Source: Neoechinorhynchus agilis (Eukaryota; Animalia; Acanthocephala). From it: 64,000 bases of DNA. The stretch is taken from positions 8,348,784 to 8,412,783 of the forward strand of contig CM121341.1 in assembly GCA_051530055.1 (NCBI GenBank). The letters are read 5' to 3'. Both the position numbers and the translations under genes were made by a program. How positions within the stretch are numbered: position 1 is the first letter of the stretch; every line of letters starts with the position of its first letter. Below, piece by piece: positions 1-64,000 of this stretch. The notes under the pieces are model-generated. The model was given only the letters and a program-made list of their open reading frames with translations, was not told where the DNA came from and searched no databases.

Positions 1-164
1 TTCGTACCTTCCTCTCTTCCGCTGCACCTCCATCGATTTCGAGAGAGCAGGGAATGCTGCTTACTGCGAGGGTGTCCACAGACGTTGCGTCCCAGAGAAA
101 GCATTTGCTCTCGCGCCACGGAAAGATCGAAATTCCGTCAGGTCGACGACCGGGGTATTCAAAC
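1..164 (-). mobile_element. CRE-clade non-LTR retrotransposon relic (RLE endonuclease region), runs off the window start
   Basis: My minus-strand translation reads FEYPGRRPDGISIFPWRESKCFLWDATSVDTLAVSSIP...GGAAEERKVR, the RPDG/PW/WDATxVDT signature also seen at 8959-9222. Confidence 0.85.
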
Positions 165-254
165 ATTCATCACTCTATCGCAAAGCTTTACATTTAAAAA
201 AAAGGAAATACACAAATAAACGACAGCTAAAACCCAAATTACAAATTTATTATT

Positions 255-1125
255 TCCTTTTTCAGTGTATAGCTAGTAGATCTTTCAATTTTAACGTTTG
301 GCGATAAAACGCAAATATCGTTCAAAATGTCCGGAGCAGTTCAAAAGAGGTTTTTGAATGAACGCATTCATGTAGATTTCGCTTATTTATTAAAGAAATA
401 TTTTAATCAATTTTCACGATCGGTAATAGATAACAATTATTGAAACCGTTCTCGCTCGCGTAGAGATCACTGCACCCGCCCTTTTAAATTTTGTGTTCGA
501 GATAAAAAAAGGGTCAAATAATACGCTAAAAAGTGCAATCACCACCGTCCGCAAAATTGGAGCTTCTCTCCTTCCTCGGCTGTCAGCAGCATTGCCGCGT
601 TGTACTGCGAGCGAGATATTTTGCCGCGTCGCCCGTCGTTTTTCTCAATTTCTTCGAGAGATCCTGGAGCAGAGTGAGTGTCGAGCAGCAAAGTGCTTCA
701 TTCGTCTCTCCTTGTGAATCCCTATATTTTCGTACCTTCCTCTCTTCCGCTGCACCTCCTTTTTCAGTGTATAGCTAGTAGATCTTTCAATTTTAACGTT
801 TGGCGATAAAACGCAAATATCGTTCAAAATGTCCGGAGCAGTTCAAAAGAGGTTTTTGAATGAACGCATTCATGTAGATTTCGCTTATTTATTAAAGAAA
901 TATTTTAATCAATTTTCACGATCGGTAATAGATAACAATTATTGAAACCGTTCTCGCTCGCGTAGAGATCACTGCACCCGCCCTTTTAAATTTTGTGTTC
1001 GAGATAAAAAAAGGGTCAAATAATACGCTAAAAAGTGCAATCACCACCGTCCGCAAAATTGGAGCTTCTCTCCTTCCTCGGCTGTCAGCAGCATTGCCGC
1101 GTTGTACTGCGAGCGAGATATTTTG
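255..1125. repeat. Tandem duplication, 502-bp period (255-623 = 757-1125); 729-759 also repeats 1-31
   Basis: Direct sequence identity; the duplicated 74/85-aa ORFs in the track reflect it. Confidence 0.95.
566..760 (-). mobile_element. 5'-truncated, internally deleted CRE 3' end
   Basis: Minus strand GGAAEERKVRKYRD...LLQDLSKKLRKTTGD..(frameshift)..ISLAVQRGNAADS matches the CRE C-terminal TGDxR...QRISxAVQRGNAA motif. Confidence 0.8.
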
Positions 1126-1210
1126 TCGCAGGAACCACTTCCGAGAAACGACTTTTCGTTCGATTTTAAAGCGTCCAAAGACGCAGCTCGACAAATTTTG
1201 GGACACGACA
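1068..1210 (-). mobile_element. CRE 3' end relic just upstream of RRP5
   Basis: ORF 916..1224 contains RKWFLRQNISLAVQRGNAADS. Confidence 0.8.
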
Positions 1211-1385
1211 AGATGTGGCGTCAAGTCGTACGCTCGTCGCGAGAGAAGTTGAAAAATAAGCTTATACTACTACTCCGAACTGAAAACTTCTTCATGAATG
1301 ACGTAAACTTGGGTTTTTGAGCGTTCTTTCGTGTTTTTTCCATCAGGTCTCCAATCTCTGAAGAAATTGTTTTCATCCGAAAAAG

Positions 1386-4300
1386 ATGGATTTTCCTCGG
1401 GGCGTTGATGTGCTGCATGGACGTGGTCATTTGAAGCGTAAATCGAGCTTAAAGCAGCTGAGGATTCAAAAAAGACTTAAATTTCAAGTGGACGACGTTA
1501 TTCGTCCGAGTCTTTTAACAGTTCGTGATTTCACCAAGGATTGTTTATGTTTAGCGTCAATAATGCGTATTTATAAGAATCGTCTTCGACTAAGTCTCCC
1601 ACACCACCAATTCGCTTATGCTTACGTTCAAGAAGCAACATCTCTATTCAGAGTTGGCCAGTATGTCTCATGTGCCATCAGCAAGCCAGCTAAAGGTAAT
1701 CGTCGGACTAAATGGCACCAAGTTAGCATTTTTCCGAGAGATGTTAATCGGTTCGTTGGCCGAGTCCAACCCGGCACGGTTTTTAGTGGCGTTGTAACCG
1801 CCCTTGAAGATCATGGATTCACTGTTGACCTTGGAATCAATGAATACGTTGGGTTTATCAATAAAAAACGGTCCATTAAAGAGTTCGGACGTCTTTTGAG
1901 TATTGGTTCTTATGTTCTTGGAGTGACTACGAACGTTGTTGGACGGGTTGTCACTCTTCAAAGTCCATCGGTCGCCTTGAATGCGACGTTGAACGGAGAA
2001 GATGGAGTCTTCGTTCAGAGTATAACACCCGGATCGAGACTTCACTTGAACAGAAATGAGTTTAAAACTCTTAAAGACGGTCTTTATTATAGCCGAGATG
2101 GTCTCAATGTGTTTGTGAATCGGTTAGATATGCCGGACTTTACGAGTGAAATCCCGGACGAAGGTACCATTGTGACGGTCGTGTACGTGAACGAATCCAC
2201 CAAAACCATCTACGCGTCTCTTCTTCATTCGCACTTTCTCCTTCAATCATCTACGTTCAATGACGATCATTCCAAGTGGAAACGAGGAGTGTTCATTTCA
2301 AAATCAGTCGTTGAACATCTTAAAAAGGCTTATTGCATCTTGAAAACTAGAGATGGTACTCGATGCTATCTACGAATCAACAATACAGATACAAAACAAA
2401 AAAACAATGTTGATCGAATGGCCGATTTGATGAAAGTAGGTGATTGTAAACAATGTCGAGTTATTGATGTAAATGGATTTGAAGGATTCTTGATTGTCTC
2501 TACTATTCCTCGTGACCTAAATCGAAATGAACCGTTCAGTATTGGTGACTTGAAAGTGGGGCAGAAGGTCAATGTGAAAAGTATAAAATCTCAAGGTAAG
2601 AACGGTTGGACCGTTGGAATCAGTAGAAGTGTGACCGGATTTGTTCCCAAGGCACACACAAATGCGGATGCTCTAAAGCAGCCTTTTCCAAATTCGGGCT
2701 AATTCACTTTGTTTCCCCCTTTCCCAGTTTGAAATAGCTGCTTGTAAAGCTCTTAAAAACCGGTAGATCGTGTATAATGCGTATTCTTAACCTAAGAACG
2801 GGTTCATCGGAATCCATTGATAAGCTCGTACTAACGGCGAATCCACAAATGATTAAAGCAACGAAAGTAAGGAAACTCTTACATGATTGGAAATCCGGCG
2901 GACCTATTACTGTGCCTGTTATTGTTTCGCATACTCTAGCCGAAAATCGTGGTGCTTTGGTAGCGAGCTTTGGTGAAATCCGTGGACGGCTGCTTCCTTA
3001 TCCGGGTGAAATATACGAAACTGGCCAATTCGTGTACTGTGAAAGACAACCAACCGTTTCTTTGATCGAACAAGACGTTTTGTTCAAACTGTGTGCCGAT
3101 CCACGATTTGGGAATAAGCCAGAACCGGAATTCGGTAAAGTCCATGAAAATGCGAAAGTGATTCGGGTTGAAGAAGAGTGCATTTATTTGGAAACTCAGG
3201 AAGGAGACCTTCTAAAGTGTCCAACAGATAGTGTATTTGATTTCAAGGAACTTAATGACGAGCTAAATCTACGAAATCTAGAGAAAATCTTGCCAATCGA
3301 ATCAAGAGTCAAATGCGTTTGTCTAGGAAGCGATTTCGAAAAGAATGGTATTGGGTGTTTAAGACCGATAGTGATTGATTTCTTCTCTAATACTCCTCCT
3401 CAAGACAATATCACTTGTTGTTGTGTGATCGAACGTATTGATCAGATGGGATTAGAAGTTCGTGTTCTTATAAAGGGTATTCCTATTGGATTTATTCATC
3501 ATAGCCACGTGGATTGGAGTTATGTAAGTGAAGGACAAACAATTCCTGCCAGTATTAGTCAAGGCCAAGAAGATAAACGCCTGTTGTTGTCCATGCGAGA
3601 TAATTCCGAGTTTTATTTGACAAAAGAGCGCGCATTGGACGAGTATTTGGAGCAGTTGAATAAATTGACAGGTTGTCCCAAAGTTGAGCTATTTAAGAAG
3701 GAGATTAAAGTCAATGAAATCAAAGGTAAGTTTAATTGTCCTTCAGACTGTGAAGTAGTGGTTCCTGTTCATTTCGACGAACAAAAGTGCCTTCATTGCA
3801 TTGGTGTTCGTCAAGATCGTCAATGCGTATTTAGACATCAGCGATTCTCAATAGTGCATATGGGCAAAGGAAAATACGCGTATATCCTTCCCGAAGTTAA
3901 CTTCAAACATCATCTTGTTCCTGTTCAGGATATGCGTCATCAAATATTCACTGATTCGAGAATCGATGACCACTGGACAGTGGGATCTCGTGAGACCGTA
4001 GATGGGTTTAATTTTCTTACAATGACGCGGAAACAAGAAACTAGTCGGGTATTATACAGTGAACTCCTTTTAAGGAAAAAGAAGTTTCCCGTTACACTAT
4101 TGAGCGATAGCATTTGTATTCCTAAACATTTAAACAAATCGATAATGTCAATCAAAGCGATGGCTAAAACTGCCGCGGTAGTGGTAAGCGTAAAGCCCAA
4201 ACGCGGTCTAACTGTATATCTAAGCAGTGTCCAAATCGGTCATATTCCTTTGAACCATTGCTGTCGGACCTTTAAGGAAGTGGAAGAGATTGAACAACGA

Positions 4301-5782
4301 TTTAAAGTTGGTTATGTTATGTGGGTTTGGACATTGAATATAGAGAATTATAATGTAATGTGTACTGGATTTGATCCGAACTTGGCGTACGGTGAAGTCA
4401 AATTGGCACGGGTTGTTCCTGGATTTAGTAGTCTGGGCAAACGGTTGTTCATGGCTCCTTTTTGTGGGAAATTAGTTAGAGCTCATTATCCGCCAACTGA
4501 AGCTTCTCAAACCAGCGATGCGTATAGGCATCTGGAAGGTTACATTGAAGTACTTAGATGTTATAAGACTAAGAAACATGGTTGGGTGGCGAGTTGTCGA
4601 CCCGAATCACTTCATTATTGGTATTTTGTGAAGGAAGCAAAAGGAGGAAGTGTTCGTCTTGTCAATGGTCGTGACTTTTGCGAATGTGTACTGGAGGTCG
4701 GTATGGACGCCCGCTGGTTGTTCCACAATTATGAATTGGTGAAGTGTGACAAATGGTGGGACGGCACACTGACGATTGATTTAAAAGAATATCTTGTAAG
4801 ACAAGCCTGTAGATGCGAGGATGAACCACTGAGAAGTCGTCTAATGGCGGATCCGGATATTCTGAGATATGCAGAAGAGAGATTGGTTCGGTTTTCGAAT
4901 AAAGATTTCGTATCTACAGAGGAAGTTCCGAAAGTTATAGTGAATGAATCGGTGAAGGAAGATGAAGATTTGTGGTTCAGGAAGAGCGAGGAAGTCGAGA
5001 ACGAGAAAACTATAGTGACAAAGGAACAGGATATTATGGTCCATGAAGTCGAGAAGTCTTCAGTATTCCAACAAATGGTTGCGCTCGATCCCGACAATGT
5101 CTTTAACTGGGTTCGTCTTATCGCGTGCGAAGTCGAAAAAGGCAATGTTGAAAGTGCTCGACTGACCGCGAAACGAGCTTTACAAGCATTTCGAAATGAT
5201 TCAGATAAATTGGCGATTTGGCTTTCACTGTTAAATGTTGAAATTAGATTCGGTTCTGAGGTGTGGTCAGTTTTTGATGAAGCATTAAAGAATGTCGTTG
5301 ACCACAAGGAGTTATACAGAAAGGTTATTGGACTCTTGGCTTCCGCTGATAGACTGGATGAAGCAAAAACTGGAGTAGAGAGAATGGTTAAGTCATTTCC
5401 TGACGATAAAGACATTCTACTTGATTGCCTTAATTTCTTCTTTTCGTCGAAAATGTTAGAAGAAGGTCGCTCGTTTCTCGATAGAACTCTGAATTGTCCA
5501 ACTATTTTGAAACCAAGCGATCAGGTTGATTTGATTTGTCGATGTGCTTTTCTTGAGTTTCAGCATGGCGATGGAAATCAAGGAAAGGTTCTGTTTGAGA
5601 AACTTATCTCAACATATCCGAAACGGTTGGACGTCTGGTCGGTTTATATTTCCGGTCTTTTAAAGAAAGGAGAAAGTCGAGCTGGGCGGATTGTTTTTGA
5701 TCGATTAATGGAACTTAAGCCAATGAAAGAAAAGAAGTTGGAAGGGATTAAAAAACAGTTCAGCGAAGCGTTTCAATTGTAA
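1386..5782 (+). CDS. RRP5: rRNA biogenesis protein Rrp5/PDCD11 (S1 repeats + C-terminal HAT/TPR repeats); two coding blocks 1386-~2696 and ~2738-5782
   Basis: N-terminal MDFPRG (Rrp5 FPRG motif), several S1-like segments (GTVFSGVVTALEDHGFTVDLG; VTGFVPKAH), C-terminal HAT region (DKLAIWLSLLNVE; LFEKLISTYPKRLDVWSVY). The junction near 2697-2737 has no in-frame GT-AG solution as written. Confidence 0.9.
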
Positions 5783-6029
5783 AAAATTGTTTTTTTCTAT
5801 ATCATACAGTCGAAAGATTTGCGTGCCATTTTTATTTGCAGTCTTTACTGGAGTGTTTCAGAAGAACAATAATGTTCAGTATTGCGTTCGTAGAAAAGAA
5901 TATAAAGGTGCGAATAAAACACTTTAACAATCTGACTGAAGAAGGCCAACGAAAAGGCCGAAAATTTTCAATATAAATCTATTTCTGAGTGAATATCGCT
6001 AATTGAAATTGAAACAATAATGATTAATT

Positions 6030-7935
6030 TCTTTACAAAGTCTTTGGAGTGTTGTTGAGTTGGTAGGAAACCCAATATCGTTTAAATGCCTTAATTGGTT
6101 TAAGTGTCCAATTTCATATCCGAGGACGAAAATCCTATCCATCCCTTACTTGCTTTTTGTGTTATTTAATCGTAATCCTTTTTTTCAGCTATCATCCGGA
6201 AACGGTTGAGGTTCTCATCATGCTCTTCTTTTGTTTTCCCGCATATTATTACGTCGTCCAAATACGAGGCTTCTCAACGATGTGATTTATAAATCGCTGA
6301 AATGCTGCGACTCCATTGGTAACACCCATGGGGATATTTTTGAACCGATACAGCTTGCCGCAAGCTTCGAATGAAGTATAGTTTCTCTCACTAGAATCGA
6401 TTATAACTTGATAATATGCATCTTTTAAATCTATTTGACTGAATACAATTCTCAGCGATTGCATTAACCATTTTGTCTATCCTAGGCAGGGGATAGGCGT
6501 CCAAATACGTGAAGCGGTTTATTGTTCGTCAAAAATCTACCACTAGTCTATTTTTACCGTTTTCCTTTTTAATAACGAGAACTTGGGCTCGCCACGGAGA
6601 GTTTGACGGCTCTATGATCCCTTCGTTCAGCATAAGCTCGATCTCTGATTTAATGAAGGCAGTATCATTTCGACTGAACGTTCGTGATTTCGTGATGACG
6701 AGCTTACAGTCTGGGCTTAAATTCTCGAAAAGAAATGGAACGAATTCTGGTTCACCATTTGTTTCGGTAGTGGTCGTGGCTACGAGTTCAAGAATATCCT
6801 CGTGGCCAGATGTTCTCAACCGCAATTCCTTATGTAGTTTGACGAACGGCAATCCCAAAATTATGTCATAGCATAATTCGGGCAGGATGAACAACTCAAC
6901 GTTTTGGTATGTCCTTCCACCGCACATTAACTCGGTGATGACCCTGCCACGAGATCTCCTGTGGAGATGTCCAGAGGTCATTGACACATTCGCGTAGGCC
7001 GGTTTCGCAATGAATTTCATCTCCTTAGCGATTTTATCGTTGATGAAATTAAGTGAACTCCCGGTGTCTATTAGGGCACAAAAACTTTGTATCACCAATT
7101 CGTATCTCAATCATCAAGGAATCCTTAATCAATCCATTCGTTGTAGTGGTAGCAAGGAATATAGATGAAAGTTTGACCTGAGTATTTTTCTTTGATTGGC
7201 ACATTTTGCGAAATGGCCCTTTTTTGAGCATTCTTAGCATTTTGCTTGATTCGCAGGCGAAGGAATCTTGGGAGTCTTTTACACGAGCAGTATTGCATTT
7301 AGCGGAATCACTATCTATGTCGGAAATATCAACGGAATCGCGCTCAGCTACTGTCAAACTTCTTAGCATGTTACTCGACGTGGTATTAAATTGATCCACG
7401 CTGTCCGTCGCACATTAAACACATTTAGCTATTTCGACGGCTTTTGTCAATACCAAATCCTCTTGTTCGAGCAATCGTTGTCTTATTGCATCGGATCTGA
7501 CGCCGGAGATGAAAGCATCTCGGATGAATTCCGAGTTGGCCTCCTCCGCATTGACAGCTTTGAATTGACAATTGTGAGCCATGTTAGTTAGACATTGGAC
7601 TTATTGACCGATGCCCTCGTTCTCTGATTGTTTGTGGGTAGAGAGAAAATGCCTGCTTAGAACCTCATTGTGTTTTTTTGTATATCTTTTCCAATAAGGC
7701 CCAGGCTTCTTCAAAAGTCTTGGTATCTTCCAAAACTTCGTATACATCGGGCCCAATATTGGCATATAGGTATTCTAGTTTATCAGTATCAAGGTCGACC
7801 GATTGAATCGTATATTTGAAGTTTCTCTTCCATAGTTTGAACTTTTTTTCGGAATCTTGTTCGTGCGGCATCGCATTGAACCTTTCTAGCCTGAAATTCG
7901 CTTTTAACCTTCTATTCAACTGGTCGTACTTCTAG
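6030..7935 (-). mobile_element. Ty3/gypsy LTR retrotransposon relic: gag, protease, RT (frameshifted, 3'-truncated)
   Basis: gag-like ORF 7665..7919; protease ALIDTGSSLNFI and RT start IIEPSNSPWRAQVLVIKK...RLVVDF (6529..7110); FSQIDLKDAYYQV...PMGVTNG (6249..6464) followed by LDDVIICG in another frame. Confidence 0.92.
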
Positions 7936-8409
7936 AATCGTCCATTGCAAGAAATTGTTTTTTTGTACAATAAATCGATGTATGACCAAAACAGGAGCTT
8001 TATTGCACAAAAACACCAAACACCACGAGGGGCGCGTGCTAAATGGTAGCAAAACCGCGGTGATGACGCGGGGACGACGGCGCCAACAGTGTCAAGGAAA
8101 GACACAAGCGTTCCTGCAAACAATATCCGCCAATTCCCACAAGAACGAAACTTCCAACTCAGGCGAATATTCTTAAACGAACGGACACATTCCCGCTCGA
8201 ACGAGACGAATTTAAGACATGCAATTTACCACGTCAACTAAAATTAGGTCGATTCATTTCGCATATCTCAGCGAGCCGATTGCAAAACTGTAAGTTATTC
8301 TCGTTTCAATTTTGAGACGAACATCCTTCATCATTGATATCAAAATATCAATCGATTGCCAATTAAATTAGCGTTTCCTTCGGCAATGTCATAAAATATA
8401 TATATATTT

Positions 8410-9343
8410 CGTGTTTGCAAGAAACACGGAATTAATCAACAAATTTATACCTCTTACCGAGCCAGTAAAACGTATGCGGAAGCCCTTTCCAACATGAGAC
8501 AAAACTCCCAACGTTATTTGGACGGTTTGTCGATCTGGCAATCCCGGACAGAGATCCTGCACCTTCCGGAAAATGACCACAAGCAGTCGGCCTTGGACCT
8601 TCCCCTCATAAAGAAGATTCACAAATCCTTTAATGATCTTCTCGACGAGGTTTCCCAAGTTCGTCTTGCGGCGTGTTCTACAAAGGAATCGGGAGCCTGG
8701 CTAAATGCTCTCCCCGCCCCGACAATCGGAACTCTTCTAGAGGATTCTACTTTAAGGGTCGCAGTTTCTTTAAGATTGGGCCAGGATATTTGTATCCCGC
8801 ATCGCTGTCGCTGCGGATCTATAGTTGAAGCCAATGGCAGACACGGCCTCAGTTGTAAAACGTCCAGAGGGAGGTTTCCAAGACACTCAGAATTGAACTC
8901 AATTTTGAGTAGAGCCCTAGATTCCGTCCACGTGCCCAATATTTAAGAGCCAAGTAACTTGTGCCGCCTAGACAGCAAGCGAACTGACGGTGTCACGGTT
9001 TTTCCATGGCGGGAGGGGAAGCCCCTTTTATGGGATGCGACTTGCGTGGACACGCTTGCCCCCAGTAATTTTCCCTTTTCAAAAAGGAGCCCTGAAGGTT
9101 CAGCGGTCGTAGCTGAAGTCCGAAAACGTACAAAATACAGAGAGCTTTTAAGGACCTATTATTTCGTCCCTTTCGCCGTGGAGCCTTGGGACCGTCAGCG
9201 CTCACTCTCCTCGACGAATTAAGACGAAAAGGATGACGGGGGAACCGCGCTCTAGAAATTTTCTCGCTCAGCGAATCGCAATTGCGATGCAGCGAGGGAA
9301 CGCTGCCAGTATACTGGCAACGTCAAGAAGTTCACAGGAATAA
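8410..9343 (+). mobile_element. 5'-truncated CRE-clade retrotransposon (post-RT region, CCHC finger, RLE), with in-frame stop and frameshifts
   Basis: ESGAWLNALP...CRCG...HGLSC...RHSELN (8494..8946); KRTDGVTVFPWREGKPLLWDATCVDT (8959..9222); TGEPRSRNFLAQRIAIAMQRGNAASIL ending at TAA 9341-9343. Confidence 0.92.
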
Positions 9344-10669
9344 ATTGTAATCGTTGTAAATTAATAAATTTTAGACTTTTTCATTAAATTTTTATAGTGT
9401 GCTCTGAATTTTGACCAGGATGTCTTCATAAGGCGGTGGCACAAAAGCACGACTTATTGTTAAATATCAGTAAACGTTTAAGATTTCAAGACAACGAAAA
9501 TTCATGTTGAAGTCAGTAAGTGCTTTTGAGCATCTTGGATTTTATCGATTCCTTAGTCACGTTGGATCAAAAATATCAATTGAAAAGACAGAATAGTCGG
9601 CGGCAAACATTTTGTCTTTTCAGTTATGAATTATTTGAGAAATCTAAAACGGCATTTGAAACAATTCGATGTTTCTTCATACGTTAGAAAAACCAAAGGT
9701 CAGCAATATTTGAACTAGAAGATAAGATGCGGAGGAATTTAATGGAGAAAAAGTTGAGATTTTCAATCCTCATGGATTAACACATCTATCACAGGATGAT
9801 TTTGTTGTTACATTTTCTTCTATCAGTCTAGCTAGACGAGTAAGCGACGAAATCCTGAGAATCTTCATCATAAAGTCATGGCGATTGACGGTTTTAAATC
9901 ATAAAACTGCGTATAAGTAGACTTCTCTGACTTTGAATAATTAAATAGTCGTAAATAAATTTTTCACCTTTAATTCAGCAGCACCGTAATATTTTAATGG
10001 GACCAAAAACTAGATGTTGCGTGTGTTAAATTTTTTTACTTTTGCGTGAATCTAATGCCTCGAATATGACTTTGTTCAAAAATAGGTTCTCAATTTTAAG
10101 TCCTGACGTGAAAGCTTTAACATCTCAACTGATTTTATTAAAAAGAAGGTTCTGTATTTTAATTTTTTACCAAACCCTTCGATAATATCTGAGAAATAGA
10201 TCATAATTTACAGCGTCATTAAGATTCTTATTTAAAAATTTAGAATAGCATAACCAGCAAAAAGATAAAATAAACAAGACTGCTTACGTTTTAAGATTTT
10301 AGGCGTCTTTATACGACCGCAAGTCTTTAGCCTGTTAACAAGCGAATGTTAGCCCGTTTGCTCATTGGGTAAAAAAGTATTATTTTAGCCAATCAGGTCT
10401 GAAAAGAAGTTAAATTTTTTCCTAACATCGCAGGTTTATTTAGGCTTAAATTCCATATTAAATAAGACCACATCCAGCGAAGAAAGTAGCAATATTTTCT
10501 AAGATGATAGTTCGATGTATTTATATACTTCAATGACGTTCTTGCTAGGCTTAAAGTTGACGTTAGGAGCAAAAGAAGCATTGTATTCAAATGCGAATTA
10601 ATAAATAGAAGAAAAATTATAGGAAAACGTTATATCTTTTGCTAAAAATTTCGAGGGGCGATGATACAG

Positions 10670-10830
10670 ACAAATGCGTCCAAGAGATTCAGACGAATCA
10701 CTGTCGATCCGAGATCAGAAACATTCCTCGTACAAAACATGAGTCTGGCTGTGCAACGGAACGGAACGCTGAATCCGTCCTTACCAGGACGGCGGCTGAG
10801 TGATCCGGAGCGATAGTGAAAGTGATTTAA
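10670..10830 (+). mobile_element. Short CRE 3'-end relic of a second family
   Basis: Plus strand reads ASKRFRRITVDPRSETFLVQNMSLAVQR; removing a 4-bp duplication gives GNAESVL. Confidence 0.7.
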
Positions 10831-11720
10831 CTTTAATTCCATACTAAAAGGCACACTAAATTCTAAAAAAACATGTAAATACAAAAAGCTAATAATTAGA
10901 TCTCGTATTTACCTCCCAATTGTCAAGTGGAAATGATTTGTAAATTCAACTCATCGATGAAAACATGATTAATCATAGAGGATTGTTATACAATAAATCG
11001 TTTTTGTATCATTATAACAAATATATTTAAGGCAAATTTTTTTGCGGACATCACTAACATTTTTTTTGGTTAATTTTCATTTTCGACAGTTAAAAAAATT
11101 TACGCCTTCGCAAATAAATTTTTTCTATGTAGTAATAAAGTTGGAAGATCATACAAGAACTTTACTCGTTATCTTAGTTTAGATATACACAATCTCAAAA
11201 GAAAAAGCGAATGCAGTTTATTAAGTGAATTACTATAATAATTTTGTAGTCCCGAATCGCATGTCAGTGTAGAAAAAACTAAGATGTTACTTCAATGAAT
11301 ATCTACAAATAAAAGCGAAAATTGCTTTATTGTCTTAAATTTCGCAAATAATATTGAATAAGTACAGAAAAATGCGAATTTTCCCCTTGCACGAACTGAA
11401 TTAGATTTTCAGAATTAAAACATAAATAAGAAGACATTTGAAACAAATCACTGGCGTTATTATCATAAACGTGCTTTTGAATGTTATTGGGTACAAAGCC
11501 GTAAATATTTGGTAGATAACAAGCTTGTTTGTCTATTTGTTGTGGGTTTCGTATCGTTCTAAATGATCTACGTACAACTTTTTTGCCTTCCTTTAATCTA
11601 CTGAACGACTACAGAGAAATCGTAACTTCGCTATAACACGTTTTCTATAAGTTTGGTTTATTGTCAACAAACAATCCTGCACGCTATAATAAGCATTATT
11701 ATTTCGAGATTAACATAAAC

Positions 11721-14700
11721 ATGTCCCAAGAACGAAGAAATGATCAAAATAAAGAACAAGCGTCTTATATTGCCGAACCTGATAATAAGAAACAGTCTAT
11801 TGATACAACAGTCGGATTAAACCTTCATTTGGGAACAACTGAGCCGCTTGATCAAGGGCGATCATCCCATGACTTAGCAGTCACTGGACACGTCGAAATG
11901 GCACAATCTACATCACTGCATCTACATCAAACACAACCAGAATCAGTTGTCCATTCTGTTCACCACAACGAAGAACGGCGTCCGGAAACACCGCAGAGAA
12001 AACGTAGTCTTCAAGTGGAAGCTACGGCCGAGGAACAACGAACTTATGGCACGTCTTCAACCGCCAAGCGCTTTCGGATACCTGCTGAAATGACTACTAC
12101 ACGAGTGCAGCCGCAGCAAAATGTATTGATTCAACCTGATATCCGCCAAAAAGTGGAGGAAACTGATGACCAAAGTAATGTAACAGGACATCAGGCAGCG
12201 GGGGAACGAAAACGATGCCATGCAGGAGAAAATTCGGAATCAAATATACCGACTATTAAGACATCACCAGCAAGCAAGAGATCACGAGGACTGCTAGAAC
12301 AATTTGAAGGAACGCAGCATAGTGTTGGTCAGAGAACGTTGACACCGTTGCCGCAACCTCACGCCCAGAGTCAACAAGTGTTTATGAATCCCCGAATACA
12401 ATCCGCTGGCCAGGGTAGAACTTATGATTTGGCGCAAAATCCCCAATTTCCACCCCAACAAACGTCTCGAGAAAATTATGGACAAGCTCAGCGAATGGCA
12501 ATGACTGCTGCAATGCAATCTGCTGGTCAAGGCGGAAATTATACTCCGGCGCCGAATCCACAGGGCCCACCCGAACAAACGCCTCTAAAAAACTATGGGC
12601 AAACGCAGCCAATAGCAATGACTGCTGCAATGCAATCTGCTGGTCAAGGCGGAAATTATACTCCGGCGCCGAATCCACAGGGCCCACCCGAACAAACGCC
12701 TCTAAAAAACTATGGGCAAACGCAGCCAATAGCAATGAATGCTGCAATGCAATCTGCTGGTCAAGGCGGAAATTATACTCCGGCGCCGAATCCACAGGGC
12801 CCACCCCAACAAACACCCCGAAAAGACTATGCGCAAGCGCAGCCAATGGCAATGAATACTGCAATGCAATCTGCTGGTCAAGGCGGAAATTATACTTCGG
12901 CGCCGAATCAACAGGGCCCACCCCAACAAACGCTTCCAAAAGACTATGGACAAGCTCAGCGAATGGCAATGACTGCTGCAATGCAATCTGCTGGTCAAGG
13001 CGGAAATTATACTTCGGCGCCGAATCAACAGGGCCCACCCCAACAAACGCTTCCAAAAGACTATGGACAAGCTCAGCGAATGGCAATGACTGCTGCAATG
13101 CAATCTGCTGGTCAAGGCGGAAATTATACTTCGGCGCCGAATCAACAGGGCCCACCCCAACAAACGCCTCTAAAAAACTATGGGCAAACGCAGCCAATAG
13201 CAATGAATGCTGCAATGCAATCTGCTGGTCAAGGCGGAAATTATACTCCGGCGGCGAATCCACAGGGCCCAACCCAACAAACGCTCCCAAAAGACTATGG
13301 GCAAGCGCAGCGAATGGCAGTGAATGCTGCAATGCGATCTGGTGGTCAAGGAGGATATTATATTGCGGCGAATCAACAGGGCCAACCCCAACAAACGCCT
13401 CTAAAAAACTATGGGCAAACGCAGCCAATGGCAATGAATGCTGCAATGCAATCTGCTGGTCAAGGCGGAAATTATACTCCGGTGCCGAATCCACAGGGCC
13501 CACCCCAACAAACGCCTCAAGGATATTACGGGCAAGCGCAGCGAATGGCAATGACTGCTGCAATGCAATCTGCTGGTCAAGGCGGAAATTATACTCCGGC
13601 GGCGAATCCACAGGGCCCACCCCAACAAACGCCTCAAGGATATTACGGGCAAGTGCAGCGGGTGCAAATGAATGCTGGAATGCGATCTGGTGGTCAAGGA
13701 GGATATTATATTCCGGCGCCGAATCCACAGGGCCCACCCCAACAAACGCTTCTAAAAGACTATGGGCAAGCGCAGCGAATGGCAATGACTGCTGCAATGC
13801 GATCTGGTGGTAAAGGAGGATATTATATTCCGGCGGCGAATCCACAGGGCCCAACCCAACAAATGTTTCCAAAAGACCATGGGCAAGCGCAGCGAATGGC
13901 AATGACTGCTGCAATGCAATCTGCTGGTCAAGGCGGAAATTATACTCCGGCGCCGAATCCACAGGGCCCACCCCAACAAACGCCTCAAGGATATTACGGG
14001 CAAGTGCAGCGGGTGCAAATGAATGCTGGAATGCCGACCGCTGGTCAAGGCGGATATAATATTCCGGCACCGAATCCACAAGGTCGATCCCAACAAACGC
14101 CCCAAGGATATTATGGGCAAGCGAAGAGAATGTCAATGAATGCTGGAATGTCGGTCACTAGTCAAGGCGGATATTATACTCGAGCTCCGAATCCTCAGTG
14201 CCCACCCCATCAGATGAATATCCAACGTTCCGGACAAGTGCAGCAAATGCCAACGATTGCTAGAATGCCGACCGCAAGTGAAGGTGGAGATCCCATGGTC
14301 GGACAGCGTCGTCAAATTCCCCTTCAACAGATACCGCCTCAACAGTTGGCAAAGGATCAACGATTGCCAGCAGGAAATGTAATGCAGGCTGCTGCCCAAG
14401 GCGGATACTATGTGCCGGCCAGGAATCCGCAGGTTCAAAATCAACAGATGAATTTTGAACAGTATCGACAACTGCAGGGAACGCCATTTGATTGCCGGAC
14501 GCCTATAATACCAAGAAATCTTCAATTGCAATTTCCGGCCCATCAGCAGGCCGTAACCCAGCAATTGGCACAAAGAAATCATATGCCGATGAATCTCAAG
14601 GCACCGACTTCTCGATCGCAAGTTTCCACCCAGCAGGATCCTCAATTACAAGAGCAACATTCAAAAAATCAGCGGGTAGAACAGGAATCTATCTCAAATA

Positions 14701-15257
14701 TATCGCAGCACCAACGTGAGCAACCCGGAGCTGCTCAAGGAAGTCGCCAGAATAATGTTTCCCTACAGCAACGGATGGACAGGAAGCGATGCCTTCCTCA
14801 AGCTGAAGAATTTATGGAAGATCGTGGAATCGAGACTCAATCAACATCAAAAAGACCACGGATTCCTGTGGACAAAGCGACGGTCAAAAAAGGCGACATG
14901 CCCGTAAAGCCAATAAATGAAGATGATACCGATGACTTGAATGACGAACAATTCGCCGATTTATTTAGACCGTCTGGGAAACTTATGGACATTGCAAAAA
15001 CGGCGAAGAAGTTGGAACTTGAGAAGAAGAAACGAGAAGAAAAATCGAATAAAAATCCTTTTGACGACGATTCGGGGCCCTTTGAGTATCCATGTTCGCC
15101 AGAGATCCAACAGCAAACTTTAGACTCAAGGATGGACAGACGACCAAGCGCGTTCGGACTTACCAAAGACGAAGCAAATGAAGAACGGATGAACATGTCC
15201 ACCGAAAGTCGACTTCATTTCGATTTCGTGGACGAGCTGCTGGGATATCGAGGTTAG
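11721..15257 (+). CDS. Intronless 1178-aa low-complexity Q/G/P/N/Y/M-rich repeat protein, unknown function
   Basis: Single open frame from ATG 11721 (the track starts at an upstream TTG) to TAG 15257; the one indel in the array is 3 bp and keeps frame; non-repetitive N- and C-terminal parts are also open. Confidence 0.8.
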   Translation: MSQERRNDQNKEQASYIAEPDNKKQSIDTTVGLNLHLGTTEPLDQGRSSHDLAVTGHVEMAQSTSLHLHQTQPESVVHSVHHNEERRPETPQRKRSLQVEATAEEQRTYGTSSTAKRFRIPAEMTTTRVQPQQNVLIQPDIRQKVEETDDQSNVTGHQAAGERKRCHAGENSESNIPTIKTSPASKRSRGLLEQFEGTQHSVGQRTLTPLPQPHAQSQQVFMNPRIQSAGQGRTYDLAQNPQFPPQQTSRENYGQAQRMAMTAAMQSAGQGGNYTPAPNPQGPPEQTPLKNYGQTQPIAMTAAMQSAGQGGNYTPAPNPQGPPEQTPLKNYGQTQPIAMNAAMQSAGQGGNYTPAPNPQGPPQQTPRKDYAQAQPMAMNTAMQSAGQGGNYTSAPNQQGPPQQTLPKDYGQAQRMAMTAAMQSAGQGGNYTSAPNQQGPPQQTLPKDYGQAQRMAMTAAMQSAGQGGNYTSAPNQQGPPQQTPLKNYGQTQPIAMNAAMQSAGQGGNYTPAANPQGPTQQTLPKDYGQAQRMAVNAAMRSGGQGGYYIAANQQGQPQQTPLKNYGQTQPMAMNAAMQSAGQGGNYTPVPNPQGPPQQTPQGYYGQAQRMAMTAAMQSAGQGGNYTPAANPQGPPQQTPQGYYGQVQRVQMNAGMRSGGQGGYYIPAPNPQGPPQQTLLKDYGQAQRMAMTAAMRSGGKGGYYIPAANPQGPTQQMFPKDHGQAQRMAMTAAMQSAGQGGNYTPAPNPQGPPQQTPQGYYGQVQRVQMNAGMPTAGQGGYNIPAPNPQGRSQQTPQGYYGQAKRMSMNAGMSVTSQGGYYTRAPNPQCPPHQMNIQRSGQVQQMPTIARMPTASEGGDPMVGQRRQIPLQQIPPQQLAKDQRLPAGNVMQAAAQGGYYVPARNPQVQNQQMNFEQYRQLQGTPFDCRTPIIPRNLQLQFPAHQQAVTQQLAQRNHMPMNLKAPTSRSQVSTQQDPQLQEQHSKNQRVEQESISNISQHQREQPGAAQGSRQNNVSLQQRMDRKRCLPQAEEFMEDRGIETQSTSKRPRIPVDKATVKKGDMPVKPINEDDTDDLNDEQFADLFRPSGKLMDIAKTAKKLELEKKKREEKSNKNPFDDDSGPFEYPCSPEIQQQTLDSRMDRRPSAFGLTKDEANEERMNMSTESRLHFDFVDELLGYRG
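12396..14480 (+). repeat. Coding tandem repeat, 117 bp / 39 aa, 16 clear plus 2 degenerate units
   Basis: Typical unit MQSAGQGGNYTPAPNPQGPPQQTPLKNYGQTQPMAMNAA, counted from the translation. Confidence 0.95.
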
Positions 15258-15977
15258 GATATAAACTGAAACTGGATCAATTTAGTGGCAAGAGCGTTTA
15301 TTCGACAAATCAATTCGTTCACCGTCCATTACTTCTGAATTTGGCCGGTGAAGTTTGTTCCATTGCCTTTTGCAAACGTTCACTGTAAAAATGTTGAAGA
15401 TTTGTAAATAAAGTGTAAATATGTTATATGAAATTTTATTAAGCCACAGATTATATTCAGTAAAAAATGTTCTCAGAATCTAAACGAACAAAAAATTCGC
15501 AATGGAGGCAAATATTAATTTAACAAGCAAGGTGAATGGGATTGCAGGGCGTGCCGAAAGACGAACTTCGTCTTTTCACCTTGTTTATTTAACACCATTC
15601 TTAGTTCTTTTTTATACATTGTCCACGAGATCAAAATGCGCAAATTAGTTTAAAATAATTCAGAAAAAGGGCACAACGAGGCTATTTTCGGAATTACGAG
15701 TCGAATGTCGCAGTCAATTCGTTGCTGCTAAATATATTTCATAGTTATTAAAAATCTGATACGCCATTGAGTGTCATCTTTGGTCAACAATATCATTTTC
15801 GTAATCGCTATTTAAAAATCCTATTCATTTCTCAATTTCAACCTTCACTCTTCTTCTTTACACATTCTTCAACGAGAACTGAGGACGTTTCTTTAAGCTC
15901 CGGGCTTAATTATGTCGAAAGACTAAACAAATTATTGCCCGGTCATTCAAACTACAAGATTATTCGATTCGTTCGAT

Positions 15978-16160
15978 TGGAGAACTGGTAGGAGGTTATA
16001 AACTAATTTATAGTGGCGGAACAAGTGGTAAAAACGGGGTTGGTATTGTAATCGCAAAAGACCTAGCCTGGAAGTGAAAAGAACAAGTGATTGAGTTATG
16101 GCGGTGAAGATAAACGTGAGTGATGAAATCACGACAGTAGCGGCTGTTGACATCGCAGTA
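15978..16160 (+). mobile_element. RTE-like LINE endonuclease (APE) relic, cut by the 3' end of the adjacent LINE
   Basis: GGYKLIYSGGTSGKNGVGIVIAKDL followed by VMAVKINV, typical of RTE APE domains. Confidence 0.65.
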
Positions 16161-16164
16161 GCTA

Positions 16165-19100
16165 GTTTATTTTTATTATATATTTATATATTTACATATT
16201 TATATTTATTTATCATGGTTTTAGAGCGCAATCGTGACTTATTTATCGAACAGATTAACGGTTTGGTGAGAGAATACCTGTCATGTTGTCCACCGCCCAA
16301 TTCTGGGTTCACAGAACTTCTTTAACTCTCCAGCCCTGGAAAATGGGAGGGAATCTAGGTGCTGGGTGAAGGCGTCTATAAAGGAGGCCTTATGTTCGGG
16401 GGCGACCTCTGGAAAAGAAGACAAGGCCGGGGATACACCAGGTTTTCCAAATAGCTTGCGCTTGTAACGAGTTCAGGCCTAGTTTCATCGCTCGGTTGGC
16501 CATTTTTTTGCCCACTTTTAGCAACCTTTTCAACTTATTGATATCGGTTCTGGGTGACAGATTGACCGTTAACCTATGTCCAAGAATGCGTAATTTTAGT
16601 GGAGTATTGGCATTATCCGCTCGCTTCTGATTCAAGGGGTTCATTAGATTGTTAAAAAAATGATTTGAGATCCCTTCGAAGTTTACCTGAGCGAACCTTG
16701 AAGATACAGAACGATTTGGAGGGATTGAGGGATAAATTCATACGAGGTAAGACTACATTGAGGTAGTGGATGCACTGCTCAATCAAACTTTTGAGTTTGA
16801 AAGCTCTGTGCGCAGAGAATACGAAAGTTAAGTCATCCGCATAACAGGTTATAGAAACATTACGGGTTTTGAAATTTTTAACTATATACTGCGAAGCAAG
16901 TAGAAACAGGATCGGGGAAAGCGGTGAACCTTGTGGGACACCCGTGGTCATGTAATAGGTTGATTTCGAAGCATCATCCTCGTAAAAGAAGGACTTGGTA
17001 AAAAGAATATTGTGAATTCGGGAGATCAAATTATGAGGGACGCTAAAAAATTCTAATATCTCCATAATAAAAGACAAAGATATCTTGTCGAACGCTTGAG
17101 ATAGATCAACAGCCATTATGGCTTTCAAGGGTAGATTGGTGTTAGTGAAGTTATCGTAAATATTGGTTAAAGCAGAGTGTACGGATTTCCCCCTTTTGAA
17201 AACCGTGGCAATTAGTCGATATGCAGCTATTTTCTGTTATAAAGGCTCTCAAGCGAAGTGCTAAGGCTCGTTCGTAAATGGTTACAAAGGGGTTCTGTAG
17301 GGAAATTGGGCGGAGATCCTTAGGCTGAGAGACTGACTTTTTCCCATTTTTAATAAGAAAAATACGCCGAGCCACATTAATCTCTCTCCAAGCATAAGGG
17401 GAGCAGTTCAGCATTAATTCGGCCAGCCTTAGGATGCAGTCCCGGGGAAGTAAAGTAAAGATTTTGGTGCCTGAGCTTGAGTTGGAGGATGCCAATTTCG
17501 GATTGTCGGACCATACTTTTAGGATGTCACTTAATAAAATATCTACACGACCGGCAATGACCCGTCGAAAGATTGTCACGGGTAAAGCATCCTTGACAGA
17601 GCCCTCTGAATGAAAAGCAAAAATGGTTCCCAAAATATCGTCTATAGACGTTGATTTTAACCAGCCGGAGATTTTCGATTTCCATGGTATGTATCTCTTC
17701 CTTTGAAAAGTGTGCCACCAATGTGAGGAAAAGGGTTTCAGGCTATTAAGAAGATTTGCTTTCTGTTGCATCCTCTGTCAACATTGGGCTGCCCAATAAT
17801 GACTAGATAAGATTTTCGTGAGAAGTACGTCTCCAGAACGTTTGGCCAGAAAAAGTTGGCGTCCGAGAAAGCGAAGAGAGCGACTTTCGTAAGGACGAGA
17901 GAAAACCTTTACCGTTCGAAACAGAAAGGTATTAGCAACCAAATTGAGGATGTTATTGACAGACGGTAAAATGGATGACCGATTAGATTGTAAGGTGCTC
18001 GAAGATAGAGCGATTTGGCTGATTAGACGGAAAAAGGCCACGTTGAGTGGAGAAATGTGATATGATTTGCGGAGTGCATTCATAGGACCGAATGACCAGA
18101 TAAGGATATCATGCCCTAGGAGGTCAAAGAGAGACACCTGACGATCGAATTGAATTGAAAAGTTAAGATATCTCTTAAAGATTATCAGATCTAAGAACGA
18201 GTGTGTATTTAAAACGAGATTGTGGAAAGACGGAGTATTCGGGAGGGTTAGAGAGTAAAGAGGTTTGACTGCGTTGACAATGGCTCTGGGCCATTTTAAA
18301 GATGGGTCGTTAAAATCCCCCACAACAAAGTCGATATTGGCATTGAGAAGCCATTTGATTTTGTTTTTGATATATGGACGATGAATAAAACCCGGTCTGA
18401 TGTACAAATTAACAATCGAGAGGTACTTCCGATTAAAGAGAAATTTAAAAAGTGAGTACGACATTTCCGGTGAGGTGTAGGAGGCTATAAGTTGGGGATT
18501 TAAGGAGGAATGAAAAATTGAAATAAGACCTTGTGAGGCGGGACTGAATGGGCCAGTAATAAAAGAGGAGAACATTGAACAGTTAAGATGAGGTAGATAG
18601 TTATAAAGTTGGTGTAGAGTGTGAATACTTTTCGTTTCCTGCAGTAGGATGATGGAAACGCCTGGTGTGAACCGAGCGAGCCTGGTAAGATTGGCCGCCC
18701 CTCCACAATTCCATTGCAGCACCCGGAGATCCCCACCATTACCTGTGCCTTCGAGTTATCATATTCTGGCGACTTCATCTGATATTAGGGCCGCAGTTCC
18801 GTTGTTAATGAGCGAGGATTGAGTGTTAATGATCCTGTTAACATATTCAGAGTCGGTTTCTTCGACTTCCATGACGACGTCCTCGATATCTGAGTGGTTT
18901 ATACTAGAATCGACATTGAGTTTCTTGGCCCCATGAGAGTTTTTTTCCGTCGCATTCGCTCTTTTTAGCTTTGCACCACGTTGACTAGGTAAACTCGATG
19001 AAATCAAATCAGGAAGATTGACCAAGTTCCCAATGAGTGTACTCAGCTTCCTCTCAAAAGCCACGATGGCCTCAGTGAAGCGCGCCTGCATGACCGTTAG

Positions 19101-20299
19101 AAGTTTGTTACAAGACTCCTCTAAACGTTCCTCCAGAATTTCCATGGTAACCAACTGCGATGGAGGTAAGCGATGCGAGTCTTTAGAGTCCGAGCTCTTC
19201 AAGATCGTTGTATCTTTTGAAAGGGGGTTGCTCTATGAAGAGGCACTGCGAACGAGTTTGCTGCGACAGCCGGTCTCCAACCGGCGCTATCGCTTTTTTT
19301 AGCAAAGGGCTGCCCGTTTTGAGCCCAATTCCAATACTTCTTGAATTCAGGACATCCTTTGTAAAATACAGAGTGTTGTCCATTGCAATTGACACATCTT
19401 TTGATTGACTTGTTTGGGCAATTTTGAGCAGAATGACCTGTCTCAGCACAGTGAACACATTTCGGGGAATCCGGATTGGGGAAATGTTGAACCCAGTGTC
19501 CCCATTTGTGGCAAAGGTTGCAGTGAGGAAAAATATAGTCATCTTGATGGCTTCCCGATTTCTGTGTGAATCGAATCGCAAAACAATTAAAGGCACAGTG
19601 CATTTTTTTTACAGAGGTCATCCCTAACTTGCCTGGATCCTTCCACCATCGCTATCGAGATAGGAGTGCCAGACCTTCTGGAGTTGAGGAAAAATTTTAT
19701 CTTCACGTTGAAAAGTTTTTCGAACTCTACTTTATCTTCAGCAGCTAAATTGTTGTCTTCAGCAGCTAAATTGGGCTGTAGACCGTTAGCCATGAACTGT
19801 ACCATTTGAGTAATCTCTTCCACCGAGAAGACATCCATGGGAAGCTTGGATTTAACAAAGTCCTTCAAGTTGGATAACCAAATACTGCCCGTTAGGTACA
19901 CTCTCAGAATACCTCCGAAATAAGTAATACGATCAATTCGTTTAACTCCATCGTTATGGAATGAGCGCGTCCACGGAGCAACGCTTTGGTTGCAGATTAC
20001 GTCCTTAGGCATAATCGGATTTGACTTGATTGTGAGTATATACGGCCATCTCTTGACCGGAAGGGCTAGGTACTCGCGTTAAGTTTTGAATGAAGATGTC
20101 AGCTATTGGGGGATTTCATCAGAAAGGGACCCTTCCAACAGGAACTGAGAAGTGGGATTCGATCCTGAATCAGTGATTGATGGCTGTTTGTCGCGCTTCA
20201 TGTCTTTGAGAATACTACTCCGGACCTCCGCAGGTACGGGAATTCTCAGGGAAGTGGGTGGCCGTTTGCCACCCTCCGCCAAAACATTGGTGCGCATTT
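16165..20299 (-). mobile_element. Near full-length LINE: Gag-like ORF1 with three zinc knuckles, ORF2 APE + RT; several frameshifts; A-rich tail
   Basis: CNLCHKWGH / CVHCAETGHSAQNC / CVNCNGQH (19199..19621); LQWNCGG...LLQET...VGDFN (17778..18722); RPISLQN, AVDLSQAFDKI, TGVPQGSPLSPILF, CYADDL (16652..17771); ATAAA-like tail near 16165-16215. Confidence 0.92.
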
Positions 20300-20437
20300 T
20301 GTTGTCCTAGTTTATTTTTACCACACACGCAATATATATATATAGTAATCGTGTTATTGATCGGCGCTTTGTGTAGTGAGTGAATTATCGATCTCTGCTT
20401 AACATTTAAACACCGTATCGATTTGTCACTCACCACA
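20300..20437 (-). mobile_element. 3' LTR (138 bp) of a gypsy relic
   Basis: On minus: polypurine tract GGGGGAGGAA (20447-20438) then TGTGGTGAG...; TA-rich box; AATAAA; ends ...GACAACA. Confidence 0.7.
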
Positions 20438-21570
20438 TTCCTCCCCCGTCTATTTCAGAAACTTGTCATACGGTCTGGACGGAGGTTTGCGAATTCGATT
20501 GCTCCACCTTAACACCATATTATCTCTTCTACCATCCTCCCAGAACTCGGCCTTTGCTTCTTCTATTGGTTGGGTTCCGTGGTCGATAGATCAGCGAGTG
20601 TTTACATTGGTTGGCGGCTATTCGTGCTCGATGGACTGCTGTTCGCGCTCGATTGGTTTCTGTTCGTGCTTGATGGACTGCTGTTCGTGCTCTTCTATTA
20701 TTTCACTTTCGTTTTGATCCCTCTCTCAATTTAGCTGCTCCATCGTCAGTCGATCGCGAAGATAATCACCGTGTATGCGCCTGTATATCCCATCTCCGTG
20801 ATTTATGACGAATAATCTCGGTCCCGTTTGTCTCCGCACAATTCCTTTTCCCACCTGTGTAAACCCTCTGCCCTTTGAGAATCCCTTTGGCTGATGTTTC
20901 GATCTCAAACTTGGCTTTATATGATCCAATTTCGTAGCCAGCCGCCTTCCCATCATCATCATCTCAGCTGGGCACTGACCAGTCGCATTGTGCGGTGTAT
21001 TTCTGCACGTTTTCAGAAACTCCCATACGTCTTTCATCTGAAGGGCGCCTGTCTTATCGATAGTTCTCCTATTGAAAGTCCCCACGAATCTCTCCGTTAA
21101 TCCATTCGATTGAGGGTGATATGGGCTGGTCCGGATGTGCTCGATAGCTTGATCTCTGCAGAATAATGACAATTCCTCATTCACAAACTTAGGACCTTTA
21201 TCAGCTACCAGGTATTTTGGACATCCCATTCTCGCAAAACATTCCCCCAGCTTCGATATTACATTTTTGCTGGTAGAATTTCGATTAAGACACCAGACTT
21301 CGGGCTCGTTTATGGGACCCGGCCGGGTCCACTACTTTTAAAACTCCTCGCTTCAATAATCTGTCCATTGACATCTTTTTCCAGATTCCTATGTGTCCTT
21401 TCGGCTTGACTTTATCGACGGAACTTTCACACAACTGAGGCGCTAAGCCGCACTCGAAGGGGGCCGATGGACGATCAGCCTTGCACACCAAAGGAACCCA
21501 GCGATCGGTGACGTTGAACCTTCGACATATCAACCGCATTGTGAACGCGCACACCACACGGCCACTGGGC
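20438..21570 (-). mobile_element. Internally deleted Ty3/gypsy relic: RT N-terminal scrap fused to integrase
   Basis: DRLLKRGVLKVVD (21285..21557); integrase core GCPKYLVADKGPKF...RTSPYHPQSNGLTERFV (20726..21229); tail with 21-bp repeats and RIRKPPSRPY just before the PPT. Confidence 0.88.
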
Positions 21571-22009
21571 CCTCATTAATCGATGTATGACCAAAACAGG
21601 AGCTTTATTGCACAAAAAACACCAAACACCACGAGGGGCGCGTGCTAAATGTTAGCAAAACCGCGGTGATGACGCGGGGACGACGGCGCCAACAGTGTCA
21701 AGGAAAGACACAAGCGTTCCTGCAAACAATATCCGCCAATTCCCACAAGAACGAAACTTCCAACTCAGGCGAATATTCTTAAACGAACGGACACATTCCC
21801 GCTCGAACGAGACGAATTTAAGACATGCAATTTACCACGTCAACTAAAATTAGGTCGATTCATTTCGCATATCTCAGCGAGCCGATTGCAAAACTGTAAG
21901 TTATTCTCGTTTCAATTTTGAGACGAACATCATCATTGACATCAAAATATCAATCGATTGCCAATTAAATTAGCGTTTCCTTCGGCAATGTCATAAAATA
22001 TATATATTT

Positions 22010-22943
22010 CGTGTTTGCAAGAAACACGGAATTAATCAACAAATTTATACCTCTTACCGAGCCAGTAAAACGTATGCGGAAGCCCTTTCCAACATGAGAC
22101 AAAACTCCCAACGTTATTTGGACGGTTTGTCGATCTGGCAATCCCGGACAGAGATCCTGCACCTTCCGGAAAATGACCACAAGCAGTCGGCCTTGGACCT
22201 TCCCCTCATAAAGAAGATTCACAAATCCTTTAATGATCTTCTCGACGAGGTTTCCCAAGTTCGTCTTGCGGCGTGTTCTACAAAGGAATCGGGAGCCTGG
22301 CTAAATGCTCTCCCCGCCCCGACAATCGGAACTCTTCTAGAGGATTCTACTTTAAGGGTCGCAGTTTCTTTAAGATTGGGCCAGGATATTTGTATCCCGC
22401 ATCGCTGTCGCTGCGGATCTATAGTTGAAGCCAATGGCAGACACGGCCTCAGTTGTAAAACGTCCAGAGGGAGGTTTCCAAGACACTCAGAATTGAACTC
22501 AATTTTGAGTAGAGCCCTAGATTCCGTCCACGTGCCCAATATTTAAGAGCCAAGTAACTTGTGCCGCCTAGACAGCAAGCGAACTGACGGTGTCACGGTT
22601 TTTCCATGGCGGGAGGGGAAGCCCCTTTTATGGGATGCGACTTGCGTGGACACGCTTGCCCCCAGTAATTTTCCCTTTTCAAAAAGGAGCCCTGAAGGTT
22701 CAGCGGTCGTAGCTGAAGTCCGAAAACGTACAAAATACAGAGAGCTTTTAAGGACCTATTATTTCGTCCCTTTCGCCGTGGAGCCTTGGGACCGTCAGCG
22801 CTCACTCTCCTCGACGAATTAAGACGAAAAGGATGACGGGGGAACCGCGCTCTAGAAATTTTCTCGCTCAGCGAATCGCAATTGCGATGCAGCGAGGGAA
22901 CGCTGCCAGTATACTGGCAACGTCAAGAAGTTCACAGGAATAA
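22010..22943 (+). mobile_element. CRE relic, duplicate of 8410-9343
   Basis: Identical ORFs 22094..22546 and 22559..22822 with the same lesions. Confidence 0.92.
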
Positions 22944-24275
22944 ATTGTAATCGTTGTAAATTAATAAATTTTAGACTTTTTCATTAAATTTTTATAGTGT
23001 GCTCTGAATTTTGACCAGGATGTCTTCATAAGGCGGTGGCACAAAAGCACGACTTATTGTTAAATATCAGTAAACGTTTAAGATTTCAAGACAACGAAAA
23101 TTCATGTTGAAGTCAGTAAGTGCTTTTGAGCATCTTGGATTTTATCGATTCCTTAGTCACGTTGGATCAAAAATATCAATTGAAAAGACAGAATAGTCGG
23201 CGGCAAACATTTTGTCTTTTCAGTTATGAATTATTTGAGAAATCTAAAACGGCATTTGAAACAATTCGATGTTTCTTCATACGTTAGAAAAACCAAAGGT
23301 CAGCAATATTTGAACTAGATAATAAGATGCGGAGGAATTTAATGGAGAAAGAAAAAGTTGAGATTTTCAATCCTCATGGATTAACACATCTATCACAGGA
23401 TGATTTTGTTGTTACATTTTCTTCTATCAGTCTAGCTAGACGAGTAAGCGACGAAATCCTGAGAATCTTCATCATAAAGTCATGGCGATTGACGGTTTTA
23501 AATCATAAAACTGCGTATAAGTAGACTTCTCTGACTTTGAATAATTAAATAGTCGTAAATAAATTTTTCACCTTTAATTCAGCAGCACCGTAATATTTTA
23601 ATGGGACCAAAAACTAGATGTTGCGTGTGTTAAATTTTTTTACTTTTGCGTGAATCTAATGCCTCGAATATGACTTTGTTCAAAAATAGGTTCTCAATTT
23701 TAAGTCCTGACGTGAAAGCTTTAACATCTCAACTGATTTTATTAAAAAGAAGGTTCTGTATTTTAATTTTTTACCAAACCCTTCGATAATATCTGAGAAA
23801 TAGATCATAATTTACAGCGTCATTAAGATTCTTATTTAAAAATTTAGAATAGCATAACCAGCAAAAAGATAAAATAAACAAGACTGCTTACGTTTTAAGA
23901 TTTTAGGCGTCTTTATACGAACGCAAGTCTTTAGCCTGTTAACAAGCGAATGTTAGCCCGTTTGCTCATTGGGTAAAAAAGTATTATTTTAGCCAATCGG
24001 ATCTGAAAAGAAGTTAAAAAATTTCCCAACATCGCAGGTTTATTTAGGGGCTTAAATTCCATATTAAATAAGATCACATCCAGCGAAGAAAGTAGCAATA
24101 TTTTCTAAGATGATAGTTCGATGTATTTATATACTTCAATGACGTTCTTGCTAGGCTTAAAGTTGACGTTAGGAGCAAAAGAAGCATTGTATTCAAATGC
24201 GAATTAATAAATAGAAGAAAAATTATAGGAAAACGTTATATCTTTTGCTAAAAATTTCGAGGGGCGATGATACAG

Positions 24276-24436
24276 ACAAATGCGTCCAAGAGATTCAGAC
24301 GAATCACTGTCGATCCGAGATCAGAAACATTCCTCGTACAAAACATGAGTCTGGCTGTGCAACGGAACGGAACGCTGAATCCGTCCTTACCAGGACGGCG
24401 GCTGAGTGATCCGGAGCGATAGTGAAAGTGATTTAA
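24276..24436 (+). mobile_element. CRE 3'-end relic, duplicate of 10670-10830
   Basis: Sequence identity with copy 1. Confidence 0.7.
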
Positions 24437-24699
24437 CTTTAATTCCATACTAAAAGGCACACTAAATTCTAAAAAAACATGTAAATACAAAAAGCTAATA
24501 ATTAGATCTCGTATTTACCTCCCAATTGTCGAGTGGAAATGATTTGTAAATTCATCTCATCGATGAAAACAAAAATTACATATTTTTAGCTTTTGGTGTT
24601 CCTTTAAATACCTTCTTTTCCCGGCAAAGTTTCTGATTCTCTTTTTTGTATGGCTAAAAACAATCTGCGTGGGCCTCTCGTCGCAAGAGTCCAAAGCTC

Positions 24700-25262
24700 T
24701 CTCTCTTATCAGACTCAAACGACGACGTTATCCGTGCCAGGTTGTTGGCAATCTCCACTGGAGAATCAGGTGCTTGGCTGAACGCGGTCCCGCTGGCATC
24801 CGAGGGTATTCTCCGGCGAGGCAGTACGGGTCGGTTCGCAAGACATTCTGAAATCAACATGGTGCTGAGCCGGGCACTTGTTATGCGGTAAATACCCCCA
24901 ATATTTTGGAACCTGCCAACCTCTGTTCCCTGGCAGGAGGGTAAATGGCTCCTCTGGGACGCCACTGTGTCGATACACTCAAGGCCAGCAATCTCAAGTT
25001 CTCAGTGGTTCAAACTGGAGGTGCAGCGAGCACTGTAGAAAGGCGGAAAACGGCGAAATACCTTGATTTAGCCAATGTGTTTGTGCCTTTTGGGGTTGAG
25101 ATCTACGGATCTCTTGGTAGCGAGGCTCTTCTACTCCCGAGGGATCTGAAGCGACGCCTTCAGGTTATAACCGGCGATCCAAGGTCAGGTCAATACCTGG
25201 TTCAAAATATCAGACTTGGCCGTGTTGAGAGGCAACCCTGCAAGCATTCGGGCGACAATTGA
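24700..25262 (+). mobile_element. Degenerate CRE relic of a further family, internally deleted
   Basis: ARLLAISTGESGAWLNAVP, RFARHSEIN, FPWQEGKWLLWDAT, VDTLKASN...ERRKTAKY...FVPFGVEIYGSLG...TGDPRSGQYLVQNI. Confidence 0.85.
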
Positions 25263-25653
25263 GGACGAGGACGGCTGGGCATACCGTGGATTTTGGTAAG
25301 ACAAGACATATGGATATGTAAAATAGTTTTAGTTTGTGTTAAGTAAAGAAGTTGTTCAATTTGAAGTTTATTAAATGCCTTTTAAAGAAGTGACATTAAA
25401 TTGACAATGTCGCCATTTTTTTAAGGAAGCGCATTTAATTATCGACGTTTCTCAGTTTCAATGATGCTTTTTCTTTTCACAAAAGCTCCACATTTTCGAA
25501 AATATTTTGAGCAGCGCGATATTTTTATCCTTTTTATACTATCCCACGTAGATCAATGTTCCCAAGAGCGTTTGATTGGAGATCAAACGCGAAAAAGAAT
25601 AAACCCAAAATGGTTGTAGTACATATAGCAAGCATGTTTATTTAAATATTTCT

Positions 25654-28600
25654 TTAGTTCGAAGTATTTTCAAAACAAATCGATTGAATTAGTCGATCGC
25701 CAGTGCCTATCCGAGCAAGATACGCCAAGTTGCCGAAAAAGAGTAAATCGCAGTAACTAAAGGATGCAAGTTGAATCGAAGAAAACTTTAAAAAACACAA
25801 AAACCTATCGGTTGATATGTTTAAAGCCCCATGCCACAAAAGAGTATCCTCGGTCACTTTAGCAAATCTATCATCTCCAAGGTGGTAGTCTTCAAATGAC
25901 CATCTATGATTGGCACATTCTTGATCCGATATGTCGTCTTTTAAAGAACATGAACGTTCAATCTCCTTTACGATGTTAGCTGCGAATTTCAAATCCACCT
26001 CGTTGGAAAGTAGCCTCCATTCAACGTCATTGTCTAAACAAGGATCAATAAGATTGGGGAAGCATACTGAAAAAAACTGTTTTACATTGAACGAAATATT
26101 TTTCATCTTTAGGATTTTCCGCGTGGATGATTCTACACTCGAAATCGATGAATTCGAATTGTCCAAACATTCGAACTTTCTCAAAACCCATCGATTCAAT
26201 CGATCTAATTCCATCCGTAAATCTAAAGATTACGTAAGTGTTAGAGGTAAAGTGATTAGGAAAATTTCCCACATTAGTATATCTTCGCAACTTAGACAAA
26301 TTCCATGCTGCTCCAAAATGTTTATGATTTCATTTAAATGCGCCAGATTCGTATTAATTTGACAGTTCTGGTCTATCTATAAAGAATTTATTATCTATAA
26401 AAGCTGAATTTATTAAAATTGATATTAAACATTGGGAGCGAAAGGTCAGTTTTGGATTCGAAGCAAGAAAAAAGTGCTAACCTTAGGAAAAGTGAGCCTA
26501 TTTTATGTGCAAAAGGCATCTTTTTAGTCTGAAATGAAAAGAACTGTGTCCAGGTATAATTTCCGTTATTAAAAATCTTATAAAGAAAATAAAGGAAATG
26601 TCAATATATGAGAAGTTTTGTTTAGAAGTCTTCAACCCGGTAAAGAACGTTTGTTTTTATTAAAGACGTTCTACGAAGCTCGTCGTGTTCATCATCAATT
26701 TGGAAGTTATTAAACGACGCTAAAGTTCGATAAATAGACTAAGATGATTTTTCGAAATTAACTAGCAAAGTATTGGAGTAAATATTGAGGATTGCAATCG
26801 AGTGGTGGTTAGAGATATTGTTGTTATTTAGGCCACTTATCGACACCCGAGGGAGATCGCTTTGAACAGACGAACGTATAGATTTCGACTGTTTGAATCC
26901 TAATCATTTTATCAATTCAATTGCTTGTAAGTGCTGTGAATGCAATTGAATTCATAAAGTGACTCGGATTCAATCAGTCGAAATCTATACGTTCGTCTTT
27001 AACGCGATCTCTCTCGGGACAAGCGATCTAAATAACAACATTGGAGTAAATATTTGAAGCTAAAATAAAATGATATTTCGTGCTTTTTGTTGACATATCT
27101 GAGATGATAGACATTAATTTTACGAAGTGGATATAATTGTAAGATGATGAATATAGATATCAAGTACAATCTTTATGAGAAAAAAAATTAAGATAAAAAC
27201 TTAAGAAAGTCGTACCCATGTAAGACAGAGTCTATCCAGTGCATTATCAGACAACTGATTTGTAACAATATTTATTTGTCCGCTTTTTATATCTGCCAAA
27301 ATTGAAAGTTCCCTGGGTGTTAGTTCATTTACAAGTTTTCGGATCGATGAAGTCTGTAGTCCACTAGTTATTTTCGCAGTATTTGTCTGGAGATCATTTA
27401 GACAATCAATTAGCTGAACCATGCTCATTGACTTCACCATCTAGATTTTTCATTTTATAGTTTTCTGGTCTTTGCTAGAAAGCACTTACGTTATCGCCTG
27501 AGCCATTAGAGCTTTTAGGATCCCAAGTCGAGTATAAATCAGATCTTGAACTTGTGTCGAGATTCTGAGGTAGGTTATTAAGACATAGTTGAAAACCCAT
27601 TTCATCATTATCAACGCCATATTTCATCATCATTTCGATTGCCAATACAATTTGTTGATACCTAGATGTTAAGAAGGAAGGGTTTTTTAATAACTTATTA
27701 AAATAAAAGCGATCACTCTAATCACCTAGAAAGCATGTTATTACCGATACGATCCAATATATTTTTGCGTAAATTGTTGTGCCAACATTTAAAAAAAAGA
27801 TGCCTTGCTAAACTTTTTTAAACTTTAAAAGAACGCGAGAGATTGAACCAGATACTGTTCTAAATTATCTTAGGTTACATATAAAAGTGGTAATAATTTG
27901 CCGGGTTTTTTTCTCTCAATTCAAAGATCTCAAAATTCATACTAACAATGAATATTTATTTTTTGTTTTATGAGATCGTAGCCATTGGACGATATGATTC
28001 GAAGAATCGTTTCGATCATTATTCGCTAATTTTGAACTCAATTTTACATATAGATCTGTTCAAACACTCAATAGAATCGTATGAAATTCTATTTTTTAAA
28101 ACCAAACCCGGTTTCCAAATGTACTTTATACGAATATCTTTTTGGTGTTCATTGAATGAAACCATAGATAGTTCATCGAGCAGAACACGTTTTCCGTTCA
28201 CTTCTTCAATTAGTGATCCGATTTGTAGTTTAAAAGAAAGACTGTATTCGAGAGGAACATTTGAAACGAACACCAAATTCGTGTTATCATCATCAGTTAG
28301 ATTAACGAACGACAAAGTTTGAATTAAATCTTTGTTAAACGTATGTTCTTCACTCATTTGTTTGTTTGTAAAGGGTACACAAAGACCGGGATTTTGGTTG
28401 CCATGGAAACCATAGTGATAAGACCTCCCCCACCCCAAACACAGTTTCTTTAGGTTCGTATTAATCAAGAAGCACCAGTGGGAAGGAGGCAGCTGGCGGA
28501 CGAGATAGGCAATAAGAAAGGTAGACATTTCAGGGTGTCTCTTGGTAGACAGAGACAAAGCAAATGGGACTTTTCATAATGGAGTAGATGGCCTATAGTC

Positions 28601-28656
28601 ATCATAGTCGCTTCCAATTCATAGACATACTTTGCACACCACACACACCAAGTCAT
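25654..28656 (-). CDS. Putative multi-exon gene of unknown function; model incomplete
   Basis: Open blocks 28019..28558, 27201-~27660 and 25654..26214 can be partly joined by short GT-AG introns; at least one homopolymer frameshift is needed; no family recognised. Confidence 0.4.
26819..27040. mobile_element. ~220-bp foldback hairpin (MITE-like)
   Basis: 26868-26900 pairs with 26966-26998 (32/33); outer arms TGTTGTTATTTAG / CTAAATAACAACA; inner AATTCAATTGC / GCAATTGAATT. Confidence 0.75.
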
Positions 28657-28744
28657 CGTGGTATACTACAACAATACCATTGTTCTACATAAGGAAGCTA
28701 ACAAGGGAATATAGAGAGAACCAGTCGCTCCTCTGCTTCCCATC

Positions 28745-30281
<1,537 letters not shown>

Positions 30282-30739
30282 ATAAAATCGGAATTATTTG
30301 GTTCATAAGTGATTTTTGAATTGTTATAGGCACCGAAATTTCCCAATTTGAAGATCCCTGGAATCGTGGAAAAGGTCAACAAAATATTCTGAATTTTAGG
30401 CTTTTACGAATACATCACCGTTTGCGATGTATGACTTGGTCTTTAAGTATGTTTTTTGCAAGAACGTATTTTAAGGTGTTAAAATTTATATTTTCATTCA
30501 ATTAAATATCCAAGCGTTCAAATTTCCGATCTGAACGGCCAAATATCTTTATCCTCCATTAGCTCTGGTATACAGCAGTCCCTTTCTAAATTGCTGGTTC
30601 TCCGATAAAAATAGTTTTGTTGTTGCGGCCAACCATCTTTCAAGGATAAAAATTGTTCGTTATTGTTTTCGAACAAGTGAAGTCCCAAGGAAACGGCATC
30701 TTTCTCACTGAACTATTCGGTCTTTTCCGTCATCTCTAC

Positions 30740-31290
30740 TTAAACTGACCTCCTCGACGAGAGATGGAATGCCGTTGCCAAAGCCTTACGTTTTAGAGTA
30801 TTAACCAAACTTTGGCGATTCAGCTGGGTATCGTTTCTTATGATGTTAAAATTCCAATCAGACAAGATTCCCCAACTAACCCTAATTCTTGAGTCTCTTT
30901 TTTTGCTTTTCGTTTAGAAAAAGGAATAGAAACTTCACATTTTTCGTGAGTTCTGCCCTAAGCGAAATGATCTTATTACTTTCAAGTGAAATCCTTTTTG
31001 TTGAAAAATGGGTGGTGAACTTCGTTTTTATGTTAAGGAATGAAAAGAGACGTTTAGACTTTGAAGAACCAAAGTGGATCAGTTACGAGTAGTGGTGGCG
31101 TAAGGAATACATGAAATCCCACTGTGGATTTTTCATAAGAAGCAGGAGAAGGAAATCCGTCATATATGGCATAGCGATTATGACTTAGCAATGGCATTCG
31201 CAAGCGTTGGAGATTCGAGAATGGTGAAGAGATTGTGGGAGTCTTAAAATACCTAAAATTATCTTCCTTAATACTGGACGATTCGTGCAT
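30740..31290 (-). CDS. Possible small spliced gene convergent with tubulin, unknown function
   Basis: AG directly before ATG 31290; 78-aa ORF extendable through two ~40-nt GT-AG introns; no family recognised. Confidence 0.25.
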
Positions 31291-33233
31291 CTTCGGTTAG
31301 TTTCAGATGTTCTCATGTATTCTTAGTCCTTTAGAATGTTCATCAAGAAAATAACAAGAACTTTTTCGTTTAGATTTACATAGACTTTTGTGTTAGTTAT
31401 AACAGAATCTCTGAATTTTCCGTATTATAAAGAGTTTACATCTTTCCATGGACAATAAACAAAATCTTTTTTAAAATTGTGATATTTCTGCTTTATTTCT
31501 TTGAATTTAACGAATTTGTAGCGCAGCTCTCCTCCGTTTAAAATCGATAGTCGGTTTATAAAAGCTTGCAACACTAATCGAGATACTCATGCTCTTGGAA
31601 AACTGCATGAAAGCAATTGAATCCGAAGTGGTACTCAAAGCAGCAGTGTTAAGCGTCCATTAAATTAGCAGAAAGCGGTTTGCGTGGAAGCTTAATATAT
31701 TTTAATTTCAATCTTATAGAAGAAAATCGGACCATTCTTTAATTTTGTATAAAGTAGTAGAATATTTTCGCAAGACGTCTTGACTAATTTCCATGATTCC
31801 CTAAGCTCTAATAGCTGACGAAAATAGAGAAAGAGTGTTTTCAGTGATTAACTTTAACGCTTCGGTTACCAAGAATCTGCGTGAAATCAAATCACAGGCT
31901 TCTTTTTAGCCTTCTATGCCGGATGGACGATTTCGCTATACGAGAAAATGATTCGTCACGGGGCAAGAAATCAAATTCCGATTTCTTGAAGTGTCAAGAT
32001 TTGTTTCCGAGTCAATGCACCAATATTTTTATGGATTCACAAATTTAAATATTTCTAGGACATTTCGAAGTTATATTAAATCAAATAGAGGTGTATTTCT
32101 ATTGTTCCGCATAAATATATTTTGATCATGGAGAACTTATTGTCATATACGAGCTTTCTTCATTGTGAAAAAAGTGCATAATAAATTCGAGACAGTATTG
32201 TCTCTAGAAAAAACTAAACAATAAAGTGTTTTGAGGCGCCACGCTATTTTAAAAAAGGCTTCTTTAATTTTTTTAATTTATTGCAACCTTATAAAAATAA
32301 ATATTTGCAATTTTTATCCCGTAAGTCCCATTAATAATTTAATGTGCGTCATTTAAAGAAGGAGGCGTTAAGTGTTGAACAGAATTTAATAGTAACTCTA
32401 AACAACCTCAGGCATAAGATTTTTTCGCCTACTACAACGTTGCTCAATCTAAAGGAAAATAAGCATTTAATTTAATTGTACTTTTACACATACAAAATTT
32501 ATGAGAAAAAGTGGTAGCTAATTTCTAAAAGCTGTGACAGCAGTGTTTTTTGTATGATTCGTTAGCAAATCATGTCAATGGGTTACTTATTTTTTCGTGA
32601 AATAAAGAGAGATTACGACTTTCAATGGCATTCTTAATGGGTTTCATAAAAGATTTTAAGAGTTACTAAATGAATTTGTAGTTTTATAAATTTAGCTAAA
32701 ACAACTTTGTTTTTTAGAGACCTACAAAGGAAGTCCGTTTTAAAATTAATATTTTGAATAAGCAAGCCTTACCAGTAAATCAATCCATTAATTAAAGGTA
32801 ATATAAGAACAGATGAATTGAACAAACGTTGTGGCGAGAGAATATTTTAATTGTGAACTTTTACAAATATTGAAGAATTTAATTTTTGCCAGGATAAAGG
32901 GGCCGATGATTCTTTGATCGTTTACAATAAAGCAAGTATTTAAACCTGAGTGATGAAATTTCGAAAAAAAAGCGAGACCATCTCACGATTGAACATTTTA
33001 CATTTGACAAGATTTTCTTTGTTACTGTCCTGTATATCGTTTTTTCAAAAGTCATGAGCAATCTAATGGTTATGCCAAAAAAGTTTTCCTGTATTTTCCT
33101 AGAAGGTCTTTTAACTCACGAAGAGTATTGTAGATGACAATTGTTGCTCTCTCGTAAAAAGAATGCGAAGCAAACCAACGGGGTCGCCATAATTTGTACC
33201 AAACTCGTCTACCTTCCTCGCAATAACCAACTA

Positions 33234-33827
33234 ATGTTAATAACATGCTGCAAAATCAAATTCACATGTCAAATGATAATTCTGGCATGTGAATCATTTA
33301 TCAGGATGATCATGGGATCAGCTTCGTTATCGATATATGTCGTACAATTTATGATAAAATGCATTACGATGATTTTGGAACAAAAAGGACGTAACATTGA
33401 GGACGAACTTGTTCAAATTGTTACTAAGGTTTACGGCGGAATGATCATCGCTGTAGGAATACTCGGAGTCCTTGCTGTCTCGGCCGGAATAATCAACGTT
33501 TATACTCAGAAACAAACGTTCAAATATGTGTTCATTTCGCTGATCGGTTTCGCTCTTCTCATCGAATACGGCGTTACAATCTATATTGCAATCAGATTCG
33601 ATGCAATGTTAGCCACTCTTCCACTTATAGAAAGCATTCATAAGTACTTTTCTAAGTGGTTCATATATGCAATCGCCGCCACATATCTCTTTCTGGTCAC
33701 TCTGTGGAGGGCAATGACGGTCCATTCGATTATTATCAAAAATCAAAATTTAGAAAAACTCATATATCCTGCCGTGAAAAATTATTCGGCTACTCATTTC
33801 ACCACTAATCGATATAATGACCTGTAA
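33234..33827 (+). CDS. Four-TM membrane protein, tetraspanin-like topology (~197 aa)
   Basis: Four hydrophobic segments; polar Glu in TM3 (LLIEYGV); no CCG motif; start codon uncertain. Confidence 0.55.
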   Translation: MLITCCKIKFTCQMIILACESFIRMIMGSASLSIYVVQFMIKCITMILEQKGRNIEDELVQIVTKVYGGMIIAVGILGVLAVSAGIINVYTQKQTFKYVFISLIGFALLIEYGVTIYIAIRFDAMLATLPLIESIHKYFSKWFIYAIAATYLFLVTLWRAMTVHSIIIKNQNLEKLIYPAVKNYSATHFTTNRYNDL

Positions 33828-35884
33828 GTAAATGCTTTCTAATAAAAACCAAAAGGAAATTTGCGTTGGTCTTGTTGAGGGGAAAAATCTTCGCTCGGCT
33901 TAAGTTGCAAGTTTCGACGATTTGGTTTATTACAATCTCTTTTTTTAGATTTGGAATTATGAAAACGCGTTGATTAAAATAATCTGAGTAAAAATTTTAT
34001 AGGCGCTCTCAGTTTAACGTGTAAAACTTTTTTCAAAATCAGTACTGTTTAAAGATTGCATTGTTCATCTTTTTTTATGGTGGAAAAATTAATGGACCTT
34101 ATACAAATATAGCACTTAAAGAACCAATTTTTCGGCCGCATAAATTCGATTTTTCAATTCGAGAAAAAGTTTCCATTAAACACACGTTAAAATTTAGATT
34201 ATCATCTTTTGTGATCGTTCATGCGTTCAATAATTCCTTTAAAACGCTTAATGCTGTTTAGACAGTCAGAATCACTGGAAAAAAAGAAATGATAACATTG
34301 AGGCTATTCACATTTTTATTTCACTGAAGAGAGATGATTTTGCAGTGTGCGATCAGGCAAGGTGGTCGGCTTTAAAGCATGTAGATTGCAATCATTCGTA
34401 ACTTCAGCAACTGCTTACATTATGCAACCAGAGAACTCATGACAGTTACTGCTTCCTCAACATAATTAGTGCCAGCTTTACAACCAATAAGAATAAGCGA
34501 AAAATTTATTGTTTAGCCAAGAAAAGGGAAACCGTTCATCACTATGACTTCTTCCAAGAAATACTCTGATAGTAGCGAGCATTCGATGCAGTCTGTTGTT
34601 AGTATCATTTATAAACTGGTCAAAATGTATAGGAAACGAATGGAAATATAAATTAGTATTTAGAAAAATATTTATTTTGCTTAGGAAACTAGAAGTGTAA
34701 AATGATATTAGCTGAAAAATTTGGAGTAAATATTAAAACCTTCTCAAAATTTTGTCCATCGGAATATTTCGCTAATGTGGTAAGATGCTTAAAATCAGAA
34801 GTATCAAATTAACTAATGCGTTTCATTGATTAGTACAGCCTCTTATCTTATGCCATTTCCTTTCTTGGTGCTCTTGTTTCAAATTAAATGGCAATCTAAA
34901 CCTCAACCGGCATTTTCTAAAACGTTTTCATTGTCAATCCACGGAAAATCTAGCAAAAAAATTAATGGAGTTTCTAAAACAAAAGCGACTCTTTTTATCA
35001 CTAAGAGATTCCTTTTTTTGCAAACTGCATACAAATATTTTCAAATAATAATGTCCGAACGCGTTAAAACTGGGTCCAAAGCAATAAAAGAAAATGGTTT
35101 CGTAATTGATGTTCAGCCATTCTTTTAAATTTGACATTTTAACGGGAAACGTACACTTTCTAAAAACCTTCTAGAAGTTTCAATAACACGCCTATAACCT
35201 TCTTTAATTGACTAAATTTCGAGTTTTGAGGAGTAAAGTTTTTTAGTTGTATAGAAAAAAAAGCGTATAATACCTGCCAGCATTTATAATATCATACAAA
35301 TTTATAACACACTCGCGTTCAGCTCCCTGCGCCATTTACACCGACCCTCAGTTCTACTCAACCGTGAGAGCTTTGATATACGCCCGGCGATTCAGTTTAT
35401 TCCGCAAGCGTTGTTGATTCGGGCTTTGTTGGTATGCGTTCGCAGGTAAACAACCCCTTTGTATTGATGGCATAGAATAAACGGTTGCAAGTTCGAAGCA
35501 TTCAGCCGGGTAATGATAGGAAGGAAGGTGGCGTTTTTCCAGCACAGATTGTTGACCAATGCTTGTTGCTGTTTTGTTGTCAGGATCAATCACGTTTTCT
35601 TGTCTGATGAGCATTGGCCGCTGTGAACTAAGTCTAACTTGGCACTCATTGGCATTCGATTGGGACGTGTTTAAACCAGAGTTCGCCGATTGGCTCGATG
35701 TATACAGTTCCATCCGAAATCAGAATAAGTGAAAGGGTTTTTTCTCGAAATCTTACAAACAATTTTAAATTTGCCATTTTGGGATTTCGAACGAAATTCG
35801 CGTGAATTTTGGAAGCAAAAGTGAAAGGTCATATTAGATGGCGATTGCCTAATCTTATCTACGAATCAATCTGAAATCTCTAAT

Positions 35885-38800
35885 TTAATGACAATTTTCT
35901 ACGCATCGGGTGCTTCTTGACAAATTGTGGACAAAAAGCAACGCACAAATAACAAAGGAACTCAGTGTGTTGTAAAAACTGAAGACGAATAACTTTGCCA
36001 TTTTTATAGGTGAATTTTGGATAAATGATGGGATTTGAAGTTCATGTCCAAGTTTCGATGGATCTGTTTTATCAAAAGAATGAAATGGGAACATGGTTGG
36101 TCGTCTAAAGATCCCTAGGCGTTTCCGATTGCGTTCTTGGTTTTGCCTAAGACAGCACCTCCGTCTACGTCTCAGATCGATGCACGAATCTCGACCAAAG
36201 CAAAGAGTGAACTGCGACAGTTTCTCGGAACCTTTCAGAATGGGTTCAGTGGCTGATTCATCGCTTGCGTCGCTTATTTGGCTCGAGTTTTTTCCTCCTC
36301 CTCCTCCCATAGTTGACTCGGACTTTGAAGGGGATGTTTTTGAAGAAGTCGATACTCCGCATACTTTTGAGTATTGCTTGCAAAAACACTTTAAAGCATA
36401 AAACCAAAGTCCGATGATCACTACGATTAACAGGATTTCATCTTCACAATATGTTCTCGATGGCAAGTGAGCCGAGTCGAGAACGTATAGACTAGCCCGA
36501 CTGCTTTTCCACCTTCAAGTTGTACATGTCCTAGACGGTGTTTTGGTTTATGAAAAGCATTGTAAATCTTACTTGTCTCAACCGTTGGTTGTTGGACTTC
36601 ACAAGGAACCTGAGTGGAGGTTAAGAACATTCGTTTTCGACCATGAAGCTTAACAAGTTCGCTATAAACATTGGGATTACGGTGAAGATTGTTGTTGTTG
36701 TTGCCTGGATAGTTATTGGTCGTTTGGTGTTTAAGTAAAGGTCGACATGTCAAATACATATAAGCTTTCCTGTTTGAAACGACGGGAGAGGAGGGAATGA
36801 GCATGGAGCTAAATCGATTCTGATGTGTGTTTGCAGTGTGTGCTCCGGCGAAGAGGGAAAATCGCGGCATGGAGTAGGTGTGAAAGTGCTGGAGAATTCC
36901 CGAGGATACTCACTTGGTTTGTTGTACGCGATTGAACATTCAACAGATCTGCCTTTTTAGATTGTCTCACATTCGTCGCTTCGCTCTGAAAATAACAGAG
37001 AATAGAAATTTGACCTTTAGCAAACAAATAATAATGTGCAAAACTTTCACGCCTACAAAGTGCACGAATAAATACTCATTAAAAAAGAAACAGTTTACCA
37101 AGAACTTTCAATTTATAACGAGAAATTATATGGAGCTGTTCTTTTAAAGATCCGGTTGATCTATATTGGCTTGGTTGCATTTGTATGCGGAATCGAGCAT
37201 AAAAACAGACAGGAAAAAGTTGTTCGTACTAAGAAAACGAACCCAATTTTCGGTTATGGATGCCACGGCATCTCCAAGGGGCTCCTTAGGGAATTACGAT
37301 GGAATTAATGTTAAATGATGCCAGAATATAATTTCCTTTTGTCCTTATAAAAATTCCAAAATAAATTAAAAAGCGTAAATAATTCTTTGTCATAGAGTAA
37401 CCGGTGTGAACCTTGACTACCAGGTCTTAGTTATCAAGAAAAATACTTTTCTATTTTAGTACACTTAACAACTGCTTACGGAGCACAATCTAATTGGATT
37501 TCTATGATGACAATCGCGTCTTAAAATCCACTCAAGTTTAAAAATCTATTCGGATAATTTGGAAAAACGCCTTAAAATGTTATCGCCTAAATCAAAACAA
37601 GCGAATTATTTACATATTCTAGGAAACGACGAATTCAATTAGCTAGAAAGTTGAACTTCATTTGTTTGTTTAATAGAATGGAGTGCATATTCTTGAAGGT
37701 AATGAATGTTTATTCGGTTTGATCTCGAAACATTTTACTATTTTGTAACCGCGTCCAACATATGATAAAATCGAGAAAGTAATTTTTAAACAACGTTCGA
37801 AGACCGATAATTTTTTAAACTTCAGCATAAAAAATAATTTGAAAATTTAGTTTTTAAAAAGCGAAAAAATGCAAATGGATAATAGCGACAGTTATTTTTA
37901 GAAAACGAAAAGTTTTATTTGCCGTATAAAGTATTTAGAAAAAAAATATTAAAGGAGTTTCATTGCGAACAAATCTGGGTTGAGGGAAACACTTTTTAAT
38001 AAATTCAAGAAACCGACACCATATAAAACATACTCAAGTGCATTGTTGAATAATTGAAATAATCACATGTCTAATTCGCGCTTATGAACAATTTTTTAGA
38101 CCATTCAAAAGATACCTATAAATAAAATTTTCCGAAAAGATCATTGAATAATCCGAAGAGTGAGTGTAATTTAATGAAGATTTTTATACCTATTTTCGTC
38201 AATCATTGAAAATCGTATTTCTAGATTAGTCGGTCTTGTTGCAGCGAACGTGAGCGTTTACATTATTGACAGAAAGCAAAAAGTTTAAAAATAATGAGAC
38301 AGCGGATCTCCTATAGACCGTATGCTATTAGCGGCTCCAATGGCCTTCAATTCGATTTGTTCGTAGTCATGTTGACATTTTCCGATATGAGGTGTGGGAT
38401 TTCTTATAACGCTTCCACTAAAAAAAGGAACCACTAATTAACGATCAATCAGATTGAGTTAGCTTATCGGTAATCGTTTATCATGGAAATAATCGACACC
38501 GGGTCGAAAAGGATCATTAATGTACTCGTTCCCAAAATGAAGGATGAAGTCATTTTCAAGAGAAAAAATATTAATTGTTCAGACGGCGACAAAGGTTAGA
38601 TCTGACAGGTTTCGCTATTTTCTAAATTAGGTGTTATTTTCTGATTATGACATGAAAAAGGAGGATCCGTGAGCTTCTTTACCTTAACCGTGTGATAGGG
38701 AACACAATGCATTTTTATGATGGCAGTGGCACTGACAATAATCCAGATTGGGTTGATGCCACCACCACCACCACCACCACTACCGTTTTGCGTTTGGAAA

Positions 38801-39205
38801 GGTGACAGCGCAGATGGGATAAAAGAGAAAGATATGGGAAGCGTTTGCCCTCAAGAAATGCAATTCGAGTACGAGAGTGAAAATGATCCTTAATTGGAAA
38901 CAGGCGTCGTTTAGTTGTAACTTCTAGGACTTCGGCACTCTAACACGAGAAAGCCAAAGCTATCGACCCTCGAGTACTTTAAAGACATCTCAAACCGAAC
39001 TTGTAGATTACATTTAGGTGCAGAAAAGCACCTTTTAAATCTTTAGACCTTTAAGGATTGCCTTTAAAATGTTAGATTGATTTCGATTGCTTGTGTATTC
39101 GTGTTTAAGGATTATTCTTTGAATCTTCACGCTGATTGACTGGAGGAGGGGGAGAAGGAGGAGCAGAATACAAGTGAGTGGGTGGCGTGGAAGGCAGGCG
39201 TACAT
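35885..39205 (-). CDS. Putative type I membrane protein with signal peptide and FNDC4/5-like TM segment; exon structure unresolved
   Basis: ATG 39205 (after TTCCTCAG) gives MYACLPRHPLTCILLLLLPLLQSISVK; candidate exons near 38640-38850 and 36427-36870; EDEILLIVVIIGLWFYALKCFCKQY (35885..36466) resembles FNDC5 EVLIIVVVLFMW...FCRQY. ORF 35354..35713 may be a last exon or a separate gene. Confidence 0.45.
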
Positions 39206-40632
39206 CTGAGGAAGGAATTATCTTAGAGTCTGTTAGTTAATGCAACCTAGTTTCTCGGAGACGCGATAAAGTATTTATAGTCCGTTGGGAACGATGGCAG
39301 TGGTTTAGTAAACCAACGCCATGGAATTAGAACATATTAAAGGCCAGAAAAGCAAGTCGCTACGGGGCAATTAGCTTATAAGCGAATAATCGTTTACACA
39401 TTTTTATGAAGTATTTGAGACAAAATTTATTGCCATTTAATGAATCGAAAGGAGAAGATGAAAGCGATTCGCAAAACATCTACAAAAAAACACAACCTAG
39501 GTGCTATTTAGTGGATTCATTTCAATAGTCGATCAAAATAGGCAGCAAAATGTGTCTCGAATTTCTGTCATACAATTCGCATAATAATCCATTAGAAGTG
39601 CCAGAAAAGTTTATTTTTTAATTTAAAAATCACGGGTTATCATTCCAAAGCTCATTTAGACTTTGATTTTCGTACAAATAAACATTACAGTAACAGCAAG
39701 ATTATAAAGCATCAATTGTCCAACACAAAACTAATCAAAAAAGAGTAGTCGTATCCAATGACCCTTCGATATTTTTACCAGCGTATTTTAAGACCTCCAG
39801 CTTTAATCGATAAACAGTATAATTCGTTTAGTTCTTATCAGGACACGAGGAGGCAATATTCTTTTCTTTACAAGAGAGACAGAGTTGTCGTGGAGTGAAA
39901 GAGACAATGAATTCAGCATTGCATATAACACGTTCCTTGTCATCCGAACAGCTTTAATTTATTCGAATTGCATGCTTTTTAAATTAAGCCAAAAAATCAA
40001 ATAGATATTAAAGCCGATATTTTCTAATACTTATGGAGTAGAACCAATTTGGACTAGGATTTTAGAAGGTGTCTCAAGAGATCAATAAGAAAACCCCGCT
40101 TGCAAAATAAAACCAACTTTCTTTTTTATCTGGATAATTGAGAGGAAAACAATTTATTTGACTAACTTTTTTTGATTTCAATGACTACTTAATCGAATTA
40201 ATCTACTCGTTTTAATAGCCTAATTGGCACACGAGGACGATACTTTGGAACATGTTTGTGAATGTCAAGAAACTTTTCATAGAGGTTGAGTTTATAACCA
40301 CAGAGCGATTATTGCGAGGATTTCTGTTAGTTGTATTTTGAATGAACGTTACCAAATCTTAAAAATATAGATCTACTAAATCAACGAACGATGTAAACTC
40401 CTACGGATAGGTGAAATTAGGGCTTCTTTTGAGATTCCATTTGAGAGAATAATAAATCATACAAGTCTAACGTTGGCAAGAATTATCATGTTCAGATGAA
40501 CTATTCGCATCTCTTGCTAGATAATCTTTAAATAGTATTATTTGTTTAGAGGTTAGTTATATTCTTTGCCCTGCAGTGAATTTTGGGCGTGCTGGTCATT
40601 GTTTTTCGTAACGAATTAGTTTTTATCGGCTA

Positions 40633-40662
40633 TGTGGCGGTGGGGAAAATTATATATCAAAG
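40633..40662 (+). repeat. 30-bp direct repeat, left copy (candidate TSD)
   Basis: TGTGGCGGTGGGGAAAATTATATATCAAAG recurs exactly at 43242-43271. Confidence 0.9.
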
Positions 40663-40689
40663 GGCCACTTTAATTTTTTTAATCATAAC

Positions 40690-42712
40690 ATAATAAAGTA
40701 AAAAACGCGCAATCACCACCGTCCGCAAAATTGGAGCTTATTTTTCTAGGTTTTCCGAGAGGTGAAATATCGGGCAAATAAATTGGTGAATTTCGGACGA
40801 GAATTTAAAAGGTTAAACTAAAATGTTCCTTCTTTTCCTTAGTTTTGCCATTCGGATTTAAATTTTTTCACTTTTCCGATAATAAAGTACAAAACGTGCA
40901 ATCACCACCGTCCGCAAAATTGGAGCTTATTTTTCTAGGTTTTCCGAGAGGTGAAATATCGGGCAAATAAATTGGTGAATTTCGGACGAGAATTTAAAAG
41001 GTTAAACTAAAATGTTCCTTCTTTTCCTTAGTTTTGCCATTCGGATTTAAATTTTTTCACTTTTCCGATAATAAAGTACAAAACGCGCAATCACCACCGT
41101 CCGCAAAATTGGAGCTTATTTTTCTAGGTTTTCCGAGAGGTGAAATATCGGGCAAATAAATTGGTGAATTTCGGACGAGAATTTAAAAGGTTAAACTAAA
41201 ATGTTCCTTCTTTTCCTTAGTTTTGCCATTCGGATTTAAATTTTTTTCCCTTTAACTTTTCCGATAATAAAGTACAAAACGCGCAATCACCACCGTCCGC
41301 AAAATTGGAGCTTATTTTTCTAGGTTTTCCGAGAGGTGAAATATCGGGCAAATAAATTGGTGAATTTCGGACGAGAATTTAAAGGTTAAACTAAAATGTT
41401 CCTTCTTTTCCTTAGTTTTGCCATTCGGATTTAAATTTTCACTTTTCCGATAATAAAGTACAAAACGCGCAATCACCACCGTCCGCAAAATTGGAGCTTA
41501 TTTTTCTAGGTTTTCCGAGAGGTGAAATATCGGGCAAATAAATTGGTGAATTTCGGACGAGAATTTAAAAGGTTAAACTAAAATGTTCCTTCTTTTCCTT
41601 AGTTTTGCCATTCGGATTTAAATTTTTTTCCTTGATAGAAATGACTTTAACTTTTCCGATAATAAAGTACAAAACGCGCAATCACCACCGTCCGCAAAAT
41701 TGGAGCTTATTTTTCTAGGTTTTCCGAGAGGTGAAATATCGGGCAAATAAATTGGTGAATTTCGGACGAGAATTTAAAAGGTTAAACTAAAATGTTCCTT
41801 CTTTTCCTTAGTTTTGCCATTCGGATTTAAATTTTTTTCCTTGATAGAAATGACTTTAACTTTTCCGATAATAAAGTACAAAACGCGCAATCACCACCGT
41901 CCGCAAAATTGGAGCTTATTTTTCTAGGTTTTCCGAGAGGTGAAATATCGGGCAAATAAATTGGTGAATTTCGGACGAGAATTTAAAAGGTTAAACTAAA
42001 ATGTTCCTTCTTTTCCTTAGTTTTGCCATTCGGATTTAAATTTTTTAACTTTTCCGATAATAAAGTACAAAACGTGCAATCACCACCGTCCGCAAAATTG
42101 GAGCTTATTTTTCTAGGTTTTCCGAGAGGTGAAATATCGGGCAAATAAATTGGTGAATTTCGGACGAGAATTTAAAAGGTTAAACTAAAATGTTCCTTCT
42201 TTTCCTTAGTTTTGCCATTCGGATTTAAATTTTTTCACTTTTCCGATAATAAAGTATAAAACGCGCAATCACCACCGTCCGCAAAATTGGAGCTTATTTT
42301 TCTAGGTTTTCCGAGAGGTGAAATATCGGGCAAATAAATTGGTGAATTTCGGACGAGAATTTAAAAGGTTAAACTAAAATGTTCCTTCTTTTCCTTAGTT
42401 TTGCCATTCGGATTTAATTTTTTTCCTTGATAGAAATGACTTTAACTTTTCCGATAATAAAGTACAAAACGTGCAATCACCACCGTCCGCAAAATTGGAG
42501 CTTATTTTTCTAGGTTTTCCGAGAGGTGAAATATCGGGCAAATAAATTGGTGAATTTCGGACGAGAATTTAAAAGGTTAAACTAAAATGTTCCTTCTTTT
42601 CCTTAGTTTTGCCATTCGGATTTAAATTTTTTTCCTTGATAGAAATGACTTTAACTTTCCCGATAATAAAGTACAAAACGCGCAATCACCACCGTCCGCA
42701 AAATTGGAGCTT
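40690..42712. repeat. Satellite A: 10 full units (186-209 bp, mainly 189 and ~209) plus the start of an 11th
   Basis: AATCACC anchor at 40711, 40900, 41089, 41285, 41471, 41680, 41889, 42078, 42267, 42475, 42684. Confidence 0.97.
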
Positions 42713-42960
42713 CTCTCCTTCCTCGGCTGTCAGCAGCATTGCCTCGTTGTACTGCGAGCGAGATACTTTGTCACAGGAATACACCTGCTCGTGAGTTAGA
42801 AATATTTCGTCCAATCGCACTGCTGATTTTCAGTCTGAACTCGACGAAGAAATTCCTTTGGCAAAATAACTCTTAGTTACAACAAAAAGTAGATTCTATG
42901 TTCAAGGAAGGCATAAAAATCTTAAAGTGCGAACTTCGACGTATATTTTTTGGGATCACA
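42713..42960 (-). mobile_element. CRE 3'-end relic fused to satellite A
   Basis: Minus strand SRAGVFL*QSISLAVQRGNAADS; 42682-42770 matches 535-623 with 2 mismatches in 89 bp. Homology beyond ~42830 is weak. Confidence 0.8.
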
Positions 42961-43241
42961 CAAGTCAATCAGCTTCACTTCTTTTCTGCGATAATTTGAT
43001 ATATATTTTAATAAATAAGGAAGCGAAAATTTGTTAAACGTACTTTCTCAAATAGCATTTTTCGCTGACTTGTGTTATCGAAAAATTTATAAACAAATGA
43101 AAAAATTAGATATTGTGCGAATAAAACACTTTAACAATGACTGAAGAGGCGAGGATACCTCGCGAAATATTTCGAATAAATAAAATATGTAATGACCGGG
43201 ATTATTCTCACTGAAAGTGTAATTTTGTAATTATTGCTTTG

Positions 43242-43271
43242 TGTGGCGGTGGGGAAAATTATATATCAAAG
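43242..43271 (+). repeat. 30-bp direct repeat, right copy
   Basis: Exact match to 40633-40662. Confidence 0.9.
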
Positions 43272-43620
43272 ACTGATTGAAATATTTCGTATAAACGCAC
43301 TGGCCTTCTTCGATCAATTATCTGAAAAGGAATTTGGCAACCTCAATGTCTTATCCGGCGGTATCCTCAACTTTAGGGAATAATCTGTCTTGTTACTCTC
43401 GGAAGTATTGGTTCCCTGAATGAACATGATCGGCTTCCATTTGTGAGAGAATCTTGGAGATGATAACGTACTTTTGAACGATACTTTTAAAGACAAAGCA
43501 CGAAATCTCTTTTGGTTCTTAACGCTTCTAATTTATTTTGAACTAAAAAATGCTCACAATCTTGGATCTTATAAATTTTCGCTAATACATAGAACATGAA
43601 AAAAAGTGTGTTCCAATCAT

Positions 43621-44151
43621 TCACTTTTCACTGTTTTCCAAAAGATCCTCGACGAGTACTGATTTCTTAGCCAGATCTTTGACCAGTCCTATCAAATGAG
43701 CATCAGCTTCCAAAAGTGTGATATCTTTCGACGCTCCTAAGAAGCGAGCTGACATTTCAAAATCTTTCAACTTGATAACAACTCGTGAGCCGATACTGAC
43801 ATCTAATCCTCGTCGCTTGCCTCCTTTGTTATCCTCGGACGAATCATTGTCAACCCTTAAATGACATGTACAATGGAACTTCCCTCCAAAATCCACATAG
43901 ACATCCGTGCCATCGACAATATCAATCACTGTGCCATAGAGTCGTCTATGTTTTATGCCGCCCAGTTGAACGAGCTTTGAATGTCGAAATAAGCGAGCGA
44001 ATGTCCGAAGATCTTGCTCATAAGTCTCAATATCTAGTTCGGTTTTTTCAACGGCATTATCCACAGTCGTTTGAATTAAACGAACCGTTTGAATTGGCTT
44101 TAGATGACGTAGGAACAAAAAGGATGGAAATCTTGAAATCAATGATGGCAT
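43621..44151 (-). CDS. MRPS28: Mitochondrial ribosomal protein S28 (bS1m), intronless, 176 aa
   Basis: FARLFRHSKLVQLG...VYVDFGGKFHCTC...SARFLGASKDITLLEADA matches the animal MRPS28 pattern; N-terminus looks like a targeting peptide. Confidence 0.92.
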   Translation of the reverse strand: MPSLISRFPSFLFLRHLKPIQTVRLIQTTVDNAVEKTELDIETYEQDLRTFARLFRHSKLVQLGGIKHRRLYGTVIDIVDGTDVYVDFGGKFHCTCHLRVDNDSSEDNKGGKRRGLDVSIGSRVVIKLKDFEMSARFLGASKDITLLEADAHLIGLVKDLAKKSVLVEDLLENSEK

Positions 44152-44513
44152 TTAACACCTAAGAGAACGTTTACTTTGCGTCTTGAGAAATACCAAACTT
44201 AAGAGTATCTAGAATATTAAAGTTCATTGTAGATTTCTTTTATCGCTCTCTGAGCTGAAATGGCCAGGTTTTTTATATCAATTGGGTTTTATTGGGTAAA
44301 GGACGTGTCTACTTGAACGAAGACGGCCTTAGAGGCCAGCGAAGATGTCTTAAAATTACAGACAGACAACACAGAAGACGAATCATCATTTTTTGTCAAC
44401 TTCGAGAGAAAATTATAATGCCGGATGATAACTGGCGACATTGGGTGAAAAAATCATCATTTATTCAAAGTTGAAACAAAATTTGAGTTACGGCCATAAT
44501 TCCTTCTTCATGG

Positions 44514-45173
44514 TATTTCAAAAAAAGAAGTATCATCAATCACCTACAAAAGCGAGGTCCACTCCCTGCGTTGTGTTTCATTGATTTTTTTAACACGTCG
44601 ATGGCCGGTAGCACTTTATTAAGCTAAAGATTCGTTCCAATGCGGACGGAAGCATCGATGTGCAAAACACTTGAGACAAAATGGTTTTTAAAAGAAACGA
44701 CCTTAAAAGCAGAATATAAAGTGGTTAAAAGGACGATTGAAAAAGTTAAAAATTACGAATAAATAATGGAAATGGAGTAGGAAATCCGATCAAATAATAC
44801 GAGTTTTCTTCGAAAACACACGATGCAGGGGCTCAAAGAAAAGAATCGTCTAACATAATAAAACCTGATTTTAGCACTTCTTAGCAATATCCAATCACCA
44901 CGATGGCACTTATTTTGTGAAGAGAAGGAGCAAATCCTTAAAAAGACGTCTTGCCTTTAGGCGTCTTACACATCGATGCGTCCATCTGCAATAGAACGAA
45001 TCTTTAGCTTAATAAAGCGCTAACGGCCATTTACGGGTTAAAAAAATCATTGAAACACAACGCAGGGAGTGGACATTCGGGCCGTGAATTTAAAAGATCT
45101 CGTTTACCCGAAACATGTAAAACAGATAAATCCTTTTTTGTAGGTGATTGATGAGGCTTCCATTTTTGAAATA
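44514..45173. mobile_element. Non-autonomous TIR element, possibly hAT-derived
   Basis: Inverted repeats 44557-44594 / 45037-45074 (37/38) and looser 44514-44550 / 45136-45173; internal plus-strand SMRPSAIERIFSL resembles the hAT C-terminal SxxERxFS motif. Confidence 0.65.
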
Positions 45174-45354
45174 TCTCGATAAATGTCGATAAGTGACAGG
45201 AGTTACTGGGGAAGTCTTCATCGCCTGGTATATAATTTTTTCGATTAAAAACGTTAGGCGAGCCTCCTAAGGTTCATCGTCAGTTTTTAGTTATTGTGAA
45301 CGCCTATTAATAATTAATAAATTGATGATGAACCGACGAGGTTCGAAATGTCTT

Positions 45355-45738
45355 TAAAAAATTATTTTCCGGGTTAAGACTTCTAAGCGATAATCCTATC
45401 TAGAATACAATAATCTTTACGATACCGGAATTGTGGCGATGATGGTCATAATTCCTTCCCCTCCGACGTATTTTATTCAAGATATTTCGAGACTAAGCCT
45501 TGCCTTATCAGTTATCTAGAAAAAATTTTAGTTGTTATATCCCGAGCCGTACTTAAAAAAATTATTTTCCGTCTGAAGACTTCTAGACGATAATCCTATC
45601 TAGAATACAATAATCTTTACGATACCGGAATTGTGGCGATGATGGTCCTTCCCCTCCAACGTATTTTATTCAAGATATTTCGCGACTAAGCCTCGCTTTA
45701 TCAGTCATCTAGAAAAAGTTTTAGTTGTTATATCTCGT
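45355..45738. repeat. Satellite B, ~2 units of 200 bp
   Basis: GATAATCCTATCTAGAAT anchor at 45389 and 45589. Confidence 0.9.
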
Positions 45739-46491
45739 ATAAAATAATTAAAACTTTTTCTAGATGACTGATGAGACGAGGCTTCGTCCGTTTGTTGGAT
45801 TAAATCCGTAAGTTCGATTAAACCCACGAGTTTGCTTCCCGAATTTCAAATCCCAATTCATTTCATCGTTCCCACAACTCCGCTCTGTTTTCCATACTGC
45901 CAAATCTTCTTGGATATCGTGACTCGAAATGAACCGGAGGAAAGACCGATGCTCTCCTGCGCCCAATAACCACCAATCCCCGTCCGAACCAACCTTCCAA
46001 CCCGACCGAAACCGCAATCATCTCCAAAATCAACAACCACATTCATTGAACAAATCTGAACCCGAGTTTTTATGAGGACCCAAAGATACATGGTTCTTTT
46101 TCTTCACTAACAAATAAACGTGTTATTATTTCGATCCGAGGAGGTACGACCACATCTTCAGCTCTATCAATCCCAATGAATTTCATTTTTCAATAAAGTA
46201 TTTTGACCGCGAAAGAATCTAATAATAAAATTTACACAAATGACGTCAGAATATTGCGTCTTTGGAAAACTACATTGTCTATGTTTATTGGTTTCATATT
46301 TTATGTTTGCTCGAGACGGCTTTTCATTCCTAGTCTTCTTGTTTTTCGATCCGTTATTTTCGATTGTTTGTAAGAAAAATCGGTTGGTTTTCTTTATATA
46401 ATCGACTATTATTCGGTGTTCTGATGCTCATTTGGTCGTTATTGGATCATTTTTTGTATAAATTTAATCAAAATTGATTTCGTATTTAAAG

Positions 46492-49400
46492 ATGAACAAT
46501 GAAGCTGATGATTTGGAAGATTCCTATGAACTTGTTTTATACTCTCCGCACTGCCTATCCGCTGATGTGGTCGCTCGTGTAATGGAAAAGATGCGTTATT
46601 TTACAGCTTATGATGATCTCAAGATCATTTTAAATTTGTTACAAGTTCGCGACATTCATCTAGCTTATGATATCCTTGATTTATCGACAAAGGATATAAA
46701 CGAGCAAGACGTTGAGGATCGATGGCAATGTATCCTGTTTCATCCGGTGATTTGTCAACAAATCATGTATCAAATCAATAATTTGCCTGCTGCGGTGATC
46801 GAAGCCTGTCGGAGGCAAGCTCCTTTTAGTGATGAAGAGGAAACAATGATCGCTTCTATAAATTCGGTATTTCTTTTATCGAGACGAATTTGAGCGATTT
46901 AACACAATTTTGTCTCATTATAGAGAGTCCGTGGAGATTTGCAATTCTTTGCTGAAGTATTAAAATCAAGACCGAGACTGTTCATCTTCCGTTCAGCAAG
47001 GGATCTTATGTATCATTGGAGAATGATGAAAACAAATTATCTTTTGGATGATCAAGCTGGTTAGTTCTTTAACCTTTTCTCCGTGATTCAGCGCATTAAG
47101 GCATATCGTGTTTTTTTCTAGTGTTCTAAAGTGAATTTTTCGAAAGCAAATAAAAAATCATCGATTTGTTTTTTTACTCTTTTGCGAAATATGCAATCTT
47201 TAATCCGGACGACCTTAAAAACTTAGTTTCCCCTTTTTCTTCGTATACGACAGTGCAAAAGAATTTATTATTAAAAAAATTCTTAAAAAAATTGTGGTGG
47301 CGATACATATTTTATTGATATGATGAAATGTTTCCAGTCATTGTTTGGAAGTGAAGGAAACGAAGCTCCCGAAATATCTTGAATAAAATATGTGTTTTAT
47401 CCGCGAGGAGGGAAGGATTATGGCTACATCTTCAACTCTATCAACCTCAAATGATTTTATCTTTACGATACCTCCCCTCCAACGTATTTTATTCAAGATA
47501 TTTCGCGACTAAGCCTCGCTTTATCAGTCATCCAGAAAAAGTTTTAGTTGTTATATCTCGTACTCAAAAAATTATTTTCCGTCTGAAGACTTCTAAACGA
47601 TAATCCTATCTAGAATACAATAATCTTTACGATACCGGAATTATGGTGATGATGGTCATAATTCCTTCTCCTCCAACATATTTTATTCAAGATATTTCGC
47701 GACTAAGCCTGCTTTATCAGTCATCTAGAAAAAGTTTTAGTTATTATATCCGTACTAAAAAATTATTTTCCGTCTAAGACTTCTAACGATAATCCTATCT
47801 AGAATACAATAATCTTTACGATACCGGAATTTGGGATGATGGTCATAATTCCTTCCCCTCCAACTATTTTATTCAAGATATTTCGCGACTAAGCCTGCTT
47901 TATCAGTCATCTAGAAAAAGTTTTAGTTATTATATCCCGTACTAAAAAATTATTTTCCGTCTGAAGACTTCTAAACGATAATCCTATCTAGAATACAATA
48001 ATCTTTACGATACCGGAATTGTGGGATGATGGTCATAATTCCTTCCCTCCAACATTTTATTCAAGATATTTCGCGACTAAGCCTGCTTTATCAGTCATCT
48101 AGAAAAAGTTTTAGTTATTATATCCCGAGCCGTACTTAAAAAATTATTTTCCGTCTAAGACTTCTAAACGATAATCCTATCTAGAATACAATAATCTTTA
48201 CGATACCGGAATTGTGGTGATGATGGTCATAATTCCTTCCCCTCCAACATATTTTATTCAAGATATTTCGCGACTAAGCCTTGCTTTATCAGTCATCTAG
48301 AAAAAGTTTTAGTTATTATATCCCGAGCCGTACTTAAAAAAATTATTTTCCGTCGAAGACTTCTAAACGATAATCCTATCTAGAATACAATAATCTTTAC
48401 GATACCGGAATTGTGGCGATGATGGTCATAATTCCTTCCCCTCCAACGTATTTTATTCAAGATATTTCGCGACTAAGCCTCGCTTTATCAGTCATCTAGA
48501 AAAAGTTTTAGTTATTATATCCCGAGCCGTACTTAAAAAAATTATTTTCCGTCTGAAGACTTCTAAACGATAATCCTATCTAGAATAAAATATGTCTCCA
48601 ATTCTGAAGATTGAATTATTCATGTTTGTAAATGGCGGAAAATTGAAGGAATTTTATTTTTATCCGTCTCGTCGGATTTCTTCAGATTTTCTTATAAGTT
48701 TTTTCAATTGTGTTTGACATTGAAAAAACTTTCAAGCAATCTGAAGAAGGACGAAATATATTGTTTGCCAAACAAAGTATAGTCTTAAATCGTAAGAAAC
48801 TTACAAGAAATGACAAAGGTTGGGAAAATGTCGGAATACTTCGACGTGAAATAAATCATATCGGTTAATTTAAATCCCGCCCTGGGGTGTGTGGCGAAAC
48901 TAAGAAAACAGAAAGTATTTCATAATTTTTTATTCCTTTCGATTTCCAATAGAAAAACGAGCTCAAATACTGAAAGCAGTAAATGATGTTGACAAATCTG
49001 ACCTAATAGCTAACGATTATGATCAAGGTTTTAATTGGTTGATATTTTTTAAAACTTAACAAAGTGTCTCATAAAGATTTGGTTGCTACTTACGAAATTG
49101 TTCAACTGGAGTTTGATTTAATGATACAGGCATTTCCGGAATTTGACAAATACTTTGAATGCGTTGGAGTGCTAGCAATTCTGACTGCGTCCAATGGTAC
49201 TCAATTTCGAATGAAAGGGCCGAAGGTTTTTTTTGTTAAACCTAATCATGATCAATACAAAATTGTTTTAGATCACAATTGGTCGTAATCTAGTGAGCAT
49301 GACAGGCGATTCCACTCATATGGACGTGGACTTGGGCCTCATGGACGCATCAAAACGAACATCTAGGAACCAAGGTTTTATCGAATTTGACAAGACTCAA

Positions 49401-49673
49401 AATAAGTTTTATTTCTGCAATATGGGTAAAAACTCGGTGATCATTGATCGAACAAAGATTTGTAAAGGCGAAAAGATTGAACTTGTTCATGGGTCAGATA
49501 TCATGATTAAGAACGTCTATCTCAAATTTACCATCAATTTGTATGAGTATTTAATGAGAGAACGGAACTTTGCGAGCGCTCAAGATGACAAGTATGAATG
49601 GGAAAATTATGAAGATCCGTTTAGCGAGTTTAGTGACGACGGAATAAGTGAAGGAATGAATGGGTCGCAATGA
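46492..49673 (+). CDS. MCRS1: Microspherule protein 1 (MCRS_N + FHA), 382 aa; exons 46492-46866, 46924-47059, 48953-49027, 49065-49225, 49272-49673
   Basis: DDLKII...DRWQCILFHPVI...FSDEEE...HWRMMKTNYLLDDQ and FHA ITIGRN...DVDL...SRNQG; all introns GT-AG and the frame is continuous (1149 nt). Confidence 0.9.
47459..48587. repeat. Satellite B, ~5.7 units of 189-200 bp inside MCRS1 intron 2
   Basis: Anchor at 47599, 47788, 47977, 48170, 48369, 48569. Confidence 0.95.
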
Positions 49674-49922
49674 GGTCCGTTGAAATCTCGAAAAAATATA
49701 CATACTGAATCATGGATTTTATGTGGTGAGATTCGGGGGGTCCGAAGGAAAAAAATTCGGCGCTTTCATTTACACAAACGTCTTTTTAAATGGTTTTTTC
49801 TTACTCTACGACTTTGAAGACAACATTGGGCTTTTCATACTTAAGAAATAAAACGTGGTATTATTGACTTCCATTTGAGAAAAAAACGGCACACAGTTCA
49901 CATTGTGGGCCTAAAATTTTAG

Positions 49923-51917
49923 ATGAGCACTGATAAAACCAGCAATCATTCGCCGCCGATAATTCCGAAAGGTGATATTGGAAAAGAAATGATCAAACCT
50001 GACCCTCTTGGCGGCACCTATATCCCTCGAATTCGTCTTAAAATGATCAATAAGTCCAATCAGGACAAAACAAGGTAATGTTTTTTTATATAGCGTATCA
50101 TTAATAATGTTCGTCCAGCATTGAGTACCAGCGTATAGCTTGGGACGATCTAAAAAAAGGCATTAATGGAATCGTCAATAAGGCCAATACGTCCAATATT
50201 GCATACGTCGCTCGTGATTTGATCAAACAGAATCTTATCAGAGGGAGGTTTGTGCTGCCAACCTTTTGTTTACTAATTATATTTCTTTCTAAAAGGGGCT
50301 TATTCGCCAAATGTTGTATAAAGGCGCAGGATGCATCACAACCATTTACTCATGTATTCGCTGCACTCGTAGCGATTGTTAATACAAAGGTTTTCGCTGA
50401 ATTGACTTTTCTAACGGTCTTATACAAACGTTTAGTTTCCACAAATTGGTGAGTTAATTCTAAAGAGACTGCTTAATCAATTTAAAAAGTCATATAAACG
50501 CAACGACAAACCGACATGCTTGTCTTCCACTAAATTCCTTGGACATTTATTCAACCAAAACGTCGTGCACGAAGTTCTTATTTTGGAGATTTTAGGCGAC
50601 TTGTAATCTTTTCTATCAGGCGATAATTGGACACTGAAAAAAATCACAATGTTCATAAAAAATGGAGAGAGAAAAGATTACAAATCCTAACACTGTTAAT
50701 GAACAAGCCAACTAATGATTCGATGGAAGTTGCAATATCTATTCTCAAGGAAACCGGATCAAAGCTAACCGACGTGTGTCCTCGAGGCCTTAACGCAATA
50801 TTTGACACTCTTAGAATGATCTTACATTCTGGAAACGTTGACCGTCGCATTCAATATGCTATCGAAGTTCTGTTTGCAGTTCGTAAAGACGGCTTCAAGG
50901 ATTTTCCTAGCCTAGTAGATGAACTTAACATAGTTGAAGAAGATGAGCAGTTTACCCACGCTTTGTGCCTGGATGACGATTGTAATCCAGAAATAATGCT
51001 CGATGTATTTAGGTATGATGCTGATTATGAGAAGAACGAAAATAAGTATAAGAAACTAACGGATGAAATTCTGGGAGATGATGAGGTAGATGAGAGTGAG
51101 GAAGAAGAAGATGAAGAAATTGGAGCTCCGGACGAGACTGAACCGATTGTTGATGAAACTGAGACTGACCTTGTCTCGCTTAGATCCTCGATTCCTTTTC
51201 ATATTCTGAAAAGAATTGTAGTTAGCAAGTCATATCTTATTTTGTTTTATACAAAAAAACTATCATAGAGGAACCATATTCCCGTGAGCTTAAAATAAAA
51301 GGAATCGATGGTGTAGAAGAACGATATATCTTACAATTCAATCATCAATAAATTTCGAAGAGTGCGCTCATAAACTCATGAAGATGAATCTGAGACCTGG
51401 CGGAGAGCAACAAACAGAGTTATGCCGAACAATTCTCGATTGGTGTGCCCAACAACGCACTTACGAGAAGTTTGCCGGTCTCCTGGCTCATAGATTCTGC
51501 ATCTTGGACCAACAATACGCCGAAATGTATGAACAGATATTCATTGAACAGTACGAAGTCGTTCATCGTCTCGAAACGGTAAAACTTCGAAACATTGCCA
51601 AGTTTTTTGCTCACCTGCTATGCACCGATGGCATATCATGGGCAGTGTTCAAGTGTATTCAACTCACTGAAGAGCACACAACATCTAGTAGTCGAGTGTT
51701 CATAAAGAATATTCTACTTGAGATGGCCGAGAATCTAGGAGTACAAACACTAAATGATCGGTTCCAAGATGAGACAATGGAGACGGCGTTCATCGGATTG
51801 TTTCCCGTGGACTCTCCTCAAAACATACGGTTTTGCATCAATTTCTTTACGTCCATCGGATTGGGAGGGCTGACTGAAAAGCTCAGAGATCGTCTGAAGA
51901 CACTAAGTGCAAACTAA
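49923..51917 (+). CDS. CWC22: Pre-mRNA splicing factor CWC22 (MIF4G + MA3 core); canonical exons 49923-50074, 50119-50247, 50296-50389, 50436-50602, 50677-51228, 51317-51917
   Basis: [77 protein letters not shown]. Two junctions are ambiguous (see findings). Confidence 0.95.
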
Positions 51918-52182
51918 TGATTTCAAAAACAACATGATAATCTGTCGCGATTGGGAGCTTTTTTATGGAGTTTTGAAAAAACATTTGATCGACATGAATA
52001 ATCGCTGATCTATTTTGAATCCTGTTTCACCATTCAGATATGCATACGTCATTGTTATCAATGTCTAACCGACAGTGTAACAAGCAATCGGCTAATATTT
52101 GTTTGAAGATTGAATTGTTCTTTTATATGGGGTGTAAAAATTTAAAGAAATTTGGGTTAAATCCGATTGATTTCAGAGGCAC

Positions 52183-52261
52183 GGGAACGCTGCCTCCCTT
52201 CCTTTGGACCGCTAGAGCACCAGGACGACAGCTGAGTGATCCAAAGGAGTGGTGTGAATGA
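52183..52261 (+). mobile_element. Very short CRE 3'-end relic
   Basis: GGGAACGCTGCC (GNAA) followed by ACCAGGACGACAGCTGAGTGATCC, 22/24 identical to 10783-10806. Confidence 0.5.
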
Positions 52262-52405
52262 TTTCTGCTCCGAGATTAAACTTCATAGTTATGCAAAAAA
52301 GAACATTGTTTATCTCAAGGTCGTTTCGCCATTTTTTAACCTTGTCGTGGAGATAAAATAGACGTTTTCTGAATATAATTTTAGAAATATAACAAGTTAG
52401 ATCAT

Positions 52406-53330
52406 TCACATCACCGCTTCTCTGGATCTCTCAAGATGCCTCGTCCTGGTGTAACTGCCGTATGTAAGTTCTCTGGGATCTTTGGGGAAAGTGTGCCGCT
52501 CTAACCTGCCCAACATTTGAATTCCCATATAGGCGAGCCGTAACATGAATTTAACCTTCAAAACTGCATCACTATTCCCCCGAATCCCCTTTTGAGCCAC
52601 AATAGTCTCTCGTAACGGCGAATATATGTAATCCAATAGCTTCCCGTAAATTCCGAAAGTGATTAGTTCGTTTGCAATCCCACCGCTGCCACCAAATGTT
52701 AAATCCTCTGATTTAACTTCCCCCATTTCTTTATTTTCGAAAAAACCGAACGAACAACCAAACCCACTTAAAAATTTTTATTCGAGAGAAGGACCATAGT
52801 GTTAACGATGGATAAATATCGGCAATAAGATCCATACATTATTTTATCTCTCTACTCGTCCATTTGACACCAACGATGTGCTTTCTCGGCCCAGTCGTTT
52901 GTATGTGCCCAGAGGTAGGGGAGTTTGCTCGGAACAATAAGAAAGGTGCGAATGAATTTGTTGCGCTGCTCAGGAGGACGGCCTCTGGAATAGAAAACCA
53001 GGCCAGATACTGCCCAACAATTCCAAGTGGTTTTGATCACTTCACGTCGAACTTTAGCCTGTGCTACATTTAAAAGCTTTTTAAATTTACCGAGATCGGC
53101 CTTAATGTTCAAATTGGTTGTAAAAGAATATCCTAAAATGTCGATTTTTTTATTAACTAAAACATCACCAAGATTATAATAATCTCTATAGAATTCTCGG
53201 ATTTTACGTTTACCAATCGTCGAGCGTGACTTTAAAATAAATTTAGTTTTTCTGGGATTGAGATCTAATCCCATTTGAGGTAAAACATGGTGTAAAAATT
53301 TAAGAGATGTAGCTAGACTCACTTATAACA
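52406..53330 (-). mobile_element. LINE 3' fragment related to the 16-20 kb element (post-YADD RT region)
   Basis: VLPQMGLDLNPRKT...ILGYSFTTNL...GLVFYSRGRP parallels VLPRMNLSLNPSKS...ILGHRLTVNL...GLVFFSRGRP at 16390-16760. Confidence 0.75.
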
Positions 53331-53393
53331 GCGGTCATATATAAACACGTTTTATTAATTTAAGAAAAGCACGATCCACACACTTGCCAGCAT

Positions 53394-56300
53394 CTATCTT
53401 TGCAGGTCATCTGCATAGAGAAAATATTTGGTAGGAGGAGTGAGGGGATGGAGGTCATTTAGAAAAATGTCAAAGAGAAGAGGGGAAAGTACGGCGCGTT
53501 GGGGGACCCCTTTAAATATGGGCAGAGAAGAGGAACAAGAAGTTCCACATTGGATATATTGTTTGCGGTTGGAGAGGAAAGAGGAAACCCAAGCGAGTTG
53601 CCAGGTTGGGAGGCCAAAGGAAGCACATGATTGGAGAAGAAGGGAGTGATCGACCGACTCGAACGCCCTGGAAATATCCAGTCGCACAAGACGGACGGTT
53701 GATGCCGGACTGGAATCTAAGTTGCGCACAAGCGTATCGTAGATGCAGAAGAGGGTATCAGAACAAGAGTAATTGGGACGGAAAGCGAATTGAGAAGGGG
53801 GGTGTTTTTGAAAGGAGGGAAGTAGGCGGGTTTTAAAACATTTTTCTTAGATTTAAGAGAAAGGTGAGAGGATAGAAATGGGACGAAAGGATGTAGGGGA
53901 AATCCGTTTATTGTTTTTGAAGAAGGGGACGACCGGGCTTCCTTAAGAGACGATGGGAAAGTGCCCAATAGAAAGCTAAGGTTCGTTATGTGCGTTAGAG
54001 AGTTCCGGGATGATGAAACGAATGGCCAAATTTCTGACAGTCGAATTTGGGGAAGAATGGCGGGGCAGGCGTTTAAGGATCTCTAGGATTCCGAGAGGGG
54101 AAACTAAGGAAGGGCATGTATGGATGGGCGGGTCAGAAAGTGAGAAGGGAGGTTGGGACAATGGATTGGAGGTTTGGGGAGGACAGAGGTTTTTATTAAT
54201 GGAATTAAGGATTGAGAGGAGATCAGATTTTGGGAGAGATGCGAAGGGGGTGGATCTACCAAGACCAGTGACATTTTTTTTATTTCACGCCACCAGTTTC
54301 GATTTGGAACGGACGAGAGACGAGATGAGAGGGTAAGCGGAATTACCAGAACGGAAAGCCTTGGTGACCTGCATTTGAAGGGTTTTTAGAAAAGGCGAGA
54401 ACCATGGAGGGTCGCGGTTCGAGACTCGTATTGTTTTGCGAGGAAAGGAGGCCTTTATCGCAGATTCTATTAGATTTAACAAAGAGCCCATTGCAATCGA
54501 GGGGTCGGTGCCAAAGATGGTAGAGCGGTTTTGCATGATAAGAGAATTGACACATGCAGCAAAGGATTGCGTATGATGATCACGTTTATTCCAGACAACG
54601 TAGGGGTCGGAAAAGGAACGTTTTTGAGGTGATGAGGGGGAGAGAAGGATGGAACAATGGTCAGACGAGGCGATCGGGGGGAGTTTGGTAGTGCAAGAAT
54701 ATTGCCTGATGTTTGAGAAAATTTTATCAAGGCGGGAGGAGAAACGTGTGGGGAAAGTAACGAGTTGGGAGACATGAGAGAGCGGGGGCGGGATCGGCAG
54801 TTTGTTAAAATCGCCAAATATGATGAAGTGATCTGAGGAAGTGGAAGGTAGTTCAGTAAATAGGTGGTTTATTTGTTGAAGTGTGTTGGAGATGTTTGAG
54901 AAAGGAGGGCGATAAAGGCCAGCGATAGAGATCTCACGTTGGCCATTGCGGATGGGGAGCTGGAGTTGGATGTGTAGCCATTCAAGATCGTCGGAGATGA
55001 AAAGGTAGGGTGAAGAGCAATGGTAAGAGAGAGGTGCGGATGAAGATCGATATGCCTCCCCTGTTTCGGAAGTCCCTTGTGAGGTGAAAAGCTTGAAAGT
55101 TTGGAAGGAAGGCAGATAATTTGCTATGGGGTGAGAGCCATGTTTCCGTAATTACAAGGATGTCGGCGCTGCAAGAAAGGCAACCATATGGAGCTCATAC
55201 AGTTTGGGGAGGAGGTTGCGGATGTTAGAATAAAAGATTATTGGAAAGGGATGTCTAGAAGGCACACGAAGGTTGGACACTGACGGGGAGGGTTAAAGCT
55301 GTGCAGAGAGAGAAATGATGGGAGTTGACCGGCGGGGTAGTTCGGTGGTAAGGGATTCGTGGGTGGACACTGTAGTAAGGGGTGATTTGAGTGTAGGGAC
55401 CATAAGGCTGGTAACTGCGTATGCGGGATGGGGGGCAAGAGGATATTGGGAGTTGAAAAGGTGGTGTTAAGAGGCGAGGTAGTGTGAGCGTCCAAGGTAT
55501 TTTTCGCTTCTGAGGGGCGAAGCGAAAATTTCCAGATTTGGCAGGGTTCGGAATAGTGGTTTTAGGCAGATGAGAGATGAGTGGTGGCAAGGATGACGGG
55601 GGTTTAGGAGAAGTTAATTTACGAGGCGAGGGATGCTTAACGTAGTCGTTGAAGACTGGTAGGGGTGTGTACTTTTTACTAGAAAATCGAATTACAGGAG
55701 AGAAGGTGGTAGGTTTTGATGGAGTTCACGTTGAAACGTAGTCGTAGAAGGATGGGAGGGGTTTATGGTTTTTTTTCTAGTTGTACGGGGTGCTAGAGAG
55801 GAGGTGGAGGATTTAGATGAGGCCGAGGAGTAAGGGAGATTCGGTTTTAATAGTGGAGCAGAGTGAGACTTAGAGTGCAGGGACGAGGGAAAAGGGCTAT
55901 GAGAGATGGTAGGAACGGAATTAAGGAGGGGAGAATGTTGAAGAAAAGTCGAATTAGAGTGTGGATAGGAGTCTTGGAGGGCACCGACAGCAAAGAATGG
56001 GTGGACAGTATTTAAAGAGTGAAGCGAGGGAGAAGAGGAGGTTTGAGGTGGGGAAACTGAAGATGGAAGGGGTTGGGGATTAGGGGTTTGGGAGTGGTTA
56101 GTGTTTGAGAACTTATTGGGAAGGGGGGAACTGGAGAACACAGTTTGAGCAAGGCGGCAGTACAGAAACCGCAAATAAATTTCTGGCCTGTTGCCCAAGT
56201 ATTTGTGACGGATATTTTAGTTGTAACCTGACAATCGTTCATGTCACAGGGGACGGGCTTGGTGGTTGGCCGCTTCGGTCTCGGCATTGTTTGCAAGTGT

Positions 56301-56880
56301 TTATGACGTTAAATCGTGCGACGACTTTGATCGTGTGACGACGCTGATGCTCACAGATTTGATTGCAATTGTTTACGACGTTAGATCTTATGACGGCGTT
56401 GATCGTCTGACAAGACGAGAGAGAGAACGTTGACGGTTGACGAGAGAGAGAGAACGTTGACGAGAGAGCATATAGAGTAATTCCTCTGCAAACTCTGCGA
56501 TTCTGAACTATAAATTGTGTGGTAAACCCACTTCGCCGCATAATAACTACTATCGATCGTCGCATTTATCGATCGACTACACAACACGATCGAATGGAAG
56601 GCCCGTTGGCTATGTTTCGTAGGAGGAATGCTCCTGATCTCAAATCGTCTCAATCTCTGGAACCATTAACGATGTCTCGACGCCAAAGAAAACGAAATAA
56701 TGGATAAAAATGGAGGAAAATCTTTTGTAATTTATTACCGCGAACTCGAACAACGGAACAAGCGATCGCACTTTTTTTAGCGTTCCAAATGTTTATAGCA
56801 GAGGTAAAGATGAGAAAGAATTTTGTAATATTGGGGGTCATTAACGTCGCGAATTTTGTCCGTGTGTATATTTCACAGGC
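53394..56880 (-). mobile_element. L2/CR1-like LINE (5' UTR, ORF1, APE, RT up to YADD), heavily frameshifted, 3'-truncated
   Basis: Minus strand YSNIRNLLPK, ITETWL, RGGISIFIR, LYRPP, IFGDFN (~54800-55240); NRDPPW; LDISRAFESVDH...GVPQRAVLSPLLF...YADDLQ; pyrimidine-rich sense strand; Cys-rich ORF1 at 56012..56296. The 5' boundary is approximate. Confidence 0.88.
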
Positions 56881-57242
56881 GGACTCAGCGGATATTTAAG
56901 TGATTTTTATTTCTCTCTCTCTTTTAGTACTCAAAGAATCTGTTATAGGTCACAGGTTTTTTCTTTAATTGGGTTTTTTTGTTCGTTAAAAAATTGAAGT
57001 CTTTTATTTCAAAGATTTGAAGCGGATAACATCAGTCGGAAAAGTTTGTCAAGAAAGGCATCTTTCTCGCTTATTCTTTTACAAGACCCAAATGTTTTAT
57101 GGAATAATTCGTCCTTAAATTTAACCTTTCTGCTCTATGTTCTTGTTAGTTAATTGTTTCACTGAATTTTATTTACGATCAGCCTTTATTTTAATCTTTT
57201 CGATTCCTTTTGGACCCACAAAATATTTAATTTTTTGTTATA

Positions 57243-60200
57243 CCGGTGAAAAATTAAAGGAATTTTATTAAATCCGCTAAATTTGGAAGGCACGAGATTG
57301 TACGCCTTTTTATTAGAGGTTTTTTATACAAATTTTGTTTTCCTTTGACTTTCTGAGTTCCTTTAGAAGATCTTTGTTTGAAGATTAAATTATTCAATAG
57401 TTGTTTATGCCGGTGAAAAATTAAAGGAATTTTATTAAATCCGCTAAATTTGGAAGGCACGAGATTGTACGCCTTTTTATTAGAGGTTTTTTATACAAAT
57501 TTTGTTTTCCTTTGACTTTCTGAGTTCCTTTAGAAGATCTTTGTTTGAAGATTAAATTATTCAATAGTTGTTTATGCCGGTGAAAAATTAAAGGAATTTT
57601 ATTAAATCCGCTAAATTTGGAAGGCACGAGATTGTACGCCTTTTTATTAGAGGTTTTTTATACAAATTTTGTTTTCCTTTGACTTTCTGAGTTCCTTTAG
57701 AAGATCTTTGTTTGAAGATTAAATTATTCAATAGTTGTTTATGCCGGTGAAAAATTAAAGGAATTTTATTAAATCCGCTAAATTTGGAAGGCACGAGATT
57801 GTACGCCTTTTTATTAGAGGTTTTTTATACAAATTTTGTTTTCCTTTGACTTTCTGAGTTCCTTTAGAAGATCTTTGTTTGAAGATTAAATTATTCAATA
57901 GTTGTTTATGCCGGTGAAAAATTAAAGGAATTTTATTAAATCCGCTAAATTTGGAAGGCACGAGATTGTACGCCTTTTTATTAGAGGTTTTTATACAAAT
58001 TTTGTTTTCCTTTGACTTTCTGAGTTCCTTTAGAAGATCTTTGTTTGAAGATTAAATTATTCAATAGTTGTTTATGCCGGTGAAAAATTAAAGGAATTTT
58101 ATTAAATCCGCTAAATTTGGAAGGCACGAGATTGTACGCCTTTTTATTAGAGGTTTTTTATACAAATTTTGTTTTCCTTTGACTTTCTGAGTTCCTTTAG
58201 AAGATCTTTGTTTGAAGATTAAATTATTCAATAGTTGTTTATGCCGGTGAAAAATTAAAGGAATTTTATTAAATCCGCTAAATTTGGAAGGCACGAGATT
58301 GTACGCCTTTTTATTAGAGGTTTTTTATACAAATTTTGTTTTCCTTTGACTTTCTGAGTTCCTTTAGAAGATCTTTGTTTGAAGATTAAATTATTCAATA
58401 GTTGTTTATGCCGGTGAAAAATTAAAGGAATTTTATTAAATCCGCTAAATTTGGAAGGCACGAGATTGTACGCCTTTTTATTAGAGGTTTTTTATACAAA
58501 TTTTTTCCTTTGATTTTCTGAGTTCCTTTAGAAGATCTTTGTTTGAAGATTAAATTATTCAATAGTTGTTTATGCCGGTGAAAAATTAAAGGAATTTTAT
58601 TAAATCCGCTAAATTTGGAAGGCACGAGATTGTACGCCTTTTTATTAGAGGTTTTTTATACAAATTTTGTTTTCCTTTGACTTTCTGAGTTCCTTTAGAA
58701 GATCTTTGTTTGAAGATTAAATTATTCAATAGTTGTTTATGCCGGTGAAAAATTAAAGGAATTTTATTAAATCCGCTAAATTTGGAAGGCACGAGATTGT
58801 ACGCCTTTTATTAGAGGTTTTTTATACAAATTTTTTCCTTTGACTTTCTGAGTTCCTTTAGAAGATCTTTGTTTGAAGATTAAATTATTCAATAGTTGTT
58901 TATGCCGGTGAAAAATTAAAGGAATTTTATTAAATCCGCTAAATTTGGAAGGCACGAGATTGTACGCCTTTTTATTAGAGGTTTTTTATACAAATTTTTT
59001 CCTTTGATTTTCTGAGTCCTTTAGAAGATCTTTGTTTGAAGATTAAATTATTCAATAGTTGTTTATGCCGGTGAAAAATTAAAGGAATTTTATTAAATCC
59101 GCTAAATTTGGAAGGCACGAGATTGTACGCCTTTTTATTAGAGGTTTTTTATACAAATTTTGTTTTCCTTTGACTTTCTGTTCCTTTAGAAGATCTTTGT
59201 TTGAAGATTAAATTATTCAATAGTTGTTTATGCCGGTGAAAAATTAAAGGAATTTTATTAAATCCGCTAAATTTGGAAGGCACGAGATTGTACGCCTTTT
59301 TATTAGAGGTTTTTTATACAAATTTTTTCCTTTGACTTTCTGAGTTCCTTTAGAAGATCTTTGTTTGAAGATTAAATTATTCAATAGTTGTTTATGCCGG
59401 TGAAAAATTAAAGGAATTTTATTAAATCCACTTAATTTGGAAGGCACGAGATTGTACGCCTTTTTATTAGAGGTTTTTTATACAAATTTTGTTTTCCTTT
59501 GACTTTCTGAGTTCCTTTAGAAGATCTTTGTTTGAAGATTAAATTATTCAATAGTTGTTTATGCCGGTGAAAAATTAAAGGAATTTTATTAAATCCGCTA
59601 AATTTGGAAGGCACGAGATTGTACGCCTTTTTATTAGAGATCTTTGTTTGAAGATTAAATTATTCAATAGTTGTTTATGCCGGTGAAAAATTAAAGGAAT
59701 TTTATTAAATCCACTAAATTTGGAAGGCACGAGATTGTACGCCTTTTATTAGAGGTTTTTTATACAAATTTTTTCCTTTGACTTTCTGAGTTCCTTTAGA
59801 AGATCTTTGTTTGAAGATTAAATTATTCAATAGTTGTTTATGCCGGTGAAAAATTAAAGGAATTTTATTAAATCCGCTAAATTTGGAAGGCACGAGATTG
59901 TACGCCTTTTTATTAGAGGTTTTTTATACAAATTTTTTCCTTTGACTTTCTGAGTTCCTTTAGAAGATCTTTGTTTGAAGATTAAATTATTCAATAGTTG
60001 TTTATGCCGGTGAAAAATTAAAGGAATTTTATTAAATCCACTAAATTTGGAAGGCACGAGATTGTACGCCTTTTATTAGAGGTTTTTTATACAAATTTTT
60101 TTCCTTTGACTTTCTGAGTTCCTTTAGAAGATCTTTGTTTGAAGATTAAATTATTCAATAGTTGTTTATGCCGGTGAAAAATTAAAGGAATTTTATTAAA

Positions 60201-60970
60201 TCCGCTAAATTTGGAAGGCACGAGATTGTACGCCTTTTTATTAGAGGTTTTTTATACAAATTTTGTTTTCCTTTGACTTTCTGAGTTCCTTTAGAAGATC
60301 TTTGTTTGAAGATTAAATTATTCAATAGTTGTTTATGCTGAAAAATTAAAGGAATTTTATTAAATCCGCTAAATTTGGAAGGCACGAGATTGTACGCCTT
60401 TTTATTAGAGGTTTTTTATACAAATTTTTTCCTTTGACTTTCTGAGTTCCTTTAGAAGATCTTTGTTTGAAGATTAAATTATTCAATAGTTGTTTATGCC
60501 GGTGAAAAATTAAAGGAATTTTATTAAATCCACTTAATTTGGAAGGCACGAGATTGTACGCCTTTTTATTAGAGGTTTTTTATACAAATTTTGTTTTCCT
60601 TTGACTTTCTGAGTTCCTTTAGAAGATCTTTGTTTGAAGATTAAATTATTCAATAGTTGTTTATGCCGGTGAAAAATTAAAGGAATTTTATTAAATCCGC
60701 TAAATTTGGAAGGCACGAGATTGTACGCCTTTTTATTAGAGGTTTTTTATACAAATTTTGTTTTCCTTTGACTTTCTGAGTTCCTTTAGAAGATCTTTGT
60801 TTGAAGATTAAATTATTCAATAGTTGTTTATGCCGGTGAAAAATTAAAGGAATTTTATTAAATCCGCTTAATTTGGAAGGCACGAGATTGTACGCCTTTT
60901 TATTAGAGGTTTTTTATACAAATTTTTTCCTTTGACTTTCTGAGTTCCTTTAGAAGATCTTTGTTTGTTG
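57243..60970. repeat. Satellite C: 167-bp unit, about 22-23 copies, one internally deleted near 59637
   Basis: 167-bp spacing of the repeated 68-aa ORFs; direct inspection. Confidence 0.98.
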
Positions 60971-61628
60971 ATTAAATTGCCTCGGTAATCAATCGGATTT
61001 AATAAAATTCCTTATAACGCTGTATAAGATCTTTAGAAAATGAACGCGACACACTTAAAGGGAGCTGGATGGTCGCTGTTAAAAGGGATCCGAAATTATC
61101 TGAGCCAAATATTTAGTCCAACTGTTCATTTACATTGCTCCTTGGATTTTCCGTATCAAATTATGGAATATGTAAGAAAATCGAATCGTATAAGTCGTTT
61201 TTTAAATGAAGACATCATCAAACCTTGTAGAATATCGATTATTAAAATATTTCGGGATATAAAAAGGGCCGTTCGGCATGTTTAAACGATTATTTCAAAA
61301 TGTTGATATGTGAGCTACGTGGGTATATTGATTTTAGGATTATTATTTTGAAGTCTTGACAAGTTTTGCGAACCTCGTGTCGGATCCATCATCTCAGTTT
61401 GTTAGTATTGAAATCGTCTATTACTAACAAACTGATGATGATGACGACGAACCCTAGGAAGTTCATAGAACGTCTTTTTAATCGAAAAACTATTTACCTT
61501 GCGAATGGTCGACCATCAATATCGTCGCGCGCGCGAATTGAGTGTTCATTTTTGATGATTTTCGTCGATTGAAATATCGCATCCGGATGAGCATTTTGCC
61601 CATTGTCTCTCTCTCACTTTTTGCAGGT

Positions 61629-63471
61629 ATGTCAAAGTGTCCTCCAAAGATTCTATTCTACGACACACTGATTAACCATTCAAATGAGTCCAAAGACGAC
61701 CTTGCAGTTCCAAGCGTTCATCACATTCGTTTCCAGCACCCGATTTACGTGAGTGAATTTCGAGTGATGGGCTCTCACGATCTCGAAACTGAGCGCTTCT
61801 CAGACCTCCTTGGTCTCAAGTGTGATACGCAACCAGATCGCCTAAAGGTCGAGGTATTTGGAATCAATTTGAACGAGCGTATTGATCGGGTAACCGTTTT
61901 CCAACAATTGTGTACGATTCGTTATTCAGGTGGTGGAAAACGTGGAATGAGCGCTGAAGTCAATCAAGACATTCCTACCGAACGCCTTGTATTCCGTGGA
62001 CTTTTCGAACGAGTTACCATCGCTGTAATTGGCGTGTTTGCAAGAGCGAAGACATCTCGAGCGAACGAAATGGGGCAAGTTCAGCCTACCGTTGTCGGTG
62101 CCGCCGCCGGCATTGTAAGTGGAGCAGTCGTTATGGATCAAATATCAGCAGCTAGCTCGTTTTTTACTGATTCATCTCTAATTGACGCATTCTCACAAAT
62201 TGCGTCGATCATTCCATCGACTGGACCGACGATTCCAACGATCGCTTTGCCTCAATCTCGCCACAATGTACATGCTCCTTGTATGCAACAACCCTCAAGA
62301 AGGCCGTCCATATTCCCTCAAAGGAACCAACAGTTAAATCTACCTAATCTTAATATGTTCATTCAATCATCAAGCAACGTGCTTGCTTATAGATCCGACG
62401 CAGAAGTAAATTCGGATTCGTCGTTTAGTCAAAGCAGTGGAATAGACATTGATTCGGATATTGATGACGTCGAATTTAAAGAAGATGACGAGTCTTTTTT
62501 GATTGAACCAAGCTCGGATCTACTTCTAAACGAAGCTCTCACATGAAAAGGGAATCGTGTTTTACTGTGAGAGAGAGCGACTTTGAAAGACATGATTCCT
62601 TTTGTATGTTCCTTTTGAACACTCAGAACCCCCCGATGACTCTACGTGGGAAACACTGAGTTTAATGACGGACACAGTCGAGTTTATTAGGTTTCTTGAT
62701 CAACGCTTAAACACTTTCAATTGTGTTAGTTCGTTGAGCAACACAATGGTTATTCGTATAAGTGAGGAAATTCTAAATGGACTTTGTATTTCACTCAATG
62801 ATCCCATTGAACAAATCAACCTATGGCATTCACTTTTCTCTCTCATAAAGAAGATTTTTCAACTCAAACGCTCTCAACAACTGCAAAATCAACTATTAGA
62901 AATGCGAATCCTGTCCAAACTCATGGACGTCCTCGATGACCACTATTCAACTAGTAAACTTCAGACGTACGTTATTGACGCTATTGAAATCATAGCGCAT
63001 ACTAAACAAGGTCTCAAAATGGTTTTCAGTAGGATTCCGGATAATCGACGGAGTGTGTACGATCGTTTACTCTCTCTCGTAACTCAAAAACGTCTGCGCC
63101 TCAGTGCGTCGTCCATTGATCGCATTTTGAAAAGAATGGGATTCTTTATAGATCTTGTTCTTTTTAATCAAACACTCTCTAAGTCCGGTGTGATCATGAA
63201 TTCATTTCTTGTTGTTCTAAAAGTACCCGAAGACAGCGAAACACTAGAGTTTACTGTAGAGCTAGCCAGTCATTTTGATTTGGTTGGCGTGACTTATCGC
63301 CGACACGCGAATCGTGTAGAACTGATAGATTTTCTCAAAAAACTTTTGTCGATGGATAACCTTAGTTTAGTCATCGACCGCTTGTTTGCTGGAAAAACGT
63401 GGCTTCGAGATTTATTCAACGATCTAAAGAAACAAAAAGAGGTTAGTACCAACGTTTATACCCGTCTGTGA
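61629..63471 (+). CDS. VIRMA: Virilizer / VIRMA (m6A writer adaptor) N-terminal part; frame breaks near 62540-62602; 3' end unresolved
   Basis: ILFYDTL...IRFQHPIYVSEFRV...VFQQLCTIRY...IPTERLVFRGLFERVTIAVIG matches the VIR_N pattern; a helical-looking ORF follows at 62602..63471. Confidence 0.8.
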
Positions 63472-64000
63472 GGACGTCCTTACACTTTTCCTAATTTTTA
63501 CATTTCATCTCCGCCCTTTTTAACGTTCTAATAGCGAAACCTTTTTTTCTCTCTATTTAACAGTGATTTTTCGGTTTTTTTAAAGAAATCAGTGATTCCT
63601 AGATTTTCTACGTGTGAAACGTGCTGCATCTTTTACACTCACAATTTGTCGCGCATTTTGAAAAAATTCTTTATCATTCGTGCAAATTCATTTGTATGTT
63701 ACTAAAATAATTATTTCTTTGGGAAAATATAGATATTAAATGAAACGATACAATGCGTTCAATGTAAACTATAACTTGCGCGTTTATTTTAATTTGAGAA
63801 TAAGAGTTTCATTAGCGGATTTATTGAACCTCAATTATTGGTATTTGTTTAAAAACAATCCGAATGAAGTCTTTTTTGGATCATAAATACTCCTGAAAAG
63901 TATTTTATTTATAATTTCACTGAAATACATAGTAATCCTAACGGTTTCAAAGCAAAATGTCCTTTAGAGAACGGTAATTTTGAACTTCATCAAATTGAAC

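Follow-up and report, generated by a model that had tools for sequence, protein, structure and literature searches.

Does an exact 30-bp direct repeat on both sides of a retroelement end mark the target-site duplication (TSD) of a single insertion? The question arises at a locus of the acanthocephalan Neoechinorhynchus agilis, within a window of 64,000 nucleotides (the whole stretch of DNA that we analyzed). The 30-mer TGTGGCGGTGGGGAAAATTATATATCAAAG is found there in two exact copies, at 40633-40662 and 43242-43271, which start 2609 bp apart. An earlier note on this DNA had correctly reported this pair and had taken the 2.58-kb block between the copies for one insertion mobilized by a CRE-clade retrotransposon, with the 30-mers as its TSD. 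We propose instead that the locus consists of nested transposable elements rather than a single insertion, and that a satellite with units of the form A-X was amplified locally within the split first copy of a DNA element, MITE-A. We estimate the probability of this reading at roughly 0.78.

The local repetition of the 30-mer is far beyond chance, yet the 30-mer is not unique sequence. The exact 30-mer is confined to this locus, and the genome contains 19 matches to it with three mismatches or less (versus 0 for a reversed control). The earlier note had considered that it might be a common dispersed repeat, and it is one: it corresponds to positions 1-30 of MITE-A, our name for a dispersed, TA-flanked DNA element with long terminal inverted repeats (TIRs). 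The 187-bp unit of MITE-A has more than 40 genomic copies, which align from position 1 to near position 187 at 80-85% identity. Inverted pairs of this unit, 450-1060 bp apart, were found as well, and both ends are present in L005, L007, and L008, which are palindromic. In alignment A1, a TA stands before six of the eight family ends, including that of copy 1 at this locus. With TIRs, many dispersed copies, and TA flanks, MITE-A has the features of a TA-flanked DNA transposon or MITE. It resembles Tc1/mariner-like and Stowaway-like elements in its TA flanks, conserved outer termini, short palindromic derivatives, and inverted pairs; it differs from TA-flanked MITEs and long-TIR transposons in that no transposase-bearing parent was identified and in that many of the 187-bp units are solo. 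A right-hand inverted MITE-A end was not found elsewhere in the window.

On the left side of the block, MITE-A does not stop where the 30-mer stops. Copy 1 (plus strand) follows a TA dinucleotide at 40631-40632, as seen in alignment A1, and its positions 1-43 are at 40633-40675: the left 30-mer plus GGCCACTTTAATT. This extension of 13 bases (40663-40675) continues MITE-A, and in alignment A1 the sequence past the 30-mer, CACTTTAATT, is in register with the family. In a BLAST comparison with L005, which is a complete copy, query positions 19-63 cover 40631-40675 (88.9% identity), and query positions 64-100 match 42799-42835 (plus strand), which are MITE-A positions 44-80. Query positions 63 and 64 are contiguous in L005; the same halves are 2123 bp apart at this locus. 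The unsplit junction, CTTTAATT followed directly by GAAATATTTCG (MITE-A positions 43 and 44), occurs 167 times in the genome; in other words, at least 167 MITE-A copies in the 46-Mb genome read straight through the insertion site and represent paralogous "empty sites." Beyond about position 80, where copy 1 would run into a low-copy repeat, the similarity was not above that of shuffled controls. These comparisons show that copy 1 was cut between positions 43 and 44, with no target sequence lost.

The right 30-mer begins copy 2, a complete 187-bp long-TIR unit (43242-43428, plus strand), which is a different variant of MITE-A. It lacks CTTTAA, a 6-bp deletion after position 30 that is common to five other loci, and besides this indel it has 6 further differences from copy 1 within positions 31-67. 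The two bases before copy 2 are TG, not TA. If the 30-mers were a TSD, then the insert should be foreign and its removal should leave a continuous target; here, both 40663-40675 and 42799-42835 are in-register MITE-A sequence. On the evidence of these alignments, the 30-mers are the outer ends of two MITE-A copies in direct orientation, and not a TSD. They could be mistaken for one because the outer 30 bp of the two copies are identical. As a point against two separate copies, the next 37 bp after the identical 30-mers contain 6 substitutions and one indel (Fisher p = 0.014); the tips may owe their identity to gene conversion, a template-switching duplication, or another event at the locus.

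The sequence that was actually inserted is a shorter segment, about 40676-42798, within copy 1. The idea of a single insertion holds up for this segment, which includes the retroelement end and the tandem array and lies cleanly inside another element, but it does not hold for the whole block, because the 30-mers belong to two MITE-A copies and because 42821-43241 consists of two unrelated repeats. One of these is a low-copy repeat (42821-43114, plus strand, resuming at 43221-43241), which matches four other loci at 93%, 84%, 84%, and 74% identity; these other copies lie in a paralogous gene-family context. The other is one arm of an abundant palindromic MITE, MITE-B, which is inserted in the low-copy repeat (43115-43226). 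MITE-B had 798 candidates in a first look, and many of its matches are inverted pairs with 93-99% identity. Between copy 1 and copy 2, then, there is the low-copy repeat and one MITE-B arm, and neither is related to the retroelement. The low-copy repeat's downstream flank was not found elsewhere in the window. The earlier note had reported about 280 bp of unknown sequence here: there is such a stretch, but its extent is 42799-43241 (about 440 bp), and the repeats that compose it can be identified. Direct reading of the 5' junction of the insertion (42797-42798) revealed extra bases, TAACT (42794-42798), and no recognizable TSD. There were no matches to known RNA families (Rfam, E up to 1) across 40000-44000.

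What kind of retroelement is it? The LINE whose end is present here encodes a zinc finger, a reverse transcriptase (RT; RVT_1, E = 4e-16), and a CCHC...RH...RPD...D block, which appears in the frame-2 translation as CRCG..H..C, RHSEIN, and RRPDG..WD. There was no sign of an APE domain: Exo_endo_phos did not match even at E up to 10. The only PDB relatives of the RT segment are R2 proteins (E = 3e-5 to 1e-3). The endonuclease block has a weak in-register match to the endonuclease region of R2Bm (E = 0.32), and in Pfam, PDB, and the Atlas, the endonuclease segment matched unnamed eukaryotic clusters and, weakly, R2, but nothing else. The arrangement of an RT followed by CCHC and a PD-(D/E)xK-like endonuclease, with no APE, is that of elements with a restriction-like endonuclease (RLE), the R2/CRE/NeSL/R4 group, and we classify the LINE by its predicted protein as an RLE-type, R2-like non-LTR retrotransposon.

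With the CRE clade specifically, the LINE has both common features and differences. Like members of the CRE clade (SLACS, CZAR, CRE1, and CRE2), the LINE has a single ORF with an N-terminal zinc finger, RT, and a C-terminal restriction-like endonuclease (PMC12278014). CRE elements occupy a fixed, single position in spliced-leader genes (PMC5814959). In contrast, copies of the LINE are scattered through unrelated DNA, and ten of them have mutually unrelated 3' flanks, which is not the pattern of site-specific insertion into spliced-leader genes. TSD size varies among CRE-clade elements (PMC12278014). Unlike in that clade, the one clear TSD among the 16 copies of the LINE that we examined is 12 bp, and none of the 16 has a match of 20 bp or more, so long TSDs, which had been expected as a family trait, are absent from these copies. 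Frequent severe 5' truncation and imprecise junctions are shared with R2-type RLE LINEs, but unlike R2, the LINE does not have an rDNA target, and it has hundreds of candidate dispersed copies (668 in a first look with a 995-bp piece of its body).

At this locus, two parts of the LINE flank the array, both on the minus strand. The first is a relic of its ORF (42713-42796), the last 26 codons or so, which is contiguous with the first copy of the LINE's terminal 50-mer; other copies of the LINE share this 50-mer. By BLAST, the relic is 84.8% identical to the L056 element over 42796-42663. Compared with ten other copies, it has decayed, with an in-frame stop (CGA to TGA) and an 11-nt deletion. 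A C-terminal relic of a retroelement had been claimed and is present, but the homology to the LINE upstream of the first 50-mer extends for only about 80 bp. The second part is the A-rich 3' tail GTTATGATTAAAAA (40676-40689), which is a natural tail: it also follows TTATTAT in the LINE copies L033, L034, L035, and L040. Two more A's, at 40674-40675, could belong either to this tail or to MITE-A. The retroelement 3' end with an A-rich tail, as first described, is thus real, although as an RLE-type non-LTR element.

Between the relic and the tail is a tandem array with the structure (A-X)x10-A (40690-42712, minus strand). We delimited it by repeat spacing, by a search for the 50-mer, and by TRF, which reported the same array, 40690-42712, with periods of 189 and 209. 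The spacings of the ten units are 189, 189, 196, 186, 209, 209, 189, 189, and 208, which bears out the earlier description of ten units of 186-209 bp. In minus-strand reading, the array finishes with ...TACTTTATTATGTTATGATTAAAAAAATTAAAGTGGCC, immediately ahead of the left 30-mer. Segment A is the 50-bp 3' end of the LINE, which comprises its last 8 codons, the stop codon, and the 3' UTR. A occurs 11 times, with minus-strand starts at 42712, 42503, 42295, 42106, 41917, 41708, 41499, 41313, 41117, 40928, and 40739. What had been described as a 31-bp motif lies within this 50-mer, and the proposed link between the retroelement end and the satellite stands, in that every unit contains the terminal 50 bp.

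Segment X is 136-159 bp long and combines a LINE tail of a second type, 115 bp of a hairpin satellite whose unit is 239 bp (91-97% identity over the 115 bp), and the remaining 11-15 bp. The 239-bp satellite that X matches is 147 kb away. In that related array, the only other one related to the units, we found no LINE sequence, contrary to the suggestion that each satellite array would have its own LINE junction. The tail in the internal units, CGGAAAAGT..AAAAA, resembles a natural variant of the LINE's tail, TGTAAAAG(G/T)AAAAA, and the tail of the last unit is the other natural type. Genome searches found both the A-to-X junction (TTATTAT followed by CGGAAAAGT) and the X-to-A junction (CCTAGAAAAAT followed by AAGCTCC) at this locus only, and searching the assembly with both junctions did not identify a donor A-X array or even a single A-X unit elsewhere. 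The units are 97.9-100% identical (mean 99.2%), and a 189-bp GCG/GCA dimer occurs twice in the array. Ten head-to-tail, near-identical units, each with a LINE end, are what is expected of a satellite derived from a transposable element. A nascent 502-bp duplication is present at the start of the window.

How might these parts have come together? We infer an order of events from a single haplotype of one assembly. The sequence shows two MITE-A copies in the same orientation, 2.6 kb apart, with copy 1 split by a short, 5'-truncated RLE-type LINE that has about 80 bp of the ORF end, the terminal segment A, and a tail rich in A. Another LINE end of 50 bp would have inserted into a unit of the hairpin satellite. 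Because the 50-mer would be common to both LINE ends, they could have recombined there, by ectopic conversion or template switching, to give ORF-A-X-A-tail. This recombination step is without an observed partner, since no donor A-X was found in the assembly. Unequal exchange between the A repeats could then have amplified A-X to ten near-identical units.

The most probable of the alternatives to this history, though still unlikely, is that 40676-42798 arrived in one step: it would have been reverse-transcribed from one chimeric RNA and inserted into copy 1 by target-primed reverse transcription, with the RNA coming from a LINE copy with the array in its 3' region or from read-through into such an array. 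The segment does have the shape of a normal 5'-truncated LINE insertion, with the ORF and a natural tail at its opposite ends; the target was split cleanly with nothing lost; and other LINE 3' ends in the window are likewise involved in tandem duplication. If true, the entry of the ORF end, ten units, and the tail as a single cDNA would directly exemplify the dispersal of a satellite by a LINE. However, there is no source copy, both unit junctions being unique to the locus, and the tail types differ between the internal units and the last unit. Also, the double occurrence of the 189-bp dimer suggests exchange at the level of DNA. Finally, the units are 98-100% identical and the adjoining ORF relic has decayed (the stop and the 11-nt deletion), which suggests that the array was amplified or homogenized after insertion. 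In contrast, the original proposal, that all 2579 bp (40663-43241) are one retroelement insertion into a single MITE-A with a 30-bp TSD, is the least probable reading of all. In its favor, the direct repeat is exact and its precise sequence is unique to the locus, the LINE's tail adjoins the left 30-mer, and TSD size is variable in CRE-clade elements (PMC12278014). But the first bases of the insert would have to be MITE-A positions 31-43, with positions 44-80 in register 2.1 kb further on; the TSD would have to start exactly on the transposon's first base; the right 30-mer is part of a different MITE-A variant; the block includes about 440 bp of unrelated repeats that have paralogues of their own; and none of the 16 LINE copies examined has a long TSD.

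The two MITE-A ends might also not be independent. It seems unlikely, but template-switching repair could have partly duplicated one resident MITE-A by copying positions 1-80, taking some 420 bp of filler from a low-copy-repeat paralogue, and restarting at position 1, with the LINE inserting afterwards. This would account for the derived bases common to both copies (CG at 6-7 and G at 62), for their identical first 30 bp, for the lack of a TA flank at copy 2, and for filler junctions that fall in short similarities (TG..TTCAGTC at 42821-42835 and TGT at 43240-43244). On the other hand, positions 31-67 contain 6 substitutions between the copies as well as the CTTTAA indel, whose state is common to other loci, and TCAC versus TGAC is a variant within the family. 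A restart exactly on the element's first base would be a coincidence, and paralogues have TA exactly where copy 2 begins, which fits a normal insertion. Mis-assembly of the array length or of the repeat joins is very unlikely. At least five repeat families are nested in the region, and the draft described in PMC12690905, which may not be this genome, came from pooled worms and a hybrid assembler; but the junctions are consistent, with the split MITE-A in exact register, the LINE's ORF contiguous with the first 50-mer and its tail with the last, and the unit variants are ordered rather than random.

Returning to local amplification within copy 1, it has precedents: satellites derive from transposable elements via tandem dimers and unequal exchange, and hobo has expanded to about 16 copies (McGurk and Barbash 2018, PMC5932611). 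As in the cases in PMC5932611, the substrate is a pair of directly oriented fragments of a transposable element (A...A), and as with hobo, the result is a local array, here of about 10 near-identical units. Unlike those cases, the spacer between the element ends is 115 bp of an unrelated hairpin satellite and not duplicated target, and the unit holds only 50 bp of the LINE and its tail. Double insertion at one site (PMC5932611) is insufficient on its own to explain the A-X-A seed. Overall, the array adds a new case to a known class, that of locally amplified satellites derived from transposable elements, and it is not a new mechanism.

The locus also carries a caution: when an exact direct repeat surrounds a retroelement end, the repeats can be the conserved tips of two copies of a DNA transposon, and paralogous copies of the host repeat can be used as empty sites to distinguish such tips from a TSD. 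What it offers is a young chimeric satellite that is clean and can be dated: a 50-bp LINE tail joined to a piece of hairpin satellite, within a precisely defined insertion. Together, the array and the 502-bp duplication suggest that, in this small parasite genome, tandem repeats start again and again from the 3' ends of RLE-type LINEs. A broader and less probable idea, allied to one-step arrival, is that the LINE's 3' end may set off tandem duplication repeatedly here because read-through RNAs could re-insert by homology beside their source.

An exact 30-bp direct repeat, TGTGGCGGTGGGGAAAATTATATATCAAAG, does bracket the block: a repeat search of the window placed it at 40633-40662 and 43242-43271. 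The earlier note took it for the target-site duplication (TSD) of a single CRE-mobilised insertion, but the 30-mer itself belongs to a common dispersed repeat. A pattern search of the whole assembly (46.2 Mb; its three large contigs measure 19.4, 16.4, and 7.8 Mb, and the others are small) found 19 matches with up to 3 mismatches, versus 0 for the reversed control; the exact form is confined to this locus. In BLAST of the flanks against six of these loci, homology was confined to the stretch inward of the right 30-mer, about another 157 bp. A genome search with 43242-43440 yielded over 40 copies (80-85% identity), almost all running from the first base of the 30-mer to about base 187. Several of these 187-bp copies form inverted pairs, 450-1060 bp apart, and the 30-mer lies at both ends of short palindromic derivatives (L005, L007, and L008). 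TA precedes 6 of the 8 ends in our alignment of the family (A1), including the left window copy. Judged from its sequence, this family (MITE-A) is a dispersed element that has TA flanks and long terminal inverted repeats; the 30-mer corresponds to its positions 1-30.

The left copy runs past its 30-mer as GGCCACTTTAATT (40663-40675), where the family consensus in the same alignment is AATCACTTTAATT. The next bases of the family, GAATATTTCG... (full form, GAAATATTTCGTCCAATCACACTG), are found again at 42799-42822, where 23 of the 24 bases agree. With L005, a complete copy of MITE-A, as the BLAST query, positions 19-63 match 40631-40675 and positions 64-100 match 42799-42835; neighbours in L005 are thus separated by 2123 bp here. 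The genome has 167 instances of the unbroken junction, ...CTTTAATT followed directly by GAAATATTTCG, versus 0 for the control, and these copies are paralogous empty sites. The right copy is without CTTTAA after position 30, a variant common to 5 other loci, and six more positions within 31-67 distinguish it from the left copy. Because the left copy continues beyond the 30-mer and resumes in register, and the right copy is a different variant, each 30-mer is the tip of its own MITE-A copy, and the two copies have the same orientation.

The block is therefore not a single insertion with a 30-bp TSD: MITE-A positions 1-43 and 44-80 flank a smaller insert, which lies at about 40676-42798, within MITE-A copy 1. 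All target bases were kept at this insertion, which has no recognisable TSD; about 5 bases at its 5' junction (TAACT) have no clear source. We rejected the TSD model, which needs three coincidences: the insert starting with MITE-A positions 31-43, the same insert carrying positions 44-80 in register, and the duplication beginning precisely at the first base of the transposon.

The rest of the block is also composite. At 42821-43114 is a low-copy repeat that matches four other loci, at 93, 84, 84, and 74% identity; the flanks of those loci are paralogous among themselves but not to the window. The repeat is followed by a single arm (43115-43226) of MITE-B, a palindromic and very abundant element (798 candidates at first look, many of them inverted pairs), and by a second part of the low-copy repeat (43221-43241), which matches the exact point where the paralogues go on past their matching end. 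For 42823-43000, similarity to the inner part of MITE-A was no higher than for shuffled controls. The four other loci of the low-copy repeat lie directly upstream of conserved exon-like sequence from a small paralogous gene family, and at one of them (L013) the repeat has an internal inverted duplication. Elsewhere in the window, a 199-bp tandem array (47473-48592, 5.8 copies) is weakly similar (77-80%) to the MITE-B arm.

The two 30-mers are identical, versus seven events in the next 37 bp (Fisher p = 0.014). The transposase-binding tip may be better conserved among source elements, or local gene conversion may have acted. Alternatively, one MITE-A end may have been duplicated by template switching, with filler DNA, which would account for the absence of TA at copy 2 and for short similarities at both filler junctions. 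We consider this duplication improbable: the paralogues carry TA where copy 2 (43242-43428) starts and the window now has TG, and this TA is as expected if copy 2 arrived by ordinary insertion. None of the three explanations restores a retroelement TSD.

On the minus strand, a stretch that resembles a retroelement ORF end comes before the array, and GTTATGATTAAAAAAATTAAAGTGGCC and then the left 30-mer come after it. The 50-bp motif of the array (A), AAGCTCCAATTTTGCGGACGGTGGTGATTGCGCGTTTTGTACTTTATTAT, is also the end of other dispersed copies of a LINE. All 10 copies inspected in detail are 5'-truncated, as is typical for non-LTR elements. At first look, 668 candidate copies in the genome matched a 995-bp piece of the body; long copies span some 2.9 kb. 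In one of these, L056, the translated frame has an N-terminal zinc finger (CPVC...H), a reverse transcriptase (RVT_1, E = 4e-16 in another copy, L054), and a C-terminal block (CRCGSLVDALGRHGLVC ... RHSEIN ... RRPDG ... WD) that is a restriction-like endonuclease (RLE) signature. The ORF terminus, ...EEGEKLQFCGRW and a stop codon, lies within the 50-mer. No APE domain was found, even with E up to 10. The reverse transcriptase segment matched only R2 proteins in PDB (E = 3e-5 to 1e-3), and the endonuclease segment gave a weak in-register alignment to R2Bm residues 933-999 (E = 0.32). Given the endonuclease signature, the lack of an APE domain, and the R2 relatives in PDB, we classify the element, from its predicted protein, as an RLE-type LINE. 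The CRE clade targets the spliced leader (PMC5814959, PMC12278014), but this family does not have that target. Homology to the ORF end in the insert is limited to 42796-42713 (84.8% identity), a relic with a CGA-to-TGA stop and an 11-nt deletion. The LINE copy at L054 adjoins the pol region of an LTR retrotransposon (L054 2162-5927), with zinc knuckle, aspartyl protease, reverse transcriptase, RNase H, and integrase. A decayed ORF run at 16652-18722 (minus strand), with a weak match to Exo_endo_phos (E = 0.005), is probably an APE-type LINE, distinct from the RLE family.

The earlier note also named long TSDs as a trait of the CRE clade. For 16 LINE copies, we aligned 85 bp about the 5' boundary to 85 bp about the 3' end, with shuffles as controls, and also ran an exact-match version. 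Only L036 had a clear TSD (TCATCAGAAAGT, 12 bp); a 12-mer in L044 is ambiguous and overlaps the tail, and none of the 16 had a match near 20-30 bp. The TSD of SLACS is 49 bp. In trypanosomatid CRE elements, TSDs can be long and are reported to vary in size (PMC12278014), but this feature does not carry over to this family.

The ten tandem units of 186-209 bp were confirmed by the repeat search and by TRF. A 32-nt core of the motif occurs 11 times in the array and at 532-563 and 1034-1065 (chance expectation, none). Cut at each 50-mer, in the LINE's direction, the units are 209, 208, 189, 189, 209, 209, 186, 196, 189, and 189 bp, followed by an eleventh 50-mer with a tail. They are 97.9-100% identical (mean, 99.2%), and the differences are mostly nested deletions of a 20-bp stretch directly after the 50-mer. 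A 189-bp dimer with alternating GCGCG/GCACG is present twice, as expected from unequal exchange. Each 136- to 159-bp spacer between 50-mers (X) includes 115 bp that match, at 91-97% identity, a 239-bp satellite located 147 kb from the array (G000:C1:8241581-8242931, or L031 1332-2677; 5.7 copies). The satellite unit is a near-perfect palindrome of about 175 bp plus a 64-bp spacer, and X contains this spacer and the first 45 bp or so of the left arm. This satellite, whose own array contains no LINE sequence, is the source family for whatever in the 189/209-bp units does not come from the LINE. X begins with 14-20 nt, CGGAAAAGT(G/T)AAAAAA, that are similar to a natural variant of the LINE tail, TGTAAAAG(G/T)AAAAA, found in L037 and three further loci. 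The last 50-mer has the other natural tail, GTTATGATTAAAAA, as in the loci L033-L035 and L040. The A-to-X and X-to-A junctions occur ten times each in the array and nowhere else in the assembly. A separate region, 57238-60978, holds long arrays with periods of 164-167 bp and higher-order periods of 279, 446, and 500 bp; it is very AT rich, with strong GC skew.

An ORF end, ten A-X units, a final A, and a tail were cleanly inserted into MITE-A copy 1, and the unit, which combines two LINE tails with hairpin satellite, has a single origin and is highly homogeneous. In the history that we rate as most likely, MITE-A copy 1 would have received a normal LINE insertion, short and 5'-truncated (about 145 bp), and another LINE end, of 50 bp and with the other type of tail, would have entered a unit of the hairpin satellite. 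Recombination of both through the shared 50-mer, by ectopic conversion or by template switching of a reverse transcriptase or polymerase, would have given A-X-A, and the array would then have grown in place by unequal exchange between A repeats. This expansion is the same as the route from transposon dimers to satellites described by McGurk and Barbash (PMC5932611). The weak point is the recombination, as no surviving donor unit for A-X is found in the assembly. In the chief competing explanation, a single chimeric RNA was the template from which the full 2.1 kb was reverse-transcribed. We rate this as unlikely, because its source copy is absent, the array is far more homogeneous than the adjoining decayed ORF relic, and the tails are of two different types.

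Three pieces of the same LINE family lie at 1-1150 (minus strand). There, 255-554 is identical to 757-1056 (period, 502), and an exact 31-mer of LINE ORF sequence occurs at 1-31 and 729-759. A unit of the LINE 3' end and about 300 bp of downstream flank was duplicated once, exactly. This second instance in the window resembles an incipient tandem repeat, its unit edged by a LINE tail.

Overall, the idea of a retroelement that carries or seeds a satellite holds in part: a LINE tail belongs to a young satellite, with the 50-mer in every unit, but the 30-bp TSD and the single insertion do not stand. If the whole insert did come from a single RNA, the retroelement-carried satellite would be kept. 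The event is of an ordinary kind, a tandem repeat derived from transposable elements, in an unusually clean setting.
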